The position numbers and the translations under genes were made by a program. From contig RHPI01001616.1 in assembly GCA_009103225.1 (NCBI GenBank), positions 436,731 through 500,730 of the forward strand: DNA of 64,000 nucleotides, given 5' to 3'. The notes beneath the pieces are model-generated. The model ran no database searches. It saw nothing but the letters and a program-made list of their open reading frames with translations, and had not been told where the DNA came from. Below, piece by piece: positions 1 to 64,000 of this stretch; position 1 is the first letter of the stretch; every line of letters begins with the position of its first letter. Source of the stretch: Chlorokybus atmophyticus. Taxonomy: Eukaryota > Plantae > Mesostigma and Chlorokybus algae.

Positions 1-179
1 TTTCATGCGCGACGAGTCAATGTCGGGCAATGGCCATAGCAACACATGATCTGCACATGCCGCAGCCCAAGACATTACAAGACTCGCATCCTCACATAAA
101 GCAAACAAACGCAACACATGGTACATCACCGTTGTACGGGGGCCTGAATGGAGCCAAAGGTCCTCTACTGCTGATCCCT

Positions 180-210
<31 letters not shown>

Positions 211-1563
211 CACTTCCGTTGTTCGAACTCTTACCCGACTCGCTCGCCTTCACAAACAAACTCTCGAGAGCCCTCCCAACATGAGTCACAGCCGCTGCCG
301 TTGATCACTCCCTTGTTCAGACTCTTGTACAAAAGTGACAGCCGCAACACGAGTGACCGCCGCTGCCTTTTGTCACTCCCTTGTTTAGACAATTGTACAT
401 GTTGTTGAAGGCGACCTCTCTGGTCTGCTCTTGTTGTCACACTTATCTTGGCTTGTTTTGACTTCCCCTCTCTTGTTGTTGTTGTACAGCGTTCCAGGAG
501 ACGGGAGTACCCATCGACTCTGAGCCTGTGACATTGACTCACAACTCTTAGTAGTGAGTCAATGGATGAGTGCATGGACAATGCATGAATGGACCAGTAA
601 ATAAGCAACGACATGATCAAGCCACTGTCGGCCATTGATTTGAATAGGTGAGGTATGATGCATCATCATTGCTTACGGAGTGAAGATACTGCCTTCGCAT
701 CAACAGCCTTCTCAATGGCTTGAATGAATTCCCACGCATGAACGCTCTGAGCTCCTCACTGCTTGCAGGCTTGCTTGACCCTCCGGCCCGATTGATGTCA
801 ACACGCGGCTTCTGCATCATTTTGGATACCATCCAACACAACTGCATCCAAATAGTTGGAGTATACACACGACCAAAGAAGAACAACGTCAAGTGTGTAA
901 AAGCCCGCACACAAGTTCGTAAGTACAGTAGGTTGAAGCGGGTTTGTGCGCTCGCGTGCGGCTGCGCGTGCATATGAGTACTGATAGGTCTGTAGGGGCA
1001 TGCGCTTGAAACAACCCAACACTCCCAACATGTTATCTCTTACCTTGAACGCGATGCCTTGGGCCGCGTGTGCCCGCTGTGCCCGCTCGTACACGTCCAG
1101 CATGTCCAGACCACACACGCGCTTGCCCTCGCCGTCGCCAAGTCCATGCTGTCACCTGAGGGTAATGGTAAAGTGTTGGAAAGAGTGAAGGGAGTGGCTG
1201 TTTGTGTGCATGTTGCATGTGTGCACAATTGGATAAGGGAGGGAGGCAGGGAGGGAGGCATGAGAGTGAAGATAAATCGGATCACCACATGAATGACTGC
1301 GTGAGAATGAGTAATGAGTGTGTGACTGGATGAGTGAGTCACTGTGGATGGATGGATGGATGGATGGACGAACAACTGGTAGATCAGTGAGTGAGCGGGT
1401 GTGTAAACAGACAAATAACACGTTGGATGAATGGTTCAATTGTCTGAGAGCATACATTGATTAAAACACTGCTTGGTTGCATGGATGACTGACGCATTGA
1501 CTCAATCACTGCCAACATTAGTCAGTATATACTATGGGCTTGAAGCCAATGCATCAAGCTCAC

Positions 1564-2281
1564 TGTCACTGATGGGGTCTTGTTCCTCTTGTTCATGTTC
1601 GTTCTCCTCCTCTTAACGCTCCTCCTCGTAGAGATCCGCGGACCCGTACATGTACTCCTCCTCTTGCTCAGCTCTCTATGAGACAAGCAGAACAAGCACG
1701 TTCATATCTCAGCGGAAAAGATTACAAGTTAGATCAGAGTGACTGATGAACAGAGTAGTGATGAACAATGATAGTGCATTGGAGTGTTCTCAGGTAGGTG
1801 TAGGCAAAAGGTAGTTGCAATGGCGTGCGTGCTTTTGCGCGCAGGCGTGTGTGCCTGTGCGTGCATGCGGTTGTGTGTGCTTGTGCTTGCGTATGTGTAT
1901 ATGCATGTGTGCATGTGCAGGCACTCGAGTCACCATACGAGGTCGGCGCAGATGTCGCAGCCGCCGTCGCACGATGGCCGACGAGGCCTGGACAATGACG
2001 GTGTTGTTGGGTGTAGTGGTAGTGGTGGGGTATGCTTACTGTTTCGTTGAAGCAGGAGAGAAGGTGGACTCGCCGGCACGTGTCCCGCATGCAGTACGCT
2101 GCCACCTGCATGCGCGTTCACTGCATCACACACAAGTACACGCACGCCGCGTGCGGCACGCCTACAAAAAGTATCAACAAACTTACATCGGCAAGCAGCA
2201 TACGTCTCCAAACTTGGCCAAAGCAGTGTTCTTCCCATCTCTCGGCCGAGCTGCTTGATGCAATCGGTAAGCCGATGCCGG
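1564..2281 (-). pseudogene. RecQ-like helicase remnant (RecQ Zn-binding region), disrupted
   Basis: Minus-strand exons 2281-2204, 2105-2040, 1987-1939 and 1675-~1564 have AG/GT ends. They encode ...KNTALAKFGD-VAAYCMRDTCRRVHLLSCFNET-ASSAI(+1 nt)CDGGCDICADL, matching the RecQ Zn-binding pattern (YC...CRR..LL..F.E...C...CD.C). There is a 1-nt insertion in the 49-nt exon and an in-frame TAA (1613-1615) inside the next acidic exon. No helicase core motifs were found nearby. Confidence 0.7.
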
Positions 2282-4277
2282 CTGTTTAGTACAAACAGAC
2301 ACACACCCACACACTCAATCCGGACACCACCTCGACAGTCACCTCCTCGCACATCTGTTGGACAACACTTTGTAGCGGATGTTGGAACGGTGTATGTTCA
2401 CTTAATGCGTGAGTGTGCGTTCATGCACATATGCGCACAGGCTTGTGCACGCATCCGATCCAATGAGATGGATTGATGGTAAGTAAGCTGAATGAGTGAC
2501 TGAGTTAGTGACTGAGTTAGGGAGTGAAAGAACCAGTGGAAGAGTGTTACACACCAGTATGATCAAAGTGCGCGTATGATCAAGTGCACAACTAACACTA
2601 ACACCACAACATAAACATTGTGTGAACATGCCACGACATTGAACAACAACGATTTGTTCAACTCACTTCCACGCGTGCGACAAACGTGAAGTAAAGAACA
2701 GTAAAACGCAAGCTACGACGCAGGTGCATGGTTTCAAGACACTGACTACCACACAAACACAAGACGACATGTACGACACAACACACCAACACGCACATAC
2801 CACACTATGCACTAACTCACATGCAAAAACATCGCATGAACACAACACAAGACACTTACAGTTTGCTCTTACTAATCTTACCCTTCACTGCTGTTGCCTG
2901 AAGCCAGGCCTTTGTGATGTTCAGTACTAACTATACGGTGGAAGAATCTTTTCTGTCAGCCATAGGGGAGGCCTGCCTGGAAAAAAAAGTGTTTGTGTGT
3001 GAGTCGCTTTATGAAATGATTTATGAAAACAATGACATCTTTGGTGTAAAGTGGGCATTTTGACTTTGATCCCATCGTTGAACTAACGGGTGGGTATTCT
3101 TGTATGTCAGTCGGTCAGTAGCGCAAAACGTTTTCTATTCCTTTTTCTTGTCGTGTCAAGCAGCTAGCTCCCTGCTCTACAAGTCAGTGTTGTACCAGAA
3201 GTTGTTTTGTAACACACAATAAAGTATGGACTTCAGATAGTAGTAGTGTTTTGTAGGCAAGTCAGAGGGCTACAGACATGAGCACAAGTGTGCCCGGACC
3301 ATGATGTAACTGTTCACACACAGCTTCACATACTACACGCATACCTATGAAAACACAAGTACAGACAAACGTCACGACTTTGTACGCGTGCTTACAACTT
3401 CCCTTGAAACTGTGTCAATACAGAGTTGCACACTTGTTTAGCAGCACGAAACGTACGACTGCGTGCACGCAGAGTTGAAAACAAAGCTGGAAACACTCTG
3501 CTTGCATCCAACAACGCTTGAACCAGTCAAACCGTAGTTTGCCAGCCATATTGTGAGGTACATCAACCTACAGCAAGCTTCAGACCCACAGTCTTCACTC
3601 ACAAGCTTCAACCTCCAGCACACCTCCTTCAAATTGCAGAAGCCAACAGCAAACCACTAAAGTCAAGCATTCATGTAGTTTTATTTATCAATTCAAGCCT
3701 TTGGAAGCTGAACAACCGACCCATTCCTAGACCAACACAACAAAGCAAGTCCCAACACGATGAATGCCATATGCATGCACCTGCTGCCAGTGAGCCCCCG
3801 CAAGTCGCTCAGCCGCCTCTCTCGCCTTGTCCCCGCCCCCACTCACCTCCACATACATACATTCTCCAGTAAACGCGCCCAGCCTCTTCGCCTCCTCCTC
3901 CACACCACCGCCGCCGCCGCCGCTGCATGCCCTGCCGCTATGCATGCATGCATGCATGTAACGCTTGCTTAGACAAGGGACTGCACGCCCAAACAGAAGG
4001 CTTTGTGAAACAAGGCTTGTGTCATTCAAGCTGTGTGTGACATGGCAGAGAGAGCTACCAGTCGCACAGCCTGAGCGGTTGAGGTTGTTGTTGCGATGGA
4101 CAGCGCCCGTCGGCAAGACGGGGTTCTGGGCTGGCCTGGAACATCCTCTTCAACACGACGTCTTCAGAACCTGAGGCAGCAGCGGCAGCACAGCACCGCT
4201 TCCAGTCGTTACCATCATGCAGCCAGCTGGCTGTAGACAGCAGGAGCACCAACTCTGCGAAGAAAGCTGCCCTGCAC

Positions 4278-4286
4278 AGAGAGAGA

Positions 4287-4357
<71 letters not shown>

Positions 4358-4521
4358 NNNNNNNNNNNNNNNNNNNNNNNNNNNNNNNNNNNNNNNNNNN
4401 NNNNNNNNNNNNNNNNNNNNNNNNNNNNNNNNNNNNNNNNNNNNNNNNNNNNNNNNNNNNNNNNNNNNNNNNNNNNNNNNNNNNNNNNNNNNNNNNNNNN
4501 NNNNNNNNNNNNNNNNNNNNN

Positions 4522-4581
<60 letters not shown>
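4278..4581. repeat. (GA)n microsatellite flanking an assembly gap (N 4358-4521)
   Basis: Pure GA runs lie on both sides of the N block. Confidence 0.95.
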
Positions 4582-4583
<2 letters not shown>

Positions 4584-7369
4584 GCGCCGCCTAGCTGCCA
4601 GGGCTGGGCATGGACAAGCAAGTTACTCAGCAAGGGGCTTCAAGTTGCAATGCTTGCCTCAATCAACACGACACTCGATTGCGCTAGTGGTTTCCACAAA
4701 GAACGCATTGTTGACCAGTTGACAGTGCTGAAACTGCGTCTGGTGGGGTGGGTTGGCAGCTGTATGACAGCAGGTTTGTGCATGTTGTCTTAGGTGTGCA
4801 ACTCTGTATTAGCACAGTTTCAAGGGAAGTTGTAAGCAAGCAGACCATTTTCGTGACATGTCTTCAAAGACATGAGAGTTAAGCATATGCACTTGCGTGC
4901 TATGCCTGGCGCATAAGAGTGTGAGCATTTGCGTGTACGTGTCAGTGCATGCATGTGTACGTGCATGCGCGTGTCTCTCAACACATCCACTCTCCAGCTG
5001 TCCAAGTCGCCCCGCATACGTCCGCCATCTCCACCATCTCAAAGGCACCGCGCGTCTTGTCTCTGCGCTCTCTTCTGCTTCTTAAGATAATTGCTTCTTG
5101 GACGCCGTCGCCAGCTGCATCGCCAACGGCAGCGGGCCGTGTGCTGCACGACCCAACTTACAGGTGCATTATATGGTTAATGTAAGCACAAACACACGCA
5201 CACGCACACACACGCACGTGTGCACACATGCACACAAGCACAAGCGCGTGCGCACTCTCATTGAATGTGATGCCTTGCAAATGCTGTGCAAGAACACACG
5301 TGTATGCAGGCACGTAGGCATGCGCATGCAAGGTTGCACATCACTACATATACGTGCTTATTTGTGTGGGGTACAACTTTTGATAAGTGTACTGTAGCCC
5401 CCATGACACGCCTACAAACACTGCCTCCTAAAGTCTGTGTATCTCACTCTGCGGGAGCTGAGCTTCGATGAAGCAGGCTTAGGCTGGAGAGTCTGGTACA
5501 GATGTGTTTGTATGCGAAGCAATCCGTGTCGCGCACACATGCACACGAAGCGCTCTGTCACACCCACACCCACACCCATACCTACCCCTGTGGATACACA
5601 GATGCACGCGCACATGCACGCACGCATTGCGTAGGGGCGAGAGAGGGTGGGGAGGGTTTCGTGTTGGAGTCCGTGTGGTTGTTGTTGTTGGTGGTGGTGG
5701 TGGTGGTGGTGGTGGCGGTGGCGGTGGCGTTGTGCTGCTCATTCATTCATTTGTCCCTCGTGCTGCACAAGCTTATGTGCAACAGTGTAGCTTGCATGCA
5801 TACACCACAATATCAACCTGCATGTGGGAAAGAAACCACCCACGTGCAGGTTGATATTGCGGTGTACACATGTCCTGTCCCTCTCACACGTACGTCCCAT
5901 CTTGCAGGTTGTTTTCACCAATGTTGTGACAGAGAGCAATCTTTGCTGAAGGAGGTGAGTCATGTCGTTCGTGTTTTGTCCTGCTGATTTCAGTTGGTGC
6001 ATGGAGGTTGACACTTGCCACATCAGTACAAGTCTGTCTTGTTGTTCATTGCACGCACATGCGCGTGCAAACATACACGCAGACGCGCGCATGCACACAT
6101 ACACACGCAGAGCTTGCGCGCACACACGAGTACACACAGCTCATTGCCAATATCAGGGATGCTGTCTGACGTTATGCATTGTGTTATGCAGGGTGTCCAG
6201 AAGAAGCAACATCAACAAGTAACGGCCATGGAGGTAGTAAATTTGATGCGCTGGCCAATGATGAAACGTTGGATGTGGTTAACGGCAGCAATCCGCTTTA
6301 TATCGACAGCCACGCGGCATTGCTACCGGTAAAGTGTGTGCTGTAGGCCATGTTGGAAACTGTGCGTGCGTGCGCGCGCGCACGCATGCATTTGGTGCAC
6401 GCACATGCACACATTGCCTCAGCTGCAAGTCAAGCATCTCTTGTTGCTGACGTGTCAAAGATGTCGTATCATTGAATACCACCATCTGCACGCTGTTTAT
6501 AGTGAGGAGACTGTCATCATCCACCGATGCCAGCTGTTACCAAGTTCTTGCAATCCGATTCAACGACTTACGAGACCGCTTCCTCGCCAACTTGTGAGCC
6601 TCGGGCCCGACTATTGTCAGCATGAAACAGCACACGCCACCAACACTTGACAGTGAAGACAACAAAAAAGCGTCAACGACAACAACAACAACAGCAGCAG
6701 CAGCAGCACTGTTGGGTCTGTGTTCGGTATGTACACAGTAAAGAGGATGACCTAGTTGTGGTTTTGTCATTGCATGAAGTGGAGTCCAGCGTGCCCACTC
6801 TATGTATGACTGTTGTATGCTGTGCTGTAGTTAGCGTTTGGCAAGCCTTTGTCCAGCCACTGCCATGTGCAGTAGGATTTGAACACATTGCGCATCTGAC
6901 TCATTGTACTACTTGCGTGAGGTGTTGGTTATATAATTTGTTGAGTAAGGTGGTGAGGAGCTATGTTCTTGCGCTGAGCTGTGCCCCAGCCAAAATTGTG
7001 AACGTTGTGCCCGTGTTCTGACTTGCTTGTGTGCCTGACTGCTTATTGAGTAGTAGCTAGAACTTGCATACTGAGACACTGCTACCTTTGGGACAAGACC
7101 CAGACATAGCTTGTGCAAAGACCTGCAAAGACGTTTTTATGATACAGTATGTAAACGGCAACTCAGCGAAGTTGTCTGCGTTACCTAGAGGTTCGCCGTC
7201 ACACCAAGGCAAGTCTAGTGCATTACAACAACAACAGCAACAAAGTGTGCAACTGCAATCAAGTGAAATCAACTACAGTCGTTTAACAGACTTGCCCTTG
7301 TCGGTAGCGTTGTCTTGCAAGCGCTGCGATTCAGCAACCTTTGCCATGTGCGCGTTGGCCCACCTCACC

Positions 7370-9160
7370 ATCTCCGGAGTCTTGAACACACGGATGCATG
7401 CATTCAATATGGAATGGTCTATCACCTGTCATGAATAACAGTTTTGGCATGGCAGAACACTTGATCAAGAAGCATGCAACCAAGAGTCCAAGCCCACCAT
7501 ATCAATACCCGCCGGCCATCTGGACATGTAGACACCATGTCCACCCAATCCGCATCCCATGCCACGTCTCGTTTGGTCACAAGATACTCTTGCCAATGAA
7601 AGATTTGCTGCATGGACGTCTTCGCTACGCACATGATGGTGAGGAAGAAGGCAGCATCCTGTTCATTCAACATCCAGATCGAAACTCTGTGTAGTGGACT
7701 GGTCTGATCACGTGCTGCACCACCATACCATACCGCAGGAAAGGAATGTTCGAGCGCACCTGTCATGCACGCACAGTGATACCATATGGTGAGTATACAA
7801 TGTGGGTATTGCTGAATGAATCACACAAGTGACCTACCAGTTGAAGTGGCTGTATGTCCACAATCAAGCCGCCATCTCTTGTCTTGAGGAACCTCCAACA
7901 CGTGAGGGATACACGCACATCAATCAGCTCGTTCGGCATCGGGCCCGTAAGCACCAAACGTGCAGATAATGCCCTGCCACATGATGGTTATATGATGCAT
8001 GTTGTGTGCAAGAGCACATGCAAAGGAACTTCTTGATGATGATGATAGTGACAACACGCTTCACACCGAAAGTAACAATGAGCATTGAATGCTTGAACTG
8101 CTTGCCTCTGCCGACCACCATTTGGGACAATCAACCTCAGCCTGAGTGCCCAACAGCTCTTCCTCGTCGTTGATGATAGCATAGCGGGCACACTTGATTG
8201 GCTGCGTTGGCTGAGACAATCTGGAAAACACTGAATGACAACACATCAGATGACTACACTCGCAAGCCATGTCATGCATGTTCACTCGACTTAAGCCAAT
8301 ATACCTGCAACACTGAGGAACACGATCGTGAGCAATGCCATGAGCATGTTGAGGGTGCTTAGGATCAGCGTGTATCTGGAGAAGGGATTAATTGGGGGCC
8401 GCGAAAAGATGTAAAGAGTGAGAGACTGTACAAGGCTGTGTGGAACAGTTTGGATGCGAAGCTTGAGCCAATGTCTCCTTCAAACTTGAACCCGTTCACG
8501 TCGAGCCAGTACAGCGGCGTGAAGAGAAGGCCGAAAGCCGCGGGTACCAAAAACATGGCCTTGATGAACTCATGCGCAGGTCGCTTCAGCATGATAATGT
8601 AGAAGTAGTTGATGGCTGCGCATATGGATACGTGCTGCTCGATTACAAAATTGTCCAACACATCTCTGCCCTGAAAACATACATGACACGTGTCAACACA
8701 CGATCACAACTTGCATGCAACCTGCGTGAGAACATGTCAGAATACCACCTATGTTGCTTTGTCTAATCTCATTGTTGGTGTTGCCGTGGCTGTTGCTGCA
8801 GGCTTTGCTGCCTGTGCATAAACCTCAAGCTGAGCTGTAGACACAACCGCTGCTGCTGCTGACGTTAAAGGCTGCTCGCAACGCTGCTCTCTCATCTTAG
8901 GCAGGGGTGCATGTGTTGCTGTCTCTGTTATTACTGTTGTTGTTGCTGCTTTTGTTGTTGCTATGTCGCTACGCGTGAGCAACCTCTGAAACTGTCGGCC
9001 TCGTCTGTCATTGTCGACTTGCTAGCCATGCTTGGATGATGCATCCGAAGCGGCTTCGTCTTACTGCGCATCGACTTGCTGCGACACTTGCTTACAACGG
9101 CTTCACGCCAAGCCAGAGCTTCCTCATGACTACCCCCACCCATAACGCCAGCTGTAAGCA
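7370..9160 (-). CDS. Putative multi-exon gene of unknown function (partial model)
   Basis: Several non-repetitive, protein-like minus-strand segments, some with plausible splice sites: ~8661-8365 (hydrophobic, LVPAAFGLLFTPLYWLDVNGFKFEGD), ~8220-8110 (RYAIINDEEELLGTQAEVDCPKWW), ~7960-7840 (LTGPMPNELIDVRVSLTCWRFLK) and ~7690-7510 (IFHWQEYLVTKRDVAWDADWVD). No family recognised and exon joins not verified. Confidence 0.35.
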
Positions 9161-10879
9161 AATACCAATACTTCTTTCCGTATCAACAACCTGTCTGCAT
9201 ACACACAAAGAGACGTTAGGCTTGTCTCAATAAACATACGCACCTTCATCTCGGCATGCTGGCCACATGCACTATAGCAGATGTCACGACTGACAAGCAC
9301 TGTCAGTAATGCATTGTGAATGACACATGCATGCTAGCCTTCCATCAACGGACAGTTTCAGGCCAGCTCTCCTTAGCAGTTACACATGCAGGAGCCGTGA
9401 AAGCTTACAACAAACTGTTTTTCACAGCTTGAGTGACGTGACTACTTGGGGCTGGTCTGCACATTATAAGGATGGAGTATAGCGCACAGTCTTCTAGAGG
9501 TTCAGGCAGGCAGACATAATGCCTGAGAGTCATCATGCTTACCTTCAACTTTTCAGCTCAACAATGCATGCATGTTGTGATAGGCAAATTATAAGTAAGC
9601 ATGAAGCAAGTGCTATTTGATAGGCATTTGCAATGACACGACAGCAACGCTGAATCAGTTTGAGTTGACCAAGCAATTGCTTTAAGCGTCTGCTTAACAC
9701 ACAAACGGTTGCATGAACCAGCAGCCATTTCTGTGACTGCAGCATGTGCGCTTGCTTCTAAGTTGCATGCTCACAGCTGCGAGTGCTTTCCAATGCTACT
9801 GCGCCATACGCTACCAAACAGCAAACAGAACAACCATGAAACTCAAGTGTTCATGTCTTCCACTCAATGGCGGTTTAGTAAACCCAACGTGCAAGCATGC
9901 AAGTGTTCACGATTGGTAAGCCCAACGTACAAGCAGGCAACTCGCAGTAGACCACCAGTCGACAACAACCGCACCTTCTTACTAGCTTGCTTGTGTCTTC
10001 AGCTCAGAGACCAGAGCGTTTCCACCCACAGCTGTTTGCCACACAATTCTGTTCACTCAGCCAGCTCCAACCAACTGCCCCGCCGCCAACCCCGCGATCA
10101 ATGAATAAGCTATACCTAGTGCTCCTGCTGTCCTAGTCTGCCTCAACCGTCTCTCGTCCGTCTTGTTGTCCTCCCCGTCGCCGCCGCCGCCAAGGGCGGA
10201 CTTTCACTGACTACACCAGCGTTCGCCTAGTGCCACCTTCTGTCATTCATATACGTTAATGGACTATTCTGGTACACTCCATAAATCCACGTCACGTGAG
10301 CCAATTGTTGTTGCATTATTTACTGACTTTGATGATCTGTAGGTGTTGAGTTTCTGCATGGATGTATACCAGGCTGCAATATGCAGCCTGAGTATAGATA
10401 AGGCACATGCGCACTGACCTTGATAGGTGCACGTGAGCATTGCTACATGCATAATAATGCTGAGTATTGGTATTTGCATGATGCATGCATTTGTGGTTGT
10501 TGTCATCATGGATTGATGAATGGCAATTCTTGCGATACGGCTTTTATTTGTAACAATTTGCAACCACGTAAAATTAATCATTTACACACATATATGCATA
10601 TCGTGCAATCAAATTAAGTACACAATCGATCAGTGCAGTTCTGCAATCTGTGCATGATCTGCTCGTCAGCAGCGCCTTCAGGGTCCACACATATGCATTA
10701 AACGAACATGCAAAAACTTTATTTAAAGAGTGCATTTGACACGATGCTTTAAATCCAGTGTGTTTATGCATTTCGAGGTGGGTTGTTTTTCGCTGACATG
10801 TGGATTACGGTGTACGTGTATTGCAATACAAAGTGCAGTCCTAACCCAGTAAGTGGTCGCCAACGCCACCTCTTGGTCC

Positions 10880-11143
10880 CATGCCATTAAACCACTGGCT
10901 ACAGGCCAGACGCGAGAACAACTGGAGGCTCTCCTCAACAAGTGGAGAAGTCAGTTTAGTTTCAGCGTAAGGGAAGGTTTGCCGGGTGTTTGCTCGATTT
11001 ACGAGATGGACATCGAGTTGGTGGACACCGAACCGGTGTTTCGACGACAGTACTGACTCTCCAAGTTGGAAGAAGACTTGATGGAGCAGAGGTGCAAGGC
11101 TCTGCTAACCACTAACCAAGTTGAGGCTGAGGTGCCTCGTTAA
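10880..11143 (+). mobile_element. Degenerate Ty3/Gypsy pol fragment (region just N-terminal to the RT core)
   Basis: Translates as REQLEALLNKWRSQF...YEMDIELVDTEPVFRRQY*LSKLEEDLMEQRCKALL, resembling the Gypsy 'I.L.D..PV..R.YRLS..E' segment. The TGA at 11054-11056 stands where Arg is expected, consistent with CGA>TGA. Confidence 0.7.
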
Positions 11144-11609
11144 GTCCATACTATGCATTTATGATGCAGATCATATGCCCCCCGCTTAATCTATCACTGC
11201 CTGCTTATTTGCTGCTTGTAACTTGTGCCATGCAATAATGTGCACCACATCTAGCCCCTTCCACTTGAGCATGCTTTCAAGCAACTCCATTGATATCTTA
11301 CATGCAGCTAAATGCATATTACTTGCCATGTAATATGCATCTAGCTGAAGAATTTTGCAGTGCACTTAAGAAGCTACAAATAAATGTTCATTCATGATGG
11401 TATGCATGTATTTGGGTTGAACTGTACTACAATTCGGTATACGGGTCAGATAATCTACATCATGTTGCCCACACTCAACGTTGGTGTCCACATTTTACTA
11501 TCTATATCGTTGCGTGCCTGCTCCTTCAGAAGCAGAACATGCTAGCCCATGTTGCAGGTTACTGTTCTCAATGCTGCAAGTCCAGCCTATGATGCAATAT
11601 GAATCAACG

Positions 11610-11926
11610 TTTGGAATGGTTGCTAGTAGATGATTTATGATTTCAAAATAATGGCTATAAACTGCGATAGCAGGCATACATCTCTTGTCAAGTTCCCCAA
11701 CGTATAAACTTATATGAATATTATTTTAGTGTGTTGTTATATGTGATGCCTAACATATGCGTTCGACGCTCGAAATGGTTGCTTGTAGACATTTTATAAA
11801 ATTGAAATTATATCTATAAATTGCGGTAGCAGGCATACATCTCATGTCAAGTTAACTAACATATAAATCTTATGTATATATGAATATTATTTTAGTGTGT
11901 TGTTATACGTGATGGCTAACATATGC
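11610..11926. repeat. Imperfect tandem duplication (~160 bp unit) in an AT-rich island
   Basis: 11655-11760 and 11814-11926 share ctataa..gcg.tagcaggcatacatctc.tgtcaagtt and atatgaatattattttagtgtgttgttata.gtgatg.ctaacatatgc. Confidence 0.85.
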
Positions 11927-13990
11927 AGTAGCAGCTATGTCCACCTAATGTATAATAACTTGTACGCACACGCTATCAGCCTATCTATCATTGCAAATGA
12001 TTTGACACAAGATGGCCAATGCTGCAGTGGCCGCGGTGTGTTGAGCATGCAAAGCATTTTCATGTGTTGTGGCTGCATACGTATGACAGTGACACCACAA
12101 GTACACCACCTTCTCTGTGCTTGTAATAACATTATGGCGTCAACCATTGTGTGGCATTAAGCATTTGATGTGCAATTTAGTGATTATAGATCCAAAAACA
12201 CACACGACATATATCTTATCAGTGGTATCTTGAAATCATCTAATGACACCGGTGATATTATCCATCGAAGGCATGGTGTGTAACATTGACAAACACCGAT
12301 AAATTAAATTTCGATAATTGCGTGTTAGACACATGCTGACTTTTATAGCATACATAGCATAACGGTAGGCCTATTCATGGTAGGTCCTACCAGCTATTCA
12401 TAGAATATGGCAGGCTACCATATTATGCTATTGGTACTACACTCCGGCCTCGTTGTAATCACAATTGTTTTAAGCACGACTTCGGAAACCAACGTGCACC
12501 AGGCAAATTACTCCCGTATCCAACCACTATCGCACTCGATGTAAGCACCCTTAAGCACCCTTCATAAGTGCCTTCTGTGTTTGAAAAGACGGTATTAAAG
12601 GTAAAATGCATAAATTGTACGTGTATTGTATACACACATTGGTATATACACATGTGTATAATATATAAAACTATGTGCACGAACATGCATGTACAAACAC
12701 GTACATTCTCATGTATACATACCCATATACGCATCTATACATGTACATGTATAGATACGTTGAATATATGTACATGATGTAAAGTCTATATACATATGTA
12801 ACATCTATTATACATTTATGTCCGTATTTACACACATATGTCCATATGAGTGTAATCCGACACATGTGTCTTTGTATGCAATTGAATATACATGCATATA
12901 TGTGTATGCATTATATATATATATGTGTGTACATGCTTGGCTGTGCATTGTCGCATGTTTGGAAAGCCTATACATAAATTTATGTGTGCAGCAATTCCCT
13001 CAATCTGAGCACAAAGTGTGCTTAAAACGAGGTAAACTTGTAGTAGTCACAATGTGCTTACTTCAAGAGGTGTCACACCTCGCCTGTAAGTTCAAAAGGA
13101 TGGGCAACCAACCATTTGCTTAGATCGAGGGCAAACTGTACCAATAGTATATGGGCTGCGAGTTTGGTCAGTGTGGTAGCCCTTTCTCCGTCATCATGTT
13201 GCCCGGGGCTTCTACTGCCGGTCCGACTCTCGGACAGTCGAGCGAGCACAGCCCTCCACTCTTCGCGTTCCATTGCTTGATTCACGCGCTCACACAAGCT
13301 TACAGAAAAAGCCGACAAACACATGCACATAGCTTGTTCGGTGAAGATTCGGCCTCTGGTGAGCCGACGGCGGCGGGAAGGACGAGGAGGACGAGGAGGA
13401 GGAGGAAGACGAGGAGGAGGAGGAAACCAGCGAGGTAGAGTAGTCAGATCAGGACGGGCAGGAGGATTGGTGAGTCGCCTCAGTCGGTTGCGTGGTTGGA
13501 GGTAGTTGGAGTTGGAGGAGCTCAGAGTGGGAGGCCAATTGCGCAGCCTGATCATCAGGCGGTGAAGCCACAGCTTGATTAAGCTGCTTGCTGAGAACAC
13601 GTCAGAGATAGAGCGAGATTTGCCAGACTGATTTGCCTGAACGGTGCGTAGCCCTGCCGTTTTCAATCAGTCGCTTTGCGGCGACGACATGCACTTGAAG
13701 TTTCAGCACTGGATTGCACAATTTAGCAACTGTTTTCAGTTGATTATTGCCTTGCTCAGCTGTTCCAACACAAGGGCTGATAGTTATGCGTCGTGCTTTG
13801 GTTGTTGGCTGTTACAGTGTGCTCAATGCATGATGGGACTGTAAGTATGTTTGTATTTGATTCTGCGTTGCTCATGATGTTGTTTTATGTTTCTGCAGCG
13901 CCGGTATGCTCTCCGTGCTACGATGAGCTACAGTAATACAGCAGAGAAGTGCTTCAAGCAGCAGTTTTGCTGAGAGACAATCCAGTTACA

Positions 13991-16900
13991 ATGGATGAAC
14001 AAAAGCGGACGGGAAACATGGGGCTGCCGCCCCTACAAGAGACGTTCGCTGCGAGATCAGGCATGAGCATGCTAAGTTATATACTCTATGTCATGCAACC
14101 GCAATGGCTTGCTTTACGCATTCATGCAGTTGCGGAACGTTTGCGTGTACAAATCTACCTGTGTGTGTACACGCACGCACGCACGCAAATATCGCACACC
14201 AGCACATATACTCACGCCCACACCCACGCCCACGCAAATATCCCACACCATGTACACACCCACACATGCGCGCGCATGCGTGAGTGTGTACACGTTTCTA
14301 CACTTCAAATGATCACACACAATCACTCCATCCACACCTCCCCTCCCCTCCCCTAACCCTCTCCACGCACTCAGTCGACGACTACCAGTCCACCCTCCAC
14401 TCCTCCGCGCACGGCGGCTCCCTCTACTCCCTCGACCTGGCCGCTGGACGCGGTGACGCGGGCGGGGAGGGAGGTGAGGGCGGGGAGGACAAGGAGCACG
14501 CGGGACACCTGGGGACGATCAATGGGGTGCTCATACCCACATGCGAGAACATGTGAGGGGCAAGGGGAGTGTGGGTGGGTGGATGGGTGGGTGTAATGGC
14601 GTGTTTGACGTCCAGTGTTTGGGTTGGTGTTTCAGTTCTTGTGTTATGTCTGCGTGAGTAGGGCTTTGCTGACGGTTGTTGGCAAATAGCTGATAGTATT
14701 GTGTACTTTGTACACGTGCAGCGTACTTAATTGGTCTGTTGTTGTGTACAGGTGGGGTGTACTTATATTCCTGCGATTCTTTTACATTGTTGGCAACGCT
14801 GGCGTGTTGCAGGTTTGGCTCGCATTTGAAGTGTGTGTGTGTGCGTTGGACTTGCGCTTGTATCAACTGTGGGAATGTGTATGCGTGTGCAGGCGTTTGT
14901 TTGCGTGTTGGTTTCGGCTGTTTGCGCGTTTCTCACGGTGTTGTCGTTGAGTGCCGTCGCCACTAACGGGCGCATCAAGCATGGCGGCGCATACTACCTC
15001 ATAAGCAGGTACAGTTTGTAGCTTGCATTACAGGCTGCGTATGTTGACTATCCACACGTACATGTGTGATTGTGTGCATGTTGCGCAAATATGCATGCAC
15101 ACGCATGCACGCTTGAAAACCCGAACGCACACAAGCACAAACATGCACACACACGTGTGCTTGTGTGTGCGCGCACGCACAGGCACATGCGGACCATCAC
15201 ACGATCACACGCGCACACCTACCCACCCACGCAACCACACACACGTACATGCACATCCAGGCCCATGCGTGAATACGCGCACACACACAAATTTGCACAA
15301 GCGCGCACATGCCAGTCCACACTCCCGCCTATGCGCACGCATGCACACGCACGTGTGCTGTGCTTGCCCATATACACACTCACGCATGTTATGACAGTAT
15401 TATGTATACATGTGTGTGGGTGTACCCATGTGTGCATGGTGCATACGCGTTTGTATGCACACATTCATGTGGTCATAGCAGCGGAACCTAGCGGTATAAC
15501 CCATGCCAATGGTATCAGTTGTAAGCACATGTACACTCTTATTGTTCATCTCATACGTCAACTCGCAGAGCGTTGGGTCCTCGCATCGGCGGAGCCGTTG
15601 GCGGCATGTATTTCCTCGGCGTCACGTTATTAGCCGTATTAGAAACATTAGGTGCCGTTGAAGTATTGTTGGTAATTGTCCCATCGATGCGTTTCACTTC
15701 CGCCAACCGCGTGTACGGCGCGATCATCCTCGTCATCCTCGGCGTGTGGGTGTTTTGTGGCATCAAGTTCGTGTCGAAGTTGGGGTCATTGTTTGCGATA
15801 GGAGTGGCGTACGCGTTGTTGTCGTTGTATGTTGGGTTGTTTACGGCGCCGAAAGGGAGCGACCCGGACACGGTGACGGGACTGGCGTGGAGCACGTTCA
15901 AGAGCAATTGGGGGCCGAGCTATGAGAAAGGTACGGGTGTGCTGTTGTGTGCATTTGTGTGCGCGCGCGCGCGTGTGTGGGTGTGTGGATGTGCGTGCAT
16001 GCAAAGGCATGCGCTTGTGCATGCGTGTGCTATTGTACGCGTGTGTGCGCTTGTGCTTGCGTGTGTGCATGCGTGCGCGTGCGTGTGTGTGCTTTTGTGT
16101 ATATGCATGGGTGTGTGCGTGCATGCGTGTGTCCCAACTATTGTGTTGCTTTGCAGGTGTGAGCTTCTCAACGGTGCTGTCCATATTCTTCCCATGTTAC
16201 ACCGGCATATTGAGCGGAGCCGACCGGGCAACAAATCTCAAGAACGCCGCCAAGTCTATACCACGTGGCACGCTTGGGGCCTTAGCCATCAGCACGGTAA
16301 ACCTTGATACCTGATTCACAACTTGATCCGTTAATTGTATCATACGTGCACGCACTCACACACACGTACACAGGTGATATATACCACATATTTTGGGCTT
16401 TGGGGTGCGGTGGCGCAGCGCGATTACTTGTTGAACGGTGCGGGCGAAGCTGAATCCCACAGCGGCCGGCGGCTTTTGTCTGCTGCTGGAGGAGACGCCA
16501 CTGTGGTATGTGTTGTGTGTGATTGTGATTATTGTGGTTGCTGTAAGAAATGTGATTGTCGTGACTCACACACTCATCATGTGCAGATTGTGGGCGACAT
16601 TGCATGGCCCGCAGCTTTGCCTGAGCAGATTGGCATCATAATGGCTTCGGTCTCGCAGGCGCTTCAGTGCCTCATCGTTGCACCAAAACTGATGCAAGTG
16701 AGTGAGGATGCACTTTTTTGGGGGGGTGTTTGTACATTGCATGCGTTGTTAGTTTGGGTGTACTCGTCAAAACAAACCAACAACATACGCACGCAATCAA
16801 AAGTGTGAGACCTCGTACAAATACTAGTACATACTTGCACACTCTACTCAACCAGCTGCATTGTATACAGACTCACTGTTATATTGCACGCACATGCACA

Positions 16901-19900
16901 TTTGCAGTTGGCATGCGTGTGCATGCACCAATTGCAAATGTGCAATTGCATGTGTGGTATACATGTACACGCACACCCACTGCACACGCAGATGCACATC
17001 TCCCTCTAGTCGCACAACCACTTACACGCACACACCACCCACCAATCCCAACTCCTCATCCCCATGCCCTCTCACCCAACAACCAGGCCATGGCTTCCGA
17101 CGGCACCCTCCCCATCGCCAAGCCCTTAGCCAAGCTCTGGGGCGGCGAGCCCCGTCGCGCCTTGATGGCGACTACTCTCCTCGCCGTGGCTGGCGCGATG
17201 ATCGGCAGTCTCGACAGCGTGGCTCCTTTGGTGTCTATTTGCTTCCTCCAGTGTTACGTGTGTATGAATCTGAGCTGTGCTGTGAATGCGCTGCTGAGGG
17301 CGCCGAGCTGGAGACCCACGTGGAGGTATTTTCATTGGAGCACGGCGATGTTTGGGAGCGTGGCGTGCTTCGCGCTCATGTTCTTTATAAGATGGTGAGT
17401 TGGGGGTGAGGTGTGACAGTGGTGTGGGTGTCTGTTGTGTGTGGGCTTGTTGGGGTTGTTGACGTGCTCGTGATGAATGACGAGCACGAGAGAGTGTTGC
17501 TGTCAGCTGGCATTAGTAGTGGTCTATCACAAGGTTGCTCGTGGCTTTACGCATGAGTTGTGCTTATACGGCGTGGCTGCGTCACTGTATCAATTTGTTG
17601 ACGCAACGCCTGTTGTTATGTGCTTCAGGTACTGGGCAATTATCGCGCTGGTCATGGCGATCCTGCTCTACATCTACATTGACTTCAAGCAGGTGACAAA
17701 ATTATTGCGTTATCTCTCTCATTCCATAGTTGATGATACACGCACACGCGCACATGCAGAGTGGCACTCATGGGTGTACACACTCTCACACAAACGTAAC
17801 GCTCGTGCTCACGCATTCACTGAAACACATGCACACGCTCACATTCACGCGTGCACTCACACATACAACTGTTTACAAACCCCACCCAGGTTCAAGCCGA
17901 TTGGGGTACAGGCATCGGCGGCCTCCGTCTCCAGCTCGCCGTCCAAGCCATTCACTCTTTGAGCCACGAGCTTCAGTACGGCGTGAACTGGCGTCCACAA
18001 GTATTGTGTCTGAGCCGCCCCCAACACCAACAACCTTCCTCCCACACCGCCAGCGAGTTGTTGGGCTTCGTGTACCAACTCAAAAAGGGGAGAGGACTTT
18101 GTGTCATAGCTTCCATCATGGAAGGGAGTCTGGTTGAGCTTTCCGATGAAGCGCATGCCATGCAAGTTGACCTCAATAAAGAGATGGTCGATGCGGGCGT
18201 GAAGGGCTTTGCATCAGTTGTTGTCTCACCCTCTTTTCGCACGGGGAAATCTTACGCCATTCAATGCACTGGATTAGGAGCCCTCAACCCCAATACGGTC
18301 CTAATGGGCTGGCCAAAACATGACTCGGATCGCAAAGATGATGCGGATGCGGAGATTATATTGGAGCTGCTCGAAGAGTGTAAGGCCAAAGGAAAGGCGC
18401 TTTTATTACCGGCGAATTTGCATTTGTACCCGAAACATAGCGCGAGGCTCACCGGCACGATCGATATATGGTGGATTGTGCATGATGGAGGGTTGCTAAT
18501 GCTCGTGGCGCATATCTTGCAAAGACATAAGATATGGAAAAATTGCCGGCTGAGAGTGTTTACGGTGGCGGAGAGAGTGAGTGACCCGGCTGCGATGAAA
18601 GAAAACCTGACCAACCTACTCAAACAGGTGACTGGTGTAGATATCATGGTTGCTGCTGTTAATGTCATTGTTGTTATTGTTGTTGCCAATGCTGCCAACA
18701 TTGTAATCTGTTTCATGAGCTTCAATATGCAGTTGTTACTATGAGCGCAATCCACCTCACAGTTATAGTCGTCACTACTAGCTTTACTACCCGTGTGTTT
18801 ATTGCATTGTTTTTGCTTTATGATTGCTTGATGTCGCATAGATCACCTTTTTACACGTGTTGTGTAGTTGTTCATGTCTTCATGCACTCATTATATATGA
18901 GTGGCTGTTCGATTGCAACATGTTTCTTTCAATGCAGGCGCACATTGTGGCAGAAGTGGAGGTTGTTGCCATCGACGACGGGGAGCTTGCACCTTACACG
19001 TTCGATTGGACCATCCGCGTGGAAGAGGCTCAGGTTGGGTTTCTGTTAATGCACACATTCAGTAGCAGGATGAGTTATTAGTTTGTGTGGCATTAGTACG
19101 AGTGTTGAGGCTGAATGTGTTGTTTGTACACTTGTGGCACACAGGCGATACGCGATCAATTCAACAAGGTGAAAACTGTTGCTAATGACGCAACCTCACA
19201 AAAGCGCAGCGCATCACAGATACTGAAACAGGTGAACCCACATTGCATCGCGCACACCACACAGACAACCTCATACTTACATGTTTGCTCACATACGTAT
19301 ATATACAGTTTGGTGACAAGGTGCGCAGCGGCGGCTCTGCCATCAAGAGCAAGCTCGTCAAGGTGCACTCGTACCTGAGCGTTGCGTCAAGCTCCGCGAT
19401 GGGATCGCCGGGACCGGGATTCCAGCGCACCTTCACGGACATCAGCGTGAGTGTTGAGTCTCACCACTTGTCGCGTGTGCCTCTATGTGCGCGTGTGTGT
19501 GGATGTGCACGTGCGTTTGTGTGCACGCGTGTGTGCATCTGTGCATGTAGGTGCGTGCAAGCACACATGCGCGTGCGTGCGGGCATGAGCCTGTGTATGT
19601 GTGCGTGTGTGTGCGTGTGAGTGCGTGTACGTGCACACGCGCTTGCGCCCACGTATCTGTTTGTGGGGATACTCACTTAGACTCTGCGATCAGTTGCCTT
19701 CAATGCAGCCGCTCTCGCGCCGTTCTTCCCTACGCGCTTCCCGCTCCCACGGCGATGGACGCGATCACCTCTTCCCCCAGGAGCTCCAGATGGTCCCCGG
19801 CGTCGTGCACGTGCCGAGGGCGGAGAGGCAGCAGCAGCAGAGGCGACAGGAACAGCAGCAGCAGAAAGGGGGGAATGCAAACCCGAGGAGCTTTGCGGCG

Positions 19901-21559
19901 ATTAAGGCGCTGTTCGGACCGGAAACCAAGGTGGGGGGGAGTGCAGTGGTGCCTGTTCAGTGCACTAACTACATGTGAACAGTTTTTTTCTTGGCAAACT
20001 TTTGCTGCACTGGTTGGGTGTCAAGTTTACAGCGCATGAGCTATGTGGATCTCTGAATGCCATGTGTATGCGTGTGCGTGCTTGCACAACCGTTCGTGGG
20101 CGTGTCCGCGTGCGGCACGCGCGTGCGCATGCATGCATGCAATGCGTGTGCGTGCGTGTGTGCCTGGTTGAGTTGTAGACATGCCAGAGTCAACTCTAGC
20201 ACGTTTGCAGTGTCATGAATTGTATGTAGCCTTATCCCACATGACTGTTGAGGGAAATATCAGGGTTGCCTCCAGTAAGTGGTTGAGCTAACGCGTGTTG
20301 GTATCAACAAGTCTTGTTTCGCTGCAGCTTGGCGAGAAGCTGGCCAAGATCGGCTCCAGGCCCGGATCCAGAGGCAACTCTCCTCCACCTTCACCGCGAG
20401 CAACAAACACAACAACCAAGCAAGGCAAGTCCAGCTCCTCTTCGAGCTCACCCGCTGCGCCCAAAGACAAGCTCAAAGCCGTCCCGAAGCTCGGCAAACA
20501 CAAGAAGACCAACTCACTAACCAACCTCAACTTCCACATCAAGCAAGAAGAACCACACAACGACGTGGACCTCGAGGCCGGGCTTGTGGACGACACAACA
20601 CAAACACACACGACTGACACAATAGAGAGGGTTAAAAGTCAGACAGGCAAGAAGAAGACGCTGAAGAAAATTAGCTCGGCGTCGGAAATTGTTGTCCCGC
20701 GGTCGGGAAGTCCCGCAAGGGTGTCAATAAGGAGGCCTCCACCACCCATACGCACGGTCACGTTCAAGCAAGATGAGAGTGAGAAGGCGAAGAGCGAGCC
20801 ATCCTCGCCTGTTGTTGGGCAGTCGATGTCGCCTCCAACTTCACACACGGTGGGTATGGTACATCAAGTTGTGTGTGTTGCAATGTTGGTTTTGTATTCT
20901 CACAAGGAGTTGTTCATGTTGGCATGCATATTGTTGGGTTGGCACAGTTTCTGTTTGTGTGATGCACGTGCATGTGTGCACGTGCAGCATTGGAGGATGT
21001 TGTTAGTTTTGCAAAGCTTGCACACTTACGCGCCTTTTTGCTGCAGAATGGTCCCGCGCCTGGAAGCCCAGAGATACACCCGCAGTACCCCGTGATATCG
21101 CGGCGTGGCCGCTACCAACCCGGCGAGGCGCACGACAACAACGCCGTCACGTTGGGTCCGAGCGACTCTCTGAACCTGAGCGACACAAGTCCACCTGCCT
21201 CCCCAACAACAACATTCTCCTCCCTTAGACCACCCAACATGGATGGCAACGGGTCCACGCACGGGTCGGAGTTGTACCCTTCACGACCGGGCTCGTCGGC
21301 GGGTTCACCCAAAGGAAGGTCCACAAACAGGCCACGTGTAAGGCAATGGGGTGAATATTCCGAAAACTTCAGCCCGGAGAAGCTCAACAGTTTCATGCAA
21401 ATGTACTCACGCAATGCCGAGTTGGTGATAGTCAACCTACCCGACCCCCACATCGGCATGAACCCGAGAGACTACGTGGCCTACTGCGAGAGCCTCGTCA
21501 CCAACATTTCACGAGTGTTGTGGGTGCATGGCACGGGACGCGAGGTCTGGCGCATGTGA
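13991..21559 (+). CDS. CCC1: Cation-chloride cotransporter (SLC12/CCC family), ~1285 aa, 17 exons
   Basis: Exons 13991-14060, 14375-14552, 14752-14812, 14893-15008, 15569-15930, 16157-16296, 16374-16505, 16587-16697, 17087-17394, 17629-17692, 17890-18627, 18938-19033, 19145-19231, 19309-19446, 19709-19930, 20328-20849 and 21047-21559 total 3858 nt with consistent phases. SLC12 motifs: HLGTINGVLIPTCENMWGVLIFLR, LSLSAVATNG..KHGGAYYLISRALGPRIGG, FFPCYTGILSG, APSWRPTWRYFHW, NWRPQ, IDIWWIVHDGGLL and the C-terminal SRNAELVIVNLP...RVLWVHGTGREV. Exon 1 depends on a GC donor and is less certain. The symbol denotes the family, not proven orthology. Confidence 0.93.
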
Positions 21560-22158
21560 GCGTGTGGGTATGTAGGCATGCGGGGTGAGCATGAAGAGTA
21601 TATTGGGTTGGGGTAAAATGTGTGCGTGTGTACAGATTGGTAGCCTACAAGTTGTAGTAGGTGTGGTTGTGAGGCAATGTTTGATGGAAATTGAGGAGGA
21701 TGCTATGTCTGCTGTTGCTTGTATGAAGCATGTGGTTGTGCGCACTTGTGGGCTCATATGCACACGCGCACGCATGCAACGTTCCAGTTCACATCTTGCG
21801 GAGTGTGCATCCTGTCAGCATAGAGCAGCGGTTCAGTACACAAAGCTGAACGGCTCATGACACTCCGCTTGAGCATACACAACACATAGCAAACATAAGC
21901 TGCAGCTTATTAACTTGAACTATATCGCGCGGCGTGCAACGTTGCCTGCTGACAACATTACACAAAGGTCCAGCCCCAAAACACACGCATCTGTCAACTG
22001 GTATGCGTGTGCACGGATGCATATACGTGTGCTCGCGCCTGCGCGTGCGTGCGTGCGTGCGTGTAGAGAGCGGGGNNNNNNNNNNNNNNNNNNNNNNNNN
22101 NNNNNNNNNNNNNNNNNNNNNNNNNNNNNNNNNNNNNNNNNNNNNNNNNNNNNNNNNN

Positions 22159-22986
22159 TTGGTCGACCGATTCAATGCCACCGCGGCTACCACCGACAGA
22201 GCGCGGCGTCAATCGGCTTCGGGTGTCGGTGCTGGCGCGTGGCTGTCGGCCTTGCCACTTTTCCCGGCACTCCGCATTTCCGCCGACATCTTCCGGACCG
22301 CGCTTAGGACGCTGCTGGGACTACCGCACCCGCTGTTGGTCAACGTCGAGCACTGCTTGTGCGGGGGGCCGCTCACGGCCGAGGGCACGCACCTACTACG
22401 CTGCCCCTTTGGGAGGTGCCGCACGGCGACGCATGACGCGTTGCGCGACGAGGTATATGGTGTGATGCGTGACGCCGGGTTTTCGGTCAGTAGGGAGCAG
22501 AGCGGTTTTATGCCGGTACTGCCGGGTGAGACGAGAGGGAGGCGAGTGGACTTGGTGGCCTCCGAACCCGGTCGAGATACGCGCATGCTCTTAGATGTCA
22601 CGATCACCGCATGCGGCGAGCAACCGGGAGGCGCGGCGAAGGCGGCGGAGCAGGCGAAGCGACGGAAATACCACGATCACCCCGCCGCCGACACATTTCA
22701 TCCCCTCGCCGCCGAGACGCACGGCACCCTGGGTCAGAGTTTTCACGACGTCATTGACACATGCGCTAGGAGGGCACTGGCTACACGTGACTTGCCGTTG
22801 AGCAGGCTGTCGGGCTACTTGGCTCTGTACCGGCAGCGCGTGTCATGCGCGTTGCAGCGTGCCCAGGGCATCACCATCCTAGAACGGGGAGCGGCAGTCG
22901 TAGCGGCGGTACCAGGCTGGGGCCCGGTCCAGATGGCGGCACCAACGGCGGAAGCGGACGCTGTGCTGGCGGCGGCGGCAGTGTAG
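22159..22986 (+). mobile_element. 3' end of a non-LTR retrotransposon with restriction-like endonuclease (CRE/SLACS-like); 5' part lost in the gap (N 22076-22158)
   Basis: Intron-free, GC-rich frame with GAGAWLSALP...FRTALRTLLG, a Zn knuckle (CLCG...HLLRC), THDALRD, RRVDL...LDVT, EQAKRRKY and FHPLAAETHG. This is the characteristic C-terminal REL domain of early-branching LINEs. Confidence 0.85.
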
Positions 22987-23501
22987 TTGTGTAGGCGTGC
23001 TTGCATGCTGCTGGCATGCGTGTGGGTGTGCTTGTGCAGTGATAGGCAGAGATGACAGTGCGTAGCTTGGTGTGACGATGTAATAGGCATGGATGACAGT
23101 ACGTAGCTATGTGTGACGATGTTGCTGTACTAGTAATGAGAAGAAGCCTGGTAAGCAGTAACCGCAACATGCAGATGATCGTGTGACATACGCTGTACAT
23201 GCATGCCCGCGCGCACTCTGCATACACCAGTGTTGCATCCTCTTCCCATTGCATTAGTATATACCTCGAACAACAGCACAGCATTGCAAGCAGGTTGGCT
23301 CTGCACTCGCCAGCTCAAGCACACAGCGTGCAACCATGACCAACACGTCCAGAGCAACAACAACTCCATACTATTGTATTCATGCCAGCTATAACTGCTG
23401 AGACGCTGTATTGGTGTAGCACACTCGTTCATTTCTTTCCTGCACCTGAAGTGAATCAGGTCCTGTAAGCTTAGCCAGACCACGACGTGCCCCATGCGTT
23501 T

Positions 23502-23509
23502 TAGGGTTT
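23502..23509 (+). promoter_or_regulatory. Telo-box (TAGGGTTT) upstream of the HNH gene
   Basis: Exact motif ~160 nt before the ATG at 23668. The same motif occurs near the 5' ends of two other genes (32489, 40982). Confidence 0.4.
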
Positions 23510-23667
23510 GGTAACACCCGTCGTTGTCATGTGGCGCCAACGGCAACAGCGGCGGCGGCGGCGGCGGGGGCAGGGGCAGGGGCGGCGGGGTTCTGGCGGT
23601 GGTGGGGTTGTACGGACGCACGCCCAGGGCGATCAGTGTCTGTATCGTCAGGGCGGGAGTAGGTGCG

Positions 23668-25234
23668 ATGGACGAGAGGCGAGGAGAGGCGCCAGGGCCA
23701 GGGCCAGGGGAGGGGTAAGGGGGAGGGCGGCGGAGAAGGAGAGGGAGAGGGAGATGGAGAGGGAGAGGGAGAGGGAGAGGGAGAGGGGCAGGAGCAGGAG
23801 CAGGAGCAGGAGTAGAGGTAGGGGCAGGCGCAGGGCTAGGGTTGCTTTGAGAGCGCAGTGGCGCGGTTACGCTAGACATACGACTGACGTCAGCGACGCA
23901 GAGGGAGTGGGTGAGGGTGTTCCTAAGATTGCAGGCGGAGAACATGCACGACGCGCCACAATTGCTGAGGGATGAAGTTCTTCGCTCCCTCCCGGATCTA
24001 GACATGTCGCAGCTGCAACGAGACAGGGTGTCCGAGCATGACCTGATGGTTCGGATCTTGTTCTTGGAGAACAACCAGCCGGTGTGGCAGCATTTAACAT
24101 CATTCTACTCCGACCCTAGTGACTTGCTGGCAATCCATCCAAGCCCTATCTTCATCAAGGTGCGAGACCCCCCGGAAGCAGCGACGACGGCGCCACCACC
24201 AACACCACCACATGCAGGTTTGATCTGCGGTGTCAAGCATAGATGATGATGTCGTAGCCATCAAGTGCGTGTGACCTTAGTAGCGAATACTCTGCACATG
24301 TACTCTGCACCCAATGCTTGTTTGTCCGAGGCACTTACATTTTGGGTGGCTATCATGTATGCGGGCGTTGTGTTGGACATGTGTGATGAGTAAGAGTGTG
24401 CTTGAACCCTTGGCTGTCCAGGTTCCACACAGCTTGATACGCTGCTTCAGCTTGTGTCCAAGCTCGCCTCAAAACAAGATGAGTTTCGAACCGAGGTGCA
24501 GGAGTATCACAAGCAACAAACCCGAGACATGGAACTTACGCGCTCCCTTCTGCACATGACAAACATTTGAATACACCGAAGCCAACATGACTCGAAAAAG
24601 CGACCCAGGAGCCAAACGTTTTGCCAAGATTTTGAAGTCGGCGCATGGCGCGCTGGCTGAAAACGGACAGCAATGTCGCTGCTTGGTGACAAACGAGTGG
24701 TTTCCCAAGGAGACAGTGGTTGGAGGACACCTATTCAAGTACGCGTGGTGGCGAAATGTGGGTGACATGTTGGGGTTTGACGACATCAACGACACTCGGA
24801 ACGCACTCCCAATGTGGAAGCCGGTGGAGTGGGCGTTTGATACCGGTCAGCTCGTCATCATATATGAAGAGGCGAGAGATGCGTATATTGTGCACATTTT
24901 GAATCCCAGCATCAGAGACCGCAAGCTCATTGATCAGGCTTGCGAGTTGCCATATGACATCCGTCAGAGGGTGTCACCTGCTGCTGCGCGCCTGACATTC
25001 CAAGATCTTGAGGGTACAACGTTGGCATTTACACACGGGATTCTGCAACGCCCGTTCAAGCGCGCACTGTGTTTTCGAGCGCGCACAGCTCGTCGACAAG
25101 CACTCAAGAAAGGCTGGATAGCTGCGGATTGGGACTTCGAGGATTTCTACACCGAGGGTCTCAGCGTGAGAGCCAAGTTGAGCATGTGGTTCGAAAGCCG
25201 AGCGTCCGAGTCGCATGAAGGTGGCGAAGCTTGA
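23668..25234 (+). CDS. Crinkler(CR)-like protein: N-terminal header domain, coiled linker and C-terminal HNH (HNH_2-type) endonuclease; one frameshift in the linker
   Basis: Model: exons 23668-23714, 23859-24217 and 24422-25234. The header ends ...PIFIKVRDPP, followed by a helical linker (QLDTLLQLVSKLASKQDEF...). The nuclease has CLVT...VVGGHLFK...DINDTRNALPMWKPVEWAFDTGQL...FQDLEG..L.F...RPFKRAL. Linker and nuclease are 1 nt out of frame between 24557 and 24570. The nuclease frame is open from Met 24587 to TGA 25232-25234. Confidence 0.75.
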
Positions 25235-25299
25235 TGCCACGTACGTTTGCACCTGCAAGCTCTGCGAGTAGTGGATTGACGCCAATGTGTGGTGCATGC

Positions 25300-25850
25300 A
25301 TGTGTGTGTATATGTGTGTGCGCGCGCGCACGCGCAAGTGCATGCGTGCATGACTGCACACGACTGTGTATGTGTTCATTTGCTTCTTATGGTTAACGGT
25401 TGTGTATGATTTTTGTTTGTGAGCAGGCTTACGCGGCTTTGGCGTGCGGCGTGCGGCGTGCAGCGTGCGAGCATTACGCCAATGTATGCGCATGTGCTTG
25501 CTGTGATGAGCATAAGCCAGTATAACCCTGTGCATGCGTGTCTGCGCGCGTGTGTATGCCTTTTCGTCTCTGCCATATTTCGTTCAAGCCCGTGTTGCAA
25601 ACATGATGTCATGCAGGTTCTTGCTGCGTGCGTTGGGCTGCAATCAGCCGGGGCAGTGGATTTCCAGCCTTGAGTTGCGGAAGAGGTCATACCGTCTCTG
25701 CGGTTGCACGCTTCATGACGCTGCCGGCTGTCAAGGCGGCGCCGGCGGTTGAAAGGGCAACCTGCGTGCAAACTGCAGAACAGTAGTTTTCATTTAGCAC
25801 ATCATGTGCTCACACAATCTAGGGAAGTGAGCTTTCCAAGCAGCGCAGGC
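25300..25850 (+). repeat. Diverged, internally deleted duplicate of the 3' part of the SelU-like gene (source ~33750-35580)
   Basis: cag|GCTTACGCGGCTTTGGCG at 25427 matches exon 6 at 34553, and gcag|GTTCTTGCTGC at 25617 matches the last exon at 35320. Intron and 3' UTR similarity is also visible (ccagccttgag, atgtgctcacaca, the SECIS). Exons 7 and 8 are absent from the copy. Confidence 0.85.
25703..25762 (+). promoter_or_regulatory. SECIS element, copy 2 (short apical form)
   Basis: A-UGAC (25715-25719), helix gcugccggc/gccggcggu, apical AA, 3' UGAA (25750-25753) and outer helix guugc/gcaac. Confidence 0.7.
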
Positions 25851-28699
25851 ACAGACAATAACAGGGTGAGTGCCATGCTGCTGGGCTGCTCTGCTCTGCT
25901 CTGCTGCTCTCTCTCTCTGGCCCTACAGCAACTTTCTGCTTGTCCTCGTCAAACCTTGTCTCTGCACGCAGGCTTTGCGCATTTCGACTCTCAGATCAGT
26001 TGCGTTGAGCTGTCTCAAGTACAAGACCAGAAACGAGAAGCTGGGTTCGACACGGTGACAAGCGACAAGGGGGCATAGCTCTCTGTGTGCATGTGTCGAT
26101 TTCGGGCATGCATGTGTGCTTTGGGTCTGTTGTACTCATGACATTGACTTGCCCCCAAGCTATGCATGTGACACAGAATCTATGTGTGCAGAGCGCTGCA
26201 CAGCATGCGCGGATGGCGGGCAGAAGTTCCGTGTTGGATATGTCACACGGGGCACACCAGCACCAACATCATCCACGCTGTCCATGACTCCTCCGCTTCC
26301 TTCACTGGGCACATCCGGGTATGTAGTCAACAGGTTGTACATGTGCGTAATTGAAAAGCTATATGCACCATCACGTGCACAAAACCCCTGCACACAAGCA
26401 TGCATACGCGTGCACAAGCGTGTGCGCGCGACAGCATGTGTATACATACGTGTGTGTGCCCACCTGCATGCACACAACTATGCCGTAACATTGCAGCAAC
26501 CGCAACCAACTTGACTTTGCATCGACTCATCAGTCCCATGTAGCAGGAAAGTACTCGCCACCTCCGCCAGCTTCAACAGCTTCAGCTTCTCCGTAGCCCG
26601 CGCAGGTGAGTGGATGTGGATTTTGGGATGTGGGGTGAGGTTGTCTGTGTGTGGTGGTTATTGCGTGTTGTGCAACGTGTGGGATGTAGTTGTGTGATGC
26701 GTAATGTGGGGGCTTCTTGCAGGCTGGTGCGGAACAGTATCAAGTCGTATCCCCCTCACAGATGCAGCAGGTGAGACGGATTTCAACAAGTTGCTGGGTT
26801 GAAGTTGTACCGAATCAACGAATTACAGTGTGATTACTGTGTGTGCAGGCAAACGAGTATGAAAGCCATGCGCGGCCGTCTGTTTCAGCGGGCTTTGCCC
26901 CCAACAGCAAGCACCCACAGATGGCTAGAGTTGGGAAGACCCGACCCTGCTAGATTGGCCCAACAGTACGCCTTGCATGCTGCGTCAGTTTTGGGTTGGC
27001 TGTGTGCGAGAGTGTGTATGAGTGAGCGAGAGGTAGCGTGTGCGCGTGCAGGTGGCCACATGCGTGCATGTGCAAGTCGATGATGTTGGATTTGAAAGCA
27101 TACTTTGTTGCAGATGGTATCGCGCGGCAGTCTGGGCAACGAAGTCAACCAGTTGTCTCGACCATGGCGTTGATGAGATTTAGCTCCTCCAACAAGGCCA
27201 AGGTACAATGAGTAGGTCTTATGCGAATTTCCATTGCCCATGTGTTGTCGCTCGCTCTCTAGGGAGTTTGTTGAGTTGTTGTTGTTGTGAATACAACAAC
27301 ATTGCGTGGTCAGGTTGTTAGGGATATATGTATCAGCAAGAGCAAATGCTTCAGCTTCACGAGCTTTGCTGCCGCAGCCGTGGCACATGGCCAAGGCCAT
27401 GAAGAGAGATGATGGTGCGAGGACTTGCTAAGATGAGTCGTCTCTCTTGGTTTTGTGTTGTGCGGAAATGGAACCCAACATAGTGGTATCTGTGTTGCGT
27501 GTATACAGGCGGGTAGGTTAGGAACTGACTGGATCAGCTGCGCAGGAGCACGTGGCAGCAGACGCACCAGACCAAGCAGCAGAGGTGGTATTCCCGCAAG
27601 CATGAAAGCTCCCTCAACATTGATGAACATCGCAGTCTATACTGGTTGGCTGCGTCTACAGTCTCTGGATGCGTGTTGCCTTTGTGCAACAGAAGCAAAA
27701 GCACAAATAGCAGCAGCCCCTGCCATGAACAACTATCGAAATTCAAAGCATAAACAGTACCCACCTGGCTGTCCGCTATGCCACGTCGTATCTCCTTGGC
27801 TGATACCTGTTCACATGTCAAGCACGCATGATGCATATACACAAATTGCCAACCAACTGTTGCTAGTGCTCACGCGTTTGGCAGGCAAACTGTTTATCCT
27901 TGCATGCGCATGCATGGTTACCTCAATAGTATACCCTATGCATGGTGTGCTCGTGTGGACTGTCAGTGGTGGCACACTGAGTCAACAACTTGTGCTGCTT
28001 CGCGTGTTATATTGCTGTGTTATTTCATGTGCGCGCGTGCATGCGGCAGGGTCCTTAGTCTGCTCCAACGCTCAGCAGCATTTCTCTACAACACCGCAAT
28101 AAAGCAGCTTGGTGTTGTAAGTGCAAGAATGTTATGACACCCGAAGTTAGTGACTTTGAGTAGCACTTCGAATGCTATGAGCATTCAAAGTGTTACATGC
28201 ATGCGAGAGTACCTGAAATACTGGACGTGTTTGGCAAAAGCACAACGGAAACTCATATTTACAGCCGCAGCCATGTTTGCAAAACTGTAGCCCCATGACT
28301 GCCAACTCACACACTACCCACAAACTTACGGCTACATCACACATAATCCTTCACGTACCGCTTACCCACTACCACACCAAGCTGGCCGCTCCCATTCTCC
28401 CTATTGCAGCTTCCTAAGCAAATCAAACACGAGAGACAACGAGAGCCCGCACAAGCTGACCGACAGCAAAACCCTTTGTCTCTTGATTTTGTTTCTCTTT
28501 TGCTTTTCTTTTTATGTTCCACGCATCCTTTGTTTCTCTTGATGAGGTAGTGACATGAAGCACCGGTCCGTATGCGAGGGGCGGGGTGTTGTTGAGAGGC
28601 TGAGCGATGTCATTGTTGTTGCTCACAGCCAGGCCATGCATGATGACAGCACGCAGAGACAGGTCGCTGGTGGCTTGGTAGTAGTACTACTACTGTAGC

Positions 28700-30900
28700 A
28701 CATTACAACGGGTCCGGCGTACCCGTCAATTGCGTGCAAAAGCGCCGATGAAGTCAATGAGGCCAAGGGATTGGCGGAGCTTGAGGAGAGGCACGCTCTT
28801 GTTTGTGTCTGCTTGTTGCTGTTGCTGTTGAGGTAAGGTCCCACACCTGCATGTCGATTCGCCTCCTGTGCCCATCGGCATATTGCAAGCTGACTGAGCG
28901 CATACAACCGCTTCTTCGCTGTGAGAGAGAGGAGGAGACGGTTGGTTGGCGCGCATGGATGATAAGACATGCACGTACTCATACCACCGCAGTGAGGAGC
29001 TACAAAAATGCGAAAAGACAGGTGCACAACACGTACGTGTGCACACATACTCTCACCTGAGTCGATGACAAGGTTTGAGACTTGCACACCACCGCCTGCG
29101 GGTGGGCTGCTGCATTTGCACAGGGTGTGCACGTTGGAGAGCAGCGATCGCGGAGGGTTGATGTTGCCATGTGGGGTTTAGGGTGCACGTGCATGAAAGT
29201 TGACCACACATCTGCATGCGCGCGCATCAGCACACACACACGCACACACGCACACACACACACACACAGGCAAGGCAGAAGCACAGTGCATCGACAGCGT
29301 GCATGCGGAGCGTGCACTGCGTTACACGAACACCATCTCAGTGCCCTCTCCATACCTGTTGCCAGCAATGGCGAGGTGTTTGAGGATGTGGTAGTAGCTG
29401 GGCTGCCCCACTCGCAGGGCGCGTGATGAGGCCGGTACACCACTTTGGGGGGGAACGCGTAGCGGGTGGGACGCCACATAGATGGCGGGGAAGGGCGCAG
29501 GCTCGTTGGATGAAAGGAGCGCGTAGTAGATGAACGATGTTGTCGGTGGAGCCTCTCAGCATATTTGTGGACCCGCAAACAGCAACATGAGAAGTGATGA
29601 CGAAAGCTACCCAGGTCAGGTGCGTGCCAGCCTGTCACATGGGTGGGCGGCGCCAAGCGTGTTGTCATCAAACAGCCATCGCGCACCATCACCAAGAGAC
29701 ACACTGGTGTGCAGTGCACTGTCAACCATCATGATGCTCGTACCGTGATGCACGCGCAGTGCGTTTGCACGTGTGAACACTAGCAAAACGGTTGGTGAGC
29801 ACGCACACGGTGTTGCATGTGCATGCACAAGCACACAACTCTTCCACCCACCTGACGTGTCGTATGCGGCGCCCGTGAACAGCAGGGCGGACGGCGACAC
29901 ACATACGCTGAAGCCGGGGAGGGACGGCGCCAGGGTGGAGTTGCAGCCATCTGTCAGGTCTTGCCCCGTACTGCTCGCAGCAGGTGCCCTCGCGCAGCTC
30001 CACGCCGTACCCTGGCAGGTGTGTGACACAAAGAAGAAGAAAGAAAGCCTAGTGTCAAGTGCTCTCCTTCCCCACAACCATCCAACTGATGAACTCATAT
30101 GGGGTTCTTTCCCCTCCAGAAGAGAGCTCCTGAGCGAACGAGCGCAAGTGCAGAGCTGGAGTTAGAGGGGAGTAGAGTGTGCAGTGGGAGAGCCTCAGGT
30201 AGGGGAAAGTCTGGTTCTGATCTTGTTTACACATCCGGTATCCTGTATGCGACAACACGGCGGGCAAAGCACGCGCATCCAGCCTTTGGCGTTGTCGGAC
30301 TGGAGGAGTACACGTTGCCCGCTTTGCTGGTGCGCGTGTCGTCGTACAGCACGAAGCCATCAAACACAACAATCGCACCCTGGTACAACACCCGCCTCGC
30401 GCACCCCGGCCCGAACGTGTCACGCAGGAACTCCGCCCTGAGTTGCTATGGCAGTGATGATGATGCGACTTGTGGCAGCACAACACCATCAGATCGTGCG
30501 TGAGGCGCATCACCACAGAAGGAGGCACGCACGCATGCACACATATTCTCTCTGCAACTGTGCACATCTGCTCATCAGCGGCCTGCACGTAAAGGCACCC
30601 ACCGACACGCCCACCCACCCACCCAGAGTGAAACGCCGCAAGTGAACTCAGTTGGGTGACATGATGATGATGCCTTGAGAAGGTATACTTTGACAAGGCA
30701 CGCGTATTTCTAAGTCAATGCGCACATTGTGTGCATGCCACACACGAACGCTGCACGCAAGTGCAGGGCAGGAGGGCATTGCCATGGGCGACGAGCTGAG
30801 CAAAGTTGAAGATTCCTTTGACATCATCGGTGGTCGTTACAGGAAAGTCACCGTATGCAAAGCGCTCGTTATCCTGCGTCCTGTACGAGCACCTGCACAA
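28700..30900 (-). CDS. Putative multi-exon gene of unknown function (partial model)
   Basis: Protein-like minus-strand segments, several bounded by AG/GT: ~30890-30785 (SYRTQDNERFAYGDFPVTTTDDVKGIFNFAQLVAH), ~30440-30232 (AEFLRDTFGPGCARRVLYQGAIVVFDGFVLYDDTR), ~30010-29905 (YGVELREGTCCEQYG), ~29490-29360 (IYVASHPLRVPP...YYHILKHLAIAGN) and ~28920-28845. No family recognised. Confidence 0.4.
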
Positions 30901-30918
30901 CACAGCGCAGTCACACAC

Positions 30919-30920
<2 letters not shown>

Positions 30921-31005
<85 letters not shown>

Positions 31006-31601
31006 NNNNNNNNNNNNNNNNNNNNNNNNNNNNNNNNNNNNNNNNNNNNNNNNNNNNNNNNNNNNNNNNNNNNNNNNNNNNNNNNNNNNNNNNNNNNNNN
31101 NNNNNNNNNNNNNNNNNNNNNNNNNNNNNNNNNNNNNNNNNNNNNNNNNNNNNNNNNNNNNNNNNNNNNNNNNNNNNNNNNNNNNNNNNNNNNNNNNNNN
31201 NNNNNNNNNNNNNNNNNNNNNNNNNNNNNNNNNNNNNNNNNNNNNNNNNNNNNNNNNNNNNNNNNNNNNNNNNNNNNNNNNNNNNNNNNNNNNNNNNNNN
31301 NNNNNNNNNNNNNNNNNNNNNNNNNNNNNNNNNNNNNNNNNNNNNNNNNNNNNNNNNNNNNNNNNNNNNNNNNNNNNNNNNNNNNNNNNNNNNNNNNNNN
31401 NNNNNNNNNNNNNNNNNNNNNNNNNNNNNNNNNNNNNNNNNNNNNNNNNNNNNNNNNNNNNNNNNNNNNNNNNNNNNNNNNNNNNNNNNNNNNNNNNNNN
31501 NNNNNNNNNNNNNNNNNNNNNNNNNNNNNNNNNNNNNNNNNNNNNNNNNNNNNNNNNNNNNNNNNNNNNNNNNNNNNNNNNNNNNNNNNNNNNNNNNNNN
31601 N
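30921..31601. repeat. (GA)n microsatellite followed by an assembly gap (N 31006-31601)
   Basis: GA run 30921-31005, then an N block. Confidence 0.95.
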
Positions 31602-32386
31602 TGAGGGGGGAGAGAGGAAGGATGACAGAAGATGAGAGGATGCGGCTGCTGAGAGTAGGCGGTGCATTGTGGCACACTCGCAGGCTGCAACTGCAAGAGG
31701 AAAAAGCCCTTACCAGCAGGTTACAAGCCTGTTTAATATGTGAATGATGCATCCAGCATGTACTCCACCCACACCCACACCCACTAGGCGCCGCAATACA
31801 CCTTGGAAAAAGGTGCTTCTTGCGCACCCTGTGCAAGCTGTCACCATCAGCTTGCCCAACTTGAACTCCCAGATGGTAGTGTGTCGACCACCACCAAGTT
31901 GGTGGTTACGACATCATGTCGTAACCAACATGTTCGCTTGCACTCAGCCCAACCCTGGTCCCCCTCCCCCTTTCATATGCAAGAGGTGTGAAAACATGTA
32001 GAGGCTGTTGCCAGGCAGGGAGCAGTCGCCTGCATGCAAATAACAAGGCACAACAGACGCAAGTCACGCAAAGGGCAAGGCGATATCCAGTATCAGCAAT
32101 CTACAGAGCACACCGTGACGGAGATACCTTGCAAGCTGCAGCCGCATCAACACATCAACTGATGGAGAAGAGCACGTTGTCGCATCATCAAGCTCACACG
32201 CTGTGCCTCGGGGAAGGGGCCCTTGATGTCATGCACAATAGTTGACTTGCACCACTTGCATGCACTCGCTAACTCCCAAGCAACCGTACGCACATATCCC
32301 GTCGGCGGCGGCGGCAGCGGCGGGGTAGTCGTCGCGGGCGTAGCCGGTGAGGTGGCCTGGAAGCTTCCTCCGGCCCGCCCCCCGGC

Positions 32387-35379
32387 ATGGGAGGCAAGTC
32401 GAAGGGGCGGCGGACCGCTGCGGAGGAGATCGCCGCAGCAGAGCAGGTGCGAGAGGGGTTGGTCCAATGGCTTGCTGGTGCCCTGATCTAGGGTTTTGTG
32501 CTGCACACGCTTGTTTACCGTTTGCTCTTGCTTATCTGTTTTCCTTGCTTGTGTCATTTTGACCGTGCTTCATGCTGTGCTTGGATCGGTTGCAATGCAC
32601 ACAGGCGTGTTTCCTTACTCGACTTCCTTGTGCATTGTAGCTCTGATGAAATGACTTATTTTGCGCACTGACTCGCACATTGCGTTGCTTAGCTGCTTGC
32701 CAGCGCTTGCTTGTGATCTGTCGGCTGGACTGCTCAACTCTACGTCAGAGCCTTGAGTCGTTTTGCTGTACAACTTCCAGTTCCAGTTGGCCTCACCCTG
32801 CTGCTGTATTAGGCACTTGACGACTTGGCCGCTGTGGAGGTTTTTGCAACTAATGGCAGCGCCGTCACTATGCGCGAGCTGTTAGGGTTGGGGTTGGAGT
32901 CAGGGCAAGCAGCAATGGGCACAAGTCAGCCACAGGCAAGTCGAACGTTGTGATACGTGTAGCTGAGTTTGTTGAAGTGCAATGTGGGCATTTACACCTG
33001 GGCCTTGCATGTGTACAGGGGAAAGTGCTGCTTGTGCTGCTGAGACACTTCGGATGACCCGCGTGGTACATACTCTCACGTGCACGATCGCTCGCATGCA
33101 TGCATGGAGTATGTTGCAAGTGCGCTTGAATCAGCATCCCAACATGCCAACGATGCTGGTGCATACACGTCTGCAATGCTCATCCACCAACCGATATGCC
33201 GCAAGCATGTTTCAGCTTGCGTGTATGTGTGCTGACAGTTTTCCTCTTTTGTCAGTTGGGACCGCGCGAGGTCGGTGCTTGCAATCAAGTCCCGCCTCGA
33301 CGCGGCCGGCGTGCGCCTTATAGCTGTAGGCGTCGGCACTGCGAAGGGAGCTGCCAAGTTTGCAGAAAAGGTACTATACCAATCAACGCATTCCGCCAAC
33401 GCCATCTGCATCATCACCAGGAGTATCATTGTTATTAATGTCGTCAATGTCATGGTTGTTGTTTCTGCCACAAAGCAGTACCTTTTGATAATATGATGGC
33501 TTGTTTTTGGGCTGTGCAGTGTCCCTTTCCGGAAGAGTTGTGCTTCTGCGACCCTCAAAGAAAGGTACCACCAGTATATCCATGTTGGGCAAGCTAACAG
33601 GTTGCATTGTAAATTGCAGAATATGATACTACTCGTCACCATGTGCCGCACATTCGCTCAATGTGTGTAAGCACACACTTAGCCAATGTGCGGCACACGT
33701 GCGCCTGCAAGCGTCTGTGCAAGCAAGAGCATGTGCACACTTGCGCGCATGTGTGTGTGCGCACGCGCGCATGCGTGCATGTCTGTTTGTTCATTGATTA
33801 TTTTACTGGCAACAGGTGTATGTGACCATTGAATGTGTGCAATCAAGCATGTGCATGCTCACGTGCGCGTGTTTGTGTGTCCGCGCGCGCGCGTGCACGT
33901 ATTTGTTTGTTCATTGATTATTTTACTGGCAACAGGTGTATGTGACCATTGAATGTGTGCAATCAAGCATGTGCATGCTCACGTGCGCGTGTTTGTGTGT
34001 CCGCGCGCGCGCGTGCATGTCTGTTTGTTCATTGATTATTTTACTGGCAACAGGTGTATGTGACCATTGAATGTGTGCAATCAAGCATGTGCATGCTCAC
34101 GTGCGCGTGTTTGTGTGTCCGCGCGCGCGCGTGCATGTCTGTTTGTTCATTGATTATTTTACTGGCAACAGGTGTATGTGACCATTGAATGTGTGCAATC
34201 AAGCATGTGCATGCTCACGTGCGCGTGTTTGTGTGTCCGCGCGCGCGCGTGCATGTCTGTTTGTTCATTGATTATTTTACTGGCAACAGGTGTATGTGAC
34301 CATTGAATGTGTGCAATCAAGCATGTGCATGCTCACGTGCGCGTGTTTGTGTGTCCGCGCGCGCATGCGTGCATGTCTGTTTGTTCATTGATTATTTTAC
34401 TGGCAACAGGTGTATGTGACCATTGAATGTGTGCAATCAAGCATGTGCATGCTCACGTGCGCGTGTTTGTGTGTCCGCGCGCGCGCGTGCACGTATTTGT
34501 TTGTTGGCTGATACATTACCATCAGCGTGTATGCGACTCAAAATGGGTGCAGGCTTACGCGGCTTTGGCGTTGTACGACAGCGTGCTGCGTTCTATGCGC
34601 TCCATTGTAAGTTCGCTTTACAATGCTCTGCTCCATTGTGAGTGCGCATTCACAAACCCATATACACAGTTGTCATAAACAGCAGTTATTCGTGGCGTGG
34701 TTATTGCCAACGTATGTACCAATCAATGCTTGGTACTGCAGCCGAAGGTTTTCTGCGGTTGTGGCGGGCGATGCATCGGCTTCCCCAAAGGGTTCTATTT
34801 TGTGACGCCTCCAAGCACAATGTCCACCATGCAGCAGGTACCACATCTAGAGTACTACCCCTGATGTCTTCTTTGACACAACACCAGCACATGTGGGCTC
34901 TATGTACTGCATTCACCACTGCATGCGTTGTTGTCCAGGACTGTGACACAATGTTGTGCATGCTTGGTACAGTGTTCCACGCAATGTCACGCCTTGGCAA
35001 GCATTGTTTTCAACAAATTTACAATCTTCTGCACTAACATCTTAGCACTTGTGCAGGGCGGAACCTTTGTGTTTCAAGGCAGGAACGTGTTGTATGCCCG
35101 GCGCGATGAGGAGACGGGGGATCATGCACCCTTAGAAGAAGTAAGAGTTGCCATACCCCTCTGCTCATGTGTGCACGCACATGTGCGCAAGTGAGTAGAT
35201 GTGTGTGCCCTTGCTGTGAGCACATGCAAGTATCCCCATGTGCATGTTTGTCTATATGCGTATATGCGTGTGTCTGTTGTTGGCGCACAAGCCCATGTTT
35301 TGAACACATTGTCGTGCAGGTTCTTGCTGCTTGCGTGGGGCCAGAAGTAGCTCGGCAATGGAGTGCCAGCCTTGAGTAG
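32387..35379 (+). CDS. SELENOU: Selenoprotein U-like / PRXL2 (AhpC-TSA_2) thioredoxin-fold protein with Sec in a UxxC motif, ~227 aa, 9 exons
   Basis: Exons 32387-32446, 32813-32935 (GC donor CAG|GCAAGT), 33019-33065, 33256-33370, 33520-33564, 34553-34606, 34742-34837, 35057-35140 and 35320-35379 total 684 nt. The sequence reads VLLVLLRHFG-UGA(33055-33057)-PACWDRAR...LDAAGVRLIAVGVGT...CPFPEELCFCDPQRKAYAAL...MQQGGTFVFQG..VLYARRDEETGDHAPLEEVL. The UGA occupies the first Cys position of the family's RHFGCxxC motif, and a SECIS follows the TAG stop. Confidence 0.9.
33781..34505. repeat. Minisatellite, six near-identical 118-120 bp units, inside intron 5 of the SelU-like gene
   Basis: The marker TTCATTGATTATTTTACTGGCAACAGGTGTATGTGACC recurs at about 33790, 33910, 34028, 34146, 34264 and 34384. 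Confidence 0.95.
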
Positions 35380-35427
35380 CGATGAGGTAGCACAATAAGA
35401 GCTAACACCATACGATAGTCTCTGCAG

Positions 35428-35512
35428 TCTGTACGCTCCATGACGCTGCCGGCTGTCAAAGATGGCGCTTTCATGCTGAGGGCGCAGGCGTCGGCGGTTG
35501 AGAGGGCAACCT
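35428..35512 (+). promoter_or_regulatory. SECIS element, copy 1 (form-2-like, with apical mini-stem) in the 3' UTR of the SelU-like gene
   Basis: A-UGAC (35440-35444), helix gcugccggc/gucggcggu, AAA (35458-35460), mini-stem gcgcuuu/agggcgc and 3' UGAG (35499-35502). It lies ~60 nt after the TAG stop. Confidence 0.85.
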
Positions 35513-36592
35513 GCGTGCAGAAGGCAGACCAGTATCACCCGTTCAGCAATTTATGTGCTCACACAGTGTTTAGGGAGTCCTTCTGACACTGTGCGATGCA
35601 TATGATGCGCAAAGTCTTGTCGTTGCACATACACCTCCACAAGTGACATCCACATATTGCCAACTGCTGCTGGTGCTCGCATGTTTGTCGGGGCAGTTGC
35701 GGTACATGATTACGTGCGCATGTGGTGCACTTGTGTGGATTGTCACATTGGGCTAGCGGCTTGTGTTGTTTCGCTTGCCACCGCACAGAGAGTTTGTGGG
35801 ACAAGTCATGCCAGTGCACTGTTATGCATATGAATGTGCAAGCATAGGTAAAGTACTCAACCAAGCTAAGCTCAGCTGCTCAGTATGCTGTTCTCGCGAG
35901 TGCATGGACACCCCGTCCCAACATCCTGTGTGTGCATGTATTCGGTTGTACGCGTGTGTGCGTGCACCTGTGCTTGTGCACGCCAGTGCGTGTGCTGTTA
36001 GTGTTTCAATGCTTTGTTGCCTGATGGTCTTGTGTGACTAAGCAGCCGAAACCTCCTTTCAGCTTCTCTGACGGATGCACCGTGCCTCTCCAATTGCTGC
36101 CCTTATCCCAACTCCAAACGCCACACATAGCACATCATATATTCTGTACACACTATGAAGCTGCCCTCAACTTGTGTTATGCCTAATGCTAAGGACTGAC
36201 AAACAGGGCAGAAATAAAACTTGAGTGCACCTCCCTCTCTCGCTAATCTGCTGTACCCAAGCCTGCAATGCCAGATGAGTCACATCTTAAGCCTCCAAGC
36301 ACTCACCATTTGGGTCTCGCCGCAACAAGACAACAGCACCCATCACTCCTCCTCCTCCGCGTGTTCCCTCGTTGCTACATGGCATGCTGACATGAGATCG
36401 ACCAAGGTAGCGACCTGTGGAGTTCACACGCACACGCACGCGCACGCACAGAGAGGCACAGAGGGCAGAGGCAGAGGCACGCACGCATGCACGCACACGT
36501 ATGCATGCACGCACTGTGCGTGCGGGGCACTTAGAGGGAGGGGCAGGTGCGTAGAAGTAGAGGCAGGCAGGTGCGCACACAGGCACATGCGC

Positions 36593-36594
<2 letters not shown>

Positions 36595-36647
<53 letters not shown>
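36595..36647. repeat. (GA)n microsatellite
   Basis: Pure GA run. Confidence 0.95.
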
Positions 36648-36649
<2 letters not shown>

Positions 36650-38542
36650 GCATACGCAGAGGCAGAGACAGGCAGGTGCGCACACGCAGGAGGGAAGCAT
36701 GCACTCAGTTGGATGCGCAGAGAAGATTTGCCTTGATGGTATAAGCGATGTCTGACCACAACAATGCACACCACTTACGTTGACTTTGGGGTGTGGACAT
36801 CAAGGATACCCTTCTTTGTTTTAAAAGCTGCGGCCGCTCAAGAAGGATGAAGACTTGCCTTGTCTGCACCCGTTGATGCAGAACCAATAAGCCTTGATCA
36901 TGTTGATCATGTCAAGACAGTCGTCATGGTGACTGCAAAGTGAGTAGTGTCAAGATTGAAACAGATGTTGGCCTACTAACATGCTGTATGGCGCCATATG
37001 TGATGTCATCAATAACAAATTGCAGGCCACCAGGGACGACGTTCTTCACATCCACCGCTTAGTCTCGCACAGCTCCAACAGAGGGTGCAGGTGGTAGTAG
37101 TGATGATGTCCCACCACAGCTGTCCTGCGAGAACTCCACTTGCTGTGAATGCCCGCACAACCAAAATGCCCCTCGCCTCCTGCTCCGCCTTCGCCTCTAT
37201 CTGCTCGCTCTCCTTCAGAGGGTAAGCTTTACTCAATGTGTGCACGGGGCGCATGCATGGAGTGGTTGTGCAATGGGTTTGCACAGTCTAGCTTTTCTTC
37301 TTCTTACAGCAATTGCCTGCTCAGGACACGCAGCAGAATGTAATAGTCGTCGTAGCAGTCTTGCACGCTGGTGCAACGTTGGGTTAACCCTGCACCTCAC
37401 ATCCTTTACCTCCCTCTGCTCTGCTCTGCTATGTCGCGGTGGATACGGGGCTAATGTTTCGCCTCACCCACACCTGCCTGCTGCTGCTGCTGCTTGCATT
37501 GCCCAAGCTCTCACTTTTAAGGCGCCTAACTACGTGCATCACTTACCATTATTGCACGTAGCTAGCCCCTGATGCATATCTATGAGTGCGATGTGGTGGT
37601 CTTTGTAATGCGTTGGGCTGTACAGGCAAGGCAACCGCCTTGCCAGTACAGCCCAACATACAACCCGCGTGGCGTGCCGGTTGTACTGTTTGGCACACCT
37701 TCGTTGAAAACATAAGACCAAAAGCAGCAGCAACGGAATCAGCAGCAGCAGCAACAACCTCATCATCAACCACCACCACCACCACATGTGCTGCCTAAAT
37801 CAAGCAGTTGCAAGTGTTGCAGATTGCCAGGCGTGTGCGCGATGCACGTGTATTGATGCACATGTAGCTGACACGTTTGTCTACCAGCAGCTTGTGACTG
37901 CTATAGTAGATGACCTGTAAAAGTACCTCTCAAGTTGCAAAACTCTATCTTGCTTCGTGAATCAGACAACTATGTGTGGCAAGCTCATGCATCACCAATG
38001 CACGTGCAACAAGAGCTGGTGCATGCACCTGAAGAAGCTGCGACTGCAGCACACTACACCATGTAAACGATGCACAGCCATGATGTAGGCAAGGCAAATG
38101 AATCAAGTCTCATCAAATATCAGCTGCAAAGGGCTGATCGTAGTCTCATGCTAACTGACACTGACACTGACACTGACACTGACACTCCTTGTTGCAACAA
38201 AATGCCATTGCTATCGACACAACGTAGCATGCCAGCAAGCAACAATTGCATCACTTTCAACTCCAAGCCAGCATCGAGTCACCAATAGCTCCAATGTCAC
38301 ATAGCCTAACCCTGATCAACAGATCTAGCACACTACACGTAATGACCCAACCTCCAACCTTCAGTAATGCAACGCTATTCCACAATCAAATGTGACAACT
38401 GCGGCGACTGATAATTTTACTTCTAATAAATACCAACCAATACCAGCAAGCACCATGCAGACAACCATGCCACCCACCTCTCTCACTCTCACCTCTTCTC
38501 TCACCCTCTCACCCTCTCTCTCACTCTCTCGCACTTCTCTGC

Positions 38543-40791
38543 CTAATCTCTGAGTGGCTTCCGGACCCGCAGCATGATGTACTGAAGACCGTTCTTCTCG
38601 CAGAGAAAATCAACTAGCCCGCACGCGTACGTCAGCTCACCCAACTCTTCCTCCTCAAACCACCTGTAAGTCCCGTTCCCACGCGTCCTCTGTTGCATCG
38701 CCTGCATGCGACACACAAGCCAACAAATTCAACTTGTGTGTTGCAATGTTGTGTGTAGTGGGTTGTCTCTACTGTTTGATGATAAGTGTACCTTTCTCAG
38801 AGGGCCAATGAACTCGTCTACAATGGGCACGCGCGGGTTCATGAATGTGCTCGCCACAAAGATGCCGCCGGGCTTCAACACTCGGCTAATCTCCATCACC
38901 TGTAATGAGGGAGGATGAACATATCATACCATTTAGGCGAGCAAGCACGCATACATATGCGCACTACCAGGTATGACATGACACACGTATACGGCATGAT
39001 GTGGCAAAGCAGCATGAACCACACGTACTGCAGCGGCTGGTGAAGGCCAGCAATGCAAGGCTGCGCCCGCGTGCACCGCATCGATAGACTCTGTCTCAAA
39101 AGGCAAGCGCGCCACGTCGGCCCGCACCAGTGTCGGCATACTGTGCATCACATAACAGAGACGTCAGCCTGATGCTCATGAGGCCACTAACTGTAACAGG
39201 TTTGCACAATGACAACACATGCACGCGCATCTAAGGTTTACAGCATGTACCTCTTGTCTGTGCGGACATCTTGTTCGAGATACTCCTTTGTCTGTGTCAG
39301 CATGGACTCACTGAAATCCGCCGCAATGACTTGTTTGTAATCCCCGCTCGCAGCGAAGCGGCGCGTAAACAAGCCACTGCCGCAGCTCATATCAACCAAC
39401 ACGCCGCCTTTGACGGGTGCAAAGTAGTCCGAAGCTGTCTTGAACTGAAGGATTGTGCAACACAATGTTGGTCAGGTTGACAGGTTGTGAGGTGCTATGT
39501 GGACATGTGTACGTGCGGTTTCCTTACCTCCTCGTCGACGCCGGGAAAACCCGCCCATGCGAAGTTCTGCCGCCATCCCCTCTCGTACACAAAGCTCACA
39601 AGTGGGTTCCTGCATGAGTGTAAAGAGTGGGGTGAGTGAATTGTACATGTGTAGGTGAGTGGGCAAGTTGGTATTGTGTGCGCGCGTCTGCAAGTGTGCG
39701 CACACAATACCACAATGCCATTCTGTGTTTGCAACAAGCAACTGATAGGTGGCAGAGAGCGTCGCTGACCTGAATAGCTCAACGCTGGTCTTGGAGTCTT
39801 CCCTGTACACCTTCAGGTTGGCGGTGACGGTCAGGTCATAGTAGCCGTCTCTCAAGTCAAAAGTTCTCCGGCAAGCACTACACCTCAACTGCCTGAAGCA
39901 GCAGCAAGTATCAGCCGAAACAAACGTTGAAGCCGCGCGCGCACATGCATGCACACACATATGTGAGCACTCACACGCGCGCATGCGCATGCTTGCCTCT
40001 TGTTTGGTGTGTCAAGGGGCTTGTGGCAGATTGGGCACGCGAGCTGAAACTCCTTATCTTCATCACCTTCGTGGTGGTGACGTTGATGCTTTGATGCCAC
40101 CGTAGCCTGCGAGTAATGAGATGACAACCAGTCAACGCAAGCCAAATAATGCCAGGGGCGAGTGTGCACACTACTGTGCACACGATCAATCAGCGGCTTT
40201 GCAATGCTACGCGTGCACATGCGTGCAGGCGCACGCAGTGTTTGTTGGCAAGCATACAAGGATGCATGCTTGCTGCTGTGTTTGGCAGCAAGCATGCACA
40301 CACCCATCTTGACTAGTTGAGCACAGTGTTGTTTGTGTGTACATTATCAGTTGTTACCGGCCGAAGCGATAACACAACATGCAGTTGCTGAACACACGTA
40401 AGAAAGCAAGGTACAAAACATGCATCACAGAAACACAAGTTGCTCGACCGTGGTTTGGGTCTCGGACCTGACTACTGCTCTGCTTGTTCTTGTTGTGCTC
40501 TGCGTCATGCTCCGCGCGTTGATCCCGCTTCGTCGCCTCGACTTTCTTCACGATGACAGGCACCGAGGAGGGTGACGAGGAGGAAGAAGAGGACGACGCT
40601 GAGGAGGCAGAAGAGGAGGCGGCGGCGGCCGTGAAGCGCAGGGGAGCAGCTGCTTGGCGTAGCCTTGGGCTGCACTTGGCAAGGCTCCAGCCTCCGTCAC
40701 CTCGCCATGCAGCTCGGCCAGGCAAGAGCGCCGAACCCACTTGCTCCGCCTTTACCACCCCCGACACCGCCAGCACCGCCACCGCTGCCAT
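38543..40791 (-). CDS. SAM-dependent methyltransferase (Methyltransf_11; At2g41040-like plastid type) with N-terminal CPIC/CSAC Zn motif, ~403 aa, 8 exons
   Basis: Exons 40791-40468, 40106-39997 (GC donor), 39892-39770, 39609-39528, 39444-39251, 39140-39029, 38899-38792 and 38701-38543 total 1212 nt. Motifs: LACPIC, LRCSAC, ELFRNPLVSFVYERGWRQNFAWAGFPG, VDMSCGSGLFTRRFA, ADFSESML, RADVARLPF and HAGAALHCWPSP...EISRVLKPGG. The N-terminus is Ala/Ser-rich and transit-peptide-like. Confidence 0.92.
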
Positions 40792-41077
40792 ACTGAGCGC
40801 CAACAACAACTACAACACAGCCCACGTGGACAAACGCTTAAGCAGCACCACAACCCGTTTCGTAAAACCCGATCCATTTGGTACTAGTGTTCCGGTTTGT
40901 CCGATCGGCGTTGAGGGCAGCATTACCGAGCGTGTTTGACACACCCATTTGCGTTTGGGAGGAGTCAATCCCCATTCAGGCTAGGGTTTTATTTGCTGTG
41001 GTGACGTAGGCGCCTGTGAGAGCAGCGGCGACGGCGGTGTGCAAGGCGGCGGCGGCGGTGTTTGTGGTGGTGTGTCC
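40792..41077. promoter_or_regulatory. Compact bidirectional promoter region with telo-box (TAGGGTTT, 40982-40989)
   Basis: Only 286 bp separate the divergent ATGs of the methyltransferase and IscA. Confidence 0.6.
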
Positions 41078-42513
41078 ATGCTGCTGGCTGTCGGGAGAGT
41101 GACGGCAGGCCGGCTGTGGGCAGTAAGGAGTCGGTCAGTTGCCGGAGGAGGAGGCGGCGGTAGGAGTCTTTGGGATCGGCTTGCGGGGATCGGCGGCAGG
41201 AGTGCCCTCAGCTCTGAGGCGGCGGCGGCGGAGAGTGAGCAAGCTGAGCGAACAAGCGGAGGAGATATTCACATTACCGAGTCATGTGTTCGTGTGAGTC
41301 CCGCGCTCAGTGTTTTGTTTCTTGCTGCTTTGTGAAGCTTTGCCTGCACCACATGCACATGCATGCAAGCACGTGAACTCTGTGATTGGTAGCTCTTGTG
41401 CTGAACGCTTACAAAGCCATGCATGTGTGCATGCAGCACCAGTTGAACAACAACTTGACATTTGCCGGTTGGTTTGTGCAATTGTCATTGTAGAGAGTTT
41501 ACTGCTAACAGGCAATGTACAGGAAGTTTACAATTGGTTTGAACTAGACGTTCAAATAGCATGCATACTCATGGACTATTTTTACACAGGTCATTGGATG
41601 CATGTGTGCACAGCTTCGCACCGTTTAACAAGTAAATACCTTACACAGACATAGACGTATACAACTATGTGTTGCCTGCTGTTTGTGTACTTTCTTTGTA
41701 CCATTCATTATTCAAGGGCATGCATGATCCTGTGGCATAAGCTTTGAGTCATGCAGACAGTACACATTACCTCTTGAGCATAACTGCAATGCAGGATACG
41801 CCCATGCATGTGGTGCACAGCTGAAGCATTCCACAAATCATGGACACTTACCGAGAGTGTAATGCAGCGCCTGAAAGAGCTGCAGCAAGCAGGCGGCGGC
41901 ACAAATGAGATGCTGCGCGTTAGCATTGAAGGTGGCGGCTGCTCTGGATACCAGTATGCGTTTACTTTGGACACCAATGTGGAGTCCGATGACAGGTAAT
42001 ATTACAGAGGTATCATGCTGGATGTCGAACTGTGTGGTTGAAGTGGTGCAGCATAATAGCTGGCAATGTTGAAAGCTGCGCATTGTACTCTTAGTCTGGC
42101 TGCATGCGAGTAGAGTTGCATACGTTCGATAGTGCATGGTAATGATAGTGTGGTTGTGCTCGTGGGTGTCATGCTTCCCCATTCCTCCTCATTGTTGGTT
42201 GGGCTGATGTACAAAGTTGTTGAGCGCAGAGTCGTAGAGCACAACGGTATCAAGCTGCTCGTTGACATGGTATCTTATCCGTTTATCAAAGGGGCGACAA
42301 TTGACTACGAGGAGGACCTCATCAGAGCTTCCTTCGCGGTAATTCAGAGCTTGTTTTGCCTTTCTCCATTGGCACCCGCGTTGTGCACTTTCATTGCTAC
42401 TGCAATGCAATCTGATTCTGGATTTGAGTTGACTCTTTGCACCCATGCAGGTTGTAAATAACCCAAACTCGGCATCTTCCTGCGGTTGTGGCTCGTCTTT
42501 TGCAGCGAAGTAG
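41078..42513 (+). CDS. ISCA2: A-type Fe-S cluster carrier IscA (ISCA2-like, mitochondrial presequence), ~171 aa, 4 exons
   Basis: Exons 41078-41293, 41868-41995, 42230-42338 and 42451-42513 total 516 nt. Motifs [38 protein letters not shown] and [14 protein letters not shown]. The presequence is Arg/Gly-rich. Confidence 0.93.
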
Positions 42514-43854
42514 TGTACATTAAATCTTTTTTTCTTGCTGAGTGCGCTTGGCTTGTGCTACGCAGTTGATCAATAAACCACTCCAGAAAGCTGTATATGC
42601 AGCCTGAGTTACTGTGCTTACAAGTTGTCAGTTGATTGATTATGGTACTGCTTTCTAGGGATGCTGCCTTAAGTTCTGCCACTTGCAGTTGCAGCATGTG
42701 TGCTAGGCAGTGTGGCTTCGTCTTGGCAAAGGTTGCATACTTTGTCAGGTCGCGCAATCCATCCATGAACTCACATCGCGCATGCGCTTGCGCACATACA
42801 GTCACTATGTGACAGGTTTATGTGTTCGCCATTAATCAGGGACACTTCGAACTCGCAACAACATCTTAGGCTTTGCCTTGCCGTCCTTCTGATATGTGCC
42901 AACTGAGACTTACCATATACAAATGTACCTGGGTCTGTCCACACAGCGCGTTTCTCTCACACCACCAGTCACACTTACTGCACAGCTCACCAATCATCTC
43001 ACACCGACCGGCATCACCATGCAGTGTCACCACACAGCACACAACACGCCCCTCAGTCGCCTGCCGCTTTGTCGTCCTCACCGCCGCCTGCTTGGTCGCA
43101 TTGATTGACGACTCAGTCGCCAGCGCCGCGCTTCCGGAGAACGTACGCCACGTGATGTGCTGTGCTCGCTCATGCTCGCTCACGCAGCCTCATTGCATGG
43201 GCGAATAAACACAGTGACAACTACCACTCACTGCTTGGCGCACCATGCGGTAGATGGTGGACAGCATGCACAGCATATCACTTGGTTGTTGATCGTTTGC
43301 GTCAATCATTGGATGCATGTGTACTGCTGTGTGCCGCTTATGTACAAATGGAGCATGCAAGGGTACTGCTGTGCATGCACCACCAACTAGGCAGCCAGCA
43401 GGCAGGGTTGCATACTGCAGTTGGGCAGGTCCATTCCAAACAGCATGATAGATATGCCAGTAACAACCATCAAGGTTGCATACAGCGGCTGGGCAGGTCT
43501 CAAGTAGACAGCCTGGTCAACATCAATGCCAGCCGTCTGCCAACCAATGCCTCCAATGCAAAGACCACAGCATGCACGCAGTTTGAGCAACGTAAAGCAG
43601 GCGACACTGTGCGGCACACTGGCGTCCAGGAGCGTCCAAAATAATAATGAATGCTGCCCTTGTGCTATGAAAAAGTCCCCACGTGAACGCTGCATTTAGA
43701 ACTATGGCACGACCGCCAGTGTGCCGCTGCCTGCACGAAGACCGTCCGATATTGCTGCCTCGCAGATTGGTCGTCCGATGGCTACCCAGCGTTCGGTGCA
43801 AGTCAGCATGCAAACAAGCGAGGTACATTACATGGCAGATTCCTACGTCTCTGC

Positions 43855-44052
43855 ATACCTTTCTCGGCCTTTTGGCTAAGATCAAGTGTAGTATCTGTTC
43901 TTATCAGCTTAATATCTGATACGTGGCCCATCGGGTCACAATGATATTAAACTAATTTGTTTGGGTGGGGGTCTCGTATGGGTGGGCTTGCTCACCCGAG
44001 GCTCCCGGCGTCGCCTCAGCATTGCACTGCTGCAGAGGAGGGCGCAGCCCAC
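43855..44052 (+). ncRNA. U2: U2 spliceosomal snRNA
   Basis: Starts with ATACCTTTCTCGGCCTTTTGGCTAAGATCAAGTGTAGTATCTGTTCTT, which includes the branch-point recognition GTGTAGTA. Stem IIa/IIb, an Sm-site region, stem III and stem IV with the ATTGCAC loop follow. Confidence 0.97.
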
Positions 44053-46978
44053 CCCTTCCAAGGGGACTACCACCAACATCACCAGTTCAACCATTCCCGC
44101 CATACCAACAAGCAGCCCATCCAACCAACCGTCCATAGGGCACTTCACCACCTCTACCACCGTCACCAGCCTCATTGCACAACATTCAATCAACGCCGGG
44201 GAGAAGGTAACCAACTTCGTCGCCGTAATGCTGCCATACATGTTCTCACCACCATCCCTTCGACAACTCCCATCATGCTAGCAATCAGCTCATATAAACC
44301 ACGAAGCAAAGGGCCTTTACCACTGTAATTAGCCTCTTTCCACAAGATTCGATCAACAATATTCATCGTCGTCACTATCATGATATGCATGACCAAACAA
44401 TATGGTGTAACAGTCATTAAGGTGATGGGATGCTTCGTACTTTTATGATATGCCTATTATAGGTATGTGCGCAAAATGAAGGCAAAAATTGCCACGCGCA
44501 GCATGAACTAGTGCGTTTACATGTGTAACCACATCAAGCTCATTACCGAATAGATAGAAGACGAATCAATTGCTTTAAGGCAAGTTATTCGTCCATTATC
44601 CACTGTAGTGCAAAAAAGGCTTGACTGCAAGATGTGCCTCGCAGCGGGGATGAGTGCATCCAAGTACGCAAGAGTGAGAAGTGGATAGAGCTGCAGAGCA
44701 GCAGGCTGAATGTTTTGCATGCGACTATAGTGGTGAAGTGCCAGGAAACAATGGAGAGGGAAAACCAACCGGGGGGGTCCCCCTAGCTTGACATGAGATG
44801 GTAATTACATGGTAATCACTTAACAAGCTCCTAAACAACGATGCATGCAGACGAGAACACAACAGACATACCTTGTACGTTCGTGCGTAAATTTTATGTA
44901 CTTAAGTAGAGCATGTTTACGCACCGCAAGCATTAGCCTAGTGCTTGTTGAGCCAACAAGAGCAAGCGAATGCCAAGCAGCTACAAAGGCAACTGTGCAA
45001 GGCATGCAAGAATATCGGGTTGCCAAGGTGGTGATGCAGTCCGCAGGCAACGGGGCAGTGGCCATGCCACGAAGCCAACACCAATGTGTGCAAGCAAGTT
45101 AAGGCATACAAGAGCAGGGTAGAAAGCAAGATGGAGACGGGTATCAACGCCAAGAATCGGGCAAACAACTTACACAAAACCAACTATCACACAAAGCAGC
45201 GTACAGGCACGCGATTCGCCTCAGGTAGGCCACTGATAATGACTTCAGAAGTCTTAAGCGTGTCGCTTCCGCGCCAATTTGCTTACTTGCAATTAGCTGC
45301 CGTCTCTTTGAGATTTGCTCAGCTAAGTTACAAGAAGTATCGATGTTGGCCGCCGCGATTAAACTCGATTCCAATTCGTTGCGCACAGCGTTAGTGTCGA
45401 TGAGACTTGTCGCACTGTCGGCAAACGACTCGTCAGCTTGGAGATAATCGATGAACCGGTTGAAACAATTCAGTTGCTGATGGGAACGCACAAGGGGTGC
45501 GAGGGATAAGTACGTGCCGAGGGTAGTCACCGTGACATGCATTTCTTGCAAACAATTTTCGATGAGGGTTTTAGGGGAAACACGTGGGGCATGCTTAACT
45601 GATTCCCCAATCAGTTAAGCATGGTACTGGTAACATTATAGTCAAAAACTGTGTTTTGCATGCATGTTCAAGCTTGTAAGCACATGTTTACATAAACCTC
45701 AGCCATAATTTCAGCCCCATTCGCAACTTGCGAATTGGGATGAACTTTACATCACTCCTTAACACATACTATATGCATGTAATGTAATCGCGTGGTATGT
45801 TTGGGATTGCATTTACCGTTGTATGCACACGGGGTTCTGTTATCGGGTAGATTGCAAGGGCATTCATGTCAGCGTCAAGGCATGCATTGTAGACTGTATG
45901 CATAAGAAAGCATCAAGATTGCAAAGATACCCTACCGCCATTGACAATTCGAGTATAATACATGTAACACTTATATACGACAACAATTAAAGATTCAAAA
46001 ATCGTTTAGCACTGCTGCGGTCGATGCAATTATAGTAGAGACTTATGAGGTAGGGGTGGGACGTAACAATTGTGCTCTGTCACAAGGAATGAACCAAAAA
46101 CATTCTTTGGTCGTTTTACGTCGATGGTCGAAAAATCGAACAAAATAAGGGTTGAAAAAACGTTTTCTAGTTCGTGTTTTAGGCATAGTGCAGATACGGA
46201 ACGAACATTTTGCAGTCACGCAATATCATGCAGAGTCACGTTGTATCAATGTGTGACTCTGCGTATCACGTAGCGCAGCGTGACTCGACGTCACAACAAT
46301 GTTCAACACTCGCTTTCATATACATGTTGGGTAGCAAAATACATGCCATCAATGACGCATGTGTTGGGATTGTAGGTTGGATAATGCATGTGATCGTGTT
46401 GACAAATGTATGCCTTCTAACAAATTTCATTGACGTTTTATCAAAGATTTTGTTCGTATGTTTGTTCATTATTTTGTTCGTTTGCTGTCACTCATAATTG
46501 TCGCTTCTTTTGTTCTGCTTTAACAAAATAAGGCTATATGGACCTAATGATTGTAATCGTTCAGGTTCTTGTTCTTTGATCATTCGGTCATGCCCAAACC
46601 TAAGTTTGGCCCCAGCCCTACTATGAGGTCAGATCCCATGCGCAATCACAGCCTTCATGTAACCCGTACATGTCATGTATGGCCCTGACCAACGCTAGTA
46701 TCGGGGGTAAAAAGAAAATAACCCATCGAAGAACAATAACCAACTCTACTGTCCGTGGCCTATAACGTTATGCTTTGTGACCTGTCCCGTCACGCGCGCG
46801 TCAAGTTTGTCGGCATGATGGGGCGTTATCGTTATCCAATGTGTGTCGCCGTGTGCCGGAGCCATGCTAGTGGATCGTACGCAACATATGCCCTTTGGGT
46901 GCCGGCGGCAACGCGTGTGTCGTGCATGGGTGCATTGGTGCGTCGGCAGAAGCGCACACGGGCACGGCGGCGGCGGTG

Positions 46979-49866
<2,888 letters not shown>

Positions 49867-52423
49867 TGTTGCACAACCCACGACCATAGCGTACGCATTG
49901 GCGAACACATGGCCACGGCCTTCAACAACAAACTTGCGCGTCGGCGTATGTATCCTCCTGAATATGTTCCATGTTGCAGACTTGCCACATAGCGGTTGCC
50001 GCCTTCCAACATGTCCACTGCCGTATTAGGCAAATAAACATGCATGTAGTGTACTTATATGCACGTGTATTGTAGGTATGTGTGTTGACATGTTAGCACT
50101 TGCATCTTGGCTGACAGACTGTGGTTACGTAAGCACTGCCAAGCACAAGGCATGCTTTCAGCATCATTTCTGGTTGAGTCCTTTCGCGCTCGCACGCTAA
50201 GCCCTGTGCGCATGGGTGGTCGCTTGTGCATGCGCATGCACGCAGCCGCATGCACAGCTGCGCACACATGCGGCCTTCAATTACTCTCACACACACCACT
50301 AGTTGAACAGCCCACAACATGCGTACAGCTGCGCGCTCACACGAGGGCATAGTTTGTTAAAAAAGTGCACCACACACGCGCACGCACACACACATTGAGA
50401 CTTGCTTGTATGCACATGTACGCGCTCGTCTGCACACCTGCGCATGCGCGCGCTTGTCTTGCTCTCGCACAGCCCACACATGCACCCACGCATCTGCGCG
50501 CAGCTGCACGCACACAAATTACCTGTTCATGCTGCAGCATGTACTTACCATGCCCACAATCAGCATGCAGCACGCTGAACATGTGTACACATGTAGCAAG
50601 CACTGAACATGTGTACACGCTGCTTTCGTATGAGGTCGCTGATGTGATCCGTACTCTGCAAGCTGTGGTTGAATGTGCAAAAACAACAACTCACAGCGCT
50701 AACCACAATGTACATTGAGGGTGCAACGACCGATGCATGATGGAAGCGAGACATGCCGCAGGAGACGGCCGCAGCCACCAGCATCAAGGTAACACATGTA
50801 CAATACGCTGTGGTTGAAGGGTACTTAGGCAGAGATACACAACCTCTGTCATCATGGCGATTATGGCAAGATGGCACTGCCAGTGTCTTGCGTGACTGAC
50901 TTCGTTGTGATCCAGGTGAGCGAGTCAACAGTGGCAATGGGGGGAAAGGTTTCCACCATCAGCAAGGAACTAAGCTGCAGGCCCATCATCCACTAGCGCA
51001 CGCACGCAGCAGCTTCCCTCAGGACACGTACACCCCTGTCAATGTCCAATAGCATGCTGCAGAACGTTGCTCCGCGCTGCGAAATGCTGCGCGGTTTGCA
51101 AACTGTACTGCTTGTTTGGGAAGAGTACGCGTTCGGGCTTAAAGGTGGTTATGCCGTCCACAACTTGCAGCAAAACTGAAAGACTCAATGGCGTTAGGAA
51201 GACCCCACCATGGCCAAGCTGTACAACAGAAGATAACTCATTTACGGTGAGGATGACCGAAAGGCTGGCGGCATGATGGCAGCACATGATGATGTGGCAC
51301 GACTTGACAAATTTCGTGTCAAAAAGTTAATCACCGTCGACCTGTTGCAACCTAATTTGCAGATGCACAAGGCTGCAGCCACCAAGCGCAAGGCTGGCCC
51401 ACAGAGCATTGAAAGGTGAGGCGCAGTCATAGGGCACGTCAGCAACACAGTAAGCAAATGCAATGAGACATGCAGTCCGAGCCTTGAGCTAGCATGCATC
51501 ACACGCACATGTGCGAGTGAGAAGTTGTACATGCGCACGCAGGTACACAATGTACGTGCACGCATGCCATATGCTGAGACTGTATTGAAGGGCTGCTCGG
51601 TCATGCTCGCTCGCCAGGTCCTGGTCAACGTCACATACATGTATTCAAAGTCATCATTAAGAAGCTGATGCCACCTAGACTTCAACTTGATGTCAATTGA
51701 AGCTTTGTAGGCTACCTCAAGCCACACTTATGAAAATGGTAACGTAGTAGTAGTATATAGTAAGGAGTAGAGTTCACTTTCGGGTCCTTTGCCGCAAGCA
51801 AAAACCATGTATAAATAATTGTGCGCTACTTATGTTCAGACTATAAACACCTTAAGTAATGCCGGAAATATATATAAATAGACCATCACAGTTGCCATTG
51901 TTTGGTGGTATGTCGAGCACTTGTCCCACTGCATATATATCATTTACTGTGTGCAATAAATAACATGCAATTACTGCGTTCATAGCCATGTGTGTTTATC
52001 ACAATGTACATATGTATACAGTGATTGATATATATAAGTGCGTGTGTGTGTGTGACAGTTGTTGGATAAGCCCTAACGGGCAGCTTGCTAACAATGGCTG
52101 CAGCCATTTAGATGGTGCTCGTGGTAGGTATACCAAGAAGCAAGGGTCATGGCAGCGAGGCCTTGTCAGTCGTGGTCGCTGTCGTCGTTGTCAGCGTCAT
52201 GCTGCTCTTGTGAACCCGGCATAATGCTGCTCCGCATGCTGCGCAGGTGGTTATCCCTCCTCATTGCAACACACTCCCTCCTACCCCACCCTTCTCTGTG
52301 GTTGAGTCTGAATTCTAAGGTCCTAATGTTTCAGATTCTAGCACTGCTAAGGGCCCCTCCCAGATCTGTTGCTGTATAATGCTGTTGCTGAAGTTGACTG
52401 CTGTTTGCATATGCACTGCCTTG

Positions 52424-52647
<224 letters not shown>

Positions 52648-54615
52648 CACACACTATCTATATNTACGTATATTAAAAAGTAATCAACATCCGAACTTTT
52701 CACAACCTATAGGCTACCAGCAGTGCGCTCAACTCTAGAGCATTGAAAGGGTGGTTGTCGACGGCCTTGCATATATATTGCGGACGTCGAAGGCCATGTA
52801 TCGCATGTGATATGCGATACATGGCCACCCTGCGCAACAATTGTGTAATATGTTGTAATATGCTACAATAATGCGGATGCCAAGTGTGCAGCGATAACTG
52901 TCTATCAATCCTGCAATCACTATCCAACATTTTCTTGACCTGGTAAATGGCTGCACGTGGCAACGACTTATAGGTGTGGGATTACACTGCAATGACTTTC
53001 AATGCCGATCAGTAAATTAGTCTGTTCGGTGGCTTGAATGCAACTTGCACATAGTTGAGCCAACGAAGCTAGGTTATACCTTCAGAAGCCTTTCCCACAG
53101 CGAAAACGATCTCTAGCATGTTAAATTGCGTAATATCATGCTGACGGGATGTTGAAACGCATACAACATAAAATCTGCGAGCAGACTTGTGTGGGTGTCT
53201 CAAGTTGCACAGACATATTGGGCTTCGAGCTAAGCTTCATAATGTTAGGCACAATCACCAGAGAGTATACATCACATAGGTAGTATTACTTGATTAATCA
53301 AGTCGACAAGTTTGCTTTACATGCGTACGCTCACGCACATGTGCTTGTGCGCATGATTGTAGCTGCACATGCATACGGGTATGGCTTGATGCTGTGTGCA
53401 CGTGCATGCGCCCCCGTACGACTGAGTGCAATGGGGTGGCATGCATTGATGTGTGCACCATGCTCAGAATCAAGCTAGCCAACTTCAGCAAATGTATTTG
53501 CCTGCGTGCATGCGGGTGCAGATGTGCGTATGCATGTGTGTGCATGCGACCTAGATTGCGTGCATGCGTGCGCACTGGCGAATCAACGCGGGTGAATGTA
53601 TGTGCTTGCCTGCATGCGTGCGTGTATAAGTGGGTGGCAAATATGTAAATGTATGCACGCCCCTATGTGCGTGCATGCGTTTGTTTTGGCGTGCCTAGCC
53701 TAGTGCGTGCGTGGCCTAGTGTACGCACGATATGTGCGTCCAGACATGCACGACCGTCACCGTACCAAACATGCGCATGTACATGTGTGTGCAGGCGTGC
53801 ACGTGCGGACATGTGTGTTCATGGGTGCAATGGGGTGTGCGTGCGTCCCATACTTACTATCCTCACCAGGTAATGCGGCGGGGACGAGCGCGTGCAGGCC
53901 TTTCATTTTATGCTTGACGCTTAACACCTGCATGCAGCTTCATTCACTTGTATCATGCCTGAGGCTGTCCATGACTGCAATTCCGACTTGCACCATCCGA
54001 CTTGCACCATCATCTATGAGACATAGATGATGGTTAATCAGCAAAAGCCTCAAGCATAGAACGGGCAACTCTAGATCTGTGACTGCAGCTAGTGGTGCTT
54101 GCGCGTGCACTCGTGTGTACATGACGATGGATGAGGTTGTTCACGTCTGTCTGTCCCTGACAGTCGGACATTTTCGAAAGAGTCTATATATGCTAATGCA
54201 CGCATGTCAGGCTGTCCGTAACTGGCTGTCACTGACGGACAGTCATTAACATATGTGTATGGACGTATGGGTACCATTGGCAAGCATGCAAGCGGTCGTG
54301 AGTTGGTCTGATTACCGCTGGCATGATTGCGTGCACATTCGTGTGCATTGATGTCGGATATGCTTGAAAGTGCGTCAACTTTGAGTGCGTGTGTACTTGA
54401 TGTCACTCTCTCTGCGCCCTTGCCGCCCAGTCCGTAGAGGACGCAACGCGAGTCACGTCGGCGCTGCGCCGACGAGTGAGAGGACGGCGTGACGCCAAAC
54501 GCCGCACGAGCGTCCGCCGTCAGACGCTCGGCCGACCGTTTGATAAAAAACATAGGCCTACAAAGACCAGACCGCCGGCTGGATTTTCAAAGCCAAACAG
54601 TCGCACCACTTACTA

Positions 54616-55024
54616 CAGTCTAACCTCGATAAGTGCATACCATCGGGAACGGGCTAATGTATGCACTTATCGCGTTTATGCATCCTCGTTAAGTGCATAA
54701 ATTATGCACCCGCTTTAAGTGCATTTTTTATGCACTTAGGCTTGGCATAAAATGCATAACCTATGCACTTATCGAGTAAACCTAATCCTGAGTTACGTTG
54801 TAACGTGTACAACCGTAACTATGATACACTTTAATCATAATCTGTTTGTAACTTAAGCGTAATTCACCTTGATAATTGCATAGACACACCAAAGGTTAGG
54901 CATCTCAATGTATGCGCTTATCGATAAATGCATATGCTCTTAACGCACAGGTCTTCCCCCTGAAGACGTCGGTGATGGCCGAATGTATGCACTAATCGAA
55001 TATGCACTTATCGAGGTTAGACTG
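54616..55024. mobile_element. Non-autonomous Tc1/mariner (pogo-like) MITE, 409 bp
   Basis: Perfect 24-bp TIRs, CAGTCTAACCTCGATAAGTGCATA (54616-54639) and its reverse complement (55001-55024), are flanked by TA on both sides (54614-54615, 55025-55026). There is no ORF. Confidence 0.9.
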
Positions 55025-56244
55025 TAGCAGCCCGTTGGGTACGGCGCCGCCGTTACAGTGATGCGCACTCCCTTTATCATCACATCCTGCAGCCGGGCAT
55101 TAACAACGTGTGCAACTTCAAGTAGTATATACTTTTTAGCCGCGTTGCTGACACTTTCTGCACCAGGCAAGCCGCGCTAGCTTGGAATAAATTGCGACAG
55201 CCTGCGATCAGAGTTTCCTAGTCAGCAGCTAAGCGAAAACTTTTCACACAATTCACACAATCGCACTGGATAGGCTGTGTCGTGCTTTGCTTTCGTTGCG
55301 TGTCAGTTTTGTGCATGCTGCAAGCTCAGTAGCTGCAGCCGGAAAAACTTATACTTTGCTGGTCCCCTGAGCAGCGCGCTGCATTGTGCTGACAGTTTCA
55401 GCACTCTGCAGTGCATTTGGGTTTGCGCGTGTAGCTACGCAGCTGCATGTGCATAGATATGGGCCGCGCCGCACGCTCTGCCATGCATATGAGCTGAGTG
55501 ACTAAGAGTAACAGCGCCAGCAGAGCTTGCAATTGTGCATTGGGGGTACATACACATGCTACAGCAGCCACAGCACAGTGTGAGCCACTGCGGTGCTTAT
55601 CCTCAGAAAGCGGCAGCGGCTGAGACTTGACAAGGTAAGCAGCAATTCGGTTAGAGGGAAGCGCTTACCTGCGCTTGCCCCACTGCTGCTTGCTTACTAG
55701 CTGCAGGGTTTCTAGGCGGGTGTACGCTGTTTGCAAGGTGTACGCGCACTAACGACTAATCCTGTGAGTCATGTCACTGGTGCTGTCGCCGTCACTGTCA
55801 GCCTCGTCGCTGTCACTTGAAACGTCTTAGTTGTCACTGTCACTACAGTGTGCTTGCTGAACTGTTCTTGTCATCGTTGAAGTTGACGCCGGTGCTGTTG
55901 CTATTTCTGTTCTTCTTCTTCTGGTTGTTGTCGTGTGGGTGCAGTTGTGCTGCCTGTCATCACGTTGCGAACTTCTCGCATCCCAGCAGGTGCAATACTC
56001 TCATTGCAACTGTTTGAGTGGCATGCACAGTGGCATTGTCTCATTGCAGCTGTTGACATGCATGTGGGTGTCGTTGCCATTCGAGTTGACGGTCAACTTG
56101 TAAGAACACTTAGCATCTCATTGGCATGGCACAGCGCGGCAGCACAAGCAGACAGCGTGACATATACATACTGACACGAGGTTATCACTATGCGTATGCA
56201 GGGCATTGGTCACCCACCATCACATACATACATTTCCCCTCATC

Positions 56245-59200
56245 ATGATGACGGGTGTGCCGAAGCCGCTGCACCAGCTGCTGAAGGATGCCGGCACCGC
56301 CAAGGACGCGTTGCGGGGGTGGACGGAGTGGAGGCATGCGCTGTACCCGCTCATCAAACCTCACATTAACACCAGCGGCAAGGACGAACCCAACAGCAAC
56401 AAGGATGTCGTGAGCATGCCACAGACTAAACCAGACGGATACCCCCCTCACAGCATCAAAGATATCATGAGCCTGTCAATGTCTAAACGCGAAGAAGTCT
56501 ACCGGCCTCCCACGGTACGAGTCCGTGCCTGTGTGCACGCTGATCCACGTACTCACTTGTTTTTCCTGCAGAAGTTCGAAGACTGGAGGCGTGAGGTGGT
56601 CAAGTACGGTGAGCTGGCGCAGGTGGCGTACGACGGCCTGCTGTCAACCAACGTGTACAGCGTCAAGTTTGGCGGATGCCGCTTCGACAAGAACACCGAC
56701 TTCTCTGCTGATAAACTCGACTACCTTACCTCACTCGGACCAGACTCAAAAAACTACGAGGTGTGTGTGTGTGTGTGTGTGTGTGCACACAAGGGTGTGA
56801 AACTGAGTGACACACACGCGCGGATCTGCCTGAGAGAAAATGAGATCGCGCATGTCAATGTATGTGCATGTGTGTGCACGCGTTTAATGTGGCCAACAAC
56901 GTTACCCTTGCCAGGTCGTGAACTTGTTGTACGCGGATTCTGGGTTTTATGACTTGATTGAGCAAGCGGGTGAGCGGAAGCCGAACTACATGGGTTACGT
57001 TGCCAAGGAGCTTAAGCCCAAGGGCGATGACGTCGAGGTGGTCATTGCATGGCGCGGGACCATCACGCGCAGCGAGTGGTTCTCTAACGTCAAATTCCCC
57101 CAGGTGCGAGCAAGAATGACTGCATGTGTGTGCGTGTGTGTGTGCTTGCGTGTGTGTGTGCGCGCGAAATGCGTGTGTGTTCATGTGCATTTGCACGTGA
57201 TGCTCAATGTTGGTGTGCATGGGCATATCTGTGCCAGAGTTCAAATATTGGATACAGTAAAAAGGCCTGCATCCAACATCCAACATGTGATTTCAGGTGA
57301 TATGGAACGATGGCAAGCTTGTTGTGACGGCCCCCAAAACTCGTCTTAGGCTGAACCCCTTGGAGGTGTTGGGTGTGAAGTGGTTCCTTCTCGCTTTCGG
57401 CGGGTTGTCCCTCTTCAAGTGGCACTCGTCGTTGTTGTTGCCCGGCGCCCTCTCATCCTTGTTGGCAGCGACACCGTGGGGTGCGGTGGCATTTGTGTCT
57501 TTTGCTCTCGCTGTCGCGCAAGGCGTGCGCACAACACTCAACTCAAGGGAGTATTTGCTGCTAACTGGCGCGAAGGATGACAACGATGACAACAAGGATG
57601 ATGATGGGAAGAAGACGTCGTCGAGCATGCTGTGGAAGGATGTGCAAAAATGGCCTGGGTTGGTAGGGCAGTGGGCATGGTTCTTTGCCAAAACGCTGAG
57701 TCTCACCCAGATCAGCGCCGACGCACGCGTCGAGTATGGTATGTGTATTAATCCAACATGTGTTCATTTGTTCATGTGTATGTGTGTGTTAACAACAGGA
57801 TGCTATTGCCATGGGCGCAGGGTTCAAGGAGGTGTATACAGAAGCCGACCCGGATGTCTTATTGAAGGCGGGTGAACCGGGCACTCCTCGCATGCAAGTG
57901 TACCGCACCCTGGTAGACCTTGCCAAAAAGGTGGGGGCAATTGATATTGCTGTGTCCCCACATGTCACAAGTGCACACGTACACATTCCACCTGCATGTC
58001 CACCACACCAACACAGTACCATCGCCTTAAAACAGTTGGAAGGAGACGGGTTGAGGATCGGGCGCATCGTTACCACCGGCCACTCGCTGGGAGGCGCGTT
58101 GGCTTCGCTCAACGCGTACGACCTCAGCACCACTCTCAATGGCAGTGTGAATGAGACAACATCAACAACAACAACAACAACAACAACAACGAAAGCTTCG
58201 AAGGATCCTGAGGTTGAGCTGTTGGAGAACATCAACCTCCTGCGTGAACACTTGCAGCGCACGGGACTGCAAGTGCCTATCTCTGCGTGCACGTTCGCGT
58301 CGCCGAGGACGGGCGACGTCCGCTTCGCCAGCGCGTTTGGAGATTACGTGAAGCCGTTCGAAGGGGGGCTGGCTGCCAACTTTTGGTTCTGGTTTGATCA
58401 GACCATCGGCTTCGCGGTCTGGTTCGCTGTGCTCTCGTCCATTCTTACCGGCTCAGTCGGGCTTAGTTGGGTACGCATGTGTGCGTGCGTGCGTGCGTGT
58501 CAAGTGCATGTAACGCAATGACTTGCTAAGTAAAACTGTACTACTTGCAGCAGCCACCACTGTGCCAACTATCAACTGTTGTCATGTCACTTTTAGGCTG
58601 ATGCTGGAGTACGCTCTGCTTCGGCTCTCTTGGCATGGGCCGCGCTGCCGTACGCGCGGCAGCTGGTGTCCTCACTCACGAGCAACAAGAAGTCTTTATC
58701 TTCATCGGAGAAGCCGTTGACCGAGCTGAAGGCAAGGTCACATTGACAACATAGCCAAACTCTCAAAGAATGTAGTCCTGGTTGACTGAGACAACCTGCC
58801 TGAATTAATGCTTTCCCCGTGCTTCTCCAGATGCTGCGGGTCGTGCACGTCCATGACTTGGTACCAAAGGTACTTACCTGCGCTGTTTTGTGTGTACATG
58901 ACGCAGTGCTGTGGTATGTTGTGTTGCTGCGTGTGTGTACATACAACATGTGAGTTGCCTGACAACGTGTTGTTGTGTTCCTTCTTCACAGATACCTAGA
59001 GGCTGGCTGACAATCCTGAGCCCGTAAGCAGCAGTATGAGTCTCATCGCAGAACAACAAACAATATCGCGCACTCGCCACATGCACACATGAGCCTGTGA
59101 GTGCCCTCCACTGCTACTGAATGAATCACAGGCTCATGGAGTTATCTTGACATGCAGGTACCGACATGCGGGGACGCTGCTTGAGCGCGACATGTATCCC

Positions 59201-59948
59201 GTAGATGTCTACAAGAAGACCTCCAGCGACAGCCCGCCTCTCTTGGGTGGTGCCGGCATCAGTGCACGCCACAACCTGGAGGTGGGGTGCACATCGTGTG
59301 TGTGTGTGTGCAAGCGCGCTCACGTGTGTTTCTTTGCGTATGTGTGTGTGCTCCTGCGCAATCTTAGTGCGTGTAATGCAAGCAGTTGTGAATGCAAATG
59401 GTTGATAAGTCAATCACCAATGCCGTTGCATTGTGCTGATCATAAAGTGGCCATGGTTGTGGGTTGTACTTGTCCTTTCTCTTCTGCTTGCATGCAAGTG
59501 CTTTCAGGTTATCGTGCTCTGTGTGTGTCTGCGTCACACATACGCTCACGTTCTCTTTTGCCCTCATTCAGGTTTACCTCCACATGGTGGACCCGGCGCG
59601 CGACCCGGCGCTGATGAACAAGAGCACCGATTCGCTGGTGGACGAGGCTCGGATCCCTGTCAATTGGCGCAACCCCGACATAAACAAGGTGTTGATATGA
59701 AGCAAGTTTTGCGAGCATATATACATGACAACCAATGAAACAACCAACACATGCTACACCACACCAACTGATTGAAACTGATAAGTTGATAAATAAACCA
59801 GGGGCTGGAGCCTCTGCCTGAGGGCCCCAGAAAAGGGCTCTGGAGGGAGCGGACGGCGAATGACGACAATACAACGGACAATGAAACTCAGGGATTGGCC
59901 ACGGAGAAGCTTGCCAGGCAAGACACGCTGGAGAACGCCAAGAAGTGA
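56245..59948 (+). CDS. DAD1-like phospholipase A1 / class 3 lipase with internal hydrophobic insertions, ~742 aa, 12 exons
   Basis: Exons 56245-56514, 56572-56760, 56915-57103, 57297-57738, 57821-57930, 58036-58470, 58597-58731 (GC donor), 58831-58869, 58992-59023, 59158-59281, 59572-59688 and 59802-59948 total 2229 nt. Motifs RREVVKYGELAQVAYD, GYVA...VIAWRGT...EW, RVEYGFKEVYT, TGHSLGGALA, TFASPRTG, LRVVHVHDLVPK and HNLEVYLH...RDPALMNK..D.L.DE..IP..W. The Ser-Asp-His triad is present. The start codon is tentative. Confidence 0.9.
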
Positions 59949-60213
59949 AACAATGTGCGTGGGTCGCTTTTTGTTAGGGCAACAACAAGGCAGCAGGGCA
60001 CGGTAACAAAATAATGTACATACATACTACGAGCTGGTAGAATGAGGGGATTGCAGCATATACATATGGAGCTTGCACCTTAGTGCTGCTTTCTGTTTAT
60101 AGTTTTGTGGCTGCAGTAGGGGGTGAGGCGAACAGGAGCATAACATCTATCTATAAAACTGTGCCATTCATACAAACAACAGGGTGCAGCCTATGCAAAT
60201 GCACAAATTGCGT

Positions 60214-63200
60214 TACCTTGTTACCTGGAGTGGTGTTAGTTGGGGAATTGTGACTCGTCCACAGTCTGCGTACGCGAGCGCATTCTTATAGTCAACAGAA
60301 GCAAGGCAGGAGTTGCAGCAGAGCAGTTTGCACAAATGCTAGGAGAGCAGGGGGACCACCACACTGTGGTCATATGGTTGAACATTGTTGCTGCTGTACA
60401 AAAGGGGTATGCTGCTGTGCCAGGATGCATGGTGTGCCAACAACCAAAGTGACACGCACCCAACCAACCCGTATGACTCATCATGTACTACTCACCACCT
60501 GTGTACTTCAACATTGTCAGCAAGTGCAGCTGCACTTGCTAACAAGTGTTGAATCTATGCAACAAGCACGTGCCTGGCAGGACTGAATAGAAGCGAGCAC
60601 ACTAAGTAGTCCGGGCGCTACATCACAACAGACTTGATGTTCTACTCCCCTCCAACTGTCATTCCTGCTGTGTTGCGAGACAGCAATACAACTCACCTCA
60701 GTGATTTTGGCACAACTATGTCCGCCCAGCATTAGCGTTGATCATCAACACGCCTTGCCGCCGAGTGCAGAAAGCTCTGGCCCATTAGTTGCGTTCAACA
60801 CGTGCTTTCGCTTTGCCTCGGCATCCTGTGTGGAATTGGGCGACAATGCGACGCCAAGCACAAGAGCATGCGTGTCCGCCAGCTATGGCAACTGCTTGCA
60901 AGTTGCTTGGACGCTGCTTCGATACCATACCGGCTGGCTGAGCGGCAGTTCAGCGTTGAGCAGTGCGGGGCGTATCCTAAAAGCGCTCAAGGAAAAGGAG
61001 CAGTGAAAACGCGCAGTCAATGAGAATATCAGTACTGGCGCGGCACCAAGCTGAGCTTGGTCTGGTGCCACCAGCGCAGGAAGCAGCTTATCGGACTCCT
61101 TGCAGCGGGTCTCAAAAAGCTGCACAGAATAAAGCAGAATTGGCCATTGCATACAACCGTGCAATTGCGTGCAATTGAGTCGCAGGTGGTAACAGTTGCA
61201 CACGTGTGCACGCGCACACATGCACGAACGCGTGCGTGTGAATCACTCACACGCGCTACACCCACGCACACCTGCATGCGTGGCTGTATGCGCTTGTGCA
61301 CATGTCCGCACGTGAGTCTGCGCATATGCATGTGGAACGCAATGCTTCCAAGCAGCCTGAGTCCCGTCGCAGATTCACATCACCGCACAACCATCCACAA
61401 CCACAACGCACAATTATGGCATACCTATACAGCTTCGCGCCCCCCTGTCTGCACTTAGAGTATTCTTCTCCCCATCAAGACTGCGTGATGACCAAGTGAG
61501 AGTGTTAGTCGGCCCTCCTGCGTGGCTTGATGGGCTGTTGCATTGCGTTGGTGCAAACATGGATGTTGGCTGTGGTTTTGGGTGAGAGAGCAAAGTTGGC
61601 CATGCGAAGGCTTCCGCAGGCCAACATGGCTAAGGAGAATGCCCCTTCAGCCACCTGTGGCCAACATGTTTCGGCTTATGTTTGCTTCCAACGCAACACA
61701 GGCAACGCACCATTGGGTTGTTGCAGTAGCTTGCCGTTCACTTGTTTGACATTGCTTCTGAGCAACACTGTAGCAATGTTACACGGAAGCCAAGTACATT
61801 GCACTGAAGCGCAAACAGCGCAATCAACCATGTATGCATGCAGCACTACCTTTCGCTACCATGCACAATCCATGCCAACTACCAACACAATGCTGTGCAG
61901 TGTTTGACTTCACTTCGAATGATGGTACTGCTTATCAAACACAAGCACTTGTACAAGAGCAAGCACGTGATCAATGCATGAGTATGTGAGCTCTGTCGTG
62001 GTCACCAGCCTGTCATCCAGACCCATGCCCAAGACGGCGGCAGCGGCGGCGGCATGTTGGTGGGCGTTCACGCCTGTCTCCACCGCTTCAACAGCATTGC
62101 TCTGCTCCATGCTGATGGTGGGCACACATACCGCTGACTACCTCCTGCACTCCCGCACGCACACGGGCGATGCCGCCTTAGCTACAAAACAACCTTCACC
62201 CAACCAGCTTTAGACTTGGGCGCAGCGGTGATCAGCTACTCCACGGCAGGACGGAGCAGGGCAGGGCGCTGCGCTGCGCTGAGCAGCGGCGGCGGCCGTA
62301 GCGGGCGCTGGCTTTGCCTTGGCATCAGCCTACAGCGGCGGGTGAGACATAGCTGCCAAACCAAATACTACTCAAATGCCGCCTGTCTTTCAAGCATTGG
62401 TCAAGAAATCTTGCTATAAATTTTCAGTGTATTTTGTGCATGCAAATGGGGAGGGGGGGGCAGGCAACATTGAGCTTCATGATCGCCATCGTCGTGCAGG
62501 TCGTCTTGCAGCCTTTTGCCTCCTCGCTGACTACCTCGCCGCACTTGTGCTAGTGACTGTCTGCCTCTCGTGTGTGTGTGTGTGCGTGTGTGTGTGTGTG
62601 TGTGTCACTTCTGCACTCTGTAGCTTGACCCACCCACCCCCCACCCTCATCGCCGTCAATTATGCTGACATCTGCGTTTGCATCAATAGAAATGACAGTA
62701 GAACGCCTCAGTCAGTCAATGACCTCTTGCTTTTCCCCTCCTCCGCATCATCACTCCTCACAAGCGCACTCCAGCGACACATTGTGTGTGCAAGCAAAGC
62801 CAAATATTAAAAGCTTTCAGTGTTGGCCACAGAGGTGTCCACTAACGGTGTCTACATGAGGTCACTGGACAACGTGATGCGATGTTGGGCAGGGCAAGCT
62901 GTCAATGCCAGTTGACAATTGGGTGCATGCACTATGAACAGTGCGGCGCAACTGGGGTTGCACGCATTGTGTCTGTAATTGACATGATAACACTCTGCGC
63001 GGGTCCATTGAATGCGCGCATTTGCGTAGCAGCCCAACACTATCTTCCATACCCAACCACGCTCACATGCATAGTTGCACCCAACCATCGAGTGCTCGTT
63101 GAAAGTACACACCAGTACACACGCGTCCACCCGCCAGGCCTGGGAACTGATGCCAGTTTCATATCTTCTAAGTACTACCAATGGTTCCACTGCTCCGTAA

Positions 63201-63990
63201 ATGCATACACGAGGGGCGATTAGCTCGTCACCTGATACACAAACGTCCTCATCCTCAAGGGCCAGTCATGTACATGCATTCGCACGTGCGAGCGTGCACA
63301 CGTGTATATGTGTGTGGGGGGGGTATACGGGTGTGTGAGGGCATGTGCAACAATTGTGTGATTGGAGTAGGGGCACTGGCCTGTGAAAGCACGACACATA
63401 GGACTCATAGACTGGAACCAACCTGAACGCCATGGACAGTCACACAGTATCCAAAGCAGCAGCTGTCTTGCAATGGTAACAACCTGCACATGTGTGTCAC
63501 ATGTGAATGTGTGTACGCGCGTGCATGTGCAGAGTTGCTCGTGCATGCAGCTTGACTCCAAGCCATACAAACCTTAGATGCCTTACCCATATGCATTCGC
63601 AGTGTCGTCACTGCCTCTTTCGCTTGTGCCTGTCCTTATTCAACGCGTGCGGTTTGCCTGCATATGTTGCCTTCTTGGTGCCTTCACTAGCACGGCCTTC
63701 TCCTCCCGCCCCTCGCTTGCGCTTCTTCCTTTTGTCCTGCTGCTTCTGCCATCGCGTACCCACCAAAGCCGCCACCACATCGGGCCTCTCATCCACGCCA
63801 TCCCTCACCTGACAGGAAGAAACCAACAACAGCACGTATGAGACACGCAATCGACTGTCAAGTTGTGACTCCCTTCGTCTCATGTTCAACCCTACCTTTG
63901 CGAATGCAAAGCTCTTCAGCGGATCCATTGTCTGCTTTCTCCTCTTCTGCAGCAGCCTCGTCTGCAAGCCGCGCTGCCGGGAGCCGGCAG
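60214..63990 (-). CDS. Putative multi-exon gene of unknown function, entering from the right edge (partial)
   Basis: Minus-strand segments mostly bounded by AG and GT/GC: ...ADEAAAEEEKADNGSAEELCIRK, VRDGVDERPDVVAALVGTRWQKQQDKRKKRK, GDELIAPRVCIYGAVEPLVVLRRYE, MEQSNAVEAVETG...ELTYSCIDHVLALVQ, LFETRCKESDKLLPALVAP, IRPALLNAELPLSQP and ASVDYKNALAYADCGRVTIPQL. No family recognised. Confidence 0.4.
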
Positions 63991-64000
63991 CTGCCTCGGC

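Follow-up and report, generated by a model that had tools for sequence, protein, structure and literature searches.

How does a gene that encodes an ordinary protein come to encode a selenoprotein? How that first happens remains an open problem: a SECIS is needed, and so is a UGA in a useful place. SECIS elements are carried by Naiad retroelements. New selenoproteins have been proposed to arise via SECIS acquisition (Castellano 2004, as discussed in a passage of PMC8557442). The question is raised afresh by a 64,000-nt stretch of nuclear DNA from the eukaryotic alga Chlorokybus atmophyticus (hereafter the window). Introns in this DNA are short and of the GT..AG type. A preliminary description of this DNA had noted a SECIS-like hairpin downstream of a UGA-terminated open reading frame for an HNH nuclease, and had proposed that capture of the SECIS may have turned the nuclease into a Sec-extended or selenium-responsive protein. 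Does the locus encode such a protein, or is the hairpin a relic of the gene from which it was copied?

An intact SelU-like gene and its SECIS

The window contains an intact selenoprotein gene, here called the parent gene (Table 1). Its Sec codon is the in-frame TGA at 33055-57, within the motif FG-U-PAC, and its stop codon is the TAG at 35367-69. Pfam family PF13911 matches two of its exons, with E values of 3.6e-4 and 0.18. The parent hairpin sits ~70 nt past the stop codon and displays AUGA at 35440-43, AA at 35458-59 in the internal loop, UGAG at 35499-502, and an extra apical helix. With a U-x-x-C motif, the Pfam matches and a SECIS of its own, the parent gene resembles the SelU / PRXL2 proteins (AhpC-TSA_2, PF13911). 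C. atmophyticus is reported to have complete Sec machinery and three selenoproteins (PMC6627142), and the presence of the parent gene in the window is consistent with that report.

Table 1. Features of the locus and of the parent gene (positions in the window)
Feature	Position	Strand	Evidence
Upstream coding-like ORF, in a frame other than that of the HNH ORF	23944..24570 (23944-24217 + 24422-24570, putative intron between)	+	relatives P0001, P0152; composition
Antisense RNA intron, GTAAGT...CAG	24225..24338	-	junction 24224>24339, ends CT..AC, X1 contig
Frame-break segment, ~82 nt; N-terminal part and HNH part in different frames	24487..24568	+	tblastn, RNA contig
HNH_2-family ORF, 215 codons + TGA stop 25232-25234	24587..25234	+	ORF list, Pfam PF13391
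Intron starting 6 nt past HNH stop, GT..AG	25241..25426	+	X1 junction
57-nt exon	25427..25483	+	X1 junctions; contig arithmetic leaves exactly 57 nt
Intron homologous to 3' part of parent's last intron	25484..25616	+	78% ungapped identity; junction 25483>25617
Exon with last-coding-exon remnant and SECIS copy	25617..25864	+	alignments; used donor at 25865
SECIS-like hairpin	25689..25785	+	fold -49.5 kcal/mol, z = -4.6; descended from parent SECIS
Nine further spliced exons	25971-26053, 26191-26317, 26546-26601, 26719-26766, 26845-26965, 27114-27200, 27312-27414, 27546-~27745	+	X1, X2, X3 junctions
Distal collinear piece of duplicate (= 35648-35722)	27837..27912	+	68% identity over 79 nt, E = 4e-4
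Parent selenoprotein gene, AhpC-TSA_2 / SelU-like, intact, multi-exon	32388..35369	+	sequence reading, Pfam PF13911
Parent SECIS, form 2	35408..35532	+	fold -52.9 kcal/mol

A partial, decaying copy of the parent gene

A partial duplicate of the 3' end of the parent gene lies at 25418-25825 and is ~80% identical to its source (overall ~80-83%). Local alignment paired 25486-25825 with 35199-35576, and 25418-25466 with 34544-34591; the latter match, with 80% identity and 23 nt identical, corresponds in the parent to an acceptor and the beginning of an internal exon. The distal piece listed in Table 1 is a weak match, the sole one of its sort within the window. All three matches are collinear with the parent gene, and the duplicate is therefore broken by ~2 kb ahead of the distal piece. 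Ungapped identity between copy and parent was 78% in the intron, 82% in the last exon, 89% (82/92) in the SECIS arms and 80% in the 3' flank. Taken as a whole, the duplicate has not diverged far from its source.

Between 15 and 31.5 kb no remnants of other parent exons were found, only two being represented, and the copy is therefore a gene fragment. The exon with the redox motif and Sec codon and the exons of the core fold are absent from it. On the same ground, the possibility that the copy is a second SelU gene was rejected. An internal deletion of ~590 nt has taken out two and a half parent exons, and the SECIS apex is shorter by 24 nt, which correspond to the third helix of the parent. 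The remnant of the last coding exon (25617-25673) is frame-shifted by a 1-nt indel, so that its frame ends at the TGA at 25671-73 instead of at the parental TAG. In the 57-nt exon, the acceptor and the first ~40 nt were copied from the parent exon at 34553, and the remainder is low-complexity sequence of the GCGTGC type with a new donor. Compared with SelU / PRXL2, then, the copy shares the acceptor, last intron, last exon and 3' UTR of the parent, but lacks its Sec-codon and core exons and keeps the last exon out of frame.

The hairpin has the features of a SECIS

Eukaryotic SECIS elements have a helix II of ~9-14 pairs and, in an apical loop or a bulge, an unpaired AA 10-13 nt past AUGAN. 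In the copied hairpin, AUGA at 25715-18 lies opposite UGAA at 25750-53 across helix II, forming the non-Watson-Crick quartet; helix II consists of 9 bp, a bulge and 3 bp, and helix I of 8+7 bp. The unpaired AA at 25733-34 falls 13 nt past AUGAC, within a 5' arm that is the same as in the parent. All canonical SECIS features are thus present, and by z score the copy folds more stably than the parent (-4.6 versus -1.8). In common with known eukaryotic SECIS elements it has a kink-turn core (AUGA...GA), ~12 levels in helix II, the AA 13 nt past the core and a helix I below the internal loop, and its source is the SECIS of a genuine Sec gene that lies 10 kb away. It differs from them in its apex, 24 nt shorter than in the parent, which makes a form-1-like element with a small loop out of a form 2, and in its place, which is an internal exon and not the region behind a conserved Sec codon; judged by its sequence, it is a candidate SECIS only. 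The Rfam search (gathering and permissive thresholds, E up to 10) matched neither the copy nor the parent SECIS, and because the parent, our positive control, was also unmatched, the result is uninformative about the copy.

Is the hairpin kept by selection? The preliminary description held it to be selectively conserved, and the facts that it cited are accurate. Two exact occurrences of the 21-nt 5' arm, and no more, are found in the window, at 25714-25734 and 35439-35459. Over the 31 nt of the 3' arm, copy and parent differ at 2 positions: in helix II a G.U pair has become G-C, and the second difference falls at the free N of UGAN. Further differences likewise preserve or add pairing: U.G has become C-G in helix I, and at the stem base three changes give rise to two additional pairs. 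With two sequences only to compare, such changes are suggestive and no more.

The inference of selection itself fared worse. Identity was 89% (82/92) in the arms against 80% (173/216) in the flanks, a difference with a Fisher p of 0.07 two-sided and 0.036 one-sided. When alignments of the same length and identity were simulated, 44-67% of them contained an identical run of at least 21 bases, and 53% contained a 92-column window with 10 mismatches or fewer. The hairpin arms are therefore no better kept than the flanks to a significant degree, and the 21-nt run is unusual in no way. The preliminary description had stated that its case would fall if a formal alignment found the SECIS conserved no better than its flanks, and that is essentially what the alignment found. 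We infer that the hairpin has no selected function.

Could the hairpin instead have been kept for a role other than Sec insertion, by affecting RNA stability or localisation, for instance, or by binding SBP2 or L30 as a decoy? Its very stable fold and the changes that add pairs at the stem base would suit such a role; the lack of excess conservation in a comparison of just two sequences, together with the lack of a known precedent, makes it very unlikely.

The HNH reading frame ends where its family ends

The HNH ORF scored 24.3 bits against Pfam PF13391 (HNH_2; cutoff 21). An exhaustive search with its protein returned 485 relatives, the best match having 46% identity, and a word-based search returned one, with 43% identity. 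The relatives that carry a name are eukaryotic, the glaucophyte Cyanoptyche among them, and the remainder come mostly from environmental assemblies; the window's own protein was not on record in the assembly index searched. No result marks the gene as a toxin, so that the label of a "toxin-type" nuclease gives way to that of a eukaryote-wide HNH_2 family.

Every column that is invariant across 14 aligned HNH sequences is retained in the window's protein, including C32, H48, D69 and N72. In this 14-member alignment the relatives stop 2-25 residues past a conserved Trp (W201), in variable acidic tails, and the TGA of the window's ORF therefore stands at the normal C-terminus of the family. None of the 13 relatives contributes a Cys or Sec column at the position of the TGA. 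The closest relative's ORF likewise ends in TGA, with nothing resembling an extension behind it. As had been described, the TGA at 25232-34 is followed by TGC CAC and then the GT of a donor.

The gene is less intact further upstream. The coding-like ORF that precedes it, ~140 codons long, has GC1/2/3 of 0.63/0.37/0.61, typical of coding sequence, and its last part (LDTLLQLVSKL...) matches a coiled coil that, in the relatives P0001 and P0152, stands ahead of the HNH domain. The putative intron between 24217 and 24422 that would divide this ORF was not seen in the RNA contigs. In the HNH frame, tblastn homology begins at 24560-24566, right after an in-frame TGA at 24557-59. A canonical intron that would join the upstream ORF to the HNH frame was sought at ~24487-24581; no candidate kept the phase, and over this segment the RNA contig follows the genome without a break. 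The architecture of the closest relatives, with N-terminal domain, coiled coil and HNH domain in one ORF, was not found in the window. Thus the window's protein is like the algal HNH_2 (PF13391) proteins, such as that of Cyanoptyche gloeocystis MMETSP1086, in its 43-46% identity to the closest of them, its invariant residues and its C-terminal end, but unlike them it has a frame break between the HNH domain and the coiled coil and N-terminal domain. The gene has the look of one that is split or degenerating, and it is probably degenerating, because the frame break cuts off its N-terminal part.

Spliced RNA joins the end of the HNH frame to the copied exons

RNA from four public runs, kept as contigs, was aligned to the window; one of the runs, X3, came from a second study. 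The X1 contig, 2,500 nt long at a depth of 76.5, showed no differences from the genome. It contains both junctions that had been predicted, 25240>25427 and 25483>25617, each of them GT..AG, although they were seen in this one run only. A transcript architecture proposed from sequence alone is thus supported: in expressed RNA, the donor at 25240 is joined to the copied acceptors. The SECIS-bearing exon (25617-25864) is internal in the assembled RNA, and the contig continues past the SECIS. Its downstream junction, 25864>25971 (GT..AG), was seen in three runs from two studies. X2 and X3 confirmed several of the junctions further downstream; their coverage runs from 25737 or 25786 onward, with none over the HNH ORF.

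The X1 contig also spans an intron that belongs to the minus strand (Table 1). With this intron among plus-strand introns, the contig must merge RNAs of both strands, and it is therefore no proof of a single plus-strand molecule that contains the entire HNH ORF together with the SECIS. Plus-strand RNA covering the whole HNH ORF is something that we infer.

The assembler might, accordingly, have merged two plus-strand units with antisense RNA, in which case no translated mRNA would contain both the HNH coding sequence and the SECIS. RNA with the splice at 25240 would then start inside or after the HNH ORF, or a downstream unit would start near 25737. The minus-strand intron (24338>24225) that accompanies plus-strand introns in the contig points this way, as does the coverage of X2 and X3, which begins at 25737 or 25786 and leaves the HNH ORF bare. 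Yet in the contig the exon with its end at 25240 runs colinear with the HNH ORF and has no other junction inside it, and an intact, family-like ORF argues for plus-strand expression of its own. On balance we regard such a merger as unlikely.

Can the HNH TGA be read as Sec?

A SECIS lies in the 3' untranslated region, 50-110 nt or more past an in-frame UGA. On the X1 contig, with its merged strands and the hairpin in an internal exon, the spliced distance from the HNH TGA to the AUGA core is ~161 nt, a spacing that is permissive for Sec insertion. The second TGA, at 25671-73, lies 41 nt ahead of the core, close to it as the preliminary description had observed, and at so short a distance from a SECIS a UGA should not be recoded efficiently, according to the portion of PMC8557442 that cites Wen 1998 and Turanov 2013. 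Between the two TGAs, the would-be extension of 40 residues is built from the microsatellite-like piece of the 57-nt exon and the frame-shifted last exon. Past the HNH TGA we found no coding conservation: the sequence is a decayed remnant, and no relative has an extension.

These data bear on the proposal that the captured SECIS is functional and that a fraction of ribosomes read the HNH TGA as Sec, adding U-CH-AYAALACGVRRAACEHYAN-VLAACVGLQSAGAVDFQP before they stop at the TGA 41 nt ahead of the core. The extension may be neutral; alternatively, it may place the mRNA's fate under the influence of selenium, given that exon junctions follow the normal stop. The proposal gains from the presence of the predicted junctions in RNA, from the stable fold with every SECIS feature retained, and from the Sec machinery of Chlorokybus (PMC6627142). 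Forms 1 and 2 of the SECIS are both functional in other eukaryotes (PMC2673426), and a second UGA so near the hairpin would, by the cited part of PMC8557442, be expected to act as the stop that the proposal needs. But in the minimum-energy fold the apical loop, after the apex deletion, has just 5 nt, and form-1 SECIS elements are rejected by some SBP2 proteins (PMC2673426). Moreover, the HNH ORF lies behind the ~140-codon coding-like ORF and the frame break, and the junctions come from one run and from a contig of mixed strands. What survives of the Sec-extended nuclease proposed earlier is the pair of junctions, the hairpin's canonical features and the permissive distance; that 0 of 13 relatives have a Cys or Sec aligned to the TGA, that the extension is decayed sequence and that the hairpin shows no excess conservation all speak against it. 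We consider a proto-selenoprotein of this kind improbable.

On the sequence as it stands, the HNH TGA is best read as an ordinary stop. Should the hairpin be active, and should the spliced RNA serve for translation of the HNH ORF, some read-through with Sec would follow and add 40 residues; such accidental or incipient read-through is a live alternative of low probability. The strongest version, a selenoprotein caught at birth, in which a duplicated SelU-like SECIS spliced behind a UGA-terminated HNH gene causes partial and possibly selenium-dependent read-through into a 40-residue tail rich in Sec and Cys, seems to us quite improbable.

The hairpin as a probable relic in a chimeric RNA

The explanation that we favour, with moderate confidence, is that the locus holds an exonised, decaying young partial duplicate of a selenoprotein gene, whose SECIS persists as a relic in a chimeric, largely non-coding RNA of the HNH locus. 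A segment of the SelU-like gene was copied ~10 kb upstream, beside the HNH_2-family gene, and brought along one acceptor with the start of its exon, together with the final part of the last intron, the last exon, the SECIS and the 3' flank. Since then it has decayed, through the ~590-nt deletion, the 1-nt indel, the 24-nt deletion of the apex and the ~2-kb interruption, and its splice acceptors are still recognised. Because a donor lies 6 nt past the HNH stop, plus-strand RNA of the HNH locus is spliced into the copied exons and from there into nine further exons that are apparently non-coding. The hairpin would thus be a young relic, a passive passenger in chimeric RNA, and the HNH TGA would act as an ordinary stop.

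Several observations sit less easily with a passive relic. The fold is stable, has all canonical features, and differs from the parent in ways that keep pairs. With a permissive spacing of ~161 nt and the Sec machinery in this organism, some Sec could be inserted regardless of selection if the ORF is translated. The HNH ORF, for its part, is intact over 215 codons with all residues that are invariant in the family.

Chimeric transcripts of exonised duplicates or pseudogene fragments offer the closest parallel to the favoured explanation: there, too, a neighbouring unit uses copied acceptors, and the copied coding sequence has decayed. Here, however, the captured piece contains a recoding signal, and the ORF upstream of it happens to end in UGA. 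The locus also shares with models of SECIS acquisition the first step that they require, delivery of a SECIS to the 3' region of an unrelated gene's RNA. It differs from them in that delivery was through partial segmental duplication and exonisation, with no transposon, and in that no functional site has changed from Cys to Sec, recoding being only a candidate.

The locus thus offers an RNA-supported case in which a partial gene duplicate has put an intact-looking SECIS behind an unrelated ORF that ends in UGA. As this has happened in a Sec-competent alga, whether SECIS capture alone leads to read-through is directly testable. Were the nuclease indeed a selenoprotein caught at birth, it would be a natural example of a "SECIS first" route to selenoproteins; without read-through, it is a gene fragment in ordinary decay, exonised into a chimeric RNA that is largely non-coding.

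The downstream exons and a long open frame

Beyond the SECIS-bearing exon, no convincing ORF was found in the exons from 25971 to 27745 in any frame, as judged by translations and composition. After splicing, however, the HNH frame runs from the TGA at 25232 through 39 codons to the TGA at 25671, through 14 more to a TGA at 25716, which lies in the SECIS core, and then through 216 open codons. One might read this as a single long ORF with multiple Sec residues, continuing from the HNH domain through three TGAs into 216 codons spread over seven exons; indeed all three stops are TGA and in frame, and an open run of 216 codons had a p of ~0.024 in Markov shuffles. The translation of the downstream exons, however, is rich in R, S, L and H, and their GC2 exceeds GC1, unlike in the window's real coding exons. 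The third TGA falls inside the SECIS core and the second only 41 nt away from it, and the reading was arrived at post hoc. A multi-Sec protein of this sort is extremely unlikely. The downstream exons are apparently non-coding and the frame open by chance, and we have set the long ORF aside as a probable coincidence.

Among the loose ends of the RNA, one mapped to 27547, at the start of the last exon (27546 onward). Two others, at 23081 and 23141, were unmapped within the window and probably derive from a paralogue elsewhere.

Frames and antisense RNA at the HNH locus

The HNH gene changes frame between its N-terminal/coiled-coil part and its nuclease part (plus strand, 24487-24570), and 16 nt separate the stop codon of the former (24568-24570) from the ATG of the latter (24587). 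As both parts appear coding-like, a recent frame break, reinitiation and frameshifting are all possible explanations for the change of frame. The HNH protein has its closest relatives in environmental or transcriptome assemblies (L001, an ENA metagenome contig, at 275-865; and the protein P0152), and these relatives possess an N-terminal domain of ~90 residues. In L001, an intron acceptor directly precedes the coiled coil, near the position inferred for the HNH locus in the window.

An RNA contig skips a stretch (24225-24338) whose ends read GTAAGT...CAG on the minus strand. This reveals a spliced antisense RNA that overlaps the HNH locus in its 5' part.

Spliced RNA beyond the HNH stop

When spliced, the plus-strand region 25232-27178 contains three in-frame TGAs followed, in the HNH frame, by an open frame of 216 codons spanning seven exons. 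Shuffling gave p ~0.024 for this open frame, and its composition looks non-coding. On the same strand, ~2 kb of unrelated sequence (25826-27836) splits the decayed copy of the SelU-like gene's 3' end into two collinear pieces. This interruption harbors eight small spliced exons and may have originated from another gene fragment.

Other features

In the intact SelU-like selenoprotein gene, a unit of 118-120 nt is present seven times in tandem (33608-34614, plus strand), filling the intron that directly precedes the exon from which the copied exon start at 25427 derives.

Additional features of the window
Feature	Position	Strand	Evidence
U2 spliceosomal snRNA gene, full-length	43855-44052	+	Rfam RF00004, 163 bits, E = 4e-34
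Runs of N (assembly gaps) within long (GA)n microsatellites	~4360-4520 and ~31000		Window sequence
Long CT/GA-rich low-complexity tracts	23650-23800 and 47100-48200		Window sequence

Follow-up and report, generated by a model that had tools for sequence, protein, structure and literature searches.

The stretch of DNA analysed here (the window, 64,000 nucleotides of a contig of Chlorokybus atmophyticus) carries on its forward strand an expressed Chlorokybus gene of nine exons and 227 codons, at window positions 32387–35379, whose structure was established from the genomic sequence and from RNA-derived contigs (Table 1). Chlorokybus is a subaerial streptophyte alga and an early-diverging relative of the land plants. 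All eight splice junctions of the gene are seen in cDNA-derived contigs from two studies, with exact matches to the genome, and one contig of 1192 nt (X1) spans the entire mRNA and is essentially free of differences from the genomic sequence. The ATG at 32387 is the first start codon downstream of an in-frame stop. The RNA joint between exons 2 and 3 skips 83 nt with five ambiguous letters, and the intron is placed at 32935/33019 because this is the sole placement with recognised ends (GC..AG). The 118-bp tandem repeat of intron 5 is removed by splicing in the RNA contigs. N-myristoylation of the MGGKSKG N-terminus was considered and dismissed, since position 6 would not fit the usual motif. 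When each exon was searched against the window with tblastn, no second SelU gene was found; what recurs, at 25.4–25.7 kb, is limited to exon 9 and the first part of exon 6.

Table 1. Coordinates (window positions) of the SelU gene, its 3'UTR element and the upstream duplicate
Feature	Position	Strand	Basis
Partial, internally deleted duplicate of the SelU gene 3' end	25423..25816	+	blastn, MAFFT, fold
5'UTR, minimum extent	32127..32386	+	X1 record 1 on 32127-32444, the contig beginning at 32127
Exon 1, coding part, 20 codons, GT donor	32387..32446	+	RNA joint 32446/32813, four runs
Exon 2, 41 codons, followed by GC-AG intron 32936-33018	32813..32935	+	RNA joint
Exon 3: GKVLLVLLRHFG, TGA, P, A, two bases of Cys codon	33019..33065	+	Sequence; X2 contig
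In-frame TGA, codon 74, proposed selenocysteine (U of UxxC)	33055..33057	+	Sequence; cDNA contigs
Exon 4: Cys77 completed (TG/T), W, start of PF13911	33256..33370	+	RNA joint 33065/33256
Exon 5, 15 codons	33520..33564	+	RNA joints; same as P0001
118-bp tandem repeat, 6.1 copies, within intron 5	33764..34491	.	TRF
Exon 6, 18 codons	34553..34606	+	RNA joints
Exon 7, 32 codons	34742..34837	+	RNA joints
Exon 8, 28 codons, GGTFVF...TGDH motif, C-terminal end of PF13911	35057..35140	+	RNA joints; Pfam positions 92-114
Exon 9, coding part, TAG stop at 35377-79	35320..35379	+	Sequence + RNA contigs
3'UTR	35380..35627	+	X1 record 1, X2 record 9; contig ends 35622-35627
Type-2 SECIS-like element	35428..35521	+	MFE folds

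The TGA codon, the protein family and the public model

Codon 74 is a TGA in frame with the ATG, preceded by GKVLLVLLRHFG and followed by P-A-C-W, with the codon for Cys77 divided by a GT-AG intron into TG (33064–65) and T (33256), which the RNA contigs join. Beyond the TGA the spliced frame remains open for 153 sense codons up to the TAG. Neither X1 nor the second contig set, X2, reports an alternative letter at the TGA, and record 7 of X2 covers 33015–33064 with 0 differences from the genome; because the cDNA contigs match the genome exactly across all junctions, the TGA is retained in the mature mRNA. A first-pass annotation, made from the letters of the window, had described an in-frame TGA within RHFG-U-PAC-W, an intron-split Cys codon and some 150 intact codons downstream, and had named TGC or TGT at 33055 as the reading that would overturn it. 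The cDNA reads TGA, and the split codon is borne out by the TG/T junction in the RNA contigs. The TGA itself is presumably conserved across Chlorokybus isolates (X3, X6).

The part of the protein past the TGA belongs to a known family. Residues 80–229 of the public model P0001, identical to exons 4–9, match PF13911 (AhpC-TSA_2) with 59.5 bits (E=5e-16; cut-off 27) over profile positions 6–114 of 114, in agreement with the AhpC-TSA/SelU assignment of the first-pass annotation. Exon 4 alone matches at E=3.6e-4, and exons 4 and 8 taken singly match the corresponding ends of PF13911 in the correct order, below threshold. Since the match lies downstream of the UGA, the functional domain is wholly past it, and no in-frame ATG could start it. 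The segment LLVLLRHFG-U-PAC-W, encoded by exons 3 and 4, lies about nine residues ahead of the Pfam match, its pre-TGA piece being only 12 residues long. We take U74 to align with the catalytic Cys of the family on the strength of the motif and of the PRXL2A/B/C sequences, because PF13911 starts a few residues past the motif. In a diverged Chlorokybus isolate (X3) the orthologue retains the same exon structure, and the differences listed past the TGA affect eight codons, five of them synonymously, which suggests purifying selection on the post-TGA frame. These results support the gene product as a Sec-type (UxxC) member of SelU/PRXL2, the AhpC-TSA_2 group of thioredoxin-fold proteins.

The sequence is nonetheless divergent, with no relative sharing common five-residue words at E<=10 in collections that exclude plant genomes: there, a word-index protein search with P0001 residues 80–229 returned only P0001 itself, both at E<=0.001 and at E<=10. 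For the stop-free sequence surrounding exon 2 the same kind of search gave no match. Queried with exon 4, a representative-protein search returned the public model and three unrelated long proteins and nothing else. No relative of solved structure came up in a sequence search of the PDB, whether the query was exon 4 or P0001:80–229. Among named ESM-Atlas clusters the nearest is that of animal C9orf21 (PRXL2C/SELENOU2; score 0.94, PF13911 present in 100% of its members), and clusters from diatoms and chlorophytes score level with it; this hints that the C-terminal motif, which the first-pass annotation had assigned to a land-plant subfamily type, is not confined to land plants. Human PRXL2C resembles the Chlorokybus protein in its RHF-x-C...C start and in a QQGGT motif close to the C-terminus.

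The public gene model, Chrsp187S02919 (P0001, 229 aa), avoids the TGA by shifting frame across exon 3, and the expectation that standard annotation would mishandle the gene is thus borne out. The model uses a donor at 32924/25 and an acceptor at 33238/39, skipping 94 and 173 nt, whereas the RNA contigs skip 83 and 190; neither of its junctions is used by any RNA contig of the four runs. The conserved strand and the UxxC motif are thereby exchanged for frame-shifted and intron-derived residues.

The SECIS-like element and its upstream copy

The 3'UTR folds into a hairpin resembling a type-2 SECIS. Helix I (35428–36 with 35513–21, 9 bp) leads into a core formed by AUGA at 35440–43 and UGAG at 35499–502, followed by helix II (35445–57 with 35487–98; 12 bp, one bulge, duplex about -18 kcal/mol), an unpaired AAA at 35458–60 and an unusually long helix III (35465–73 with 35477–85, 9 bp). 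The AUGA begins exactly 60 nt past the stop codon, the distance given in the first-pass annotation. The AUGA-to-AAA spacing is 14 nt, near the upper limit of what is usual. The fold z-score is only -1.7, and Rfam SECIS families gave no match, either at the gathering threshold over the whole window or at E<=10 in a 2-kb region, a 121-nt slice and the paralogous copy. When a crude SECIS pattern was run over the window in both orientations (128 kb), only three loci appeared, the SelU gene, a site at 25715 and a weak one at 56245, so a chance match within the 248-nt 3'UTR is unlikely (~0.005). The locus at 56245 was rejected, its fold being no better than those of shuffled sequences.

Two comparisons show the hairpin to be conserved. 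In the diverged isolate X3 it is nearly invariant within a UTR that otherwise carries many changes: 11 listed differences fall in the 47 nt ahead of the hairpin and one in the next 79 nt (Fisher p=7e-5), and this sole listed change turns an A-U pair into G-U. The other comparison is internal to the window. About 10 kb upstream lies a partial duplicate of the gene's 3' end. Exon 6 is represented there by its beginning and intron 8 by its end, alongside exon 9, the 3'UTR and a SECIS that lacks helix III and has its AUGA at 25715; the second locus of the scan is thus explained as a paralogous copy. The SECIS arms are 91% identical between gene and duplicate, as against 54–81% for the flanks, and every helix change in the duplicate keeps or improves pairing.

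The element agrees with the eukaryotic type-2 SECIS (PMC3753652) in helix I, the internal loop, the AUGA/GA kink-turn core, helix II, the unpaired AAA and the additional helix III. It differs in the 14-nt spacing, the 9-bp length of helix III, a mini-hairpin of 10 nt on the internal loop's 3' side, the silence of the Rfam models and a 3' core that reads UGAG where the published consensus is KGAW.

The duplicate is now preceded, at a distance of about 480 nt, by an ORF with an HNH_2 domain and a terminal TGA. Two codons past this TGA there is a strong phase-0 GT donor (25240/41), whose frame suits the acceptor of the exon-9 copy, likewise phase 0 (25616/17). It is conceivable, though rather unlikely, that splicing from 25240 to 25617 donates the SelU terminal exon and a working SECIS to this unrelated HNH_2 gene.

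Interpretation of the UGA

We consider it highly likely that the gene is a Chlorokybus SelU/PRXL2 selenoprotein gene with UGA codon 74 read as Sec, and the catalytic residue is very probably selenocysteine. In the mechanism we propose, the mature mRNA would present the UGA as the first position of a UxxC redox motif, and the type-2 SECIS, about 520 nt downstream in the spliced mRNA, would recruit SBP2 and eEFSec with Sec-tRNA; the UGA would therefore be read as selenocysteine, yielding a protein of 227 residues. On the model of the family's CxxC members, Sec74 may attack an oxidised substrate (peroxide, endoperoxide or disulfide), with Cys77 resolving the intermediate as a selenenylsulfide that thioredoxin or glutathione would then reduce.

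The machinery for such decoding has been reported. Liang et al. (2019; PMC6627142) credit Chlorokybus with eEFSec, PSTK, SBP2, SecS and SPS, five Sec protein components being counted in the Chlorokybus 1KP transcriptome and four in the genome in the supplement. The first-pass annotation had held that a genome lacking Sec machinery would undo its reading; at the level of these protein components, the machinery is reported to be there. ARAGORN found no tRNA in the window, so tRNA-Sec is absent from it.

Were the UGA instead a real stop, the gene would be recently inactivated or truncated, encoding only a 73-residue N-terminal peptide, and the hairpin would be fortuitous. The lack of an Rfam SECIS match and the departure of the 3' core from KGAW lean that way, but the whole PF13911 domain lies past the UGA, intact over 153 codons, the X3 orthologue keeps the exon structure with mostly synonymous changes downstream, and both independent comparisons show the hairpin to be far better conserved than its flanks. 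A stop would also have fallen exactly at the CxxC position in an organism with Sec machinery (PMC6627142), and we regard this reading as very improbable. About equally improbable is read-through without selenium, in which a near-cognate tRNA would insert Trp, Cys or Arg and give a full-length non-selenoprotein. Sec insertion here is inferred and the SECIS is off consensus in places, as this reading would allow, but it leaves a conserved SECIS-shaped element without a role, and Sec at exactly the same position is common among algal members of the family (PMC7539508); the reported Sec machinery of Chlorokybus (PMC6627142) likewise argues against it. Least credible of all, and hardly to be entertained, is that Chrsp187S02919 is right and that alternative splice sites bypass the TGA by a local frame shift to give 229 residues without Sec. 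In its favour, both sites show GT/AG ends and yield an open CDS identical to P0001; against it stand the silence of the RNA contigs at both junctions and the sacrifice of the conserved strand and UxxC.

Relatives and significance

As a selenoprotein the gene would not be new in kind, since both the protein family and selenium use in streptophyte algae are already known. Sec-SELENOU is among the most widespread algal selenoproteins, reported from over half of 36 algal genomes (PMC7539508), with Sec-SelU in Ostreococcus and Thalassiosira (PMC2375036). The Chlorokybus protein shares with the Sec forms of Chlamydomonas, Ostreococcus, diatoms, fish and birds the PF13911 thioredoxin-fold domain and would share a 3'UTR SECIS and a single Sec at the first position of UxxC after a hydrophobic strand. 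It differs in its divergent sequence, long helix III and UGAG 3' core, and in its host, a subaerial, early-diverging streptophyte with only three reported selenoproteins (Liang et al. 2019; PMC6627142). PRXL2C/C9orf21/AAED1 (SELENOU2), the family of its nearest named cluster, is a Cys form in vertebrates with Sec forms in some invertebrates (PMC3473315). The AhpC-TSA_2 proteins of land plants belong to the same Pfam family but have Cys rather than Sec and no SECIS; land plants have only Cys homologues and lack the Sec machinery (PMC2375036, PMC6627142).

The first-pass annotation had further proposed that the gene bears on when streptophytes lost their selenoproteins. Its host is indeed a streptophyte alga, but this contribution is not new: Liang et al. 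2019 (PMC6627142) already addressed the timing with the same genome, reporting complete Sec machinery in all streptophyte-algal classes and its loss in the embryophyte ancestor. The picture of Sec loss on the way to land plants is accordingly unchanged. What the locus provides is a correction of the public model, in which the active site is lost through two unsupported splice sites, and a well-supported selenoprotein for an alga credited with only three. The upstream copy of the 3' end is the more interesting lead, for if its SECIS were indeed spliced to the HNH_2 gene, it would offer a concrete route to new selenoproteins through SECIS duplication.

Structure and transcription of the SelU gene

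The candidate selenoprotein gene SelU lies on the + strand, begins with the ATG at 32387 and has nine exons, which sum to a coding sequence of 684 nt (227 sense codons and a TAG stop). Codon 74 is a TGA (33055–57), with GKVLLVLLRHFG immediately N-terminal of it and Pro, Ala, Cys and Trp after it; the Cys codon of this UxxC motif is split into TG and T by intron 3, and the frame stays open for 153 codons past the TGA. The in-frame TGA proposed by the first-pass annotation is confirmed, and all of its coordinates for the gene are correct, including an AUGA 60 nt past the stop.

Six sequencing runs were found that carry the same organism label or come from the same two studies, and four runs were aligned to 32000–37500. 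One 1192-nt contig from run X1 spans 32127–35627 essentially without differences and skips all eight introns, and contigs from X2, a run from the other study, cover exons 1–4 and 7–9 with the same joints; the GT..AG ends at the joints indicate that the contigs are cDNA. The cDNA check that the first-pass annotation had called for is provided by X2, in which the TGA-bearing exon is identical to the genome (0 differences, 33015–33064), and no contig from the four runs over the aligned interval shows a splice path around the TGA. The exon 2/3 joint leaves out 83 nt and has five ambiguous letters; because only the placement at 32935/33019 yields recognised ends, we assign a GC-AG intron there. Runs X3 and X6, both from diverged isolates, carry a version of the gene with ~4–11% of exon positions changed and an unaltered exon structure. 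Chlorokybus is a species complex with divergence 24–76 Ma ago (Irisarri et al. 2021, PMC8611356), and these isolates are probably other species of it. About 0.8 kb upstream of the transcript start is an assembly gap (a run of N, ~30950–31600) flanked by GA/CT dinucleotide repeats.

Coordinates of the SelU gene, its candidate SECIS element and associated repeats (helices and loops as RNA structure in the 3'UTR)
Feature	Position	Strand	Details
Exon 1, coding part	32387–32446	+	
Exon 2	32813–32935	+	
GC-AG intron	32936–33018		donor GCAAGT; RNA joints in four runs
Exon 3	33019–33065	+	holds TGA
Exon 4	33256–33370	+	
Exon 5	33520–33564	+	
118-bp tandem repeat	33764–34491		6.1 copies, 97% matches; most of intron 5
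Exon 6	34553–34606	+	
Exon 7	34742–34837	+	
Exon 8	35057–35140	+	
Exon 9, coding part	35320–35379	+	
Helix I	35428–36 / 35513–21		9 bp; RNAfold
AUGA in internal loop	35440–43		RNAfold
Helix II	35445–57 / 35487–98		12 bp, one bulge, ~-18 kcal/mol as duplex
Unpaired AAA	35458–60		RNAfold
Extra helix III	35465–73 / 35477–85		RNAfold
UGAG facing AUGA	35499–502		RNAfold
Partial, internally deleted duplicate of the gene's 3' half	25292–25816	+	

A search of a representative protein library with exon 4 returned one 100% identical protein of 229 aa (P0001; EukProt EP00898, P002008, Chlorokybus atmophyticus; JGI Chlat1 Chrsp187S02919). Rebuilt from the window, this public model equals the RNA-supported one save for two junctions (32924–33256), a GT donor at 32924/25 in place of the GC donor at 32935/36 and an acceptor at 33238/39 in place of 33255/56. 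Exon 3 is therefore read one base off frame, so that the model has no stop but loses the RHFG-U-PAC motif, and six residues from the intron restore the frame. The RNA joints contradict both junctions, skipping 83 and 190 nt versus 94 and 173 in the model; as the first-pass annotation had predicted, standard annotation handled the gene wrongly.

The candidate SECIS element and its upstream copy

RNAfold of 35425–35524 gives a hairpin with SECIS-like parts whose layout matches that of a type-2 SECIS (PMC3753652). The published core is UGAN/KGAW, whereas here the final 3' letter is G, and the hairpin also departs from the norm in its AUGA-to-AAA spacing of 14 nt, its long helix III and a 10-nt mini-hairpin on the 3' side of the internal loop. 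The Rfam SECIS models do not match it, even with a 121-nt slice at E<=10. We nevertheless regard the element as probably real, because of its rarity in a scan, its conservation in X3 and the retention of its arms in a paralogous copy. A crude pattern-plus-duplex scan of both window strands found only this hairpin, its paralogue and one weak site (56245–56306, +; AUGA..AA..GA), which folds no better than shuffles and is probably a chance match. The listed X3 differences number 11 in the 47 nt from stop to element versus 1 over the 79 nt that follow (Fisher p=7e-5; p = 0.016 if all five unlisted differences are placed inside the element), and the sole listed change within it, 35473 A>G, leaves helix III closed by a G-U instead of an A-U pair. 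In the copy, whose AUGA is at 25715, both arms share 91% identity with the parent, versus 54–81% for the flanks, and the helix changes keep pairing (U-G to C-G, G-U to G-C, and the loss of a C matched by a G>A).

That copy belongs to the partial duplicate ~10 kb upstream. In order, the duplicate contains a piece like the intron-5 repeat unit (25292–25339) and the exon 6 acceptor together with the exon's first 19 nt (23/23 identical). An internal deletion follows, and beyond it come the last part of intron 8, a copy of exon 9 carrying 1 inserted nucleotide, the 3'UTR and a SECIS hairpin that lacks helix III. Just upstream is an ORF of 215 codons (24587–25234, +) that encodes an HNH_2 domain (Pfam, 24.3 bits), and its TGA stop (25232–34) is followed by TGC CAC and a phase-0 GTACGT donor. 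The acceptor of the exon-9 copy (25616/17) is also phase 0, making a putative chimeric transcript frame-compatible; such a splice would append 18 codons and end at a TGA (25671–73) 42 nt before the copied SECIS.

Protein family and selenoprotein context

Family searches used single exons or residues 80–229 of P0001, which are identical to exons 4–9 and served as the reference for the post-TGA part. This part matches PF13911 (AhpC-TSA_2) with 59.5 bits (E=5e-16, cut-off 27, profile positions 6–114 of 114), a family that includes SELENOU1/PRXL2A, SELENOU2/PRXL2C and SELENOU3/PRXL2B (bioRxiv 10.1101/2025.05.29.656587; PMC3473315). Its nearest neighbours in the ESM Atlas are three PF13911 clusters at 0.94, from chordates (C9orf21, that is PRXL2C), diatoms and chlorophytes. 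By sequence, the protein is divergent: two word-index protein searches with this part returned P0001 itself as the sole match, and searches with this part and with exon 4 yielded no solved structure of related sequence. The land-plant subfamily type that the first-pass annotation read in the sequence downstream of the TGA is a tentative assignment. We propose that UGA codon 74 would be read as Sec via the 3'UTR SECIS. Sec74 and Cys77 would lie at the N-terminal end of helix 1 in a thioredoxin fold and may form a selenenylsulfide while an oxidised substrate is reduced. Because its N-terminus is short, the protein may be cytosolic.

No tRNA genes were found in the window; a U2 spliceosomal snRNA gene is present at 43855–44052 (+; 163 bits versus Rfam RF00004). 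For the same alga, Liang et al. 2019 (PMC6627142) searched the 1KP transcriptome and recovered eEFSec, PSTK, SBP2, SecS and SPS, 4/5 of which they also found in the genome, and they report three selenoproteins; they conclude that every streptophyte-algal class has Sec machinery and that the embryophyte ancestor lost it. Sec-SELENOU ranks among the most widespread algal selenoproteins, with reports from more than half of 36 algal genomes (PMC7539508). SelU was already known from Ostreococcus and Thalassiosira, and three selenoproteins from the streptophyte Mesostigma (Lobanov et al. 2007, PMC2375036). The first-pass annotation was right about the identity of the gene and overstated its wider meaning: it held that the gene bears on the timing of streptophyte selenoprotein loss, and that date is unmoved from the placement by Liang et al. 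Given the earlier reports of algal SelU and of Sec in Chlorokybus, the gene adds one more member to a known kind and may be one of the three selenoproteins that Liang et al. 2019 had reported.
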